From: an uncultured Gammaproteobacteria bacterium
GTDB lineage: Bacteria > Pseudomonadota > Gammaproteobacteria > SZUA-229
Reading direction: 5' to 3'
NCBI GenBank assembly: GCA_965368175.1
Contig: CBDULX010000002.1
Coordinates: forward strand, 1 to 46,442
Length of the DNA stretch: 46,442 bases
The translations under genes and the position numbers were made by a program. Each line of letters begins with the position of its first letter. The first letter of the stretch is position 1. This document shows positions 1 to 46,442 of this stretch, piece after piece. The notes under the pieces are model-generated. The model searched no databases and was not told the DNA's origin. It worked only from the letters and a program-made list of their open reading frames with translations.

Positions 1-2
1 AT

Positions 3-149
3 CTGGGCACGATAAATCGGGAACAGTTTCTGCTCTTCACCCAGGAACTCATATCACTACTCAATTCAGGTATGAATCTACCGGCTATTTTAAAAATTCT
101 TAGTAATCGACCCAGAATATTAAACTATAATATCGTCTATGTGAAATAA
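3..149 (+). CDS. 3' end of an ORF entering from the left window edge (48 codons plus TAA); fragment only
   Basis: Frame 3 is open from the edge to TAA at 147-149 (...REQFLLFTQELISLLNSGMNLPAILKIL...). The pattern resembles the start of a GspF/PilC (T2SS-F) domain, but the frame stops ~25 codons later. It is absent from the ORF track because it has no start. Confidence 0.25.
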   Translation: MGTINREQFLLFTQELISLLNSGMNLPAILKILSNRPRILNYNIVYVK

Positions 150-170
150 CATTAATAAGATTTAGAGCCT

Positions 171-764
171 ATGAAAAAAAATAAAACCATTATTAAGTAT
201 TTGCTAATTTCATCTATTGTGACTGTTCTGGCTGGCTGCAGCTTCATGTTTACAAAGAGCAGTTATATGGATGAACAGGAAGACAAAAATTCCATATTAA
301 TTTTTGCCTATATCGATGATAGTGAAACGCCATTTACTATAAAAGAGGGTGATATTAAACAGGTAAGACCTGCATCATCTGAGCCTTATAAAGAACTTCG
401 TAGCAACAACAATGGCCTTGTATATCTGGAAAACCTGCCAACAGGCCTATACAAAATGATAAGTGTTTCTGGCCCTGATAATAACATACTAAGTGATACT
501 ACATGGACGACTACCTTACCAGAACCCAGTGACGACCCTACATTTAAACGCATGGAATTAATAGCTAAAAAGCCTGGCCTGTATTTTCTTGGCTCATATA
601 AGATTGACAAGGTAAAAGATGGTGGATTTTTCGGTAATGATAGATTTGAAACAATTGCTATTAATAATCCTTCTGAAAAAGAAGTTTTAGAGCAACTTGT
701 CGAATATGCTAAAGACACCAGGTGGGAAGGTATTATTAAAAGAAGAATTAGAGAACTAAAATAG
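171..764 (+). CDS. hypothetical lipoprotein
   Basis: 197-aa ORF. N-terminus MKKNKTIIKYLLISSIVTVLAGC has a basic n-region, a hydrophobic core and an L-A-G-C lipobox. No family recognised. Confidence 0.6.
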   Translation: MKKNKTIIKYLLISSIVTVLAGCSFMFTKSSYMDEQEDKNSILIFAYIDDSETPFTIKEGDIKQVRPASSEPYKELRSNNNGLVYLENLPTGLYKMISVSGPDNNILSDTTWTTTLPEPSDDPTFKRMELIAKKPGLYFLGSYKIDKVKDGGFFGNDRFETIAINNPSEKEVLEQLVEYAKDTRWEGIIKRRIRELK

Positions 765-774
765 AGGATAAATA

Positions 775-1392
775 ATGAACTTGTCTCAAAAGATAAAAGC
801 CTTATCAGTTGTTTTTATAGCGTTAACAATAACAGCTTGTGCATTACCTAAAACATCAATAACCAGTTTAGAGGAAGTTGATGCAGATGAAATTGTAGTT
901 GTCGGTAAACTTCAATTATTACCTCACATCAGAAAAGACGAGGTGCAGCTTACAAATTTTATAACTATCGGACCTGATGTTGCACATAAATCATTGAGGT
1001 TAATTGTATCTGATGTGTATTTTGATCTCGGCGGATTAGCAGCCCATGATTATAGCGATGCCATTTTCACATTAGATGGTGATTATTTCTATTTCACATG
1101 GAAAAAGGATAAGCCGTTGCATATTCTAGGCACATCATTTATTACACGCTCAACTCAAACCAATATTGACACAATGACCTTATCACTGAAAAAAGGATTA
1201 AATGTAAGGCATAGTAAAATAGCCAAGGCGATTTATGTAGGCACAATTACTTTTAAACGCGATGAATTTTTTAACATCAAGGATATAGTTATTAATCAGA
1301 ATGAATACAATAAAGCCAACAGTGAATTCAATAAAAAATTCAAAACCAGAATGAAACTGGAAAAAGCCAAACTATCATCATCACGTAAGTAA
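775..1392 (+). CDS. hypothetical lipoprotein
   Basis: 205-aa ORF 10 nt after the previous stop, with an AGAGGA Shine-Dalgarno upstream. Signal peptide ends in lipobox-like LTITAC. No family recognised. Confidence 0.6.
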   Translation: MNLSQKIKALSVVFIALTITACALPKTSITSLEEVDADEIVVVGKLQLLPHIRKDEVQLTNFITIGPDVAHKSLRLIVSDVYFDLGGLAAHDYSDAIFTLDGDYFYFTWKKDKPLHILGTSFITRSTQTNIDTMTLSLKKGLNVRHSKIAKAIYVGTITFKRDEFFNIKDIVINQNEYNKANSEFNKKFKTRMKLEKAKLSSSRK

Positions 1393-1419
1393 ATCTACAG
1401 ATGCCCATGATCTGAGTAT

Positions 1420-1457
1420 AAACTAAGCTGGTAGATGCCAGCTTAGTTTATTTTTTA
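1420..1457 (+). terminator. rho-independent terminator between convergent genes
   Basis: Perfect 12-bp stem AAACTAAGCTGG (1420-1431) / CCAGCTTAGTTT (1438-1449), 6-nt loop, then ATTTTTT. Confidence 0.75.
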
Positions 1458-1461
1458 CTAG

Positions 1462-2139
1462 TCAATTATTATATTTTGCCGTCTTGAATGCCCGCTTTCG
1501 ATTGTTGTATCGACTTTCACATTCAGGGTTCTCTATGGCTTCGATAAAAGCACTATTAAAGTCATAGATTCGATCATCATAACCGGAGGCATGCAGGGCC
1601 GCCATGAATCCTTCACTGCTTCCTGTTGCGGCAATATATAACTCGGGTATGCTGTTGTTGAGTATTGTCAGGTCTTTGGGACTTTCGAAAGATGCACGAC
1701 AATTGTTTGCATCTGTGGCATGAAAGTTTCTGCATTTGATTGATCGGGCAGGGTATGCCACACAAACATTGTCGCGCAAAAACGGGCATTTCTGATTGAT
1801 GGTAGCCTGTTCTTCATGGCTTAAAATTTTAGCTTCTTCAATATTATACTTTGCCGACTGAATAATCTGATCAATATGCTGTTGATTCAGATTAGTCTTA
1901 ACATAATCAATCATGGCAAACACTTCAACTGCATCGACAACTACTTTAAAGTGGCAACAATAACTACATCCCCTGATACAGGCTTTGGTCTGGCCAGACA
2001 ACTCAGTAAGCTGCTGGCTACGTTGATCGTGGCGAACATGAAAGCTGATCAATGCATCCCGGGGTGACAAAGTCACTAATTCAGTATAACTGATCTCATA
2101 TTCCTGACTGGCTATACTGGGTTTTGATCGTTTGGACAT
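1462..2139 (-). CDS. YkgJ-family cysteine-cluster protein (putative zinc/iron-chelating domain)
   Basis: 225 aa with CIRGCSYCC (CxxCxxCC). Second Cys group KCPFLRDNVCVAYPARSIKCRNFH is typical of the UPF0153/YkgJ family. Confidence 0.7.
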   Translation of the reverse strand: MSKRSKPSIASQEYEISYTELVTLSPRDALISFHVRHDQRSQQLTELSGQTKACIRGCSYCCHFKVVVDAVEVFAMIDYVKTNLNQQHIDQIIQSAKYNIEEAKILSHEEQATINQKCPFLRDNVCVAYPARSIKCRNFHATDANNCRASFESPKDLTILNNSIPELYIAATGSSEGFMAALHASGYDDRIYDFNSAFIEAIENPECESRYNNRKRAFKTAKYNN

Positions 2140-2172
2140 TATTTATCAGATCTCAAGAGTGTAAATGCAGTA

Positions 2173-4050
2173 TTATTGGGGCCTATATTTACTATAAAAC
2201 TCAGATGCCAGTTGGCTTGCTCGTTTCTTGTCTTCTACATTTAATTCATTATAAACTGTATTCTTGAACTGGTGAGCTTCTTTTATGTTCTTTCTGGTTG
2301 CCATATAAAACCATGCGTAGGCTGTTATCGGGTCGTATTTGGCTCCTTTTCCTGTGTAGTATGCCACACCCAGATCAAGCTGGGCATTGGCATGACCTTT
2401 AACAGCCGCTCGCTCAAATAGAGATGCGCCTTTTTTGTAATTAACACTTATACCATAGCCATTAACATAAGCCTTTCCCAGGTTATACAGGGCATCTGGA
2501 TAATCCTGTTCGGTCGCTTTTTGTATCCAGGTGATAAATTGTTTTATGTTTTTAGTGGTACCTTTACCTTCACGGTAGAGTATCGCCAGTTCTGTTTGTG
2601 CTTCGGCTGAACCCAGGTTGGCCGCTTTCTGATAAAGATTAAATGCTTTTTTATAGTCCTGTTTCTTTTTATCACCGTCACGATATAAGCCAGCCAGAGT
2701 AACTGTAGCGTTTACATTATTGTTTTTATCAGCGGTTTCGTATAACTCCAGTGCTTTATTGGTATCACTTTTTATGCCATTACCTTCAAAATACATTTTA
2801 GCCAGTGCAAACTGCGCTTCATGGTGATTATTATTTGCAGCCTGTTCATACCAGTAAGCTGCTTTAGGTAAATTGGCACTGATTACTTTTCCATCCTGAT
2901 AGATATTACCCAGCTGATACTGAGACTGAACATCACCCAGTCGTGCGGCTTTTAGCAACAAATTAATGGCCTGACTGGAATTCTTCTTTATGTCATCGCC
3001 ATACAGGTACATTAATCCGAGACTTCTGGATGTTTTTACATCGCCCTGAGAAATTGCTTTTTGGTACCAGCTCAATCCCCTGGATGGATCTTTATAGATA
3101 CCTTCTTCACGCATATACAGATTGCCCAGCATGAGTTGTGCTTCGGGATTACCTTCCATAGCGAGTGGATGCCACAACATAATGGCCGCTGTATAGTCTT
3201 TTTTCTGGTAGGCGATCATGCCAAGGTTGAATGGAGCTATTTTTTGCTTGTCCTGTTTTGTTTCCTGAGCTGGTTCTGCTGCAATATCTCCAGACTCTTC
3301 GTTACCGGTTGCTTTTAATAGCCATTTGGAGGCCAGTACCAGGTCTTTATCTATACCATCACCATTAAAATACATCAATCCAAGCGTGGTTTGTGCTTCC
3401 AGATGGCCGTTTTCTGCCGCTCGCTTAAACCAGTATTCCGCTTTATTTGGGTTTTTACGATCACCATCCAGTTCCATGTAGAGTTTGCCAATCATAAATT
3501 GTGCATTGGCGTTACCAGTATTGGTGAGTGGAAGCCAGAGCATCAGGGCCGTTGTGTAATCTTTATTTTTATAGGCCACCAGGCCTTTAAGATAATCCTC
3601 TGATTCATTGGCCTTATATTTTTCACTTCTTTGCTGAATAGCCTTCGCAGACCTTGATTGTCCATGTTCGTTGCGCGTGGCCAGCAGCAGGTATCTGGCT
3701 GCTAACCTGGGGTTTTTGGCAATTCTGTCACCATTCAGGTACATCAGGCCAAGCGTTGTCTGGGCTTCGATGTGCCCCTGGTTTGCAGCCAGTCTAAACC
3801 AGTGTTCCGCTTTTTCTGAATTATGGGCTTTAAGCGACTGATTCATATACAACTGGCCTAACTGGAACTGGGCATCCTTATCGCCCGATTCAGCCAGTGG
3901 TAGCCATATCATTAGGGCAGTGGTGAAATCCTGTTTATTATAGGCATCAAGGGCTTCTTTATAGGTACCCGCATTGTTTGCAGCGAGCAGCAATGAGCCA
4001 GAGATTAACAGGCAGATAAACAGCAGATATTTGAACATCGACACAGGCAT
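2173..4050 (-). CDS. secreted Sel1-like repeat (SLR/TPR-like) protein
   Basis: 625 aa with an N-terminal signal peptide. Many A-x-x-W-[FY]-x-x-A-A-x-x-G-x-x-x-A-Q-x-x-L-G-x-x-Y Sel1 units. Three ~100-residue super-repeats lie in the N-terminal half. Confidence 0.85.
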   Translation of the reverse strand: MPVSMFKYLLFICLLISGSLLLAANNAGTYKEALDAYNKQDFTTALMIWLPLAESGDKDAQFQLGQLYMNQSLKAHNSEKAEHWFRLAANQGHIEAQTTLGLMYLNGDRIAKNPRLAARYLLLATRNEHGQSRSAKAIQQRSEKYKANESEDYLKGLVAYKNKDYTTALMLWLPLTNTGNANAQFMIGKLYMELDGDRKNPNKAEYWFKRAAENGHLEAQTTLGLMYFNGDGIDKDLVLASKWLLKATGNEESGDIAAEPAQETKQDKQKIAPFNLGMIAYQKKDYTAAIMLWHPLAMEGNPEAQLMLGNLYMREEGIYKDPSRGLSWYQKAISQGDVKTSRSLGLMYLYGDDIKKNSSQAINLLLKAARLGDVQSQYQLGNIYQDGKVISANLPKAAYWYEQAANNNHHEAQFALAKMYFEGNGIKSDTNKALELYETADKNNNVNATVTLAGLYRDGDKKKQDYKKAFNLYQKAANLGSAEAQTELAILYREGKGTTKNIKQFITWIQKATEQDYPDALYNLGKAYVNGYGISVNYKKGASLFERAAVKGHANAQLDLGVAYYTGKGAKYDPITAYAWFYMATRKNIKEAHQFKNTVYNELNVEDKKRASQLASEFYSKYRPQ

Positions 4051-4157
4051 ATTAATTTACTTTATACTATTAATGTAAGTATAGGAAAAATATACGAAAA
4101 TACTAATAAATATATGTAAACTGAGTAACACAACTATAATGAGGCCGTATATTTCTC

Positions 4158-4940
4158 ATGAGCATGTTCCTTAAACCTGATTTTAAAATAAGTCTGTTGC
4201 TTGCGGTGAGCATGGCTTCAGTGGTTATTGGCTGCAATCTTGATCCGATTGCCCAGGATCCTGGGTACCATTTTTTTGCTGATAATCGAACTGTTTTATC
4301 TATACCCAATTTTTATAATGCAGCTTCAAATATAATATTTGTCTTAGCAGGCATTTCTGGTAGTTTTTTAATCATTTTTCACAGGCCGCCATCTGTCAGT
4401 ACTGATGTTCGTGTTAATTACCTGGTTTTCTTTTCAGCTATTTTTCTGACTGGACTGGCTTCCAGCTATTATCATTTTTCCCCGGACAATACCCGCTTGT
4501 TTATTGATAGAATGGCTATAGCCATGGCTTTTATGGCCTTTCTATCAATCATAATCGCAGAATATATCACTGCAAAAAATGCTATGGTGCTGATGCTGCT
4601 ACTGATATTTATCGGACTTGCATCTGTTATCTACTGGTATATAACAGAATTAAATGGGGCAGGGGATTTACGCTGGTACGGACTGGTGCAGTTTCTTCCT
4701 TTAGTGCTCATCGCTTTAATCTTATTACTCTATCCATCTCCTGTGAATGATAAACTCTATATCTGGCTGGTTCTGATATTTTATTTTATTGCCAAGCTGT
4801 TCGAATTGAATGATACCAGTGTATATGAATATACGAGTTTTATCAGTGGGCACAGTATTAAACACATATTTGCAGGTTTAGCTCCTGTTATCTATTTATG
4901 CGCGCTTTATCATCGTAATATAAAACAAAAAAGCCGTTAG
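4158..4940 (+). CDS. polytopic membrane protein, ceramidase-like (alkaline phytoceramidase family) candidate
   Basis: 260 aa, about 7 TM helices. Motifs SSYYHFSPDN, IDRMAIAMAF and C-terminal GHSIKHIFAG resemble bacterial ceramidase-domain proteins. Assigned from memory of the motifs only. Confidence 0.5.
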   Translation: MSMFLKPDFKISLLLAVSMASVVIGCNLDPIAQDPGYHFFADNRTVLSIPNFYNAASNIIFVLAGISGSFLIIFHRPPSVSTDVRVNYLVFFSAIFLTGLASSYYHFSPDNTRLFIDRMAIAMAFMAFLSIIIAEYITAKNAMVLMLLLIFIGLASVIYWYITELNGAGDLRWYGLVQFLPLVLIALILLLYPSPVNDKLYIWLVLIFYFIAKLFELNDTSVYEYTSFISGHSIKHIFAGLAPVIYLCALYHRNIKQKSR

Positions 4941-4965
4941 ATACTTAGTACCTAACGGCTTTTTT
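4927..4965. terminator. bidirectional rho-independent terminator
   Basis: AAAAAAGCCGTTAG (4927-4940) pairs with CTAACGGCTTTTTT (4952-4965). The A-run on one side and T-run on the other could serve both convergent genes. Confidence 0.7.
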
Positions 4966-5038
4966 ACTCCTATCATTAATAAGAAAACATCTGGTTAATT
5001 CATGAACTGTTAGCCAAACCGAAGCAGCTGCCTGGTAA

Positions 5039-6085
5039 TTAAGGTAAATAGCCATCTGATAAGGTTTGCATGAATGTAACAATGGCATCTTCTTCAGCAC
5101 TGGTTAAACCCAGGTCGCCAAGAAACTGCCCATCCACTGTTTCTGGCACTTCAGGAGCTGGCCACATTCCCGGAATATCCCGTGTATTATAAAAATTTAC
5201 CACTTCCTTAAGCGTTTTCAGTACACCATTGTGCATATAGGGTGGTGTTAAGGCTACGTTCCTAAGATGCGTGGTTTTAAACTTACCATACTGGGCTGGA
5301 TCGTTAAGTACACCTCCAAGGCCCAAATCTCTAAAGTCTGCGGGCAGGTCAGGGCGTAGCACGAAAATTTCAGGATTGGCAGGCAGACCTAGATTATGGA
5401 ATTTAGCATCGGTGAAAATATCAGGATCTTTACCTGAACCCAGATCATGGCAATGGCTACATTTACCGGTTCCAGTGAATAGTTTAAGACCTCTTGCTTC
5501 AACGGCGGTAAAACTGGCTGTTCCTGCCTGTACGGCATCGTATTTGGAGCTGAATTTTTTAAAAGGTGTAGTGGTCTCAAATAGAGCAATAGCCTCCGCC
5601 ATGCAATTATAGGCAGCATCCACATTTAATGAAGGCCCACACAGGGCTTCAAAATCCGTCGCATAGGCTGTTGCCTGTATTTTTAGAATAACTGATGCCC
5701 TGTCCGGGTTATTCATCTCTACAGGGTTTAAGAACGGCCCTTTAGCCTGCTCGGTAAGGTTGGCTGCTCGACCATCCCAGAATTGACCACCCTTGATACC
5801 GCTTTTTAGAGTGAATTCAGGAAAGAACAGAGCATAGGAGGCGCTGGGTGAATTACGAGTGCCAAATCTGCCTGGAATCACACCTTCTGAAACGGGTAAA
5901 TTTTGATCTGGATCTGCAAAACCGAAAGCAGGATCATGGCAACTGGCACAGGACTGGCCGGCAGGTTCTGATAAAGATGCATCAAAAAATAGTTTTTCAC
6001 CTAATTGCGATTTTGTTAATGCTGCTGACGCTATAGATGAGAAGAATAAGCTGAGTATTAATCCAACTAGCGTAGACGGTTTCAT
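5039..6085 (-). CDS. di-haem cytochrome c peroxidase (CCP/MauG family), periplasmic
   Basis: 348 aa with a signal peptide (MKPSTLVGLILSLFFSSIASAA). Two CxxCH haem motifs (CASCH, CSHCH) and a conserved PPYMHNG block. Confidence 0.85.
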   Translation of the reverse strand: MKPSTLVGLILSLFFSSIASAALTKSQLGEKLFFDASLSEPAGQSCASCHDPAFGFADPDQNLPVSEGVIPGRFGTRNSPSASYALFFPEFTLKSGIKGGQFWDGRAANLTEQAKGPFLNPVEMNNPDRASVILKIQATAYATDFEALCGPSLNVDAAYNCMAEAIALFETTTPFKKFSSKYDAVQAGTASFTAVEARGLKLFTGTGKCSHCHDLGSGKDPDIFTDAKFHNLGLPANPEIFVLRPDLPADFRDLGLGGVLNDPAQYGKFKTTHLRNVALTPPYMHNGVLKTLKEVVNFYNTRDIPGMWPAPEVPETVDGQFLGDLGLTSAEEDAIVTFMQTLSDGYLP

Positions 6086-6393
6086 TTTTCATCTCCTAAT
6101 TAAATGGAGATTGATTATCTTCATTTGATGGCTTAATTGACAATGGGAATTTATACCCTTATGAAATGACGTGTGATGAAGTTAATTAAAATCAATCTAG
6201 AAAGAATTCAGGAATAATTCCTTTTTTACTTAATCATTATATGCTTGCGAACTATAGAATAGAAATTGAAAAGTGAAAGTAGAAACGCTAAGTTGAATGG
6301 CGGAGGCAGATTAGTGATTGTCATAAAATGATATGCAAGTTTATTCAGTGCTGGCATAAGTTTATATCAAGTTAAACAGCACCGGAGAAAAGA

Positions 6394-6612
6394 ATGAAGA
6401 ATGCCATACATTACTTTAATCAGAATTCCTCAGGCATGATTTTTTCCGGTCAAAAAGATGGCAGTGACGAATTGGGTATATTTTACACAGGTACACATCA
6501 TGAACTTGAGATGTTGCGCGAGTTGATTAATGAATCTATTGATTTACTGCGCAGCCGAAAAACCTATATGGGAATAGCTGAATATACGCATAATGTATAT
6601 TATGTTAAATAG
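6394..6612 (+). CDS. hypothetical small protein (72 aa)
   Basis: ATG preceded by GGAG at suitable spacing (ccGGAGaaaagaATG). No recognisable family. Confidence 0.4.
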   Translation: MKNAIHYFNQNSSGMIFSGQKDGSDELGIFYTGTHHELEMLRELINESIDLLRSRKTYMGIAEYTHNVYYVK

Positions 6613-6775
6613 TGGTCCTCCAGACTATTATTAGCTGTGCAGATATTCGAATGATACAGATGTGATCCCGTTCGCATTACTATCCCCTGTCTAGAGCTAA
6701 TATTTATCTATAGTCAATCGAAGCTATTAAATGATAACCCACTTATAAGTATCTGTTTTTTAATAGGTTATCTGC

Positions 6776-6973
6776 ATGTCACAAAGCAATATATCAGAGC
6801 CTGTAATGATCCCGGCTTATATGGGTAGAGATCACAGAGTATCCGATCTACCCAGGTCAGACAGTAGATATATTCTTGCATCATTCAATAACCTAAATGA
6901 ACTGTATGACTTATCGCTAGAGGCGATATTTGATAACCATGGTTGCGTGAGCGATCTAAGAGAGACTGGTTAA
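6776..6973 (+). CDS. hypothetical small protein (65 aa)
   Basis: ORF only. Weak ribosome-binding context and no recognisable family. Confidence 0.25.
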   Translation: MSQSNISEPVMIPAYMGRDHRVSDLPRSDSRYILASFNNLNELYDLSLEAIFDNHGCVSDLRETG

Positions 6974-6995
6974 TTAACTGTTTTAGGACACGACT

Positions 6996-7211
6996 ATGTT
7001 AAAATTCTTCAAACTCATCACCAGTGTGCTTGCTTTAGTTTTTCTAATAGCAATGATATATATAAGCCCTACTCTTACTACTACTCTAAGTTTTGTAGTT
7101 CTTTCATTACTGGTATTAGGAGTTATCGCATTGTTATCCGGCCATGATGATGAAAGTGACATAAATACTCATCCGTTTGATCCGACACAATCACAGTGTC
7201 ACTTAAAATAA
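6996..7211 (+). CDS. hypothetical small membrane protein (71 aa, two TM helices)
   Basis: Two clear hydrophobic helices (LITSVLALVFLIAMIYI; LSFVVLSLLVLGVIALL). AGGA upstream of the ATG, and a strong hairpin follows directly. Confidence 0.4.
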   Translation: MLKFFKLITSVLALVFLIAMIYISPTLTTTLSFVVLSLLVLGVIALLSGHDDESDINTHPFDPTQSQCHLK

Positions 7212-7240
7212 TAATGGGCCGTCATTGACGGCCCATTATT
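7210..7240. terminator. strong stem-loop (terminator-like) after the small ORF cluster
   Basis: 14-bp perfect stem AATAATGGGCCGTC / GACGGCCCATTATT with a 3-nt loop. There is no clean T-tract on the plus strand, so its function is uncertain. Confidence 0.5.
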
Positions 7241-8036
7241 ATTCACGCATTGCAACTATACCTGGCGTTTACTCCCAAGCTGTTTATTCTTCATTTTTTT
7301 ATACTGAATACATTAATTATTTAATCCCTGTTATTAATTTGGAAACTCTGATCAAGTCACGATTGTTTTATGCAGCCTAAATTCAACCAGACATGATGAG
7401 AAGTTCCTTAGTTTCAGTTACAGGAATTAAATCTCGTCTATATTTTTCTTTTAAATTCAGAAGCAATAAAAATCTTAATAAAACTAAATCCTGACCAACC
7501 AGATATTTGCAACATATAATTAGGGCTGTAACATAATTAGTTAAACAGATTATAACTAATTACTTATATCGCCAAGATGACTCTTGTACTTCTAAAGAAT
7601 GCTTCAAATATTTTTGTCAGTAATTTTCGCAAAAAAATATTTTAGATTTGTATTTTCCTTGATTTATTTCAAGGAACATTTATTATGCCCTTAGAATAAA
7701 TTGGTACTTTGATATTTGTCTAGTACCGCATAATATATGATTCGGTTTATAAACATATTCACGAATAATTATATTAATAATTTCTAATAAGAAAAGACCA
7801 TTATATTAATAAAGAGATGCGCATTACTAAAATTATTAAGCTAGTTCACTGTGACCAGGTCATATAAATGCAACTAGCGTCACTCACTGTATTTCATTAT
7901 TTAGGAGCATTGCTCTTCTATTCGATTGCGCATCTCAAAATAACTATCAGGCCATTTATTAAACAAAAATATTTAGTGTGTGCAGGTGTGTGAAAATTTA
8001 AAAAATAATTAAAAAACCACTTTCCGGAGGGTGTAT

Positions 8037-9149
8037 ATGAGTGCCGCAATAAGGTCTTCTGGCCTACTCTGTTTGATGCTAATAAGCAATCCATTATTTG
8101 CAGCTTATCAGCTAAATCTTAAACCTGGGGTATCACCATACAGTCAGGGAGCTTATGACATTCACCAGATGGTTATGTGGATATGTCTTGGTATTGGTAT
8201 AGTGGTCTTTGGCGCTATGTTTTATTCCATAATCAACCATCGAAAATCAAAACACGCTAAAGCATCCACATTTCACGAAAGTACAGCTATAGAAATTGCC
8301 TGGACTATCATTCCAATTCTTATACTTATCGCCATGGCGATTCCTGCTACTAAAGTCCTTCTGGCCATGGAAGACACCTCTAACTCCGACATGTCGATTA
8401 AAGTCACTGGTTATCAGTGGAAATGGCATTATGATTACCTCGAAGATGACATAAATTTTTTCAGTAATCTGTCAACCCCCAAAGAACAAATTCACAATCT
8501 GCAGGATAAAGGTGAGCATTATCTCCTTGAAGTAGATAATCGTGTTGTTATCCCTACTAATAAAAAAGTTCGTTTTCTGTTTACTGCCAACGACGTAATT
8601 CACTCATGGTGGGTGCCGGCATTTGGCCTGAAAAAAGATGCTATTCCAGGTTTTATTAACGAAGGCTGGACCAGTGTACCTGAACCCGGTGTTTATCGTG
8701 GACAGTGTGCAGAACTTTGCGGTGCTAACCATGGTTTTATGCCAATTGTTGTTGAGGCAAAATCTGAACAGGACTATCTCGCCTGGGTACAGGAAAAGAA
8801 ATCATCTATGGCAGCTGCGGCAGCCAGTGGCGACAGAACCTGGACTATGGATGAGCTGATGGCAAAAGGTCAGCAGGTATATACCACAGCCTGTGCAGCC
8901 TGCCATCAGATCAGCGGTGAAGGTTTAGCCAACGTGTTCCCTGGTATTAAAGGCAGTGCGATCGCATTAGGTGATATCGCCAAACATATCGATATAGTTG
9001 TAAATGGCAAAACAGGTACCGCCATGCAGGCCTTTGGCCAACAGTTGAATGACGCGGATCTTGCAGCGGTTATTACCTATGAACGAAACGCCTGGGGAAA
9101 TAATACCGGTGACATGGTACAGCCATCAGATATTAAATCGGCTAAATAA
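8037..9149 (+). CDS. coxB: cytochrome c oxidase subunit II with C-terminal mono-haem cytochrome c domain
   Basis: CuA motif HSWWVPAFG...[13 protein letters not shown]-terminal CAACH haem site. GGAGG at 8026-8030 favours ATG 8037 over the track's GTG 8031. Confidence 0.95.
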
Positions 9150-9172
9150 TAACAGAACTCAAAGAGGCAATT

Positions 9173-10756
9173 ATGAACGCTGTAATTGAAGAACACCACG
9201 ACCATAAACCCAAAGGTATTGGACGTTGGTTATTCAGCACCAACCACAAAGACATTGGCACTATGTATCTGTGGTTCAGTTTTACTATGCTTTTTGTGGG
9301 TGGCACACTTGCACTGATTATACGCGCAGAACTGTTCCAGCCAGGCATCCAGATTGTTGAACCTGAATTTTTTAATCAGTTAACCACCCTGCACGGCTTG
9401 ATTATGGTATTCGGTGTCATCATGCCTGCTTTTGTGGGTCTGGCTAACTGGCAGATACCTATGATGATCGGTGCCCCGGATATGGCCCTGCCCCGCATGA
9501 ATAACTGGAGCTTCTGGTTACTGCCAGCGGCCTTTGGTTTGCTGTTGTCCAGCCTTGTCATGAGTATCATGGGCATGGGTTCAGCCCCCAACTTTGGCTG
9601 GACTTTTTATGCGCCACTGTCGACCACTTATGGACCCGAAAGCACTGACCTGTTCATTTTCTCAGTACATATCATGGGTATATCATCGGTTATGGGTGCG
9701 ATTAATGTTATTGCAACCATCATGAATATGCGTGCTCCCGGCATGACCTATATGAAGATGCCTATCTTTGTATGGACCTGGTTTATCACTGCCTATCTGC
9801 TGATTGCCGTTATGCCAGTGCTGGCCGGCGCTGTAACTATGATGCTGACCGACCGGCACTTTGGCACCAGCTTCTTCAATGCAGCGGGTGGTGGAGACCC
9901 TGTATTGTTTCAGCATGTGTTCTGGTTCTTTGGACACCCTGAAGTCTATATTATGATTTTGCCGGCATTTGGTATCATTTCTCAGATAGTACCCACCTTT
10001 GCCCGTAAACCTCTGTTTGGATACACCTCAATGGTTTATGCAACAGCTTCCATTGCTTTACTGTCATTCCTTGTATGGGCTCACCATATGTTTACCACAG
10101 GTATGCCGGTCGCTGGTGAGCTGTTCTTCATGTATGCCACCATGTTGATTGCCATTCCAACCGGTGTGAAAGTATTTAACTGGGTTAGTACCATGTGGAA
10201 AGGGTCTATGACTTTTGAGACACCCATGTTATTCGCCATAGCTTTTATCTTCCTGTTTACTATTGGTGGATTTACCGGGCTTATGCTGTGTATAGTGCCT
10301 GCTGACTTCCAGTACCACGACACCTACTTTGTAGTCGCCCATTTCCATTATGTACTGGTCACAGGTGCCTTATTCAGTATCATGGCAGCGGTATATTACT
10401 GGTTGCCAAAATGGACCGGTAATATGTATGACGAGAAACTCGGTAAGTTACATTTCTGGGTAACCTGCATTTCTGCAAATGTGCTGTTCTTTCCGATGCA
10501 CTTCCTCGGTCTCGCCGGAATGCCGCGACGTATACCCGACTACAATCTGCAGTTTGTTGAATTTAACCAGATTGCAACCATCGGTGCTTTTGCCTTTGGT
10601 TTTTCACAACTAATTTTCCTCTATCTGATTGTTAAAACCATTCGTGGTGGTGAAAAAGCCAGTGATAAAGTATGGGAAGGTGCTACAGGTCTTGAATTCA
10701 GCCTGGCCTCACCTGCCCCATTCCATAGCCACACCACACCACCAGAAGTGAAGTAA
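9173..10756 (+). CDS. coxA: cytochrome c oxidase subunit I
   Basis: 527 aa, 12-TM haem-copper oxidase signature ([25 protein letters not shown]). Confidence 0.97.
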
Positions 10757-10784
10757 ATGAGACTGTAGAAGCTGGGAGAACTAG

Positions 10785-11366
10785 ATGGTGACCACGCAAA
10801 ATACAAACGGAAAAATAATCAGCAGATTACTGATGCTGGTTGTATTCATGTTCGGTTTTGGTTTTGCGCTGGTTCCTATATATGATGTGTTCTGTGATAT
10901 TACTGGTTTGAATGGTAAAACGGGAAGTCGAGTCGAATTGTCAGAACTGGCTGTAATCAATAAAAACAGACTGGTAAAAATTCAATTTATTGCCAGTCTT
11001 AATGAAAACATGCCGTGGGAATTTAAACCTCTGACTCGAACTATCGAGGTTCATCCAGGTGAACCGACAACGATAAAATACCGTGCAAAAAATCTCACAC
11101 AACATGCTATCACCGGGCAGGCTGTTCCCAGTGTGGCACCGGGACTGGCAGCTGCCTATTTCCAGAAAACCGAATGCTTCTGTTTTACAGAACAAAGGCT
11201 GGAAGCGGGTGAGGAAAAGATCATGCCTGTCATCTTTATCGTAGACAGTTCAATACCTGAAGAAATTAATGAGTTGACACTGTCATACACTTTTTTTATT
11301 AAACCATCGGAATCGACCCGAAAGTCACATCTGGTGGACAATAACTATCAGGAAAACCAACTATGA
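10785..11366 (+). CDS. ctaG: cytochrome c oxidase assembly protein CtaG/Cox11
   Basis: N-terminal TM helix, PIYDVFCDITGLNG, and copper-binding CFCF motif (KTECFCFTEQ). Confidence 0.9.
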   Translation: MVTTQNTNGKIISRLLMLVVFMFGFGFALVPIYDVFCDITGLNGKTGSRVELSELAVINKNRLVKIQFIASLNENMPWEFKPLTRTIEVHPGEPTTIKYRAKNLTQHAITGQAVPSVAPGLAAAYFQKTECFCFTEQRLEAGEEKIMPVIFIVDSSIPEEINELTLSYTFFIKPSESTRKSHLVDNNYQENQL

Positions 11367-12235
11367 CAACAAACCATGGTGATTATTATATACCTGAACC
11401 CAGTAAATGGCCTTTAGTAGGAACCATTGCTCTGCTAATCACGGCGATAGGTGCAGCTACAAGCATCCATGGTGGTGGCCCCAACTTGATAATGGGTATA
11501 GGCTTTCTGTTAATTATTTACATGTTATTTGGCTGGTTCAGTTCTGTTATCGACGAATCCATGAAAGGCTCATATAACGAGCAGGTAGACCGTTCGTTTC
11601 GACTGGGCATGATGTGGTTTATTTTTTCCGAAGTCATGTTCTTTGCCGCATTTTTTGGCGCCCTCTTCTATGCCCGAAATTTTTCTGTACCCTGGCTTGG
11701 CGGTAGTAGCAATAATTTCATGACACATGAACTCTTATGGCCTGCTTTTGAAGCCATATGGCCAGTGCTAAGCAATCCAGATAATAGTACTTTCATTGCC
11801 CCCAAAGAAGCTATGGCACCAACCGGCTTACCCGCAATTAATACCGCAATCTTACTGGCATCCAGTGTAACCGTTACCTGGGCACATCATGCGTTGCGCT
11901 CTAATAATCGTTCTCAGCTCATTATTGGGCTGACTACTACTGTTATTCTCGGTATTATCTTTGTATTTTTACAGGCGGAAGAATATATAGTTGCTTACAG
12001 AGAAATGGGGCTGACTCTTGCTTCAGGCATCTACGGCAGCACCTTCTTCATGTTGACCGGGTTTCACGGTTTTCATGTAACCATGGGGGCCACAATGTTA
12101 TTAGTGATATTAATCCGTAGTATCAAGGGTCATTTCACTGCTGATAACCATTTTGCTTTTGAAGCAGTGGCCTGGTACTGGCATTTTGTAGATGTGGTCT
12201 GGTTGGGCCTGTTTATTTTTGTTTACTGGCTCTAG
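11363..12235 (+). CDS. coxC: cytochrome c oxidase subunit III
   Basis: 290 aa with typical FFAAFFGALFY, TGFHGFHV and WYWHFVDVVW blocks. ATGA overlap with the ctaG stop. Confidence 0.95.
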   Translation: MTTNHGDYYIPEPSKWPLVGTIALLITAIGAATSIHGGGPNLIMGIGFLLIIYMLFGWFSSVIDESMKGSYNEQVDRSFRLGMMWFIFSEVMFFAAFFGALFYARNFSVPWLGGSSNNFMTHELLWPAFEAIWPVLSNPDNSTFIAPKEAMAPTGLPAINTAILLASSVTVTWAHHALRSNNRSQLIIGLTTTVILGIIFVFLQAEEYIVAYREMGLTLASGIYGSTFFMLTGFHGFHVTMGATMLLVILIRSIKGHFTADNHFAFEAVAWYWHFVDVVWLGLFIFVYWL

Positions 12236-12240
12236 TGGCC

Positions 12241-12468
12241 TTAAGGTAGACCATGGGGTGTAATCAGCCCCGTGGCCTGCCCTATTAACAAAAGAATAAA
12301 AATAAAAACCGACAAACCGATTCTCCAGGTTAAAGCTTTTAGCATCTTATCCGACTGTCCTTTACCCTTAACTAGATGTATCATGGCAGAACCAAGACTA
12401 ATTAAGACAATAAGAAGTAAAGCAATAATAATTATTTTAAAAATCAAGAGTATTTCCTCACACGGCAA
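12241..12468 (-). CDS. DUF2909-type small two-TM protein, antisense within the cox gene row
   Basis: 75 aa, two TM helices with loop KGKGQSDKMLKALTWRIGLS and C-terminal ITPHG. TTG start at 12468, so the start is uncertain. The overlapping plus-strand ORF 12272..12472 is not protein-like. Confidence 0.65.
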   Translation of the reverse strand: MPCEEILLIFKIIIIALLLIVLISLGSAMIHLVKGKGQSDKMLKALTWRIGLSVFIFILLLIGQATGLITPHGLP

Positions 12469-12480
12469 GTAACCGTTTTT

Positions 12481-13260
12481 ATGAATATAAGTAGTTTTCT
12501 TAATATCCCCCTTTTTACCATAAGTTTTGGCAAACTGGAATTCAAGCCTGGATTAATTCCGACATTAGTTACCCTGGTCTTTTTATATTTACTTGTTTCA
12601 CTTGGTCAGTGGCAGTTAGACAGAGCCGAATATAAAGACAATATACAAAATACGATTAATCTTCGAAAAGATCTGCCTCCCATTGAACTGGGTATGGCAC
12701 CTGCTGACATTGATGAACGTATGTTCCTGCCGGTTATTGCCCATGGAGTATTTGACAATAAACATCAGATTTTGCTCGACAACCGTGTCGTTAACCATCA
12801 GGCAGGATACGATGTTTATACACCCCTGATACGCGAGAATGGCCCGGCGGTACTTATTAATCGCGGCTGGATCAGAACCGGGAGAACACGGCAGGATATA
12901 CCAGACATATTCGTCGAAAATCATCGGACAACAATTACAGGTATACTTAGCAGGCAGCCATCCCATGGTCTGGTTTTGTCAGAAAATGTTAATCAGTACC
13001 AGAAATGGCCGGCTACTGCTCAATTTATTGATCTGGATGAAATAGAATCATCATTAGGTTATTCAGTGTATCCCATGATATTAATACTTAATGAAAATCA
13101 TGCATCCATATTACATCGAGAACCCATGTCTTTTACAATGAATAGTGCAAAGCATTTAGGCTATGCATTCCAGTGGTTTGGCCTGGCCACCGCATTATTT
13201 ATAATTTATTTAGTCGTTAACACCAAACGTGGAAGCAACAGTAATGACAGAACAAGTTGA
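12481..13260 (+). CDS. SURF1/Shy1-family cytochrome oxidase biogenesis protein
   Basis: 259 aa with TM helices at both ends. Contains LGQWQLDRAEYK and VLINRGWI motifs typical of SURF1. Confidence 0.85.
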   Translation: MNISSFLNIPLFTISFGKLEFKPGLIPTLVTLVFLYLLVSLGQWQLDRAEYKDNIQNTINLRKDLPPIELGMAPADIDERMFLPVIAHGVFDNKHQILLDNRVVNHQAGYDVYTPLIRENGPAVLINRGWIRTGRTRQDIPDIFVENHRTTITGILSRQPSHGLVLSENVNQYQKWPATAQFIDLDEIESSLGYSVYPMILILNENHASILHREPMSFTMNSAKHLGYAFQWFGLATALFIIYLVVNTKRGSNSNDRTS

Positions 13261-13843
13261 GCAAAAAACAGAAAGAAAAAATACCACTCTGTGGTTACTG
13301 ATATTAACCTTTGCAGTTCCGATAATTGGTGCCTATGCCTATTATTTATTTGCGGATGATCATACTCTTGGAAATCATGGAGATCTGATCCAGCCTGTTA
13401 TTCAGATTGAAGACCTGGCATTAACAGATATCAATGACGAGCTAATAGCCAGAGATGAACTAATACATCGCTGGAAAATGTTATATGTTGTGGGAAGTAA
13501 TTGTGATAGTGCCTGTCAGCAATCATTATATTATATGCGTCAGATCAATACCGCTTTAGGAAAGAATGCTGGTCGTTTTAAGCATATGATTATACATCTT
13601 AATGTAATGTCGCCTGAGTTCCAGGAGCTTATCAGAAAAGAACACTCAGCTGCACAGCATAGTTATGCAGCCAATGATAAAATTTCTGAAGTATTTTCAG
13701 GCCCAGGTAGAGAACATGAAACTAACGCTATTTATATCATGGATCCTCTGGGGAACATTATGATGCGCTTCAGCTATGGCACATCACCTAAACTGATACT
13801 GAAAGACCTTAAACGTTTATTAAAAATATCCCGCATAGGTTAA
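13244..13843 (+). CDS. membrane-anchored thioredoxin-fold, SCO-like CxxxC protein (cox-locus associated)
   Basis: One N-terminal TM helix. WKMLYVVGSNCDSAC parallels SCO1 HWTLIFIGYTNCPDVCP, and IYIMDPLGNIMMRF parallels the SCO beta-strand. ATG 13244 is preferred over the track's GTG 13229 and overlaps the SURF1 3' end. Confidence 0.6.
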   Translation: MTEQVEQKTERKNTTLWLLILTFAVPIIGAYAYYLFADDHTLGNHGDLIQPVIQIEDLALTDINDELIARDELIHRWKMLYVVGSNCDSACQQSLYYMRQINTALGKNAGRFKHMIIHLNVMSPEFQELIRKEHSAAQHSYAANDKISEVFSGPGREHETNAIYIMDPLGNIMMRFSYGTSPKLILKDLKRLLKISRIG

Positions 13844-13871
13844 AGTTTATTATCTATCTGTTATGTAAAGC

Positions 13872-14099
13872 TTATGACTGTGTGCCAGCGGGCAGTACAA
13901 GTTGTACAATCGTAATAATTACAGTAATAAATATCACCACAAAAATCAAACCTGCAATAATATAATATATGGGCTTACCCTGTTTGAAGTCGCGCTGGCG
14001 ATTTTTTTCCGACTGGACGCCGATGGCGGCCGCTAACACACTTTGTACTATACTAAAAAATGTAACCTTACTATCATTACTGTTATTGCTGTCTGTCAT
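13872..14099 (-). CDS. DUF2970-type small membrane protein
   Basis: 75 aa. FFSIVQSVLAAAIGVQSEKNRQRDF followed by one TM helix, matching the DUF2970 pattern. Confidence 0.6.
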   Translation of the reverse strand: MTDSNNSNDSKVTFFSIVQSVLAAAIGVQSEKNRQRDFKQGKPIYYIIAGLIFVVIFITVIITIVQLVLPAGTQS

Positions 14100-14325
14100 A
14101 AATCACCTTTATAAGTTTTATTGACATATTAATCTGATAATACACCTATAACTCGATATGTCTGTCTTGTAGGCCTGCAATATTTAATTATAGATTCAAT
14201 TAATCTGTCGGTATTCGATTCCTGATCAATAAGTTCTATAAACCTGTTCTATATTTCAGGAGTATACTCTGATCAATTCCGGTTCTCTATTGAGTTATTC
14301 TACTCTGCACAAAAAGGAGACCAAA

Positions 14326-14832
14326 ATGAAAAAACGTTTATATTATCTGCTTTCTGATATTCCTGTTACCCGTAAAATTGTCGATGAACTTTTACTGGCA
14401 CGTATTCCTGAGTCTCAAATACATGTATTGGCCAGGGACAATACGTCAATGGATGATCTTCCAGAAGCATCTTTTATGCAAACCTCAGATATCGTTCATG
14501 GTATAGAAACCGGCCTGGTAATTGGCGGTTTAACGGGTCTTGTAGTCAGCTTAATTGCAACAATATCCCTTGAACTTGGCAGCATGGTAGGTGTAGTCAT
14601 TCTTAGCTGCACCTTACTTGGTTCATTAGTTGGGATATGGACCTCAAGTATGGTAGGCAGTAATGTAAGAAATAGCCAATTGAGTGGCTTTCAAAGCGCT
14701 ATTGAAGATGGCAAGGTACTGCTAATGGTTGACATTCCACAACAAAGAGTCTCAGAAATAGCCAGCAAAATCGAATCACACAAACAGGTACATAAAGAAG
14801 GATCTGAACCCTCTATTCCTGTATTTCCATAG
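14326..14832 (+). CDS. membrane protein with glycine-zipper TM core (DUF1269-like)
   Basis: AGGAG then ATG at 14326 (the track's TTG 14290 is less likely). Soluble N- and C-terminal halves flank the Gly-rich segments GLVIGGLTGLVV / LLGSLVGIWTSSMVG. Confidence 0.55.
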   Translation: MKKRLYYLLSDIPVTRKIVDELLLARIPESQIHVLARDNTSMDDLPEASFMQTSDIVHGIETGLVIGGLTGLVVSLIATISLELGSMVGVVILSCTLLGSLVGIWTSSMVGSNVRNSQLSGFQSAIEDGKVLLMVDIPQQRVSEIASKIESHKQVHKEGSEPSIPVFP

Positions 14833-14855
14833 CCAGTTTGAGTGTAATATTGCAA

Positions 14856-14886
14856 TTACCGGTCTTCAAGCTTTGAAGACCGGTAA
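14856..14886. terminator. perfect 14-bp hairpin between convergent genes
   Basis: TTACCGGTCTTCAA (14856-14869) / TTGAAGACCGGTAA (14873-14886) with a 3-nt loop. No U-tract on either side. Confidence 0.5.
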
Positions 14887-14911
14887 CATTTATAATCAAC
14901 ATTTTCGGTTA

Positions 14912-15499
14912 TTAGACAGCGCCAATAAAATTCATCAGGAACACACCGGCACCAATCATCGTAACCAGCATAACAAGTCCAATAGTGATTACCCAGGTAG
15001 AATACATGAAACCTTCATCTTCTGGGATATGCATAAAAATAGGCACACCCACATAGAGTAAATACACAGATGCTGCAACAGCTAGCATACCTATAGTTAC
15101 ATTGATGTAAAGGACGGGATACAAAGCAGATAAGCCAGCTGCAAACAAAGGAACAGAAGTAAACGCAGCCAGTTCCATACAATGCACCATCGATGGCTTA
15201 ACATTAAATGTCTCAGCTAACCAGCAAATACCATAACCCAGGCTATAAACGCCGATATTTAATGTTATAAAAGTAGCTATGGCAATCTGGAATGCCTTAT
15301 CGTGACTAACTATAAATGCATCCTTAACCCCAAAATCCCAGCCTATATACACAGAAGCGATATAAATACATACAGTCGGTATCAGGGATAACATAGCGAC
15401 ATGCAAAATAATATCACTTAACTTAGCAGGTACTTTGTCAGCATTTTGCAGGCTTTGTTTTGGTTCATAAAACATGTGAGAAAAATGTTTGGCAAGCAT
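14912..15499 (-). CDS. Yip1/DUF1282-family membrane protein
   Basis: 195 aa. Soluble ~30-aa N-terminus, then five TM helices, an arrangement typical of bacterial Yip1-domain proteins. Confidence 0.55.
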   Translation of the reverse strand: MLAKHFSHMFYEPKQSLQNADKVPAKLSDIILHVAMLSLIPTVCIYIASVYIGWDFGVKDAFIVSHDKAFQIAIATFITLNIGVYSLGYGICWLAETFNVKPSMVHCMELAAFTSVPLFAAGLSALYPVLYINVTIGMLAVAASVYLLYVGVPIFMHIPEDEGFMYSTWVITIGLVMLVTMIGAGVFLMNFIGAV

Positions 15500-15772
15500 A
15501 AAAAACTCCCATATAGCATTTTGTATTCTTTATACAATATTTTATTAAAGTGAACTTGTATAAATGTTTGTGGATATAACCATTACGCAGATCATGATCA
15601 AATTGATAAATTACACCATCAATTCAATCTTAACCAGATGCTATATGATGAATAGTTACGATTATTATCATCGGCTTCTCCTAAGGGGGGTACCTGTTAT
15701 TTTGCCAGGATGTCATAACCAGAAATACAATATTGCGCTGATATAATGAAATTCTGTAACATCTTAGCGGCC

Positions 15773-16687
15773 TTAAATTCCCAGGCCACGAAAAAGTATA
15801 CGCACATAGTGATCAACAAGGAAAAAAGAAAATAATGCACTTAAGTAAAATATCGAATAACCAAAAGTTTTCATGGCATGCTGATCACTGTCACCGGTGT
15901 TATACAGTTTGATAGCGTGATACAAAAAACCGATGCCAAGAGCCACCGCGCCAGCCAGGTAAATCAGCCCTGTCATATATATGACAAAGGGCATTAATGT
16001 TACCGATACTAACATCATGGTATAAAGCAGAATATGCAGTTTGGTAAACACCACACCATGAGTGACAGGCAGCATAGGCAAGCCTGCCCTGGCATATTCG
16101 TCTTTTCTTTTTATAGCAAGTGCCCAGAAATGAGGCGGGGTCCAGACAAAAATAATAAGGAATAACAGTAAGGCTTCAGTATTTACTTCACCAGTCATGG
16201 CTGTCCATCCAAGTAATGGTGGGGCCGCGCCTGCCGCACCACCAAGTACAATGTTTTGTGGTGTAGTGCGTTTTAGAAACATGGTATATATAACCGCATA
16301 CCCAACCAGTGAGGTCAAGGTCAATAATGCTGTTAAGGTATTAACAAAGGTCAGCAGTATAAGCATTGAAAGCACTGCCAGTCCGAGTGCAAACGTAAGT
16401 GCCGAATAACTGGATAATTCACCACTGGGCAATGGACGGTTCCTGGTTCGTTCCATGATACTGTCAATGCGCTGGTCGACCCAGTGATTTAGCGCAGCAC
16501 CTGAGGCTGATGCCAGAGCAATTCCGATAGTTGCGGCAAGAAAAGTATCAAAAGGCAATAATCCTGGTGTTGACAGTAGCATGCCAACAATTGCTGTAAA
16601 TACAATCAGGAATACGACTTTCGGTTTGCAGAGATTGTAATATTGTCTAAAGGGAATAGTGGTTTGTTTTATAGCTATTTCGTTCAT
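15773..16687 (-). CDS. ctaB: protohaem IX farnesyltransferase (haem O synthase)
   Basis: 304 aa UbiA-family prenyltransferase. Motifs NHWVDQRIDSIMERTRNRPLPSG and WTPPHFWALA. 4-nt overlap with the upstream ctaA. Confidence 0.93.
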   Translation of the reverse strand: MNEIAIKQTTIPFRQYYNLCKPKVVFLIVFTAIVGMLLSTPGLLPFDTFLAATIGIALASASGAALNHWVDQRIDSIMERTRNRPLPSGELSSYSALTFALGLAVLSMLILLTFVNTLTALLTLTSLVGYAVIYTMFLKRTTPQNIVLGGAAGAAPPLLGWTAMTGEVNTEALLLFLIIFVWTPPHFWALAIKRKDEYARAGLPMLPVTHGVVFTKLHILLYTMMLVSVTLMPFVIYMTGLIYLAGAVALGIGFLYHAIKLYNTGDSDQHAMKTFGYSIFYLSALFSFFLVDHYVRILFRGLGI

Positions 16688-17754
16688 ATCGAATTTATTA
16701 TCCTGTCTTCTTGGGGGGAGTGCAGCAGAAAATTTAAAACAATTAATGAGAGCAAAAGTAAGGCTGCCACTGCGTTATGCGACACGGCAACCGGTATAGG
16801 CAATAGTAGCAATACATTTGCGATCCCTAGAGAAACCTGGGCAAATAATAACACCAGAATAGTAACACTGACTTTTTTAACCAGTGTGTTTCTGGTTTTT
16901 ATTATTAAGCTTACTGCCATGCCTAGTAGTACAACAAATGTAATGAGTGCACCAACACGATGCATAAAGTGCACAGTAACACCTGCTTTATTTGACAATA
17001 CTCCACCTTCATAATTAACGTTAAACTCTCTGATGAAAGTAAAGGCTTCTACAAAATCAGTTTCCGGAATCCATTGCCCCTGGCAGGTTGGAAAATCGAT
17101 GCAATAAAGCGCAGCATAATTAGTGCTTGTCCAGCCACCCAGAAATATTTGAATGGCCAGTACCACTAAACCAAGTTTTGCCCATTTAACCAGGGCAGCT
17201 GGACAACTTATTTTATCTAGTTTTGATTTCCATGTACTACGCTGCTTTAACACCAGCCAGAACAAAAGAGATAGAGTTAACAGACCGGCTAGAAGATGCA
17301 GGGTCACTATAGCAGGCTTGAGCAGCAGGGTAACCGTCCACATACCAAGCAGGCCCTGAAAAATGACCAGGCCGACTAAAAATAAAGTCAAAAATAAAGG
17401 CTGTGTTTGCTGCCTTCTTTGTTTCCAGGCAATATAAGCCAAAAATAATATTAGCAAACCAAGAATACTGGCAAAATAGCGATGTAGCATTTCCTTCCAG
17501 GCTTTGCTGCTATCTATTACAGAATCTGGATAAATTAATCTTGCTTTGGAAATTGCTTCTGCATCGTCTGGTGCCATTAACTGCCCATAACAGCCTGGCC
17601 AGTCCGGGCACCCTAGTCCTGCATCAGACAGGCGCACGTAAGCCCCTAGAACTATAACGAACAGTGCAAGAATACAGGCAGTAAGACTAATTTTAAAAAA
17701 TAACTGATTGCTCATATATTTATAATTATTGACGGAGTAAATACCGTAATACAT
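16684..17754 (-). CDS. ctaA: haem A synthase (COX15/CtaA)
   Basis: 356 aa, 8 TM. Motifs GLGCPDWPGCYG, MLHRYFA and HFMHRVGA. The true start may be the internal ATG at 17715 (MSNQLFF...). Confidence 0.9.
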   Translation of the reverse strand: MYYGIYSVNNYKYMSNQLFFKISLTACILALFVIVLGAYVRLSDAGLGCPDWPGCYGQLMAPDDAEAISKARLIYPDSVIDSSKAWKEMLHRYFASILGLLILFLAYIAWKQRRQQTQPLFLTLFLVGLVIFQGLLGMWTVTLLLKPAIVTLHLLAGLLTLSLLFWLVLKQRSTWKSKLDKISCPAALVKWAKLGLVVLAIQIFLGGWTSTNYAALYCIDFPTCQGQWIPETDFVEAFTFIREFNVNYEGGVLSNKAGVTVHFMHRVGALITFVVLLGMAVSLIIKTRNTLVKKVSVTILVLLFAQVSLGIANVLLLLPIPVAVSHNAVAALLLLSLIVLNFLLHSPQEDRIINSI

Positions 17755-17947
17755 CCTATATCATGCATTATGCAGGAGCAATCCTAAATATGTGATTGTT
17801 ATTAAAATTTATGTTTTTTATATATTTAGAATATACTTATTTAATTCTAGTAAAACTAGCCAATATCGAATATATTGCAGTCAGATAATCTGTAGTTTTA
17901 ATGTGTTAATCAACTAAATAATAATATAATTTTTTACTTGTGAGCTT

Positions 17948-18616
17948 ATGAATAAAAAAATCATTAATAGATTCGTCCTGATTGTTGTTACAGTCTCAGC
18001 TGTTTTAGCCGGTATATGGCTTGGATATTTGACACAAAACAATAATCATTCTACAGCAGACAGTACACCCGCAATACAGGGTGCCATATTACCCAGGGCA
18101 CGGGCATTGAAAGAAGTTCATCTGCAATCAACAGATAATAAACCTTTCACTATTGACGATTTCAAACAGCACTGGACCCTGATTTTTATCGGTTACACTA
18201 ACTGTCCAGATGTATGCCCTAATACACTAAGTGTACTCAGTCAGGTCGACATACTTATGCATGAACAGAACCTGGCTCCACCGAAAATTATATTCATTTC
18301 TATTGATCCACAACGAGACAAGCCTGAATTGATAGAACAATATGTAAAATATTTTAATAAAGATTTTATTGGCATCACTGGTGATGAAAGAAATCTGGCA
18401 TCAATAACAAAACAGATGAGTGCCGTCTACGCTAAAGCACCTGGTGCGGATGGATTAATTAGTGATGATAATTATTTAATGGATCATAGTTCTTCACTGA
18501 TTCTTGTAAACCCAAGGGCGCAGGTACAGTCATTCCTGACCGCGCCTCACACACCTATGCAGATTATAGACAGTATTATTAGAACTCAGGTTTATTATAA
18601 CGAAACAAAGCAATAA
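17948..18616 (+). CDS. senC: SCO1/SenC copper chaperone
   Basis: N-terminal TM anchor, copper-binding CPDVC, DPQRDKP block and conserved MDHS histidine. Confidence 0.9.
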   Translation: MNKKIINRFVLIVVTVSAVLAGIWLGYLTQNNNHSTADSTPAIQGAILPRARALKEVHLQSTDNKPFTIDDFKQHWTLIFIGYTNCPDVCPNTLSVLSQVDILMHEQNLAPPKIIFISIDPQRDKPELIEQYVKYFNKDFIGITGDERNLASITKQMSAVYAKAPGADGLISDDNYLMDHSSSLILVNPRAQVQSFLTAPHTPMQIIDSIIRTQVYYNETKQ

Positions 18617-18639
18617 ATTAATTATCAGGAGCTCCCTGG

Positions 18640-20025
18640 CTAAAGATCAGCAACAGCTGCTTTATTCTCAACAGGAAGCCTGATTGTAAAGGTAGAACCT
18701 GATCCTACTGTGCTTTCTACTTCTATCTTTCCATGGTGCTTCTCGATAATAGTATAGGACAATGACAAACCGAGCCCAGTGCCTGAACCCACAGGTTTAG
18801 ATGTATAAAATGGGTCAAAAATCCTGTTGATTTTATCTTCAGGTATCCCTGTGCCGGTATCCTGTATTTTAATCCAGACAAAATCATTAGATAATCCTGT
18901 CGCTATTGTTATAGTGCCATGCTTCTCGATTGCATGTGCAGCATTTACAAGTACATTCATAAAAACCTGGTTAATTTGTGAGGCAATACATTCGACTTCA
19001 GGTATTTCACCGTAATTTTTAATTATGTCCGCCTTATATTTTAGTTCATTATGTACAATATTTAGAGTACTATCGAGGCCTTTATGAAGGTCGGCCCATT
19101 GCATCTCCATATCATCAACATGTGAAAAGTCTTTAAGATCATTTACTATTTTTTTTACTCTTGACACACCCTCCAGAGACTCGTCGATTAATGAATGCAA
19201 ATCTGTTTTAATAAAATTAAGATCTACATCTTTGATTTTTTTGGCTAAAGTATTTTTAAGTTCTATATTATCTGATTGAGATTGTTCGTAATATTCTGAA
19301 AATAAATCAATTACTGAAATCAAATCAGATGCATAGCCTTTCAGGCTTGCCATATTTGAATTTATATAACCAACAGGATTATTGATTTCATGTGCCACTC
19401 CAGCCGCTAGCTGACCTATAGATGCTAATTTTTCAGACTGAAGTAATTGATTATGGGCTTCTTCTAGTTGTTTATTTAATTTTTTTTGTTGATTTAGCAG
19501 TTCCTGAGACTGATCAAGTAAACGTGCATTTTCAACTGCTAATGCCGTGAAATGAATAATATTACTGCCTTTTTTCAGGTCCTGTTCTGTAAATGAAAAC
19601 TCCTCAGAGTCTTCGTTGATACTAATGACGCCAACGAGTTCATTTTCTACTAATAATGGCCAGCACATTGATGAGCGATTTTGTGCGCTTTTTTTGCTAT
19701 TGGTCATAATATTTAGTTTATTATCTCTGAGATCTCCATTTAATAATAATGGTTTTTTATTTTCTGCAACCCATCCAAGCACAGCGGATCCAAACGGAAC
19801 TACATTCCCAATGGCTTCTCTGGGTAGACCGATACCCGCGATTATTGTCAGACTCTTATTGTCAGGATTAGTGTGGGCTATACAGCCAGTATTAGCATTA
19901 AATGCAGTTATAATATATTTAAGCAACTCCTCTCGTGCAGATTCTTTTGCATCTGAAGATGATGCCTTTTGACCTAATCTATATAAATTATAGATCCATG
20001 CAAGTGTTATAGTAGATTGTGACAT
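18640..20025 (-). CDS. soluble GAF-domain sensor histidine kinase
   Basis: 461 aa with no TM segment. N-terminal GAF-like domain and a coiled coil. H-box AAGVAHEINNP, N-box NVLVNAAHA, G1 DTGTGI, G2 GSGTGLGLS. Confidence 0.9.
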   Translation of the reverse strand: MSQSTITLAWIYNLYRLGQKASSSDAKESAREELLKYIITAFNANTGCIAHTNPDNKSLTIIAGIGLPREAIGNVVPFGSAVLGWVAENKKPLLLNGDLRDNKLNIMTNSKKSAQNRSSMCWPLLVENELVGVISINEDSEEFSFTEQDLKKGSNIIHFTALAVENARLLDQSQELLNQQKKLNKQLEEAHNQLLQSEKLASIGQLAAGVAHEINNPVGYINSNMASLKGYASDLISVIDLFSEYYEQSQSDNIELKNTLAKKIKDVDLNFIKTDLHSLIDESLEGVSRVKKIVNDLKDFSHVDDMEMQWADLHKGLDSTLNIVHNELKYKADIIKNYGEIPEVECIASQINQVFMNVLVNAAHAIEKHGTITIATGLSNDFVWIKIQDTGTGIPEDKINRIFDPFYTSKPVGSGTGLGLSLSYTIIEKHHGKIEVESTVGSGSTFTIRLPVENKAAVADL

Positions 20026-20165
20026 GTAACAGTTGTCTCGGTTGATTATCTATAAAGTCCTGTATCTTCTAAATATGAATGATTCCATAATATATCTATT
20101 AATAGTTAAGTCGTAATTGATAAATAAGAATCACTGTCATTAAATCGTGCATACTTATTACTCAT

Positions 20166-21479
20166 TTATGACTTTATATAGATTACAAGTTCTTCATTAA
20201 GTGAACCTTCAAGATTCTTAATCTGTTTGATCATATGCTCTCCTAGCCTATGCCCCTCTGATAATAGTAAAACTCCATCATTTGTTAATAAGTCCCTTGC
20301 AAGTACCATATTTTGTTCTAATTTTGATGCAGGCATTAATATAACTTCCTGCTCCTTAATGTTATTGTCTTTCTCATTAACATTTATAATACTAAAAAAT
20401 ATATCAACTAATTCTGGATCATATCTTGAGTTTTTATTTGCGGAGATAAATTCCATTGCTCTAGAGTTTGTTAGCCTTGTCTTTGTAATCGCCCCCACCT
20501 GTAAAGCATCAAAATCACTCACGATAGCTAAAATCCTTGATCCTACAGGAATATCGCTACCAGATAATTTGTCTGGATATCCTTTGCCATCAAATCGTTC
20601 CCTGTAATTACGAATAATTTTTGCAGCTTCCTTCAGCGGCTCTATCGCCATCAGAATACCTTCACCAATAACAGGGTGTTTAGCGAATGTGTATTGATTA
20701 TCCGGCGATAAGCTAGATTGTGGTTTGTTAAGTAAATTATCCGGAAATCCAATTTTACCAATATCGCGTAATAAACCAGCATAGGAAATCTGTTGGGCAG
20801 ATTCTTTTGTTAACCCGTATTTTATTGCCACTGCTTTAGAAGTTTCAGATACTATTTTTGAATGACCACTTAAAGTACCAGCTCTCATTTCTATTATATT
20901 TGAAAAAACTTTAACTGTAGATGTATAACTTTCCTTTAATGTTTCATAAGAAGCTTCCAGCATACCCATAGTCTGATTTAGTTCAGAGGTCCTTGATTTA
21001 ACCATGGATTCGAGATTAGTATTGAATTCCTTTAGTTCTTCATTTTGCTTACTGGTCAAGGCAAGCAGCCTGTCTCTTTCAAGCTCTATCTTTTTACTCT
21101 CGATTGCATTTCTTACAGTTTGCTTCAGGTCATTTTCTTCCCAGGGTTTACTTATATATTTATATATATTGCCTTTATTAATGGCATCTATTGTTGAAGA
21201 TATTTCTGAAAACCCCGTGAGCAGTATCCTGACTGTGGACGGCCATTTATTATAAACAGCTTCGAGAAATTGCGCACCATTCATTTCAGGCATTCGCATA
21301 TCTGAAACTACAAGACTAATATTTTCAGTCTCCATAATTTCAAGTCCCATTCTACCACTATTAGCAAGGTGAATATCATAGCCCTCACTTCTAAATAAAC
21401 GATTTAGTGACGACAATATGTTTTTTTCATCGTCTACAAATAGTATAGAAACTTTATTTTCTTCGATATTTTCAGACAT
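20166..21479 (-). CDS. response regulator: REC plus degenerate HD-GYP domain plus ~60-aa C-terminal module
   Basis: REC is intact (VDDE, VVSDMRMP, SKPW). The HD-GYP scaffold is present (GHSKIV, KHPVIG, DGKGYP, SDFDAL), but HD reads RD (LLRDIGK) and HHE reads YRE (NYRERFDGKGYP). Confidence 0.88.
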   Translation of the reverse strand: MSENIEENKVSILFVDDEKNILSSLNRLFRSEGYDIHLANSGRMGLEIMETENISLVVSDMRMPEMNGAQFLEAVYNKWPSTVRILLTGFSEISSTIDAINKGNIYKYISKPWEENDLKQTVRNAIESKKIELERDRLLALTSKQNEELKEFNTNLESMVKSRTSELNQTMGMLEASYETLKESYTSTVKVFSNIIEMRAGTLSGHSKIVSETSKAVAIKYGLTKESAQQISYAGLLRDIGKIGFPDNLLNKPQSSLSPDNQYTFAKHPVIGEGILMAIEPLKEAAKIIRNYRERFDGKGYPDKLSGSDIPVGSRILAIVSDFDALQVGAITKTRLTNSRAMEFISANKNSRYDPELVDIFFSIINVNEKDNNIKEQEVILMPASKLEQNMVLARDLLTNDGVLLLSEGHRLGEHMIKQIKNLEGSLNEELVIYIKS

Positions 21480-21572
21480 AATTATTATTCTGCCTGTGAG
21501 TCAGGTTGATTAACAAGTGCGATGTATCTGTAATTAGACATCATCGACAGCCTGTATAATTTGTGTTCACAA

Positions 21573-21739
21573 TTAAGGGCACCTCTATCAATTCTGAATA
21601 TGTCAGATTAAGATTTAAAATTCGCCAGATCAGGACGCGAATCGCATGTAATAGCAAGCTATTGCATAGATTAGTAACGTAGAGATAGTAAATTTTAAAC
21701 TCAATATGCTTATTCATGAATTAATAGAGGTGCCCTTAA
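21573..21739. repeat. ~167-nt imperfect palindromic element with 16-nt perfect terminal inverted repeats
   Basis: TTAAGGGCACCTCTAT (21573-21588) is the exact reverse complement of 21724-21739. The arms pair imperfectly for ~50 nt. An inner hairpin ATGTAATAG-caag-CTATTGCAT lies near the centre. Confidence 0.75.
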
Positions 21740-22572
21740 GTATTAATATTTATAAAACTTTCAGTTATAGCTTCAATCATGGATAAATTATCTTCAATTA
21801 ATGAAATATTAATATTATCCTTTTTAAAAATAGAATCATCTTTTACAGGCATCAATGAATTATCTACAGTACTGTATCCCAGGCCATGACTGGTTATATC
21901 AGATAACATCAAGATATCGGTTAGATTAATATCTGAATCAATATCTACTGAATTATGGTGAGACCTTATGACCCTGCATATATCAGCTGGAAGCTTCCAG
22001 TTTTCACAGACCACAGCGCCAATCTCACAGTGATCTGTATCCAGTATCTTTTGTTCTGCTTCAATAAATAAACAGTCCTCACTGTTTTTATAATCCAGTA
22101 CATTTTTGTACATATCAGGAATATAATAATCAAAAATCATTTTGCCTATATCATGCAGTAAACCACTTATGAATGCGACATCTTCATTAAGCCCAGATAT
22201 TTTTGAATACACCTTTGCAGCAGCTGCTGTGCCTACTTCGTGTTCCCATATTTTCTTGAAATCAAGATTATTACCGTAGTCACCTTTAAATCTACTCATT
22301 ACCGCAGAGGACACAATCAGGTTGCGTATTGTATTTATTCCCAGCACCAGGCACGCTTCTTTTACATTTGTTATTTCACCTGGCATACCAAAAAATGATG
22401 AATTAGCAAGTGACAGTATTTTTCCTGTCAATCCTGTATGCTGAATTATTTTCTTTTCTAAAATAGTAAAATCTATATTTTCATTAGCATTAATTAAATT
22501 CAAAATCTCAACCACTTCAGGCGACAAAGGCGGTATCTGATTAAGCTTATTAAGTATTTTCTTATCAGTCAT
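21736..22572 (-). CDS. HDOD-domain signalling protein
   Basis: 278 aa. Contains LPPLSPEVVEILNLI, SSFFGMPGEITNVKEACLVLG and GLLHDIGKMIFDYY, which are hallmarks of HDOD. Confidence 0.85.
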   Translation of the reverse strand: MTDKKILNKLNQIPPLSPEVVEILNLINANENIDFTILEKKIIQHTGLTGKILSLANSSFFGMPGEITNVKEACLVLGINTIRNLIVSSAVMSRFKGDYGNNLDFKKIWEHEVGTAAAAKVYSKISGLNEDVAFISGLLHDIGKMIFDYYIPDMYKNVLDYKNSEDCLFIEAEQKILDTDHCEIGAVVCENWKLPADICRVIRSHHNSVDIDSDINLTDILMLSDITSHGLGYSTVDNSLMPVKDDSIFKKDNINISLIEDNLSMIEAITESFININT

Positions 22573-22897
22573 TATCTGTATCTATATTTTTTACTCTGAA
22601 ATTAAAAAATACCTGCTTCAATTGAATCATTGCAGGAAAATCTACAAGGTATTTAAATTTTAGATCCAGTTCTTTCTTTATGCCTGCTTTAATCTCAAGG
22701 GCCTGTTCCGGACTTAATGTTATATTTTCATATATAGATATTTGTTGTATATTCCTTTTTTTCAGACCATCAATAACCCCAATAGTGAGCACACTACCTG
22801 TAGGTAACAGGCATACCCCTAGTTTATCAATCACATCACTTGCCAACTGCATCCCTGTTTCTGCATTTTCCATATCAATAGTGATGATTTTTTTCAT
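22565..22897 (-). CDS. 110-aa protein related to the C-terminal module of the REC-HD-GYP protein
   Basis: 2 nt after the REC-PAS stop, with an 8-nt overlap with the HDOD start. GMQLASDVIDKLGVCLLPTGSVLTIGVIDGLKK aligns with NMVLARDLLTNDGVLLLSEGHRLGEHMIKQIKN of ORF 20166..21479. Confidence 0.6.
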   Translation of the reverse strand: MKKIITIDMENAETGMQLASDVIDKLGVCLLPTGSVLTIGVIDGLKKRNIQQISIYENITLSPEQALEIKAGIKKELDLKFKYLVDFPAMIQLKQVFFNFRVKNIDTDND

Positions 22898-22899
22898 GG

Positions 22900-23721
22900 T
22901 TATGTAGTCACAGGGACGATTGTAATGACAACTCCACCAGTACCTGCAGTAGAATTCATTTTCTTGATTATAATTCTGTTATCTTTATGCCTACACTGCA
23001 GTATGTTTTCAGTATCGATACCATGCAGAGTTTCAAAACACGTTTTTATTTCTTCAGGCAAAACCTGCATGGCATTCTGCGTTATTAAGCCACCCTGTGC
23101 TACAGATAGAAGTTCATGGGCTTTATCATTTGCCACTACAATTATGCGTTCGTCAGATATTCCCAATACACCAACAGGCTGCTGGTTCATGACTTGTTGT
23201 GTTATTTTTAAGACCTGTGATTCTATTTTTGATTCTCTGTTCTGTTCCACCACTCTATTTTCAAGTACTTCATTGAGCCTTTGTAATTCATTATTCAAAC
23301 GCTTGTTTTCACTTAAAAGCCTGAAGTGAGTAAATGCTTTACTGATGTTCTCCCGTAACAAATCATCTTCCCAGGGTTTAGTCAGGAATTTGTATATTGC
23401 ACCTTGATTAATTGCTTCAGTAATGGAATTTAGATCTGTATATCCACTCAGAACCATACGTATGGTGTCCGGGTAGAGCTGCTTTACCTGACGCAGAAAT
23501 TCGACGCCAGACCCTTCAGGCATGCGCTGATCAGAAAGAATTACCCCTGCTGTATTGCTTTTCAGGATCTCAAGACCTTCATCTGCACTCGAAGCAGTTA
23601 GAATGGTATAGCCGTCTTTGCGGAGAAGCCTTACCAGAGCTTTCAGTATGTTTTCTTCGTCATCAACGAGTAAAATGGTTTTTTCGGCATCCTCTTCTTT
23701 TAATGCACCTTTACCATTCAT
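22900..23721 (-). CDS. response regulator: REC plus coiled coil plus PAS-like C-terminal domain
   Basis: REC motifs VDDE, ILSDQRMP and TKPW. It is the same receiver subtype as ORF 20166..21479. The ~110-aa C-terminal domain is PAS-like and no DNA-binding domain is present. Confidence 0.8.
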   Translation of the reverse strand: MNGKGALKEEDAEKTILLVDDEENILKALVRLLRKDGYTILTASSADEGLEILKSNTAGVILSDQRMPEGSGVEFLRQVKQLYPDTIRMVLSGYTDLNSITEAINQGAIYKFLTKPWEDDLLRENISKAFTHFRLLSENKRLNNELQRLNEVLENRVVEQNRESKIESQVLKITQQVMNQQPVGVLGISDERIIVVANDKAHELLSVAQGGLITQNAMQVLPEEIKTCFETLHGIDTENILQCRHKDNRIIIKKMNSTAGTGGVVITIVPVTT

Positions 23722-23916
23722 CCCAGGACTCCATCAGGTTTTCTGGGAGTATAGTCGATAAACAGGAATTCTACCTTTTGTCAGAATTTCTCAGGATTAT
23801 GTGATTTGAAGATGATGTGTGTCGATAACATAATCAATTTCTTATGTTATCGTAAAGAATGGTTCTCGCTGCTGCCCTTCCCTGGGCAAAATTAGAGGTT
23901 CCCTGCGAGATTGAAT

Positions 23917-24855
23917 TTATGGCAAATTGTCGACCGGAGTCTCTTCCTTGGCTTCTTCAAGAAAATCGTGTTTGCTTATATTCATCATTAATAAGGCAGT
24001 ACTGGCTACATAGATAGATGAATAGGTACCTATCACTATACCGACAATCAACGTGAAGGCAAAACCGTGTATGACTTCACCACCCAGGAAGAATAAAGCC
24101 AGTAATACCAGTAAAGTAGTCATCGAGGTCATAAGGGTTCGTGACAGGGTCTGGTTGATGGACATATTCAAAATATTCACAGGAATAACTTTACGTTGCG
24201 CACGGAAAGTTTCCCTGATTCGATCAAGCACCACCACAGTATCATTCAACGAGTAACCAATCACCGCCAGGATGGCGGCCAGAACTGTCAGGTCAAATGC
24301 CATTTGAATAATGGAAAAAACGCCTATAGTGATGATGACATCATGTATTAAAGCCAGGATAGCACCCACGGCGGATTTGAGCTGGAATCGAAAACCAACA
24401 TAAATCAGAATGCCGAACAGTGCGATCAACATGGCCATTCCACCCTGCTCCCTGAGTTCCTCACCTACCTGAGGGCCGACGAACTCAACTCGACGCATAT
24501 CTACAGTTTCATCAGATACCGATTGTAAAACAGCCAGTACCTGGGTAGTCAGACCTGCGCGGTTCACCTCATCTCTGGGCGCCAGTCGAACGAGAATATC
24601 CTTCGAGGTACCAAAATGCTGAACCTGGGTATCCTTGAACCCACCATTGACAAGAGCTGTTCGAATGGGTTCCAGCATAACCGGCTTCTGATATCCCACT
24701 TCAATCAGATAACCGCCGGTAAAATCAATGCCGTAGTTGAGGCCTCGCGTGCTGATACTGGCGATTGAAATAATAATCAACGTCAGCGAAAAAAGCAGGG
24801 AAACTTTTCGCTTACCCATGAAATCTATCGTGGATTTACCTTTAAAAAATTGCAT
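23917..24855 (-). CDS. secF: protein translocase subunit SecF
   Basis: 312 aa. Motifs GIDFTGG, DVIITIG and SLNDTVVVLDRIRE. Lies immediately downstream of secD. Confidence 0.95.
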   Translation of the reverse strand: MQFFKGKSTIDFMGKRKVSLLFSLTLIIISIASISTRGLNYGIDFTGGYLIEVGYQKPVMLEPIRTALVNGGFKDTQVQHFGTSKDILVRLAPRDEVNRAGLTTQVLAVLQSVSDETVDMRRVEFVGPQVGEELREQGGMAMLIALFGILIYVGFRFQLKSAVGAILALIHDVIITIGVFSIIQMAFDLTVLAAILAVIGYSLNDTVVVLDRIRETFRAQRKVIPVNILNMSINQTLSRTLMTSMTTLLVLLALFFLGGEVIHGFAFTLIVGIVIGTYSSIYVASTALLMMNISKHDFLEEAKEETPVDNLP

Positions 24856-24868
24856 ATCCGTTTACACC

Positions 24869-26731
24869 CTATATAGAGAGTTTTTGTACATTACGACCGC
24901 CATAGGTCAGATTAACCAGAGCTCGAGTGCCCATAATGGCAGTAAACATGGATGTCATAATACCGATAGACAGGGTCACGGCAAATCCCTTGATTGGACC
25001 TGTGCCAAAGCTGAATAACACGATGGCTGCGATCAGGGTCGTGATATTGGCATCGGCAATTGTGTGTACCGCCTTACCAAAACCTGAATGAATACTGGCC
25101 TGTGGAGAATTACCGTTTCGCAATTCTTCACGGATACGCTCAAATATCAGAACATTGGCATCGACTGCCATACCTACCGTTAGCACAATACCTGCAATAC
25201 CTGGCAAGGTAAGTGTGGCCTGTAATAATGACAGAATAGCCATAATCAGCACCATGTTAATGGTGAGTGCGATATTAGCCAGTATGCCGAATGTACGGTA
25301 ATACACAGCCATGAAAGCCATGACCAGAATGAAACCAATGATCACCGAGTTGAAGCCCTGCTTGATGTTATCTTTACCCAGACTTGGGCCGACAGTACGC
25401 TCTTCGACAATTTCAACAGGAGCGCGCAGCGCGCCGGCACGTAATAACAGCGCGAGGTCACGGGCTTCTCCGGACTGGAGTCCGGTAATCTGGAAGTTTT
25501 TACTGAATACACCCTGAATAGTCGCCACATTGATGACTTCTTCAGTTCGAGTTCGAACTTTTATGTCTTTACCATCAACATTACGGGTTTCCACCTTGTT
25601 TTCAATGAACACCACTGCCATTGGTTTTTTAAGATTTTCCTTGGTGGTTTCGCCCATGTGCTTGGCGCCCTTGCTATCCAGGCGTATAGATACAGCGGGT
25701 GAACCAGATTGACTATCAATCGTCGATGAAGCATCGGTTATCTGGTCACCGGTAACAATGACCCGACGTTTCAGTAAAACAGGATCACCATTACGCTCAT
25801 GGTAGAGTTTAGCGTTAAGCGGTATACGACCGGTACGTTCTGCATCCTGCCAGTCGTTATAGTTACCCTGTGCCAGTCGGAATTCCAGTGTGGCTGTGGC
25901 ACCCAGGATCTCTTTGGCTCTCGCAGTGTCCTGCACACCAGGAAGCTGTACCACAATACGGGAATCACCCTGCTGCTGTATGACCGGTTCAGCCACACCC
26001 AGTTCGTTAACACGATTACGCAAAGTAGTTACGTTCTGCTGAATGGCAGAGCGTTTTTCATTACGAATCGCCACTTCTGTTAGCCTGGCGACGAGCGTAA
26101 GAGATTCATCATCCGTGGTGTATTCGAGATCATCGAATTCACTTTTCAGCGCAACACGACCTTTTTCCATATTATCCGCATCGCGAAACTTGATCCGAAT
26201 ACCAGAATCGGAACGGCTCACACCCAGATAACGCACTTTTTCACTGCGTAAATGACTGCGCATATCCGAAACCAGTGCTTCTTCCAGGCGTTTGATGGCA
26301 GACACCATATCCACTTCCATCAGGAAATGGACACCGCCGCGCAAATCCAGACCCAGGTACATGGGAGAGGCATTTAGCGCCTGTAACCAGTCCGGAGTGG
26401 CCGGTGCCAGATTAAGTGCAATGATGAAATTACGGTTTTTCTCGAACATGTCGAGTTGCTTGATTTTGTCTATACCAGCTAACTGTTCATCTTCAGAAGG
26501 AAAACGAATGAGAGTCCTGCCCTGATTAAGTTCGAACGATGTGTAATTAATTTGGGACTGTTTCAACAGTTCCTGTATTCGGTCACTGGTGGCCTGGTCT
26601 ATGGCCTGATTTCGGAGAGAAATAAGTACTGAAGGATCCTCCCCATACATATTGGGCAATGCAAAAACAAAGCCGAAAACCATGACCACCACCAGTAACA
26701 GGTATTTCCATAAAGGATATTGGTTAATCAT
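24869..26731 (-). CDS. secD: protein translocase subunit SecD
   Basis: 620 aa. Motifs LGLDLRGGVHF and GMAVDANVLIFERIREE, with a large periplasmic domain. Confidence 0.95.
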   Translation of the reverse strand: MINQYPLWKYLLLVVVMVFGFVFALPNMYGEDPSVLISLRNQAIDQATSDRIQELLKQSQINYTSFELNQGRTLIRFPSEDEQLAGIDKIKQLDMFEKNRNFIIALNLAPATPDWLQALNASPMYLGLDLRGGVHFLMEVDMVSAIKRLEEALVSDMRSHLRSEKVRYLGVSRSDSGIRIKFRDADNMEKGRVALKSEFDDLEYTTDDESLTLVARLTEVAIRNEKRSAIQQNVTTLRNRVNELGVAEPVIQQQGDSRIVVQLPGVQDTARAKEILGATATLEFRLAQGNYNDWQDAERTGRIPLNAKLYHERNGDPVLLKRRVIVTGDQITDASSTIDSQSGSPAVSIRLDSKGAKHMGETTKENLKKPMAVVFIENKVETRNVDGKDIKVRTRTEEVINVATIQGVFSKNFQITGLQSGEARDLALLLRAGALRAPVEIVEERTVGPSLGKDNIKQGFNSVIIGFILVMAFMAVYYRTFGILANIALTINMVLIMAILSLLQATLTLPGIAGIVLTVGMAVDANVLIFERIREELRNGNSPQASIHSGFGKAVHTIADANITTLIAAIVLFSFGTGPIKGFAVTLSIGIMTSMFTAIMGTRALVNLTYGGRNVQKLSI

Positions 26732-26741
26732 ATTGGTTCCG

Positions 26742-27083
26742 TTAGTCTGCTTTCTGTTCCTTGATGGTGCCTTTCGGCATAAGTGCGCCTATAGACGCCT
26801 TCTGGATTCTAATGGTGGTATTGTCTGCAATTTCCACAGCAACGAAGTTTTCACCAACATTAGTAACCTTACCCAGAATACCACCCTGAGTGACTATCTC
26901 ATCGCCCTTGGTTATGCCCGCAACCATTGTGCGATGCTCCTTGGCACGTTTGCTCTGTGGGCGAATCAGGAAGAAATAGAACAGGAAAATCAGACCCAGC
27001 GGAAACAGTAATGCGGTAATCGGGTCACCACCCTGCGCTGCTGGCGCGGCTTCTGCCATGGCATCAGTAATAAAAAAACTCAT
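26742..27083 (-). CDS. yajC: preprotein translocase subunit YajC
   Basis: 113 aa. Contains FYFFLIRPQSKRAKEH and GDEIVTQGGILGKV. Confidence 0.93.
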   Translation of the reverse strand: MSFFITDAMAEAAPAAQGGDPITALLFPLGLIFLFYFFLIRPQSKRAKEHRTMVAGITKGDEIVTQGGILGKVTNVGENFVAVEIADNTTIRIQKASIGALMPKGTIKEQKAD

Positions 27084-27150
27084 AAGCTATCCCCTAAATT
27101 GATTGTTCCTGGCAACCGATTATTGCCCGGTTAAAAATTTGTGTGGCGTA

Positions 27151-28287
<1,137 letters not shown>

Positions 28288-28408
28288 TTATAGTGCAAGG
28301 CTATTGTAACCGTTTTAACAGGCAAAATATCTGATAAATTGAATTTATGGATACTGCATAGACAAAAAACACCCTGAATCAGCCGTTCAATATATCAAAA
28401 TCAAAAGA

Positions 28409-28505
28409 TTTGCCACAGAGTCACAGAGCGCACAGAGAAAACAGTCGTGGTTGTATTAGGGCGTACTTATAAAAAACTCTGTGTTCTCTGTGCCTTTGTG
28501 GCAAA
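28409..28505. repeat. imperfect palindrome built from CACAGAG heptamer repeats
   Basis: Left arm TTTGCCACAGAGTCACAGAGCGCACAGAG has CACAGAG at 28414, 28422 and 28431. Right arm CTCTGTGTTCTCTGTGCCTTTGTGGCAAA is its near reverse complement. The loop is ~39 nt. Confidence 0.7.
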
Positions 28506-28590
28506 GTTTTAAATTTTTTAATCAGTCTGCTTATGGCTAATAGCGGACACAATATTTACACACATTTAGCCACATAGTTTATCAAGGTAA

Positions 28591-28618
28591 TTGTATCCTG
28601 TAGCCGACCCGATATAAT
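28591..28618 (+). promoter_or_regulatory. candidate sigma70 promoter for the aminotransferase gene
   Basis: TTGTAT (28591-28596), 16-nt spacer, then perfect TATAAT (28613-28618). About 38 nt upstream of ATG 28656. Confidence 0.3.
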
Positions 28619-28655
28619 CTACCCGCATTTGTTAAGCGTAACCTCAGGAATCTAT

Positions 28656-29834
28656 ATGACTACAAGCTTTAATCCAGTATCCCGCACGCTGATGGGACCA
28701 GGCCCTTCCGATGTACATCCAAGGATTTTATCTGCCCTGGCACGCCCGACTATTGGCCATCTGGATCCACAGTTTGTAGCAATGATGGATGAAGTAAAAA
28801 GACTGCTTCAATATGCCTTTCAGACTCAGAACCAGCTAACTATCGCAGTATCAGCACCGGGCTCAGCGGGCATGGAAACCTGCTTCGTCAATCTGATAGA
28901 ACCCGGCGATACCGTAATAGTCTGTCAGAATGGCGTATTCGGTGGTCGTATGAAAGAAAATGTCGAGCGTATTGGTGCCACGCCAGTCATGGTCGAGGAC
29001 GACTGGGGTAAACCTGTTGATCCGCAAAAGTTAGAAACGGCCTTAAAAGCCAATCCAGGGGTTAAAGCAGTAGCATTTGTCCATGCGGAAACGTCCACCG
29101 GTGCCAGTTCAGATGCTAAAACCCTGTGCGAACTGGCTCATCAGTATGGTGCATTAGCCATTGTCGACGCAGTGACTTCACTGGGTGGCATCGAACTGCG
29201 TGTCGACGACTGGGGTATAGATGCCATTTATTCAGGCACCCAGAAATGCCTGTCCTGCACTCCGGGTATTTCACCCGTCAGCTTCAATGAACGCGCCATC
29301 GAAGTAATTAAAAACCGTAAAACCAGAGTTCAAAGCTGGTTCCTCGACCTGAATCTGGTCATGGGCTACTGGGATACCAATGCAAAGCGAGCCTACCATC
29401 ATACCGCCCCGGTAAATGCGCTTTATGGCCTGCATGAATCGCTGGTCTTACTGGAACAGGAAGGCCTGGAAAATGCCTGGAAGCGTCACATGGTCAACCA
29501 TCTGGCCTTGCGTGCCGGTCTCCAGGCGATGGGCCTGACATTCATAGTAGATGAAGCCTGGCAATTACCGCAATTAAATACAGTCACCGTACCTGCAGGT
29601 GTCGATGAAGCTGAAGTTCGTACTCGATTATTAAACGAATTCAATCTGGAAATTGGTGCTGGCCTGGGTGATCTGGCGGGTAAAGTCTGGCGTTTAGGTC
29701 TGATGGGCTACAGCAGTCGTGCCGAGAATATCATGTTGTGCCTGGCTTCACTGGAAGCCGTATTGTCGGATATGGGTGCAGACATCAAAATCGGTGTCGC
29801 CATTCCAGCAGCCCAGAAAGCACTGGTTGCTTAA
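28656..29834 (+). CDS. class-V PLP aminotransferase (serine-glyoxylate / alanine-glyoxylate / serine-pyruvate type)
   Basis: Contains LMGPGPSDVHPRIL, HAETSTG, DAVTSLGG and the PLP lysine in SGTQKCLS. AGGA then ATG at 28656 is preferred to the track's TTG 28629. Confidence 0.85.
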   Translation: MTTSFNPVSRTLMGPGPSDVHPRILSALARPTIGHLDPQFVAMMDEVKRLLQYAFQTQNQLTIAVSAPGSAGMETCFVNLIEPGDTVIVCQNGVFGGRMKENVERIGATPVMVEDDWGKPVDPQKLETALKANPGVKAVAFVHAETSTGASSDAKTLCELAHQYGALAIVDAVTSLGGIELRVDDWGIDAIYSGTQKCLSCTPGISPVSFNERAIEVIKNRKTRVQSWFLDLNLVMGYWDTNAKRAYHHTAPVNALYGLHESLVLLEQEGLENAWKRHMVNHLALRAGLQAMGLTFIVDEAWQLPQLNTVTVPAGVDEAEVRTRLLNEFNLEIGAGLGDLAGKVWRLGLMGYSSRAENIMLCLASLEAVLSDMGADIKIGVAIPAAQKALVA

Positions 29835-29860
29835 AGAACCTCAGATAAGCCAGGGAGGGC

Positions 29861-30883
29861 TTATGCAGATTTCTCAATAAACATAGCATCCCCGTAACTG
29901 AAGAAACGATACTCCATTGCAACAGCATGCTGATAAGCCTGCATGATGTTCTGGTGCCCACCCAGTGCAGACACCAGCATTAGCAGGGTAGATTGTGGCA
30001 GATGGAAATTTGTCACCAGGGCATCGATTACCTGAAACTTATATCCCGGATATATAAATATTGTAGTTTCACCACGGTAAGGAGCCAGCTTTCCCTCCTG
30101 AGCGGCAGTTTCCAGACTTCTCACCGCCGTAGTGCCGACGGCAATTACTCGGCCACCCCGGCTTCGTGTGTGCTCTATCTGTTTTACCACCGTTTCTGAG
30201 ACTTCCAGGTACTCTGAGTGCATATGATGGTGCTTGATATCATCCACACGCACTGGCTGAAATGTACCGGCACCGACATGCAGGGTAACAAAACCAGATT
30301 CCACGCCAGCCTGTTTTAGCTTATCAAGCATGGCCTCATCAAAATGCAAACCAGCCGTCGGTGCTGCCACGGCTCCAGGACGCTCTGCGTACACAGTCTG
30401 ATAACGCTGCTGGTCTGCCAGCTCATCAGCTCGCTCAATATAAGGCGGCAGGGGCATATGGCCGTATTGTTCCAGTATTTGCAATACTGTCTGGGCAGAT
30501 TTAAATTCGAGTTCAAACAATTCGCCATGACGCCCTAGCATCTCAGCATTGACTTTATCTTCAAGCAGAAGTTTGCTGCCAGTTCTGGGCGATTTACTGG
30601 CACGTATATGGGCCAGTACCCGGTGCTCATCCAGTATTCGCTCAATCAGGACTTCGACTTTACCACCGCTATGCTTGTGACCATGAAGTCTGGCAGGAAT
30701 AACCCGGGTATCATTGAAAATCATCAAATCACCAGGGTCAACCAGTGATAAAAGATCATTGAACATACAGTCCTTGAAACTGCTACCTTTAACATGCAGT
30801 AAACGACTGGCTGTACGTTTCTGTAAAGGATACTGGGCAATCAGCTCTTCAGGAAGCTGGTAGTTAAAATCTGAGGTACGCAT
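29861..30883 (-). CDS. queA: S-adenosylmethionine:tRNA ribosyltransferase-isomerase
   Basis: [19 protein letters not shown] matches the canonical QueA N-terminus, hence the start at 30883. Also [10 protein letters not shown] and [10 protein letters not shown]. Confidence 0.93.
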
Positions 30884-30954
30884 GGCGCGGAATATTACCA
30901 TACAGGGCACCAGCAATCATTAGAGAACTGTCTGGAGCTATGAACTCCGATTAG

Positions 30955-32277
30955 TTACAGCTGACCACTCACTTTCATATCCAGGTATATGTTGGTTAAT
31001 GCCAATGGCAATTGATGTGGAAGAACATCCAGGGTGTGAATCTTGTGATGACCGAGCAGTTTGATCAGCTTACTTCGGCTTTCAAGATAACCATGGGCTG
31101 CAGATATGGCTAATGCATCTTTTAATTCATTCACCGGTTGATCAAGTATCCTGTGTACCGACGCTTCCTGCAAACTGGCTACCACGACATTGTGTCTCTT
31201 TTTTAACATCTGAACGGCCAGTTGCAGGTCATCGGTATCATCATCACGTAAATTACTAAGTATGATGACTACAGCGCGTTTTCGATGATTAGCTAATACA
31301 AAATTAGCCCCCTTTATATAGTCGGGTGCCTGAGTGCCTGGCTGAAGATCATAAATCCCATTAAGCAAGCTGTTTATTTTACCTGCACCCTTTACCGGTT
31401 TGATCCAGCGAGGAGCATCATGACTGAAGGTCGCAATACCCACGGCATCTCCCTGACGCAGAGCAACATAGCTCATCAGTAACACTGAATTTAGAATATA
31501 ATCAAAATGACTGAGTTCACCGTCTTTTGATAACATCCGATGACCACAGTCCATCAGAAAAATAATTTCCTGATCACGTTCATCCTGATATTCACGGGCA
31601 ATTAATTTCCGCATTCTGGATGACGTTTTCCAGTCTATCTGCTTCAGGTTGTCCCCTTCTCTGAATTCCCGCATCTGGTGGAAATCCATGCCCTGGCCGC
31701 GTCGTCTTTGCTTGAGTATGCCCATGGAAGAAACTCGGTTTTCAGTTGCAAGCAGTGCATATTCAAGGATCGGTCTGTAATCGGGATAGACGCGTAATTC
31801 AGTTTCAGATCCACAGGTAAATCGGCGACTCCACAAACCCAGTCTGCTCAAGAGCAAACAACTCGTTTTAGCAAAAGACACAGTACCTCTTTGTATGGGT
31901 CTAATTTTATATTCAGTAATATAGTGCGGGTGTTCAATGTCAAGTTTGAGCTTTTTTGGTAGACCGTTAAATTGACATTGTTCAGGAATGTGGTCAAACA
32001 GTGCCAGATTATAACTATGCTTATTACAATGCTTTAGCTCGAGTTTTACGCTATGCCAGTTACCAACTGGCATAGCGCTGGGTAGTATTCGGGTTATTTC
32101 GGGTTTAGTGAATGCAAACAGTAAGTAAATGTCATAAATAGATAGCGCAATGACCATACCTGAAAACATGAGCCAGATTATCAGAAATATTTCACTCAAC
32201 GGCGTTAACAACGAAATAACAAGTAAAATTATCGCCGCATAAAGCATATTGATTGCAGGTTTAACTGGCAGAATCAT
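30955..32277 (-). CDS. DUF58 (vWA-like) protein with two N-terminal TM helices, MoxR partner
   Basis: DUF58 signature DFHQMREFREGDNLKQIDWKTSSR. 4-nt overlap with the MoxR stop. Confidence 0.85.
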   Translation of the reverse strand: MILPVKPAINMLYAAIILLVISLLTPLSEIFLIIWLMFSGMVIALSIYDIYLLFAFTKPEITRILPSAMPVGNWHSVKLELKHCNKHSYNLALFDHIPEQCQFNGLPKKLKLDIEHPHYITEYKIRPIQRGTVSFAKTSCLLLSRLGLWSRRFTCGSETELRVYPDYRPILEYALLATENRVSSMGILKQRRRGQGMDFHQMREFREGDNLKQIDWKTSSRMRKLIAREYQDERDQEIIFLMDCGHRMLSKDGELSHFDYILNSVLLMSYVALRQGDAVGIATFSHDAPRWIKPVKGAGKINSLLNGIYDLQPGTQAPDYIKGANFVLANHRKRAVVIILSNLRDDDTDDLQLAVQMLKKRHNVVVASLQEASVHRILDQPVNELKDALAISAAHGYLESRSKLIKLLGHHKIHTLDVLPHQLPLALTNIYLDMKVSGQL

Positions 32278-33251
32278 TGCCTCGGTGCTTCTACCTTTTC
32301 CAGTATGGTATTGATCACCTGATCTTCATTTAAACCATCCAGTTCAAGCTCAGGAGACAGACTAATTCTATGTCTCAAAACTGATTTAGCAACATATTTG
32401 ATATCGTCGGGTATAACAAAAGTCCGCCCGTTTATTAATGCATATGCTCTGGCACATCTAATAAGTGCAATGCCACCTCGCGGACCACTGCCAATTGAAA
32501 TGCCTGGCCAGATACGGGTTTGCCTGACTATTGATATGGCATATTGGGTTACAGCATCATCAACAGTAATGGTTGTGGCAAAAGCCTGCAATTTTGTTAT
32601 TATTTCCGGATTTGATGTTGACACTATAGAGCCTAAATCAAATTTATCACCAACCTGGTTATGGGTAACCTTTTTAACCATTTCTAATTCGTGATCAAGC
32701 AAAGGATAATCGATTTTTATTTTTATCAGAAACCGGTCTAACTGTGCTTCTGGCAGTGGATAAGTTCCTTCTTGCTCAATTGGGTTTTGAGTGGCCAGCA
32801 CCATAAATGGCTGTGGAACAGCTAAGGGCTTTCCCTCAAGAGTAACTTGCTGCTCCTGCATTACTTCTAATAATGCAGACTGTGATTTGGCTGGCGCACG
32901 ATTGATTTCATCTGCCAGTAATAAATTAGTGAACACAGGTCCCTTTCGGATTCGAAACTTGTTTAATTCATTATCGAACATGACGTGACCTGTTATGTCG
33001 CTGGGCATAAGATCAGGCGTGAACTGTACACGAGAGAATTCACCAGAGAAACTGTTTGCCAGGGCTCGAACTAATAAGGTTTTACCCAAACCAGGCACAC
33101 CTTCGATTAACACGTGCCCTGCAGAAAGAAAAGCTATTAACACATCATTCACTACATTATGCTGACCAATGAATACTGAATTTATCTGGTCTCTTATGGA
33201 ATCAATTAGCTGAGTATATTTAATTAATTCCAGATTAGTATCGTTATTCAT
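32274..33251 (-). CDS. MoxR-family AAA+ ATPase
   Basis: 325 aa. Walker A GVPGLGKT, Walker B LLADEINRA, and ATQNPIEQEGTYPLPEAQLDRF. Confidence 0.95.
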   Translation of the reverse strand: MNNDTNLELIKYTQLIDSIRDQINSVFIGQHNVVNDVLIAFLSAGHVLIEGVPGLGKTLLVRALANSFSGEFSRVQFTPDLMPSDITGHVMFDNELNKFRIRKGPVFTNLLLADEINRAPAKSQSALLEVMQEQQVTLEGKPLAVPQPFMVLATQNPIEQEGTYPLPEAQLDRFLIKIKIDYPLLDHELEMVKKVTHNQVGDKFDLGSIVSTSNPEIITKLQAFATTITVDDAVTQYAISIVRQTRIWPGISIGSGPRGGIALIRCARAYALINGRTFVIPDDIKYVAKSVLRHRISLSPELELDGLNEDQVINTILEKVEAPRQ

Positions 33252-34393
33252 ATAGCTTTCCTGATATTTTCAAGCAATTTTATTTTCTGTAAAAAACTTT
33301 CCTGAGAAGTTATATTTTTATCAAACAGTGCATCATATAAATTATGATTAGAGTGCGGAATTAAGTCCTGCAATGTATCGACCAGGTACTGCCTGTCTTT
33401 CAAGCCAAGTCCAGGATATTTCAGATAAATCATCTGTAATATTGATTTTTGGGAGAATACGGTTAATCTGGAATAATCTTTTTTTCGCCAGTAGTAATTT
33501 CCAGAAGCCAGAATATGGTCCTTAAAACTGAGGCGATCAGGAACATCAACATTGATGACAGGCCCGAATCTTGGTATTACATGCCAGATGAATAGCACAA
33601 TAAATACTAAAACAGTATATACAAAAACAGGTGCTTTAGTATATATCCAGCTTAACAGCGTTTCTCGGGTTTCAAACAGCGAATAATAGACATCACCAGT
33701 AGTCTGCTTGTCATTTACCAGTCCCCAGATAAATGCAGCATTATCATATTTAGATATTTCAGTGTTATGCAATATCGACATATCACTTAAAACAATCACC
33801 CTGCCCTGGCCATGTGAAATAGCAACAGCATTAATAGTCGAGTCATTTTTGACTGACCATATAATGTCATTCTGGTTATTATCTAATATCTTTAATGTAT
33901 AATACTGTTTAAAGCCCACTAGAAGAAACTCTATATTTTCATTTATATTGACATTAATCGGAGTATCATCAAATTGATCTTCATCTATATATTGATAAAT
34001 ACCAGAAATGCCTAAAGAATCCAGCAGGTAATCATGGGTTCGGTCATCATCTTCAACATAAGAACGAGCCGTTATTATTAAATAGCCTCCTGAACTCACC
34101 CACTCCATTAACAGTTTGCTTTTTTCCTGACCCATAGAAACACGATGACCTGTCATAATGAGAGTATCGTTTTTATTGAGCATATCAACAGATTCTCTAT
34201 AGATATCTATTCTCTGTGTACTCTGACCCATTGCCTTTAAAAAATATTCGGCCGCAAGGAAATTATTAATCCTTGCCTCACCTTTATACCCAACTTCAAC
34301 ATCTTGCTCAAAAAACTCAATATAGTTACCGAGCCAATATATCAATCCAGCTATTATTGATGCTATAACTATTATCCATAATATTGTCTTCAT
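33248..34393 (-). CDS. DUF4350-like membrane protein (TM helices at both ends of a soluble domain)
   Basis: 381 aa with an N-terminal TM helix and a TM helix near residue 250. The LIMTGHRVSMGQEKSKLLMEWVSSGGYLIITA block resembles DUF4350/GldG-like domains. 4-nt overlaps on both sides. Confidence 0.6.
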   Translation of the reverse strand: MKTILWIIVIASIIAGLIYWLGNYIEFFEQDVEVGYKGEARINNFLAAEYFLKAMGQSTQRIDIYRESVDMLNKNDTLIMTGHRVSMGQEKSKLLMEWVSSGGYLIITARSYVEDDDRTHDYLLDSLGISGIYQYIDEDQFDDTPINVNINENIEFLLVGFKQYYTLKILDNNQNDIIWSVKNDSTINAVAISHGQGRVIVLSDMSILHNTEISKYDNAAFIWGLVNDKQTTGDVYYSLFETRETLLSWIYTKAPVFVYTVLVFIVLFIWHVIPRFGPVINVDVPDRLSFKDHILASGNYYWRKKDYSRLTVFSQKSILQMIYLKYPGLGLKDRQYLVDTLQDLIPHSNHNLYDALFDKNITSQESFLQKIKLLENIRKAI

Positions 34394-35133
34394 TGAGGCA
34401 CACCATTACCAAAGTGATCGTCCCATTTGCTGCACAATTGATTAAATTCATCCTGGTCTGGCTTTACATGCCCATATGCCATTCTAATCCAGTGATCTGC
34501 TATAAGTTTGAAATAAGATGCCAGATCATGATTAACAGAATGATTCACGACATTAATGCATTCGTGCTCAGTTAAGGCTTTTGTTATAGTAATTTTATTA
34601 TTGGTGAATATTTTTATAAGAGAAGCCCTGAACAACAAACTTAGCGCATCTCTTTCCTCACCACCTTGCCATGAACGCATAGCTGATTCTATGATATTAT
34701 CGGGTAATGTTTCAGGGTTTAATTCCATTCCAGGCAAAATATCAGGAATGATGGCATGTTTTTCTTTATTAGAACGAATCAGATAACTAATCCAGTATTT
34801 TCTATAGTAAATAACAAAAAGCAATAGAATTACAGGGGCTGACCAAAGTAAATATTCGACTCCACGAGCAATGAATAGCAGTAATTTCCCCCATAGTTCA
34901 TTCGGCTCATCAATATTTTCTTCTTCTGGATCAAATTTAAATCGCCAGTCCATCCTGTTCTCAGAAGTTTTAAATGCTTCCATGGACATAACTGATTCAA
35001 TGACCTGTCTGGATTGATCAATATCAAGTCGTGTTTTATTAACAGTGACTGTATCGGATAACGTATCCGCAGTAACCGATGTGGCAATAAAAATCAGGAT
35101 AAATATTGATATCAAGTGCTTAATTAATAACAT
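34390..35133 (-). CDS. DUF4129-like membrane protein
   Basis: 247 aa with a signal/anchor, a central TM helix (LLLFIARGVEYLLWSAPVILLLFVIYY) and a C-terminal helical domain. Position upstream of DUF4350-MoxR-DUF58 is as in related operons. Confidence 0.55.
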   Translation of the reverse strand: MLLIKHLISIFILIFIATSVTADTLSDTVTVNKTRLDIDQSRQVIESVMSMEAFKTSENRMDWRFKFDPEEENIDEPNELWGKLLLFIARGVEYLLWSAPVILLLFVIYYRKYWISYLIRSNKEKHAIIPDILPGMELNPETLPDNIIESAMRSWQGGEERDALSLLFRASLIKIFTNNKITITKALTEHECINVVNHSVNHDLASYFKLIADHWIRMAYGHVKPDQDEFNQLCSKWDDHFGNGVPQ

Positions 35134-35905
35134 TATGAAATTGTTTTTCTAATCTATTATTTATTTGCTTGAAAACTAGCTCTATATCCCACGCCTCCAG
35201 TTTGACCCTTCTATTTAAGTAGAGCAAAAATCCGGCACTTAAATATAGAGGCTCAATTAAAAACACCGTCAAAGCATAAATTAATGTATTAAATATAAGC
35301 CCTGCCGTAGTTTCATCAGCACTCTCAAAAAAGCTCCATAAAGTGGAATAAAGTTCATCTGGAATAAAAAACGCTATGAGCATATATATAGACATATTTA
35401 TTAATAATTCGTAGTTAAGTGCCATTATAGTGAGCCCAACTGCATAACCACTGGTATCTTTCTGTAATATCTTCAGTCGCTTTTTCCGCATTCCTCCTGT
35501 CAGGCCTTCCAGATTATGTACTGGCATGCTAAAAGACCGCACAGGAGATAGTCGCCACCAGTAAATGCTGTGTTTGAGTCCTGGCTTCAACCAGACAAAT
35601 AGATTTTTAAATACATCGTTTGGACTTAGTTTTTCTGAAAATAACTCATTACTCAATATAAACAATAATAAACTGTCATAAACCGGCTTAAATAACCAGA
35701 ACAGAAATAATCCGGTCCATGGATAACCTGAAGCCTGAATATATACTGACATTGTAGTGAATATAATCAGTATACTAACCCATGGAATGATTATTTTCTT
35801 TGTTAGGCTTATAACAAGTCGAGTACCCAGGTCCATTGCCTCCCATGGCGTCCTCTCTCGAAGATTTATAATTAACCTGTCAAGTCTCATCGCCACGTCC
35901 AGCAT
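35120..35905 (-). CDS. hypothetical polytopic membrane protein
   Basis: 261 aa, about 6 hydrophobic helices, no family recognised. Overlaps both neighbours (14 nt and 26 nt). Confidence 0.6.
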   Translation of the reverse strand: MLDVAMRLDRLIINLRERTPWEAMDLGTRLVISLTKKIIIPWVSILIIFTTMSVYIQASGYPWTGLFLFWLFKPVYDSLLLFILSNELFSEKLSPNDVFKNLFVWLKPGLKHSIYWWRLSPVRSFSMPVHNLEGLTGGMRKKRLKILQKDTSGYAVGLTIMALNYELLINMSIYMLIAFFIPDELYSTLWSFFESADETTAGLIFNTLIYALTVFLIEPLYLSAGFLLYLNRRVKLEAWDIELVFKQINNRLEKQFHNVIN

Positions 35906-36857
35906 AAATGAAATATATAATTATAAGTATCCATAGAATGCCACCAACCGTATATTTAATTATTGAATCAATCTCTGTCATAGATGACCAGTATGCTTCA
36001 ATAAAAGCAGCAATAATGAACATTATTATAACGCCGTACATAAGATATATAGTTGCTTTTGCGTTATCTCTAAGAGATTTAAGCCTGGTTTTTCGGCCCG
36101 GGCTAATAATTGAATAGCCAAGCCTCATGCCTGCTGAGCCTGAGATTACGATAGCAAGCAGTTCAAATGAGCTGTGGCCCGATACAAATGGCCAGAAAGT
36201 ATCAATATATCCAATATGCGTTAAGTGTCCTGCGATTGCTCCAATATATAGGCCATTAAAAATTAGTGTGATAAATGCACCCACAGTAAATATCAAACCA
36301 CTGGCATATGTTCTTAAACCTATACTTGTATTGTTAAATATATAAAATCCAAACATTTGAAAATCCGTATCTGATTCCCTGTCACGGCCAATCTTATCAA
36401 GACCTGGTTCATACATGGATTCAATACTGGATAATTGATAGCCATCAACTATTTTAAGAGCAATATCGGGCTGCAATTGAACTGATAAAAATACCAGTAT
36501 CAAAGAACCGAAGAATATAAGAGAAGATACCAAAAACCATCTTTTGTCCTTCCTGATAGCCTGCGGAAAACCATTCGAAAAATAATAAATAATCTCCCTG
36601 ATAAAGCTTGTTTTTCGTTTATAAAACTCCTGATGGAATAGCATAACCAGTCTTTCGAGTTTACTCACCAAAGAAGGACTGTAATGTCTTGCACGTGATA
36701 TGGACAAATGATGACAAAGGTTTCGGTAAATTTGAGTTACATCCTGTTCTTTATTATTTATAGTTATTATTTTTCCATTAGAATTCGTCGTTTCAAGAAA
36801 GAGTTCTATCTGATCCCAGTATTCTTTATACCTTTTTTCGAAATTACTCTGCTTCAT
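35880..36857 (-). CDS. SpoIIM-like (DUF95) membrane protein with soluble N-terminal domain
   Basis: 325 aa. A ~100-aa helical N-domain, then ~6 TM helices. GHSSFELLAIVISGSAG and AAFIEAYWS blocks are typical of DUF95. Confidence 0.6.
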   Translation of the reverse strand: MKQSNFEKRYKEYWDQIELFLETTNSNGKIITINNKEQDVTQIYRNLCHHLSISRARHYSPSLVSKLERLVMLFHQEFYKRKTSFIREIIYYFSNGFPQAIRKDKRWFLVSSLIFFGSLILVFLSVQLQPDIALKIVDGYQLSSIESMYEPGLDKIGRDRESDTDFQMFGFYIFNNTSIGLRTYASGLIFTVGAFITLIFNGLYIGAIAGHLTHIGYIDTFWPFVSGHSSFELLAIVISGSAGMRLGYSIISPGRKTRLKSLRDNAKATIYLMYGVIIMFIIAAFIEAYWSSMTEIDSIIKYTVGGILWILIIIYFIYAGRGDET

Positions 36858-37543
36858 TCTCGACCCAGTATGTAATTTGCAGCAGCAAGCAGCTGGTCTG
36901 ATCTGTTTGTATTCTCATCTGATTTTATATTGGACATATATGACGCAAGCTCTGCCTGTCGCTCTTCAGACAGGCTCGAGCATCGTTCTGCGTACTTTAG
37001 TATGTAGTGTTGTTCATGCAGATCCAGCTCTACTGGAAATGACTGTGGTATATAATAAGGAATTTTCTGAAGTGAATCTTTTTTAGGTTCATAGATAACT
37101 ATTGTATTCGCAGCCAGGTCGCCAATTCTTTGAAAATTTCTGGTTAATAAAATAGAGATCAATCCAGTAGCATACATGACAGGTAAAAAATCTACTGTCC
37201 GTAGAATATTACGAAGTAAAGACTCTGACCAGCCTATATTTGTAGCATCTGCATTTACAACTCTAATATTAAGCAGCATTTTTCCAGGGGTCTGACCGTT
37301 ATATTTTATTTCAAAAAACACAGGATAGAACCATTCGAGTACAAAAACGCCTATAAGTAGCAATCCATATCCAAGTACATCCATGAAGCTGGTAATTGAT
37401 ATTAATAGTATGTAAATAAGAAGTCGTATAAGCAGATCAAACATCCACGCATAGCTTCTGGACCAGATACCCGCAAGCCGCTGTTCTATTTCTATTCCCT
37501 CAGGTGTAATTACTGTTAAGATATTATCTAGTTTACTATTCAT
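36854..37543 (-). CDS. RDD-family membrane protein
   Basis: 229 aa. RDD pattern (R...AWMFDLLI, GQTPGKMLLNIRVV, RIGDLAANTIV) plus a ~90-aa cytoplasmic tail. Confidence 0.7.
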   Translation of the reverse strand: MNSKLDNILTVITPEGIEIEQRLAGIWSRSYAWMFDLLIRLLIYILLISITSFMDVLGYGLLLIGVFVLEWFYPVFFEIKYNGQTPGKMLLNIRVVNADATNIGWSESLLRNILRTVDFLPVMYATGLISILLTRNFQRIGDLAANTIVIYEPKKDSLQKIPYYIPQSFPVELDLHEQHYILKYAERCSSLSEERQAELASYMSNIKSDENTNRSDQLLAAANYILGRE

Positions 37544-37597
37544 ATACTTGATCAGAGATTCCCTGGTTTACTGAATTGTTATAGGGCACCTATAGTC

Positions 37598-38209
37598 TTA
37601 TTTAACTACCCAGGAACCTTCTACAACCAACGTTTCTTTTTCGAAGATCTTCCCCAGATACCTGTCGCCAGAATTTACCGAGCCTACGCCTTTAGGTGTA
37701 CCGGTCATTAATAAATCACCGTCCTCAAATGAAAGAAAACTTCTGGCTTCGTTTAACATCTGGCTCGGCTTGTTCAACATCAAATCATAACAAGCAAACT
37801 GAACCAGTGCGTCATTAATATATAATTCCATTCTCAATTCAGTGATATTGCCTTTAAAAGTGACAAAATCACTGAATACCGCAGAGTGATCAAAGGCTTT
37901 TGCACGTTCCCATGGCCACCCCCTGCCCATTAATTTATATTGAAGATCTCGCTTGGTGAGATCCAGCCCGAAGCCGACAGCTCTGAGTTCACCGGAACTA
38001 ATCAGGAAGGTTATTTCGCCCTCAAAATGAATAAGCTCGGTTTTACTGGAATGGATTTCATTTGAGATAGCTGAATTTGGTTTCATGAAAATAACAGGCT
38101 CTTGTGAAGCCTCGTTATCGAACTCCTTGATATGATCAGCATAATTTCTACCGATACACACAATCTTAGATGGATAAACCGCTTTACCGTCCCATGTAAT
38201 AGATTTCAT
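37598..38209 (-). CDS. fumarylacetoacetate hydrolase (FAH) family protein
   Basis: 203 aa. Contains KIVCIGRNYADHIKE, GDLLMTGTPKGVG, and an acidic-metal-ligand pattern of FAH/YcgM-like enzymes. Confidence 0.85.
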   Translation of the reverse strand: MKSITWDGKAVYPSKIVCIGRNYADHIKEFDNEASQEPVIFMKPNSAISNEIHSSKTELIHFEGEITFLISSGELRAVGFGLDLTKRDLQYKLMGRGWPWERAKAFDHSAVFSDFVTFKGNITELRMELYINDALVQFACYDLMLNKPSQMLNEARSFLSFEDGDLLMTGTPKGVGSVNSGDRYLGKIFEKETLVVEGSWVVK

Positions 38210-38900
38210 TATTGCTCACTTTCCTGGAACTACGACCAGTGAAATATAACATCTGCTAAAGGAATTATTACCCCATCAGCCCTGGATGATTCCCCTGAAT
38301 TGTGCAATTTTCCATACATAAGCGACTAGACAGGCTATCTACACGCTGCAAATGAAATAACAAAAATCTAAAATAATTCCTTATTATTGACATTTGAGGA
38401 AAGAATAGAAACCAAAAATAGCACGAGAATTTCCTACACCTCAAAGCTTCTTAATTACTATATTGATAAACTTACACCAACTTTCTGAGTTATTATTGTT
38501 TTTTATCATAATATCAATATCATACACATTATTTATAAAGTATATTCTAGATAAAGTTATTATATATTCAGGGAATATCCCCCATTTTATAAAGCAATTC
38601 CTGCACTTATACTGCTAAATCTATGTTATTTATAATTATTTTATTGGAAGCAGGCAGAATACCATTCGCTGGCATACGTGATCAAACTCACATTAATCCG
38701 TGGCGTGTATCTCTATCATTATAAGTGATAGTCACAGGCCGGCAGCGCAGGTTCAGCCCGAAATGTAAAAAAAGCATCCGCAGTAACTCTGCCTAGAGAT
38801 GCAATCCCCCACACCAAGGCAGGTATTACAACTGATTAAAGTTCTCGTGAGAATGCGTGTTTTTATAAACATGGTATCCAATAACCAGCAGGATTGAGTC

Positions 38901-40409
38901 ATGACTGCAGAAATTCATACTTTAGATACAGTAAATAGACACAAATTAGAGCTCGAACAATGCCAAATTAGTTCAGACAGTACCGATCAATCAGACCAGA
39001 CCAATGTTCAGGACTCAGAACATATATCAAAAGTTATCAAGGACTTCATTACCAACAAAGCAGACCAGGCCCAGAGCAAACCATCTTCTCGTAATAACTT
39101 TTTCAACAGACAGGATGTCATTAAAGCGCTAACAGGTATCCAGCTGAGTTATAAACCTGAGTATATTCCAGGGCAGAAAGTCAATATCAACACCGATGGT
39201 TTCAAATACGCCCTGTTGAACGGTATGGCCAAGCTTAATAACTCTGCCGTACCTCGCGCAATGAATCAGATTGATGGACGCACCATAGATTTTGTTGAAA
39301 TGATCTTTGGCGCATTCTTGAGGGACAAAAATGTTTCAGATGCCATCAAGTCATTATTACTGACCTTGCAGATTCCAGTAGTCAAAACTTCCCTGCTCGA
39401 TAATAACTTTTTTTATGATATGAAACATCCTGCTCGTCATGTACTTGATACCGTTGCACATATTGGAATAGGGATTGAAGACAGCAACGATACTGTCTAT
39501 AAGACTATGGAACTGATCATTGAGCAATTATTACGTAGCTTTGATCAAAACATTGTTAGCTTTCGAACTGCACTCGCCTCACTAAAACGTTTGACTGATA
39601 TCGAGCAAAAGAAACAGCAGCAGAATGAACAGCAAACAAAACAACAGATACTACAGGAACATGCACGACAAATCGTATTAACAGAACTCCAGTTCCACAC
39701 TTTGAGCACTAAAATACCTAAGCCAGTACAACCATTAATACTTAATCACTGGTCAACCATGATGTTCCATCGCTATATTAGATTCGGAAAGAATAGCGAA
39801 CAATGGAATGAAGCGACAGACTTACTCAATCTGATGATTCAGACCTTAAAGCCATTAAACTGTAAAGAGGAGTGGCTTTCATTACAAAATATTCATTTGA
39901 GTATTGTATATACAATTAAAGTAATACTTGACGAAACCCGACAAAATAAAGAAAAGGTTTTCATGGCGGTAAATAATCTTAAGAACACTTATATTAAGAT
40001 TTTAACCGAATCTGAATATTTTGAGGAGACAGCTCCACCTGAAAACACACATACTACTCTTGATTCAATTCCGGGGTCTGATGCAGATAAGTCCCCAACA
40101 CCGCTGGATATAAAAATTGAATCCTCAAAACAAAAAATCGAAAAATTACCACAACACGTAAAACCTGGCACCTGGTTTGAAATATTTACGGGTGTAGATC
40201 ATCCCGTCCGTCGCTTAAAACTTTCGGTGATAGTCCAGGAAAATGCACGACTGGTATTTGTTGACCGTCTGGGTATAAAAGTACTGGAAAAGGATGCGGA
40301 AGAATTTACCCATGAACTGGAAACTGATAAATCCCGTCTGCTTGATGACCATTCAGTGTTTGATCATGCACTTAGCCAGGTGATTAACTCAATTTCCGCT
40401 TCCAGATAA
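38901..40409 (+). CDS. DUF1631-family protein
   Basis: 502 aa. Core block FVEMIFGAFLRDKNVSDAIKSLLLTLQIPVVKTSLLDNNFFYDMKHPARHVLD and C-terminal PGTWFEIF...RRLKLSVIVQENARLVFVDRLGIKV match the DUF1631 pattern. Confidence 0.75.
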   Translation: MTAEIHTLDTVNRHKLELEQCQISSDSTDQSDQTNVQDSEHISKVIKDFITNKADQAQSKPSSRNNFFNRQDVIKALTGIQLSYKPEYIPGQKVNINTDGFKYALLNGMAKLNNSAVPRAMNQIDGRTIDFVEMIFGAFLRDKNVSDAIKSLLLTLQIPVVKTSLLDNNFFYDMKHPARHVLDTVAHIGIGIEDSNDTVYKTMELIIEQLLRSFDQNIVSFRTALASLKRLTDIEQKKQQQNEQQTKQQILQEHARQIVLTELQFHTLSTKIPKPVQPLILNHWSTMMFHRYIRFGKNSEQWNEATDLLNLMIQTLKPLNCKEEWLSLQNIHLSIVYTIKVILDETRQNKEKVFMAVNNLKNTYIKILTESEYFEETAPPENTHTTLDSIPGSDADKSPTPLDIKIESSKQKIEKLPQHVKPGTWFEIFTGVDHPVRRLKLSVIVQENARLVFVDRLGIKVLEKDAEEFTHELETDKSRLLDDHSVFDHALSQVINSISASR

Positions 40410-40433
40410 AAGCTAAACTTTGAGTATAAAAAA

Positions 40434-40465
40434 AGGCCTCCTGCAAAACAGGGGGCCTTTTTTAT
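40434..40465. terminator. bidirectional rho-independent terminator
   Basis: AGGCCTCCTG / CAGGGGGCCT stem (one G-U pair), loop CAAAA. An A-run upstream and TTTTTATTT downstream could serve both DUF1631 (+) and the tRNA operon (-). Confidence 0.85.
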
Positions 40466-40470
40466 TTGTA

Positions 40471-40547
40471 TGGCGGACCGGACGGGATTTGAACCCGCGA
40501 CCTCCGGCGTGACAGGCCGGCATTCTAACCAGCTGAACTACCGGTCC
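40471..40547 (-). tRNA. tRNA-Asp (anticodon GTC)
   Basis: Reverse complement GGACCGGTAGTTCAGCTGGTTAGAATGCCGGCCTGTCACGCCGGAGGTCGCGGGTTCAAATCCCGTCCGGTCCGCCA. It folds as a cloverleaf with anticodon loop CTGTCAC and an encoded CCA. Confidence 0.95.
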
Positions 40548-40552
40548 GAGAT

Positions 40553-40628
40553 TGGTGGGTGATGAGAGATTTGAACTCCCGACATTCGCCTTGTAAGGGC
40601 GACGCTCTACCAGCTGAGCTAATCACCC
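40553..40628 (-). tRNA. tRNA-Val (anticodon TAC)
   Basis: Reverse complement GGGTGATTAGCTCAGCTGGTAGAGCGTCGCCCTTACAAGGCGAATGTCGGGAGTTCAAATCTCTCATCACCCACCA. Anticodon loop CTTACAA, encoded CCA. Confidence 0.95.
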
Positions 40629-40641
40629 AGAGCCGAGCGAG

Positions 40642-40670
40642 ATTCTATATTAATAAAATCTGAATTTCCA
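40642..40670 (-). promoter_or_regulatory. candidate promoter for the tRNA-Val/tRNA-Asp pair
   Basis: On the minus strand: TGGAAA (40670-40665), 17-nt spacer, TAGAAT (40647-40642), then a GC-rich discriminator CTCGCTCGGCTCT directly before the tRNA-Val 5' end. Confidence 0.3.
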
Positions 40671-40726
40671 TCCTTGTTTGTCATTATTTCAAAATTAATT
40701 ACCTGCTATTATATTCAGGGGCTGGT

Positions 40727-41017
40727 TTAGAGCCATTCTCGATGTATATGAATCAATTCAATATCTCGCATATCCAGAATCAACTGTTCTACAGCCTGAG
40801 ACTGCCCCTCCAGATAACGACGATCTTTGCTTATCATGCAAATTCCGAGCATGGACTTCTGCCAGTCCTCCAGAAAATCAATTTCAGAAACAGAGGCATT
40901 GAACCTGGCCTGTAATCGCTGTTTTAGCCCTGCCACAGGCTGGCGTTTATCCTTGAGGGAGTGCGCATAAGGGATGAGCAGTTCCACTTGCATAAACAAA
41001 ATGTGAGCAGCTGACAT
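40727..41017 (-). CDS. DUF503-family protein (YlxP-like)
   Basis: MQVELLIPYAHSLKDKRQPVAGLKQRL...MLGICMIS matches the DUF503 pattern. The start is 3 nt after the peptidase stop. An alternative ATG lies at 40993. Confidence 0.7.
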   Translation of the reverse strand: MSAAHILFMQVELLIPYAHSLKDKRQPVAGLKQRLQARFNASVSEIDFLEDWQKSMLGICMISKDRRYLEGQSQAVEQLILDMRDIELIHIHREWL

Positions 41018-41020
41018 TGA

Positions 41021-43984
41021 TCAAACCTGATTAATGTCCAGACCCAGTTCTTTAGCCTTCTGTTCCATATTACTGTTACAAACTACCGCTATACTGGCCT
41101 TTTCTGGAATCAGGTAGGTTTCACCAACCCGCTTCAAATCATCCAGTGTAACCTCAAGTATTTGCTGACGGAATTTCTGTCGCTGCTCAGGAGTACGCCC
41201 GTAAAGACTGTTATGGAAAGCCTGCTTGGCTTCTCCTGCAGGCGAGCCGGGTTTATCGATACCGCCGATAACACCGAGTATCGCCTCTTCAAGATACCGT
41301 GGTTCGTGGTCTTCAGTTAATAGCCATTGGATGGAGGAATCAAAATCGTCAAGGGTCTCAGCCATACGCGGATCCCGGTAGGAATAAAACCTGAAGCAGG
41401 CATTTGCCGGCTCATGACTGGCACCACCGCCATAGGCTCCGCCCTGTTCACGGATAACCCGATGAAGATAACCGTTTCGCAGGAAGCCTCCCAGCACAGT
41501 CAGTGCAGCGGCATCCTTATGCTCTACGGGTACCGTTGCATAGGATTTAGCACAGAAATTCACCTGGGTGCTGGTGAGCCATGCCTGTTTTACCTGCTGA
41601 TGGACTTCATCAAGCTTAAGCAGATGGGTATTTACCGGGCCTGTATCAGACCAGTAGTGCTCCAGATCATGTAGCAAATTTTGCTGTTGATCCTGCTCAC
41701 TAATGACCAGGAACTGACGAGGTGCTGCCATCATTTTGTTGTGAATGCTCTGAAAAGTGCTGCAAAGTGACTTCAGGTTAGCCGCATCATCCAGTCCGTC
41801 ATCAAGTTGCTTAGTGTATTTGATTCCCTGCAAGCCACTGAGGCGATGAGTCAGTGCCGCAGATGGACTCATGCCACTACTGGCAGAGATCATCGCCAGG
41901 CTATGCCCCTGCCCTGTGATGCTTTGTTCCCGGCGGGCACGTTTCTGTGCGATAAGCTCCCTGATTCGGCCCGTTTCATCAAAACGAACATTGTTCATGA
42001 TTTCTGACATCAGCTCATTGAGTGAATCGTGATGTCGTGCCAGTGCCTTACCTGAAATAACAAAATGGCCTCGGCAATGCTGTACATTATCAATATCACC
42101 CCGAACAGAGGTGAAAGCATTAATGCCGCCCGTAACCTGGGATTGCCAGTTTTGCATTTCAAGATAATCTTTGTCGCCACAACCCAGTTCAGTCAGACAA
42201 TAGCTGTAGAACGGCAGTATATCGATTTCATCATTGTCCAGATGCGGCAGGTCGAATACCAGCTGCTCATATACCAGGCCATTAGTACCCTGTATGTATG
42301 AGGACAGTTTCTGTTTTCCGGCAGTGTACTCTACACCTTCTGGAATATTAATTTCAGCAGGGACATCGCTCAGGCCAACTTTGGGTAATACATCAGGATC
42401 ATCATGTTCCAGCTGTCTTTTTTGCAATGTTTCCGCCTGTTCAATAATTTTCTGCTTGTCTTTTTCACTCAGACCCGCCTTAATTGCTGCCAGTCGATCT
42501 TTTTCTGCCTGTTCAGTCTGATGGCTCAACTGGGCATCCGGTTTCATGGTCAGTCGTACCCGGTGCATGTTATCCAGCAAATTCTTCCTCACCAGCTGTT
42601 TAATAAAATCAGGATCTTTAATGTCGGTCCGTAACTTTTCAAGAACAGGGTCAAGATTGAGTACCGCAACCGGATCACCACGATGAATGGCAGCAGAAAG
42701 GCTTTCCAGAATCAGCTGTAATCCATAAGGATAAGAATCACCACCAATTTCGCGTTGACTCAGTTCAAGCTGGTGTAATACAGCTTCAACATTTTCCTGT
42801 GGTACTCCCTCTTCTGCAACTTGCTGCAGGACCTGCAAAATTAATTGCTCGACTTTTTCCGCCTGCTCAGGATTAGAGCCTTCCAGTCCACATAGGAAAC
42901 TCATCTCAAGGTTCGAGTCTTCCAGGCCACAGAGAGGTGATGGCGCCGATCCAAGATCTGTTGTTTCCAGCGCCCTGCGCAGAGGTGATGCGCTATTGTC
43001 GAGAAGGACACTGGACATCAGATGGGTTTTTAGCATTTCCTCAAGCGAAATACTCTGGCCGAGTAACCAGCCCACGACTATATGCGTTTTGTTATTAATG
43101 TCTTCCTCATCCAGCGCATAGCGATCTTCAAGCACTTTAGGGGATGTAAAACGTTGTTCTGGATTGACTAGAATCTGCTTATCGAGTTTGTCGAATCGAT
43201 TCAGCGCATTGTTTTCAAATCGATCATGATGTTCATAGGCAGGTATATCGCCGAATGTCATAAAAACTGCGTTAGATGGGTGATAATGGGTTTTGTAAAA
43301 TGCCTTAAGTTGCTGGTAACTTAAATCGGGGATCTTTTCAGGATCACCCCCACTATTGTAATGGTAAGTGGTAGTTGGAAAAAGATGTTCAGTAATACTC
43401 TGCCATAAGGTACTGACCGGTGAACTCATGGCTCCTTTCATTTCATTGAAAACTATACCCTTATAGACCAGATCCGATTCAGGGTCATTCGGTTTATCGA
43501 ATTCAAATCTATGCCCTTCCTGTGCAAAATCCAGTTCATCCAGCCTGGAAAAAAATACTGCATCCAGATAAACATCCAGTAAATTATTAAAATCTTTTCT
43601 GTTCTGGCTGGCGAATGGATATGCCGTCCAGTCGCTGCTGGTGAAAGCATTCATGAAAGTATTTAATGATCGACGGATCATCATAAAGAATGGATCGCGT
43701 ACAGGATAATGCTCACTGCCACAAAGCGCCGTGTGTTCAAGTACATGAGCGACGCCTGTAGAATCGGTTGGCACGGTTCTCAGAGCCACCAGAAAAACAT
43801 TTTCAGGATTATCAGCAACCAGATGATAATGCGGGGCACCGGTTTTAATATGCCGATACTCCTCAATAATAATATTCAGTGAATCAATCTGTTCACTTCT
43901 TAACCATTCAAATGCGGAATGTATTTTTTCTGGTTTAGCTGAGGTTACTGACATAAATGCGCCTATATTCATTTTAATCATCAA
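41021..43984 (-). CDS. M16C-family (PreP/presequence-protease-like) zinc metallopeptidase
   Basis: ~980 aa. Inverted zinc motif HVLEHTALCGS (HxxEH) and FNEMKG block, with the four-domain length typical of M16C. Possible starts are TTG 43984, ATG 43981, 43972 or 43954. Confidence 0.88.
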   Translation of the reverse strand: MMIKMNIGAFMSVTSAKPEKIHSAFEWLRSEQIDSLNIIIEEYRHIKTGAPHYHLVADNPENVFLVALRTVPTDSTGVAHVLEHTALCGSEHYPVRDPFFMMIRRSLNTFMNAFTSSDWTAYPFASQNRKDFNNLLDVYLDAVFFSRLDELDFAQEGHRFEFDKPNDPESDLVYKGIVFNEMKGAMSSPVSTLWQSITEHLFPTTTYHYNSGGDPEKIPDLSYQQLKAFYKTHYHPSNAVFMTFGDIPAYEHHDRFENNALNRFDKLDKQILVNPEQRFTSPKVLEDRYALDEEDINNKTHIVVGWLLGQSISLEEMLKTHLMSSVLLDNSASPLRRALETTDLGSAPSPLCGLEDSNLEMSFLCGLEGSNPEQAEKVEQLILQVLQQVAEEGVPQENVEAVLHQLELSQREIGGDSYPYGLQLILESLSAAIHRGDPVAVLNLDPVLEKLRTDIKDPDFIKQLVRKNLLDNMHRVRLTMKPDAQLSHQTEQAEKDRLAAIKAGLSEKDKQKIIEQAETLQKRQLEHDDPDVLPKVGLSDVPAEINIPEGVEYTAGKQKLSSYIQGTNGLVYEQLVFDLPHLDNDEIDILPFYSYCLTELGCGDKDYLEMQNWQSQVTGGINAFTSVRGDIDNVQHCRGHFVISGKALARHHDSLNELMSEIMNNVRFDETGRIRELIAQKRARREQSITGQGHSLAMISASSGMSPSAALTHRLSGLQGIKYTKQLDDGLDDAANLKSLCSTFQSIHNKMMAAPRQFLVISEQDQQQNLLHDLEHYWSDTGPVNTHLLKLDEVHQQVKQAWLTSTQVNFCAKSYATVPVEHKDAAALTVLGGFLRNGYLHRVIREQGGAYGGGASHEPANACFRFYSYRDPRMAETLDDFDSSIQWLLTEDHEPRYLEEAILGVIGGIDKPGSPAGEAKQAFHNSLYGRTPEQRQKFRQQILEVTLDDLKRVGETYLIPEKASIAVVCNSNMEQKAKELGLDINQV

Positions 43985-44067
43985 ATTGTACCTTGCTGGA
44001 CCTGTTTTGTGCGAGAATAGTTCATAAACTTTCTAAACCCTGATAAACCTTTTAAATAATAAGATTA

Positions 44068-46442
44068 ATGATTAAACCTTTAAGCGCAAAACAGCTCAGG
44101 CCACAGTGCATTGCTGCTGATCTTCCCTTCAAAACCTCTGCAGAATTAGCCGATTTACCTGGTATTCTCGGGCAGGATAGAGCTCTGCAAGCAGTTGAAT
44201 TTGGCATCGGCGTACACCATCGCGGATTTAACCTTTATGTGATGGGACCGTCAGGACTGGGCAAACACGGCATCATGAGAAAGTACCTGAACCGTAGAGC
44301 CTCTCATGAAGAAACGCCTTCAGACTGGTGCTATGTACGTGATTTTGATCAGGATTACCGACCTCGCGCCCTGAAACTACCAGCTGGGCAGGGCAAATCC
44401 TTTCGTAAAGATATGAAAAATCTGGTCGAAGACCTGGGAACTGCCATCAATGCCGCTTTTGAAGCCAGTGAATACCAGGAACAGGTGCAATCCATAGAAC
44501 GTCTGTTTAATAAAAAACAGGCATCATTAATTGACAAGCATGTTGAAAAAGCCCGTTTACAGAATATACAGCTCAGTACCACACCTACCGGCTTTATTCT
44601 AACACCCATTATCGATGGCAAAATTGTTTCAGAAGAAGAGTTTGAGAATCTGGCTGATGAAAAACGGCTGGATATTGAAGAAAAAATGGCGCTATTCCAG
44701 GATGAGTTAGATTATCTGGTACCTGAGATTTCCCGTCAGCGCCGTGAATTCAACATAAAAATGAAAAAGTTGAATCGAAAAGTAGCTCTGTTTGCCACCA
44801 ATAATCTTATCAAGGACGTTAAACGCCGTTACAAAGCCTTGCCCGAAGTGGTCAATTACCTGAAAGGTGTTCAGGAGGATGTACTTCATCACCTGGACGC
44901 TTTCTCGGAAAACGACGAAGAAGAAAGCAATGCCGAAGGCAATGTTACACACAGCCGTAGCAGTGATGACCTCCAGCGCTACCAGGTTAACCTGATTGTT
45001 GATAGTGGCAGGAAAAATGGCGCCCCGGTCTTATACCTGGATAACCCAACTTACCACAATCTGATTGGCCGCATTGAATACGAAAGCCGCTCTTCAGGCA
45101 TGAATACCAATTTCACCATGATTAAATCAGGTGCTTTACTGGAAGCTAATGGTGGTTATCTGGTACTGGATGCACATAAAATCCTCAACATACCCCATGC
45201 ATGGGAAGCTCTGAAACGCTCTCTGTATGCGAAGAAGGTTAAAATTGAGTCACTGGATCAGGTTTTAAACACCGATACAATGGTGACCCTGGAGCCTGAA
45301 CCCATTCCCCTCAACATCAAAATCATTTTACTGGGTAATCGCATCACTTATTATATGCTACATGAAATGGATCCGGATTTTCCCGAGTTATTCAAAGTCG
45401 AGGCCGACTTTGATGAGGAAATGCCACGTACTGAGGAGAACACATTAAACTTTGCCAGACTGATTGCATCACGAGCCAGAAAATTTAACCTGAGAGATCT
45501 TGAAGCCGATGCGGTCGCCCGCCTGATCGAATTTAGCTCCAGGCTCGCCCAGGATAGCAAAAAACTGTCCATGCGACTCCGCACCATTGATGATTTATTA
45601 ATAGAAACACAGTACTGGGCCAATAAGGCACATCATCATGTTATTACTGCACAGAATGTAGAATCCGCCATTGAAGCTCAGATCGGTCGCACCGAACGTA
45701 TTCAGAAGCTGATTCAGGATGACATTCATGAGGGCACCCTGTTAATCGACACAGATGGTGAGGCCGTTGGTCAAATCAATGGACTGTCCGTATTTGATGT
45801 CGGCAAATACAGCTTTGGCCAACCTTCCAGAATCACCGCAACCGTACATCTTGGTGATGGTAAAATCATCAATATCGAACGCGAAGTCGATCTCAGCGGC
45901 TCTATTCACGACAAGGGCGTATTAATCTTATCAGCTTTACTGGCAAGTCGTTATACTCGTGATACAACCCTGTCTTTTTCAGCCAGTATTACCTTCGAAC
46001 AATCTTATGGCCGTATAGACGGTGACAGTGCATCACTGGCAGAACTCTGCGTATTAATTTCCGCTGTTACTCATATCCCTTTAAAACAAAGCTTTGCGGT
46101 AACTGGATCTCTAAATCAGCAGGGACATGTACAGGCTATAGGTGGTGTGAATGAAAAAATCGAAGGTTTTTTCGATATCTGTAAAATGCGAGGCCTAACC
46201 GGTAAACAGGGCTGTATTATTCCTGAAGTAAATGTTAAAAATCTGGTGCTACGACAGGACATTGTGGATGCCATCGAAAACAGTCAGTTTTCGATTTATC
46301 CGGTCACCCACTTTGAACAGGTACTTGAAATACTCACCGACCAGAAGGCAGGTGAACTACTGGCCGACGGTAATTATGAAAAAGATAGCCTGAATGATCG
46401 ACTGGTTAACAAAATGTGTGAATTCGCCACACTGCGCAAAGC
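44068..46442 (+). CDS. LonC-like Lon-family serine protease, 5'-complete and 3'-truncated by the window edge
   Basis: Open frame from ATG 44068 (stop at 44053-44055 upstream) to the window end. It is not in the ORF track because no stop is reached. Walker-A-like GPSGLGKH, a long helical insertion, YLVLDA, and protease motifs DGDSAS (46018-46035) and GGVNEKIEGF. Confidence 0.88.
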   Translation, partial: MIKPLSAKQLRPQCIAADLPFKTSAELADLPGILGQDRALQAVEFGIGVHHRGFNLYVMGPSGLGKHGIMRKYLNRRASHEETPSDWCYVRDFDQDYRPRALKLPAGQGKSFRKDMKNLVEDLGTAINAAFEASEYQEQVQSIERLFNKKQASLIDKHVEKARLQNIQLSTTPTGFILTPIIDGKIVSEEEFENLADEKRLDIEEKMALFQDELDYLVPEISRQRREFNIKMKKLNRKVALFATNNLIKDVKRRYKALPEVVNYLKGVQEDVLHHLDAFSENDEEESNAEGNVTHSRSSDDLQRYQVNLIVDSGRKNGAPVLYLDNPTYHNLIGRIEYESRSSGMNTNFTMIKSGALLEANGGYLVLDAHKILNIPHAWEALKRSLYAKKVKIESLDQVLNTDTMVTLEPEPIPLNIKIILLGNRITYYMLHEMDPDFPELFKVEADFDEEMPRTEENTLNFARLIASRARKFNLRDLEADAVARLIEFSSRLAQDSKKLSMRLRTIDDLLIETQYWANKAHHHVITAQNVESAIEAQIGRTERIQKLIQDDIHEGTLLIDTDGEAVGQINGLSVFDVGKYSFGQPSRITATVHLGDGKIINIEREVDLSGSIHDKGVLILSALLASRYTRDTTLSFSASITFEQSYGRIDGDSASLAELCVLISAVTHIPLKQSFAVTGSLNQQGHVQAIGGVNEKIEGFFDICKMRGLTGKQGCIIPEVNVKNLVLRQDIVDAIENSQFSIYPVTHFEQVLEILTDQKAGELLADGNYEKDSLNDRLVNKMCEFATLRK

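Follow-up and report, generated by a model that had tools for sequence, protein, structure and literature searches.

Can an HD-GYP domain that has exchanged histidines of its metal center for other residues still act as a phosphodiesterase, and, if it cannot, what might it be retained to do? The question was raised by a gene at positions 20166..21479 of the window, the 46,442-nt stretch of DNA that was analyzed; this gene and all other features for which coordinates are given below lie on the minus strand. A preliminary description had portrayed the gene product as a receiver-coupled, likely non-catalytic sensor or adaptor whose interactions are controlled by phosphorylation.

Architecture and predicted fold

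The reading frame is open throughout and encodes a 437-residue NosR-family response regulator composed (ORF, Pfam, and NCBIfam evidence) of a receiver (REC) domain, a long helix, a degenerate HD-GYP domain, and a C-terminal module. The protein scored 544.2 bits (cut-off 400) against the NCBIfam model NF053512, titled “response regulator c-di-GMP phosphodiesterase, NosR family”, and covered positions 1-422 of the 422 in the model. A profile search established that this is the single gene in the genome that passes NF053512. Other members of the family include a Burkholderia lata protein of the HG..GTP type (557 bits) and the YN-type protein P0239 (450 bits). The AF2 model of the 437-aa protein had a mean pLDDT of 91.6, and its best Foldseek matches were PA4781 (4r8z), PmGH (4mcw), and DvhD (9rbz), all with E-values of about 1e-10; the match to DvhD had an E-value of 5e-10 and a TM-score of 0.78-0.80 (normalized to target length).

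The receiver domain comprises residues 12-122 (21114..21446; Pfam Response_reg, 81 bits). Everything expected of a CheY-like receiver (the acidic pair, the phospho-acceptor Asp, the Thr/Ser, and the Lys) was found: D16/D17, D60, T88, and K111 are all invariant in the alignment of 106 homologues, and the D60 codon reads GAT in the sequence (21300-21302). [quoted passage not shown] 85 residues (115-200; 20880..21137), as assigned by DSSP on the AF2 model. On the strength of that model, the helix is presumed to be a dimerizing stalk; in DvhD, stalk helices ahead of the HD-GYP domain drive dimerization and switching (PMC13090378). The HD-GYP domain itself spans residues 190-357 (20409..20912) and was recognized by Pfam HD_5 (PF13487) with 139.3 bits (cut-off 27.2) over the entire model (1-170/170); the genome search returned the same coordinates.

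The remaining ca. 66 residues (372-437; 20169..20366) form a beta/alpha module that was predicted with a pLDDT of 90.4. Profile-profile comparison showed it to be homologous to the N-terminus of a 110-aa ORF encoded upstream (hhalign probability 97%, E 8.8e-11, 44 columns), and it was by this comparison only that the homology was found, BLASTP between the tail and this ORF being non-significant (E 11). Searches with the module gave no credible match in Pfam (best E 0.032) and no significant fold in the PDB (best E 0.26; Bd1817 matched weakly, E 0.55).

Metal-ligand positions and motifs

The motifs quoted in the preliminary description (LLRDIGK, NYRERFDGKGYP, GHSKIV, KHPVIG, GYP, and SDFDAL) were all located where it had placed them, correct to the base. 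Ligands were mapped using HMMER alignments to PmGH (4mcw), V-cGAP3 (5z7c), and PA4781 (4r8z). R238-D239 (20763..20768) replaces the HD dyad (H221-D222 of PmGH): in LLRDIGK, R238 (CGC, 20766-20768) falls under the His of (L/M)HDIGK and is followed by D239 (20763-20765). In the second motif, NYRERFDGKGYP, N291-Y292-R293-E294 (20598..20609) replaces xHHE (H276, H277, and E278 of PmGH), with Y292-R293 under the HH of HHE(R/K)xDGxG(Y/F)P. The PmGH counterparts of R238, Y292, and R293 are H221, H276, and H277, respectively (the chain index is shifted by 6). The three alignments agreed that the substituted residues occupy metal-ligand positions, as had been proposed. In PmGH, each of the mutations H221A, H276A, and H277A essentially abolishes activity by itself, and some activity is left in E185A and D305A (PMC4159591). 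Changes of His to Arg and of His to Tyr are single transitions.

Two ligand histidines are kept according to the alignment. H206 (PmGH H189; 20862..20864) lies in GHSKIV and is replaced by Gln, Asn, or other residues in sister lineages; H268 (PmGH H250; 20676..20678) lies in KHPVIG and is Phe in one sister subclade. The GYP motif (G300-Y301-P302; 20574..20582) is retained in both sequence and alignment. In the surrounding E-x-x-D-G-x-G-[YF]-P loop, E294 (106/106 aligned homologues), G298, G300, and P302 do not vary, and conservation of D297 is 97-100%. The last of the motifs, SDFDAL (321-326), contains D322-F323-D324 (20508..20516). D324 aligns with D308 of PmGH, S321 occupies the column of PmGH D305, and the next residue, D322, is invariant in the clade described below, 69% of which has Tyr at position 324.

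The earlier statement that the rest of the scaffold is kept is correct for GHSKIV, KHPVIG, GYP, and SDFDAL, but it does not extend to two other elements. Throughout the ca. 440-aa family, canonical members included, [NS]D[YF]DAL takes the place of DxxDAL. The RxY[K/R] nucleotide motif is missing as well: GAITK stands in place of DRPYK, and no conserved substitute occurs anywhere in the family. The protein also has KPQ in place of KPG. The absence of RxYK favors “adaptor” over “nucleotide sensor” among the two roles that had been put forward.

Four ligand-type residues (H206, D239, H268, and D324) persist in the subclade to which the protein belongs (P0001-P0006), and by sequence one metal might still bind to them. 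A two- or three-metal center, however, can probably no longer assemble, and canonical c-di-GMP hydrolysis is therefore not expected; we infer that this activity has been lost.

Clade structure and conservation

A clade of 35 protein clusters (SH-aLRT 99), which branches from among canonical HHDHHH relatives and spans four genera of the family to which the source organism belongs, does not have the H221 histidine. The underlying tree was built from 449 columns that included the few ligand columns, and it is hence not strictly independent of the trait. At position 238, 32 of the 35 clusters (91%) have Arg, two have Cys, and one has Gln. The Gln occurs in a relative from the same genus, so Arg is not indispensable at this position. 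The Arg238 codons among the relatives are CGC, CGA, CGG, AGA, and AGG. Because the loss of H221 is common to the 35 closest clusters and the Arg codon is this diverse, the substitution is not a one-off error. Sister lineages have lost further ligands (the equivalents of H189, H250, and D308), and this spread of ligand loss indicates that selection does not act on metal binding.

At the protein identities concerned (76-79%), synonymous sites are saturated, and domain-wise identity and codon diversity were consequently used to assess constraint. When compared at equal REC identity (0.7-0.8), the clade reaches an HD-GYP identity of 0.50 and the canonical relatives one of 0.64. The gene is present in 5 of the 25 genomes of the family, and all five orthologues, from four genera, are degenerate. 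The 437-codon frame is unbroken in every relative found. On this comparative evidence, the substitutions are neither sequencing error nor decay, and the varied Arg codons and the invariant residues of the receiver and the loop indicate selection on the protein itself. The appearance of R238, Y292, and R293, unlike their retention, needs no selection.

Metal-site loss extends beyond this clade. Among the 85 NosR-family loci sampled, 48 are degenerate at one or more ligands, and at least five independent events are evident. Lineages elsewhere in the family (L034, L042, L058, and L063) likewise have a basic residue, Arg or Lys, at position 238.

Gene neighborhood and genome context

The gene is accompanied by a gene for a soluble GAF histidine kinase (18640..20025; Pfam GAF_2 + HATPase_c) whose H-box reads AHEINNP; HEINN is the H-box of NosK (PMC12570481). 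Along its full length, this kinase shares 50% identity with the GAF kinase beside the canonical orthologue in Sulfuricella; for its core, identity with the sensor-less kinases of related clusters is 41-45%. GAF kinases adjoin canonical as well as degenerate orthologues, and the one encoded here is the probable cognate kinase/phosphatase. Control by phosphorylation, as previously suggested, is plausible given this adjacent gene and the kept D16, D17, D60, T88, and K111.

On the other side is a conserved neighbor, a 278-aa HDOD protein (21736..22572; Pfam HDOD, 174 bits); tblastn placed an HDOD gene near 47 of the 85 family loci, and one also occurs in loci L007-L010. It is followed by the 110-aa protein (22565..22897), which according to hhalign carries the C-terminal module as a separate copy and which has no match in Pfam or NCBIfam, and by a REC-PAS protein (22900..23721; Pfam), the REC and linker of which are paralogous to the N-terminal half of NosR-family proteins (NF053512 positions 1-172, 190 bits). 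A MITE-like repeat lies between the HDOD gene and 20166..21479, which makes co-transcription with the upstream genes uncertain.

The local cassette is smaller than those of relatives. A genome search for the Arf-like GTPase of related clusters gave no match. For their REC-MshEN-T2SSE ATPase, the best REC + T2SSE-like frame in the genome was on contig C56 (35% identity); a 749-aa frame on contig C3 was considered for the same role and rejected, being a PAS kinase. In L007, the orthologue is flanked by a 529-aa kinase and a 176-aa receiver; the spacers of the window contain no remnants of either. Assignment to an NO-sensing NosP-NosK-NosR system was dropped, as no FIST gene stands beside the locus; the sole FIST gene of the genome is on contig C13, between phosphoribulokinase-like and TatD-like genes and with no kinase or regulator adjoining. 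The c-di-GMP repertoire of the genome comprises ca. 37 GGDEF and ca. 22 EAL domains as well as other, canonical HD-GYP genes, among them a paralogue on contig C6.

Comparison with characterized HD-GYP proteins

The nearest counterpart is NosR of Burkholderia pseudomallei (BPSS1648), which has the same full-length architecture and family model, a degenerate HD-GYP domain, and an intact receiver. It is phosphorylated by NosK, a soluble HEINN H-box kinase, and other c-di-GMP enzymes have been proposed as its targets (PMC12570481). The substitutions differ (HG and GTP in NosR; RD, YRE, and an intact GYP here), as do the loci: the present one has no NosP (FIST), its kinase carries a GAF sensor of its own, and its neighbors are the HDOD, 110-aa, and REC-PAS genes.

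PA2572 of Pseudomonas aeruginosa, which was compared by description, likewise combines REC, a degenerate HD-GYP domain, and an uncharacterized C-terminal domain, with YN (YNIGK) rather than RD in place of HD. The precedent drawn from this YN-GYP protein in the preliminary description is accurate: it is inactive as an enzyme and still regulatory, and its REC domain mediates a protein interaction (PMC3411652; PMC3749722). The orphan chemoreceptor PA2573 is a partner of PA2572. HnoD of Shewanella oneidensis (SO_2541) is a further REC-HD-GYP protein whose motifs have degenerated (HD to SE, HHE to QLE). It has no c-di-GMP-hydrolyzing activity and inhibits HnoB, a REC-EAL enzyme. It belongs, however, to an H-NOX/HnoK network, and its substitutions are unlike those described here.

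RpfG (Xanthomonas campestris) and the active enzymes PmGH, PA4781, and V-cGAP3 resemble the protein in REC-HD-GYP layout, fold, and GYP loop. Their ligand set, H..HD..H..HHE..D, is complete, and in PmGH and V-cGAP3 DAL is followed by RPY[KR], whereas the present protein has neither RxYK nor three of the His residues. In RpfG, the GYP motif is needed for the phosphorylation-promoted binding of GGDEF proteins (PMC3749722).

Proposed function and alternatives

We consider it probable that the gene encodes a NosR-family regulator with a catalytically dead HD-GYP domain, serving as a phosphorylation-controlled, non-catalytic output domain that acts via protein contacts. The replaced ligand positions and the inactivity of the single Ala mutants of PmGH lend support, at the level of sequence, to the earlier non-catalytic reading. 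In the scheme that we favor, the adjacent GAF kinase, with its NosK-like HEINN motif in the DHp region and probably bifunctional, would set the phosphorylation state of D60, and the signal would run down the long dimeric stalk. The HD-GYP dimer would then present its invariant GYP loop and the C-terminal module differently to partners, candidates for which are the GGDEF/EAL enzymes of the c-di-GMP network or, alternatively, the HDOD and 110-aa proteins encoded alongside. The vacated metal site may be filled by R238 and R293, paired with D239, E294, and D322. We infer the loss of activity, the kinase pairing, the interaction-based output, and the identity of the partners alike from the comparisons given above.

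A different output is conceivable, namely that of a metal-independent receptor that binds c-di-GMP, pGpG, or cGAMP without hydrolysis, with R238 and R293 touching the phosphates and with ligand and REC phosphorylation together setting the output. The model for this is DvhD of Desulfovibrio vulgaris (PDB 9rbz/9rc0), which shares the degenerate, metal-free HD-GYP fold (HD to SQ, HH to MN) and is a c-di-GMP receptor (PMC13090378). The lysine of GK (K242) and the tyrosine of GYP are kept here, and their counterparts in DvhD, K582 and Y621, contact a phosphodiester (Y621 was equated with the GYP Tyr via the HMMER alignment); moreover, the former metal pocket now carries two cationic side chains, the Arg is conserved, and the c-di-GMP network of the genome is large. 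DvhD, however, is a dCache-PAS-HD-GYP membrane receptor that has kept RxYR, whereas the present protein is a response regulator without it. The missing RxY[K/R] (GAITK) is the source of R650 and Y652 in DvhD and of R314 and K317 in PmGH, and in DvhD the R650A and Y652A/R653A mutations weaken stabilization by c-di-GMP (PMC13090378). KPQ instead of KPG also speaks against a receptor, and the HMMER alignment to DvhD ends before the RxYR region. On balance, such a receptor seems unlikely. Somewhat fainter still is the prospect that R238 and R293 are functional rather than filler, forming a metal-free guanidinium phosphate pocket or mimicking the charge of the metal center.

Residual or altered hydrolysis, in which H206, D239, H268, E294, and D322/D324 would hold one metal for weak or different phosphohydrolase chemistry, could draw on the four persisting ligand-type residues, on the partial activity of PmGH E185A and D305A (PMC4159591), and on the metal-unselectivity of some HD-GYP sites, to judge by the title of the PA4781 structure. 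Three changes are combined here, however, each of which essentially abolishes PmGH activity when introduced alone as Ala, and related lineages of the clade have shed the remaining ligands while still keeping the protein; we regard this chemistry as very improbable. That the gene is instead a former phosphodiesterase drifting toward loss, with a functionless HD-GYP part, strikes us as scarcely credible. The lower HD-GYP identity of the clade (0.50 vs 0.64), the patchy distribution, and the reduced cassette would fit such decay, but all relatives found have an intact frame, the HD-GYP part contains many invariant positions, and the Arg is written with varying synonymous codons in what is a deep clade.

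Implications

The protein is a further, ordinary example of a kind of pseudoenzyme already described (NosR, PA2572, HnoD), and the current understanding of the field is unaffected by it. It extends the known set of catalytically dead HD-GYP regulators by a well-documented natural case, in which the Arg substitutions are conserved across a deep clade. Were the arginines to form a guanidinium pocket, the clade would represent a nucleotide sensor of a new type, derived from HD-GYP and without an RxYK lid; were they instead to mimic the metal charge, the domain would be locked in a “metal-loaded” signaling conformation. In the NosR family, loss of the metal site is more common than its retention (48/85 loci sampled). 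Because ligand loss is this widespread, the automatically assigned name “c-di-GMP phosphodiesterase” overstates gene function, and degenerate NosR-family genes should be left out of genome phosphodiesterase tallies. The pairs of canonical and degenerate orthologues that stand beside the same GAF kinase and HDOD genes constitute a clean system in which to ask which HD-GYP function outlives catalysis.

Metal-ligand positions of the HD-GYP domain

The REC-HD-GYP gene (20166..21479, minus strand) encodes 437 residues, with a receiver domain at residues 12-122 (Pfam, 81 bits) and an HD_5 domain at residues 190-357 (Pfam, 139 bits). The motif stretches of the translated ORF read SYAGLLRDIGKIGFPD and IIRNYRERFDGKGYPD. 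The LLRDIGK and YRE substitutions reported in the preliminary description were located in the ORF translation exactly as described: R238 (codon CGC, 20766-20768), D239 (20763-20765), and N291-E294 (20598-20609), all on the minus strand. The remaining motifs, likewise said to be kept, were present as GHS (H206), KHP (H268), GYP (300-302), and SDFDAL (321-326).

HMMER was used to align the protein to V-cGAP3 (5z7c), PmGH (4mcw), and PA4781 (4r8z), three solved HD-GYP proteins. R238 fell under the His of HDIGK, and Y292-R293 under the HH of HHE. The printed chain index equals the PmGH number plus 6 and was corrected before ligand positions were assigned; the three residues then correspond to PmGH H221, H276, and H277. 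The tri-iron center of PmGH is coordinated by E185, H189, H221, D222, H250, H276, H277, and D305, and its activity is essentially abolished by Ala at H221, H276, or H277 (PMC4159591). The substitutions therefore sit on ligand positions, as had been claimed, and not at the non-ligand positions that had been named as evidence against the claim. Judged on these residues, the protein would not be classed as an active HD-GYP phosphodiesterase, and residual catalysis is very improbable.

Conservation among relatives

A homologue search of 5.8 billion proteins recovered full-length relatives. Nearly all of the nearest (55-79% identity) carry Arg at the HD histidine, and the canonical set (GHS, HD, KHP, HHE) prevails in those about 50% identical (Sulfuricella, Sideroxyarcus, Methylophilaceae, and others). 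In a maximum-likelihood tree of 128 sequences, the protein falls in a clade of 35 clusters (SH-aLRT 99), here called the Arg clade, which is nested among canonical HHDHHH proteins. H221 is absent from all 35 (Arg in 32, Cys in 2, Gln in 1), and more ligands are eroded within the clade (H189 to Q/N, H250 to F, D308 to Y). R238 is 91% conserved there. Its codons across relatives are CGC, CGA, CGG, AGA, and AGG, a variety that indicates selection for Arg at the amino-acid level; a same-genus relative has Gln (CAG) at this position.

Receiver residues D16, D17, D60, T88, and K111 are invariant among 106 homologues, as are E294, G298, G300, and P302. With receiver identity matched at 0.7-0.8, HD-GYP identity is 50% in the Arg clade vs. 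64% in canonical relatives, so constraint on this domain is relaxed, yet far from absent; that the gene is merely drifting is the most improbable of the explanations considered. Of 25 genomes from the window's taxonomic family, five, spread over four genera, carry an orthologue, in every case a degenerate one.

NCBIfam model NF053512 (“response regulator c-di-GMP phosphodiesterase, NosR family”) matched the protein at 544 bits (cut-off, 400 bits), with the entire model covered, which places it in the NosR family; it is the sole such gene in this genome. Scores were 594 bits for canonical Sulfuricella proteins, 557 bits for a Burkholderia lata protein (HG...GTP), 528-540 bits for other Arg-clade members, and 450 bits for a YN-type protein. 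Six ligand positions were scored in 85 NosR-family loci, mainly from species-representative genomes. At least one ligand was lost in 48 of them, and the 128-sequence tree requires at least five changes of ligand state; predicted metal-site loss is thus common in the family. Throughout the ~440-aa family, complete-ligand members included, [NS]D[YF]DAL replaces DxxDAL and the conserved RxYK is missing from the alignment. No canonical member seems to be an established c-di-GMP hydrolase.

Gene neighborhood

Five co-oriented genes (18640-23721, minus strand) surround and include the REC-HD-GYP gene. The others, assigned from ORFs and Pfam, encode a REC-PAS protein (22900-23721), a 110-aa protein (22565-22897; ORF only), an HDOD protein (21736-22572), and a soluble GAF histidine kinase (18640-20025). 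Along its full length, this kinase shares 50% identity with the GAF kinase encoded directly upstream of the canonical Sulfuricella denitrificans orthologue. The receiver and linker of the REC-PAS protein match NF053512 positions 1-172 (190 bits); the protein appears to be paralogous to the N-terminal half of REC-HD-GYP, with a putative PAS-like output.

In larger related clusters, genes for a small protein, HDOD, and the GAF kinase precede REC-HD-GYP, which is followed in order by REC, an Arf-like GTPase, another kinase, and an ATPase of REC-MshEN-T2SSE architecture, MshEN being a domain that binds c-di-GMP. In two relatives (L009, 4420-13097; L010, 5008-13064), a conserved nine-gene signaling cluster hosts canonical and degenerate orthologues. 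Its GTPase is of the small Arf/Ras-like type, and its additional kinase is sensor-less. No published description of the full nine-gene cluster was found. The window holds a reduced, five-gene form, and a genome search returned no Arf-like gene. At locus L007, an orthologue (76% identical) lies in the same SecDF...SCO1/CtaA synteny, where the REC-HD-GYP gene is preceded by a 529-aa histidine kinase (4405-5994) and followed by a 176-aa receiver (7328-7858), both extra relative to the window; no remnants of either were detectable in the window spacers 21480-21735 and 20026-20165.

A palindromic element of about 167 nt (21573-21739; 29-nt arms, 86% complementary) lies between the HDOD stop codon and the REC-HD-GYP gene. 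It is a dispersed MITE-like repeat with at least nine other copies (72-89% identity; contigs C3, C13, C15, C18, C30, C31, C35, C63, and C131 of the same genome), some with longer inserts, and may break co-transcription of the cassette.

Structural model and nucleotide contacts

An AF2 model built with a 106-sequence alignment (mean pLDDT 91.6) features the receiver, a single continuous helix (115-200), the helical HD-GYP domain, and a small C-terminal beta/alpha module. The best Foldseek matches of the output part were PA4781, PmGH, and DvhD. The C-terminal ~66 residues (20169-20366) are homologous to the N-terminal ~50 residues of the 110-aa ORF (hhalign 97%, E 9e-11), with the pattern L-x-x-G-M-x-L-A-x-D-x5-G-x-L-L-x-x-G-x-x-L. 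The module matched no Pfam model, and no PDB fold reached significance; there is a weak resemblance to the N-terminal DUF3391 domain of Bd1817.

Nucleotide contacts in PmGH are K235/G237 (KPG), Y285, and R314/K317 (RxYK); the window protein has KPQ for KPG, keeps the Tyr, and has GAITK for DRPYK. These positions bear on whether it is a metal-free nucleotide receptor. Degenerate DvhD (SQ, MN) sets the precedent, as a receptor that needs no metal to bind c-di-GMP; its contacts are R650 and Y652 of an RxYR motif, K582, and Y621, and the effect of c-di-GMP is impaired by R650A or Y652A/R653A (PMC13090378). Equivalents of R650 and Y652 are missing from the window protein, so DvhD-like binding, although possible, is not favored and is rated unlikely.

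Proposed function

The protein is probably a non-catalytic output regulator that is switched by phosphorylation and acts by protein contacts, the steps beyond the sequence facts being inferred. The adjacent GAF kinase would set D60 phosphorylation, the stalk helix would pass the change on to the HD-GYP dimer, and output would proceed through contacts of the invariant GYP loop and the C-terminal module. RpfG depends on its GYP motif for phosphorylation-promoted binding of GGDEF proteins. The non-catalytic, regulatory role first suggested for this receiver-coupled domain draws support from ligand loss combined with clade-wide retention.

Function like that of NosR, PA2572, and HnoD may be proposed by analogy. 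Burkholderia pseudomallei NosR has a degenerate HD-GYP (HG-GTP); the soluble kinase NosK phosphorylates it rapidly, and its proposed targets are other c-di-GMP enzymes (PMC12570481). The HEINN motif described as a kinase/phosphatase signature for NosK (PMC12570481) recurs in the H-box of the window's GAF kinase (AHEINNP). Unlike in the NosP-linked system, the cassette has no FIST (NosP) gene beside it; the sole copy in the genome lies on another contig among unrelated genes, so an NO-sensing role is not assignable here. PA2572 (YNIGK), correctly invoked earlier as an inactive but regulatory precedent, has no enzyme activity and bears an uncharacterized C-terminal domain (PMC3411652, PMC3749722), the removal of which reportedly unmasks a phenotype. 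According to Galperin and Chou, the RpfG family includes active and inactive forms, and HnoD (SE/QLE) inhibits a REC-EAL enzyme.

The genome encodes five other HD_5 domains: three in which every ligand is present and the HDxGK/HHE motifs are canonical, one with the ligands but an atypical HDAGM motif, and one with FD for HD. A second HD-GYP paralogue, on contig C82 (10590-11906) reads LFDVGK (Phe for the HD histidine), keeps HHE and GYP, and has a DUF3391-like N-terminus; its site is a further partly degenerate one. With about 37 GGDEF and 22 EAL domains besides, there is ample c-di-GMP machinery as targets for a non-catalytic regulator. The RD and YRE substitutions and the conserved Arg represent this lineage's own variation on a known theme.

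Follow-up and report, generated by a model that had tools for sequence, protein, structure and literature searches.

A counterpart of the Pseudomonas aeruginosa arc2 cluster with a split arc2D gene in an uncultured gammaproteobacterium

Judged by their sequences and order, the seven overlapping genes listed in Table 1 are the counterpart of the arc2 cluster of Pseudomonas aeruginosa and a new member of an already named system. They lie within a stretch of DNA of 46,442 nucleotides (hereafter the window) from an uncultured gammaproteobacterium. In P. aeruginosa, PA4317–23 were named arc2A–G, for "antagonism resistance cluster 2" (Ting et al. 2022, eLife, PMC8926400); the conserved arc2 unit is the six genes PA4318–23, not seven. 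The preliminary description of this DNA held that no phenotype was known for the seven-gene architecture. This has to be withdrawn, as PA4317–23 are arc2A–G, their defense phenotype is already published, and a functional study of this type of operon thus existed (PMC8926400).

Table 1. Genes of the arc2-type block in the window
Product	Position	Strand	Family or counterpart
RDD-family membrane protein, 229 aa	36854..37543	(-)	Pfam PF06271; counterpart PA4318 / Arc2B
SpoIIM-like polytopic protein, 325 aa	35880..36857	(-)	Pfam PF01944; counterpart PA4319 / Arc2C
Four-helix membrane protein, 261 aa (probably 256 aa)	35120..35905	(-)	matches PA4320 / Arc2D N-terminal half
DUF4129 protein, 247 aa	34390..35133	(-)	matches PA4320 / Arc2D C-terminal half
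DUF4350 protein, 381 aa	33248..34393	(-)	Pfam PF14258; counterpart PA4321 / Arc2E
MoxR-type AAA+ ATPase, 325 aa	32274..33251	(-)	AAA_3 + AAA_lid_2; counterpart PA4322 / Arc2F
DUF58 / vWA-like protein, 440 aa	30955..32277	(-)	PF01882 + VWA_2; counterpart PA4323 / Arc2G

Compared by BLASTP with the P. aeruginosa locus (L005), the seven products give six colinear matches with 25–58% identity (E from 2e-24 to 2e-143), and homologs of PA4318, PA4319, PA4320, PA4321, PA4322, and PA4323 are all present in the window. The PA numbering was fixed by exact mapping of the deletion primers of PMC8926400 onto the P. aeruginosa contig, where those for PA4323 fall within the DUF58 gene and those for PA4320 within a 523-aa gene. 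Both clusters have the order RDD, SpoIIM-like, Arc2D, DUF4350, MoxR, and DUF58 on one strand, with short overlapping junctions. They differ in that arc2D is one gene in the pseudomonad and two overlapping genes in the window, whose host is an uncultured marine-type gammaproteobacterium, and in that arc2A (PA4317) is missing from the window operon (no homolog was found in the window by tblastn of PA4317). PA4317 is present in just 15 of the 85 related loci and is not listed among the Tn-seq hits under Burkholderia thailandensis type VI secretion (T6SS) attack (source data of PMC8926400). Hence, arc2A looks accessory rather than defining. The six Tn-seq hit genes, PA4318–23 (ratios of 8.9, 16.1, 17.4, 6.9, 12.1, and 20.5, in this order; source data of PMC8926400), are exactly those with homologs in the window.

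The open reading frames run on the minus strand from 37543 to 30955, and in the ORF list all junctions overlap, by 4, 26, 14, 4, 4, and 4 nt. Four of these junctions, including the one between the RDD and SpoIIM-like genes, are ATGA stop/start overlaps. Homologs of the third protein begin with MRLD and the gene-caller product (P0001) has 256 aa, so the true start of the third gene is probably the ATG at 35890, which would make its overlap with the SpoIIM-like gene 11 nt, not 26. The proposal of a single tightly coupled operon is borne out. Both the overlaps and the gene order recur in P. aeruginosa and in every sufficiently long related locus, so that the arrangement is not due to chance. The gene-neighborhood survey that had been suggested covers 85 related loci, from Pseudomonas, Thiothrix, Xanthomonadales, Chromatiaceae, Sulfuriferula, and Accumulibacter. 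The order RDD-SpoIIM-Arc2D-DUF4350-MoxR-DUF58 is kept in all of them wherever the contig is long enough. Its conservation spans Pseudomonas, Thiothrix, and Xanthomonadales, together with some Betaproteobacteria.

The same families also cluster in mycobacteria, in the region Rv3689–Rv3695. There, by family annotation, DUF4350 (Rv3691), MoxR (Rv3692, moxR2), DUF58 (Rv3693), SpoIIM (Rv3694c), RDD (Rv3695), and membrane protein (Rv3689) genes lie side by side (annotation table of PMC8191103). In contrast to the window operon, the mycobacterial genes do not all share a strand (Rv3694c). The M. chelonae orthologs of Rv3689–Rv3695 are co-regulated (PMC8191103), and a literature search found no functional study of the mycobacterial region.

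The block had also been described as A+T-rich. This holds by comparison with queA, tgt, and secDF (GC 0.45–0.50) but not in the sense of an outlier within the window: the block has a mean GC of 0.373 and a GC3 of 0.331, less than one standard deviation from the other 29 genes of the window (GC 0.412 ± 0.047; GC3 0.380 ± 0.072). It is the queA/tgt/secDF neighbors that are GC-rich, and the A+T-richness of the block is no evidence of foreign origin. The relatives of the host SecD come from marine and vent metagenomes.

Pfam upholds the initial assignments to the RDD, SpoIIM, DUF4350, MoxR, and DUF58 families, and that to DUF4129 weakly, under the Pfam cut-off; a hydropathy scan finds membrane segments in all five upstream products, as had been claimed. 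The RDD protein (PF06271, E 2e-20) is 40% identical to PA4318 over 223 aa (E 2e-50). The SpoIIM-like protein, with PF01944 at residues 112–291 (E 1e-33) and a soluble N-terminal region of ~104 aa in the hydropathy scan, is 41% identical to PA4319 over 323 aa (E 7e-94), and its homologs also have a precomputed match to PF28475 (DUF8413). The DUF4350 protein (PF14258, E 2e-13) has 25% identity to PA4321 over 407 aa (E 2e-31). Its predicted topology comprises an N-terminal transmembrane (TM) helix, an acidic periplasmic domain of ~223 aa, and a second TM helix that leads into a basic tail of 99 aa in the cytoplasm. The DUF4350 domain is GldG-like by HHpred (Makarova et al. 2015, PMC5898192).

The third product has no Pfam or NCBIfam match and had been set apart as a protein of no recognized family. 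It is no separate novelty, as profile and BLASTP searches identify it as the N-terminal half of a PA4320-type DUF4129 protein: it is 34% identical to residues 1–249 of PA4320 (E 2e-40), and the profile of its family gathers 2577 cluster representatives, mostly of ~500 aa with a C-terminal DUF4129 domain. This Arc2D-N family has many invariant charged residues. The AF2 model of the third protein is all-helical (pLDDT 81), without a fold match in the PDB at E ≤ 0.001. The fourth protein matches residues 279–521 of PA4320 (E 2e-24, BLASTP) and aligns with residues 302–524, the DUF4129-containing half, of a fused homolog (P0045, E 7e-31). Its own DUF4129 match (PF13559, E 0.0018) scores 18.8 bits, below the 24.8-bit cut-off, whereas full-length fused homologs reach 40.9 bits. 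After an N-terminal anchor, an acidic segment of ~63 aa is predicted to lie in the periplasm, and a single TM helix leads to a helical DUF4129 domain in the cytoplasm; the AF2 model has a pLDDT of 77. In 78 of 80 related loci, one fused protein of the PA4320 type (~520 aa) contains both halves, and the window, with products of 261 and 247 aa, departs from this single polypeptide. As the split is kept in relatives of this lineage (L086, L087, and L002), it reflects a real fission of arc2D rather than an error. The alignments thus show arc2D divided, specifically in this lineage, into the third and fourth genes. One 943-aa protein shows the opposite arrangement, fusing the Arc2D-N module and DUF4129 with DUF4350 as well.

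The TgpA protein of Pseudomonas also has a C-terminal DUF4129, and its gene adjoins MoxR and DUF58 genes. Several PA4320 homologs bear the UniRef name "Protein-glutamine gamma-glutamyltransferase". PA4320-type proteins have DUF4129 alone in Pfam and no transglutaminase core, and the name is therefore probably over-propagated.

The highest identity to a P. aeruginosa counterpart is that of the MoxR protein (58% identity to PA4322, E 2e-143; AAA_3, E 6e-64; AAA_lid_2, E 4e-22), whose closest solved structure is 2R44 (E 1e-79). Its identification was well founded: the Walker A (GVPGLGKT) and Walker B (LLLADEINRA) motifs are intact and their columns are conserved in 74 homologs. The DUF58 protein (PF01882, E 1e-24, 87.2 bits against a cut-off of 23.4; VWA_2, E 2e-7) is 43% identical to PA4323 over 384 aa (E 1e-111) and has no sequence relative in the PDB. 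Both features first noted in it are present, namely the signature DFHQMREFREGDNLKQIDWKTSSR, in columns conserved across 73–74 homologs, and two N-terminal TM helices (hydropathy scan). The canonical vWA MIDAS motif DxSxS appears to be lacking. At the expected position, placed by the VWA_2 match that begins at residue 238, the protein has D243-C-G-H-R247, and DCGxRM instead of DxSxS is found there in at least 90% of 73 homologs. With the canonical serines missing, the usual model of metal-mediated vWA binding may not apply. Overall, these data support the view of the block as a membrane-embedded MoxR/DUF58 system.

The Bat operon of Bacteroides is of the MoxR-DUF58(-vWA) type. In MRP-type operons of this kind, such as the mycobacterial moxR1-Rv1480-Rv1481, the DUF58 gene directly follows the MoxR gene (PMC12067865), as it does here, but these operons encode additional proteins of the vWA and TPR types, RDD, SpoIIM, Arc2D, and DUF4350 are missing from them, and the vWA-like domain of the window differs by its DCGxRM.

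In P. aeruginosa, arc2 shields the cell from the T6SS attack of B. thailandensis, as shown by Tn-seq and in-frame deletions, and survival of the attack depends on the six genes PA4318–23 (PMC8926400). Part of the protection is specific to ColA, a pore-forming toxin, and PA4319, PA4320, PA4322, and PA4323 score 3.2–5.3 in the screen with this toxin (PMC8926400). Basal expression is very low and induction goes through Gac/Rsm; the role is defensive and not offensive, as the mutant is unchanged in its killing of the competitor; and mutants have no general-stress phenotype under the stresses tested, including no osmotic-stress defect in 3 M NaCl (PMC8926400). Ting et al. put forward no mechanism (PMC8926400). 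Our best inference is that of an inner-membrane complex which is driven by MoxR/DUF58 and acts against pore-forming toxins. It is fairly probable that the block is the conserved core (arc2B–G) of an Arc2-type cluster, encoding an inner-membrane complex, a MoxR AAA+ ATPase, and a membrane-anchored DUF58/vWA-like adaptor. The RDD, SpoIIM-like, Arc2D (here two polypeptides), and DUF4350 proteins would form one inner-membrane assembly. Nearly all its strongly conserved motifs would face the cytoplasm, with only the DUF4350 domain and the short acidic segment of the DUF4129 protein in the periplasm. A cytoplasmic MoxR hexamer would dock through the DUF58 protein and spend ATP to assemble, activate, or remodel the complex, which may thereby limit or repair the damage done to the inner membrane by inserted pore-forming proteins. 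Candidate modes are pore removal, a block of pore insertion, or compensation for ion leakage. The earlier idea of an envelope AAA+ remodeling or surveillance machine is plausible and fits the published phenotype. Because identity to the Pseudomonas proteins is only 25–58%, the function of the window operon could have diverged. Furthermore, the presence of Arc2 families in mycobacteria, where T6SS attack is no obvious selective force, suggests a more general membrane role.

A rival reading is a module for regulated cation/proton transport, with the RDD protein as a transporter that the other proteins gate or assemble so that proton-motive force and ion balance are kept. In Halobacillus andaensis, a protein of the RDD family is reported as a Na+(Li+,K+)/H+ antiporter (PMC5996927), antiport could also account for protection from pore-forming toxins, and the invariant charged residues of the Arc2D-N family would be in keeping with it. 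We nevertheless regard this as unlikely: the RDD family is broad and a single report is not transferable to the subfamily of the window, the RDD gene is not the top Tn-seq hit (8.9 against 16–20 for PA4319, PA4320, and PA4323), and arc2 mutants have no osmotic-stress defect in 3 M NaCl (PMC8926400). An apparatus for secretion or surface assembly, in which a GldG-like DUF4350 protein, MoxR, and a vWA protein export or assemble envelope proteins, has still less in its favor. Archaeal operons place the gene for a membrane-anchored DUF4350 protein (arCOG01314) alongside genes for a MoxR ATPase of COG0714 and a vWA protein; DUF4350 is linked to GldG by HHpred, and a secretion or membrane-remodeling complex has been predicted, as a prediction only (Makarova et al. 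2015, PMC5898192). The partners there have Ig domains or resemble S-layer proteins, and RDD, SpoIIM, and Arc2D are not among them. The bacterial cluster holds no candidate cargo, outer-membrane component, S-layer, or Ig-domain genes, its conserved sequence is mostly predicted to be cytoplasmic, and the defect of the Arc2 mutant is defensive, with competitor killing unaffected (PMC8926400).

In another reading, the block has a housekeeping function in cell division or the growth of the envelope: its RDD and SpoIIM-like products would work with the divisome or in cell-wall remodeling, and the T6SS phenotype would be indirect. The SpoIIM family is that of a membrane component of the Bacillus engulfment machinery. 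M. tuberculosis Rv3694c (SpoIIM) and Rv3695 (RDD), from the mycobacterial cluster Rv3689–Rv3695, co-purified with the divisome protein Rv0954, but the co-immunoprecipitation yielded a long list that consists of membrane proteins of all sorts (PMC8093794). With very low basal expression in P. aeruginosa, mutants that are normal under the general stresses tested (PMC8926400), and no peptidoglycan enzyme in or beside the cluster in the loci examined, we find this explanation more doubtful again. An anti-phage system built on the MoxR-vWA module is most improbable: a role in biological conflicts has been proposed for MoxR-vWA ternary systems (PMC7159879) and MoxR has a secondary match to PF20030 (bpMoxR, 8.5e-11), but PADLOC is blank for six proteins and gives marginal AAA-level matches for MoxR only, with no system-specific component, the cluster has no effector-like domain, and its chromosomal contexts are ordinary and its composition not atypical.

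Only three pathways that give bacteria innate resistance to the T6SS attack of other bacteria have been described, and Arc2 is one of them. To the description of Arc2, the present analysis adds a six-gene conserved unit (PA4318–23), an Arc2D whose two modules may be separate or, with DUF4350 as well, part of a larger fusion, a conserved noncanonical MIDAS position in the DUF58 partner, and a range that extends well beyond the two families named in PMC8926400, into uncultured marine Gammaproteobacteria. These additions reveal no new kind of system; they narrow the design of biochemical and structural work. A bolder reading, which we put forward as a speculation with a small chance of being right, is that the six-gene core is an ancient and widespread inner-membrane "anti-pore" or membrane-repair machine, in which a MoxR motor docked by a MIDAS-less DUF58 adaptor would act through the Arc2D/DUF4350/SpoIIM/RDD complex and supply the power to extract, disassemble, or exclude pore-forming proteins of foreign origin. 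The core is found in both Gammaproteobacteria and Betaproteobacteria, and mycobacteria have a cluster of the same families. If the anti-pore reading is true, Arc2 would represent a new class of AAA+-driven membrane immunity and not a Pseudomonas-specific accessory pathway.

The seven-gene block singled out in the preliminary description is real and was correctly parsed, and its identity as Arc2, the antagonism resistance cluster 2 of Pseudomonas aeruginosa, is well supported. The overlaps of 4, 26, 14, 4, 4 and 4 nt between its coupled minus-strand genes are confirmed by the ORF table, and at four of the junctions the stop and start codons overlap as ATGA. The probable start of the third gene is its second ATG (35890), because its homologues have MRLD at the N-terminus and the database entry for this protein is 256 aa long; the overlap with the preceding gene would then be 11 nt, not 26. 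A promoter/terminator scan gave signals at or below shuffle expectation and showed no minus-strand terminator inside the operon that would speak against one transcript.

The family assignments first made by eye hold in Pfam for RDD (2e-20), SpoIIM (1e-33), DUF4350 (2e-13), MoxR (AAA_3, 6e-64; AAA_lid_2, 4e-22) and DUF58 (1e-24, with VWA_2 at 2e-7). The DUF4129-like protein has a sub-threshold match (E 0.0018; 18.8 bits vs a cut-off of 24.8). A hydropathy/charge scan backs the membrane nature of the five upstream products and the two N-terminal helices of the DUF58 protein. An NCBIfam search gives a specific family for none of the membrane components, and PDB sequence searches with the DUF58 and DUF4350 proteins gave no match. 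The third protein, set down as belonging to no recognised family, does lack Pfam and NCBIfam matches, but it is the N-terminal half of Arc2D (Arc2D-N). A word-based search found 39 relatives of it, all without Pfam domains. A profile (A1) built from 20 of its homologues and searched against 1.84 billion cluster representatives matched 2577 proteins, most of them of ~500 aa, with the first 250 residues aligning to the profile and a C-terminus identified by Pfam as DUF4129. The DUF4129 protein of the window aligns in turn with the C-terminal half of one homologue (P0045, residues 302-524, E 7e-31). Hence, genes 3 and 4 encode the halves of what is usually one continuous polypeptide.

These halves form a single reading frame in 78 of 80 related loci and are split in the other 2. 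The split recurs in loci L086, L087 and L002, which represent relatives of this lineage (71% and 46% identity) and another lineage; it is a genuine gene fission. The opposite arrangement is found in P0149 (943 aa), a homologue in which one polypeptide joins the Arc2D-N module, DUF4129 and DUF4350, and which provides Rosetta-stone evidence that the three act together. Several homologues of the PA4320 type (P0200, P0206, P0244 and P0257) are named "Protein-glutamine gamma-glutamyltransferase" in UniRef. Pfam finds no transglutaminase core in this family, where DUF4129 alone is matched, and the name is probably over-propagated.

Among the related loci, L003 adjoins mvaT, sbcB and purU, a neighbourhood that points to the PA4314-PA4323 region of P. 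aeruginosa. In the P. aeruginosa contig L005, purU, mvaT and sbcB are followed by genes for a 245-aa protein without Pfam match, RDD, DUF8413+SpoIIM, a 523-aa DUF4129 protein, DUF4350, MoxR and DUF58. PA4317-23 have been named arc2A-G (Ting et al. 2022, eLife, PMC8926400), and the published deletion primers were mapped exactly onto L005 to fix the PA numbering. The PA4323 deletion takes out the inner part of the DUF58 gene, and the PA4320 deletion that of the 523-aa gene. It follows that PA4318 is RDD, PA4319 SpoIIM-like, PA4320 Arc2D, PA4321 DUF4350, PA4322 MoxR and PA4323 DUF58. Relative to P. aeruginosa Arc2, the operon of the window has a split arc2D and lacks arc2A, as a counterpart of PA4317 is absent throughout the window.

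Features of the window, with BLASTP matches of the operon products to P. aeruginosa Arc2 proteins
Feature	Coordinates (strand)	Counterpart	Identity	E
Di-haem cytochrome-c-peroxidase-like gene	5039-6085 (-)
Low-GC stretch	6086-8030
Cytochrome oxidase subunit II-like gene	8031-9149 (+)
Seven-gene operon	37543-30955 (-)
RDD		PA4318	40%	2e-50
SpoIIM-like		PA4319	41%	7e-94
Third protein (Arc2D-N)		PA4320, residues 1-249	34%	2e-40
DUF4129 protein (Arc2D-C)	34390-35133	PA4320, residues 279-521	26%	2e-24
DUF4350		PA4321	25%	2e-31
MoxR		PA4322	58%	2e-143
DUF58		PA4323	43%	1e-111
FAA-hydrolase gene	within 37598-38900, the interval compared with L086
DUF1631 gene	38901-40409 (+)
tRNA-Asp(GTC), tRNA-Val(TAC)	40471-40628 (-)

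The architecture is not an orphan, and the earlier statement that no experimentally defined phenotype is known for it does not stand, since one has been published for arc2 (PMC8926400). In P. aeruginosa, the arc2 genes are under Gac/Rsm induction and are needed to survive attack by the type VI secretion system (T6SS) of Burkholderia thailandensis; their role is defensive, not offensive, and they are dispensable under general stresses. The products, which include a MoxR-like ATPase and a VWF-domain protein, are all described as uncharacterised. The Tn-seq source data of that study (wild-type vs T6SS-deficient competitor) give ratios of 8.9, 16.1, 17.4, 6.9, 12.1 and 20.5 for PA4318-PA4323, and PA4319, PA4320, PA4322 and PA4323 exceed threefold in the screen with ColA, a pore-forming toxin of the attacker. 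PA4317 is missing from the listed Tn-seq Arc2 genes, so the window carries equivalents of precisely those six genes that show a phenotype; consistent with this, no more than 15 of the 85 related loci have a PA4317 homologue. Literature searches for mechanistic follow-up on Arc2, or for studies of the mycobacterial genes Rv3689-95, found none.

Scanning species-representative genomes with A1 gave at least 569 loci, a sample of the phyletic spread and not a measure of it, with mostly Pseudomonas among the matches listed. The best 80 of these include many Pseudomonas species, Thiothrix, Thiotrichaceae, Xanthomonadales (Stenotrophomonas, Dokdonella, Tahibacter and Lysobacteraceae), Chromatiaceae, Competibacteraceae, Sulfuriferula and Accumulibacter. 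Every related locus of sufficient length has the gene order RDD-SpoIIM-Arc2D-DUF4350-MoxR-DUF58, and the flanking genes vary. The window is DNA of an uncultured gammaproteobacterium, and the nearest named relatives of its SecD are sequences from vents or symbionts and entries labelled "MAG Gammaproteobacteria".

The block had also seemed A+T-rich beside queA, tgt and secDF. It does have a lower GC (0.34-0.42 vs 0.45-0.50), but this lies within the normal spread of the window: the operon has a mean GC of 0.373 and GC3 of 0.331, less than one standard deviation from the other 29 genes (0.412 ± 0.047 and 0.380 ± 0.072). The compositionally unusual genes are the neighbours queA, tgt and secDF, not the operon, whose GC and GC3 give no sign of recent transfer; horizontal transfer on composition was rejected. 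In L086, where Arc2D-N is 71% identical to that of the window, the downstream queA, aminotransferase and tgt genes and the upstream DUF1631 gene are the same, and gene calling breaks up DUF4350 and MoxR. Between DUF1631 and RDD (2454-5220 of L086), a 402-aa ORF, a DUF5677 gene and a 208-aa phage-integrase-family gene replace the FAA-hydrolase gene, and the operon seems to have a variable upstream boundary. The DUF1631 protein of the window has 502 aa and aligns only with positions 274-740 of a Pfam model that has 741; ~690 non-coding nt lie in front of it. L086 has the same 502-aa form, so a protein of this reduced length seems to be usual in the lineage. Elsewhere, ~1.9 kb of GC 0.30-0.35 without any ORF longer than 72 aa separates the cytochrome-c-peroxidase-like and oxidase subunit II-like genes, and two adjacent tRNA genes are the sole Rfam and ARAGORN matches in the window.

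Both Walker motifs (A and B) of MoxR are intact and conserved, and among solved structures its closest relative is 2R44. In the DUF58 protein, a two-helix membrane hairpin precedes ~380 basic residues, so the vWA-like domain should be cytoplasmic; the family has DCGxRM in place of DxSxS at the expected MIDAS position. The model of Arc2D-N (pLDDT 81) is a helical protein with four TM segments. It has the conserved motif R-x-R-x-P-W-E-A-x-D-L-G near the N-terminus and the conserved juxtamembrane helix Y-L-N-R-R-x-x-L-E-A-W-D-I-E at the C-terminal end, and a predicted cytoplasmic helical insert of ~65 residues separates TM2 from TM3; Foldseek found no PDB match to this model at E<=0.001. Arc2D-C is predicted to consist of an anchor, a short acidic segment in the periplasm, a single TM helix and, on the cytoplasmic side, a helical DUF4129 domain. 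The AF2 model of the latter (residues 140-245) has a weak likeness to HEPN four-helix bundles (2hsb, E 0.11, TMt 0.54). A HEPN active site is unlikely and a HEPN nuclease was rejected, as R217-x4-H222 of the window protein is not conserved in homologues from Pseudomonas, where Q replaces the R. The only sizeable predicted periplasmic domain (~223 acidic residues) is that of the DUF4350 protein, between two TM helices and followed by a basic cytoplasmic tail.

Four other functions may be considered, none with stronger support than defence by Arc2. A role in the divisome or envelope growth is favoured by the co-purification of Rv3694c and Rv3695 with Rv0954; in mycobacteria, Rv3689-Rv3695 place the same families side by side and are co-regulated in M. 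chelonae (PMC8191103 annotation table). The operon might be a secretion system, and an archaeal DUF4350-MoxR-vWA neighbourhood has been predicted to encode a secretion or membrane-remodelling complex (Makarova et al. 2015). It might also be an RDD-based cation/proton transport module. Anti-phage defence finds no help in a PADLOC search of the operon proteins, which was negative. Given the anatomy and the published phenotype, the operon products most likely form an inner-membrane complex that would limit damage by pore-forming toxins, with MoxR, acting through DUF58, driving its assembly or conformational cycle from the cytoplasm. The fusions of Arc2D-N with DUF4129, and with DUF4350 as well, suggest that these proteins function together as a single physical unit. 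The operon keeps its value for the study of how Arc2 works and for the structural hints gathered here.
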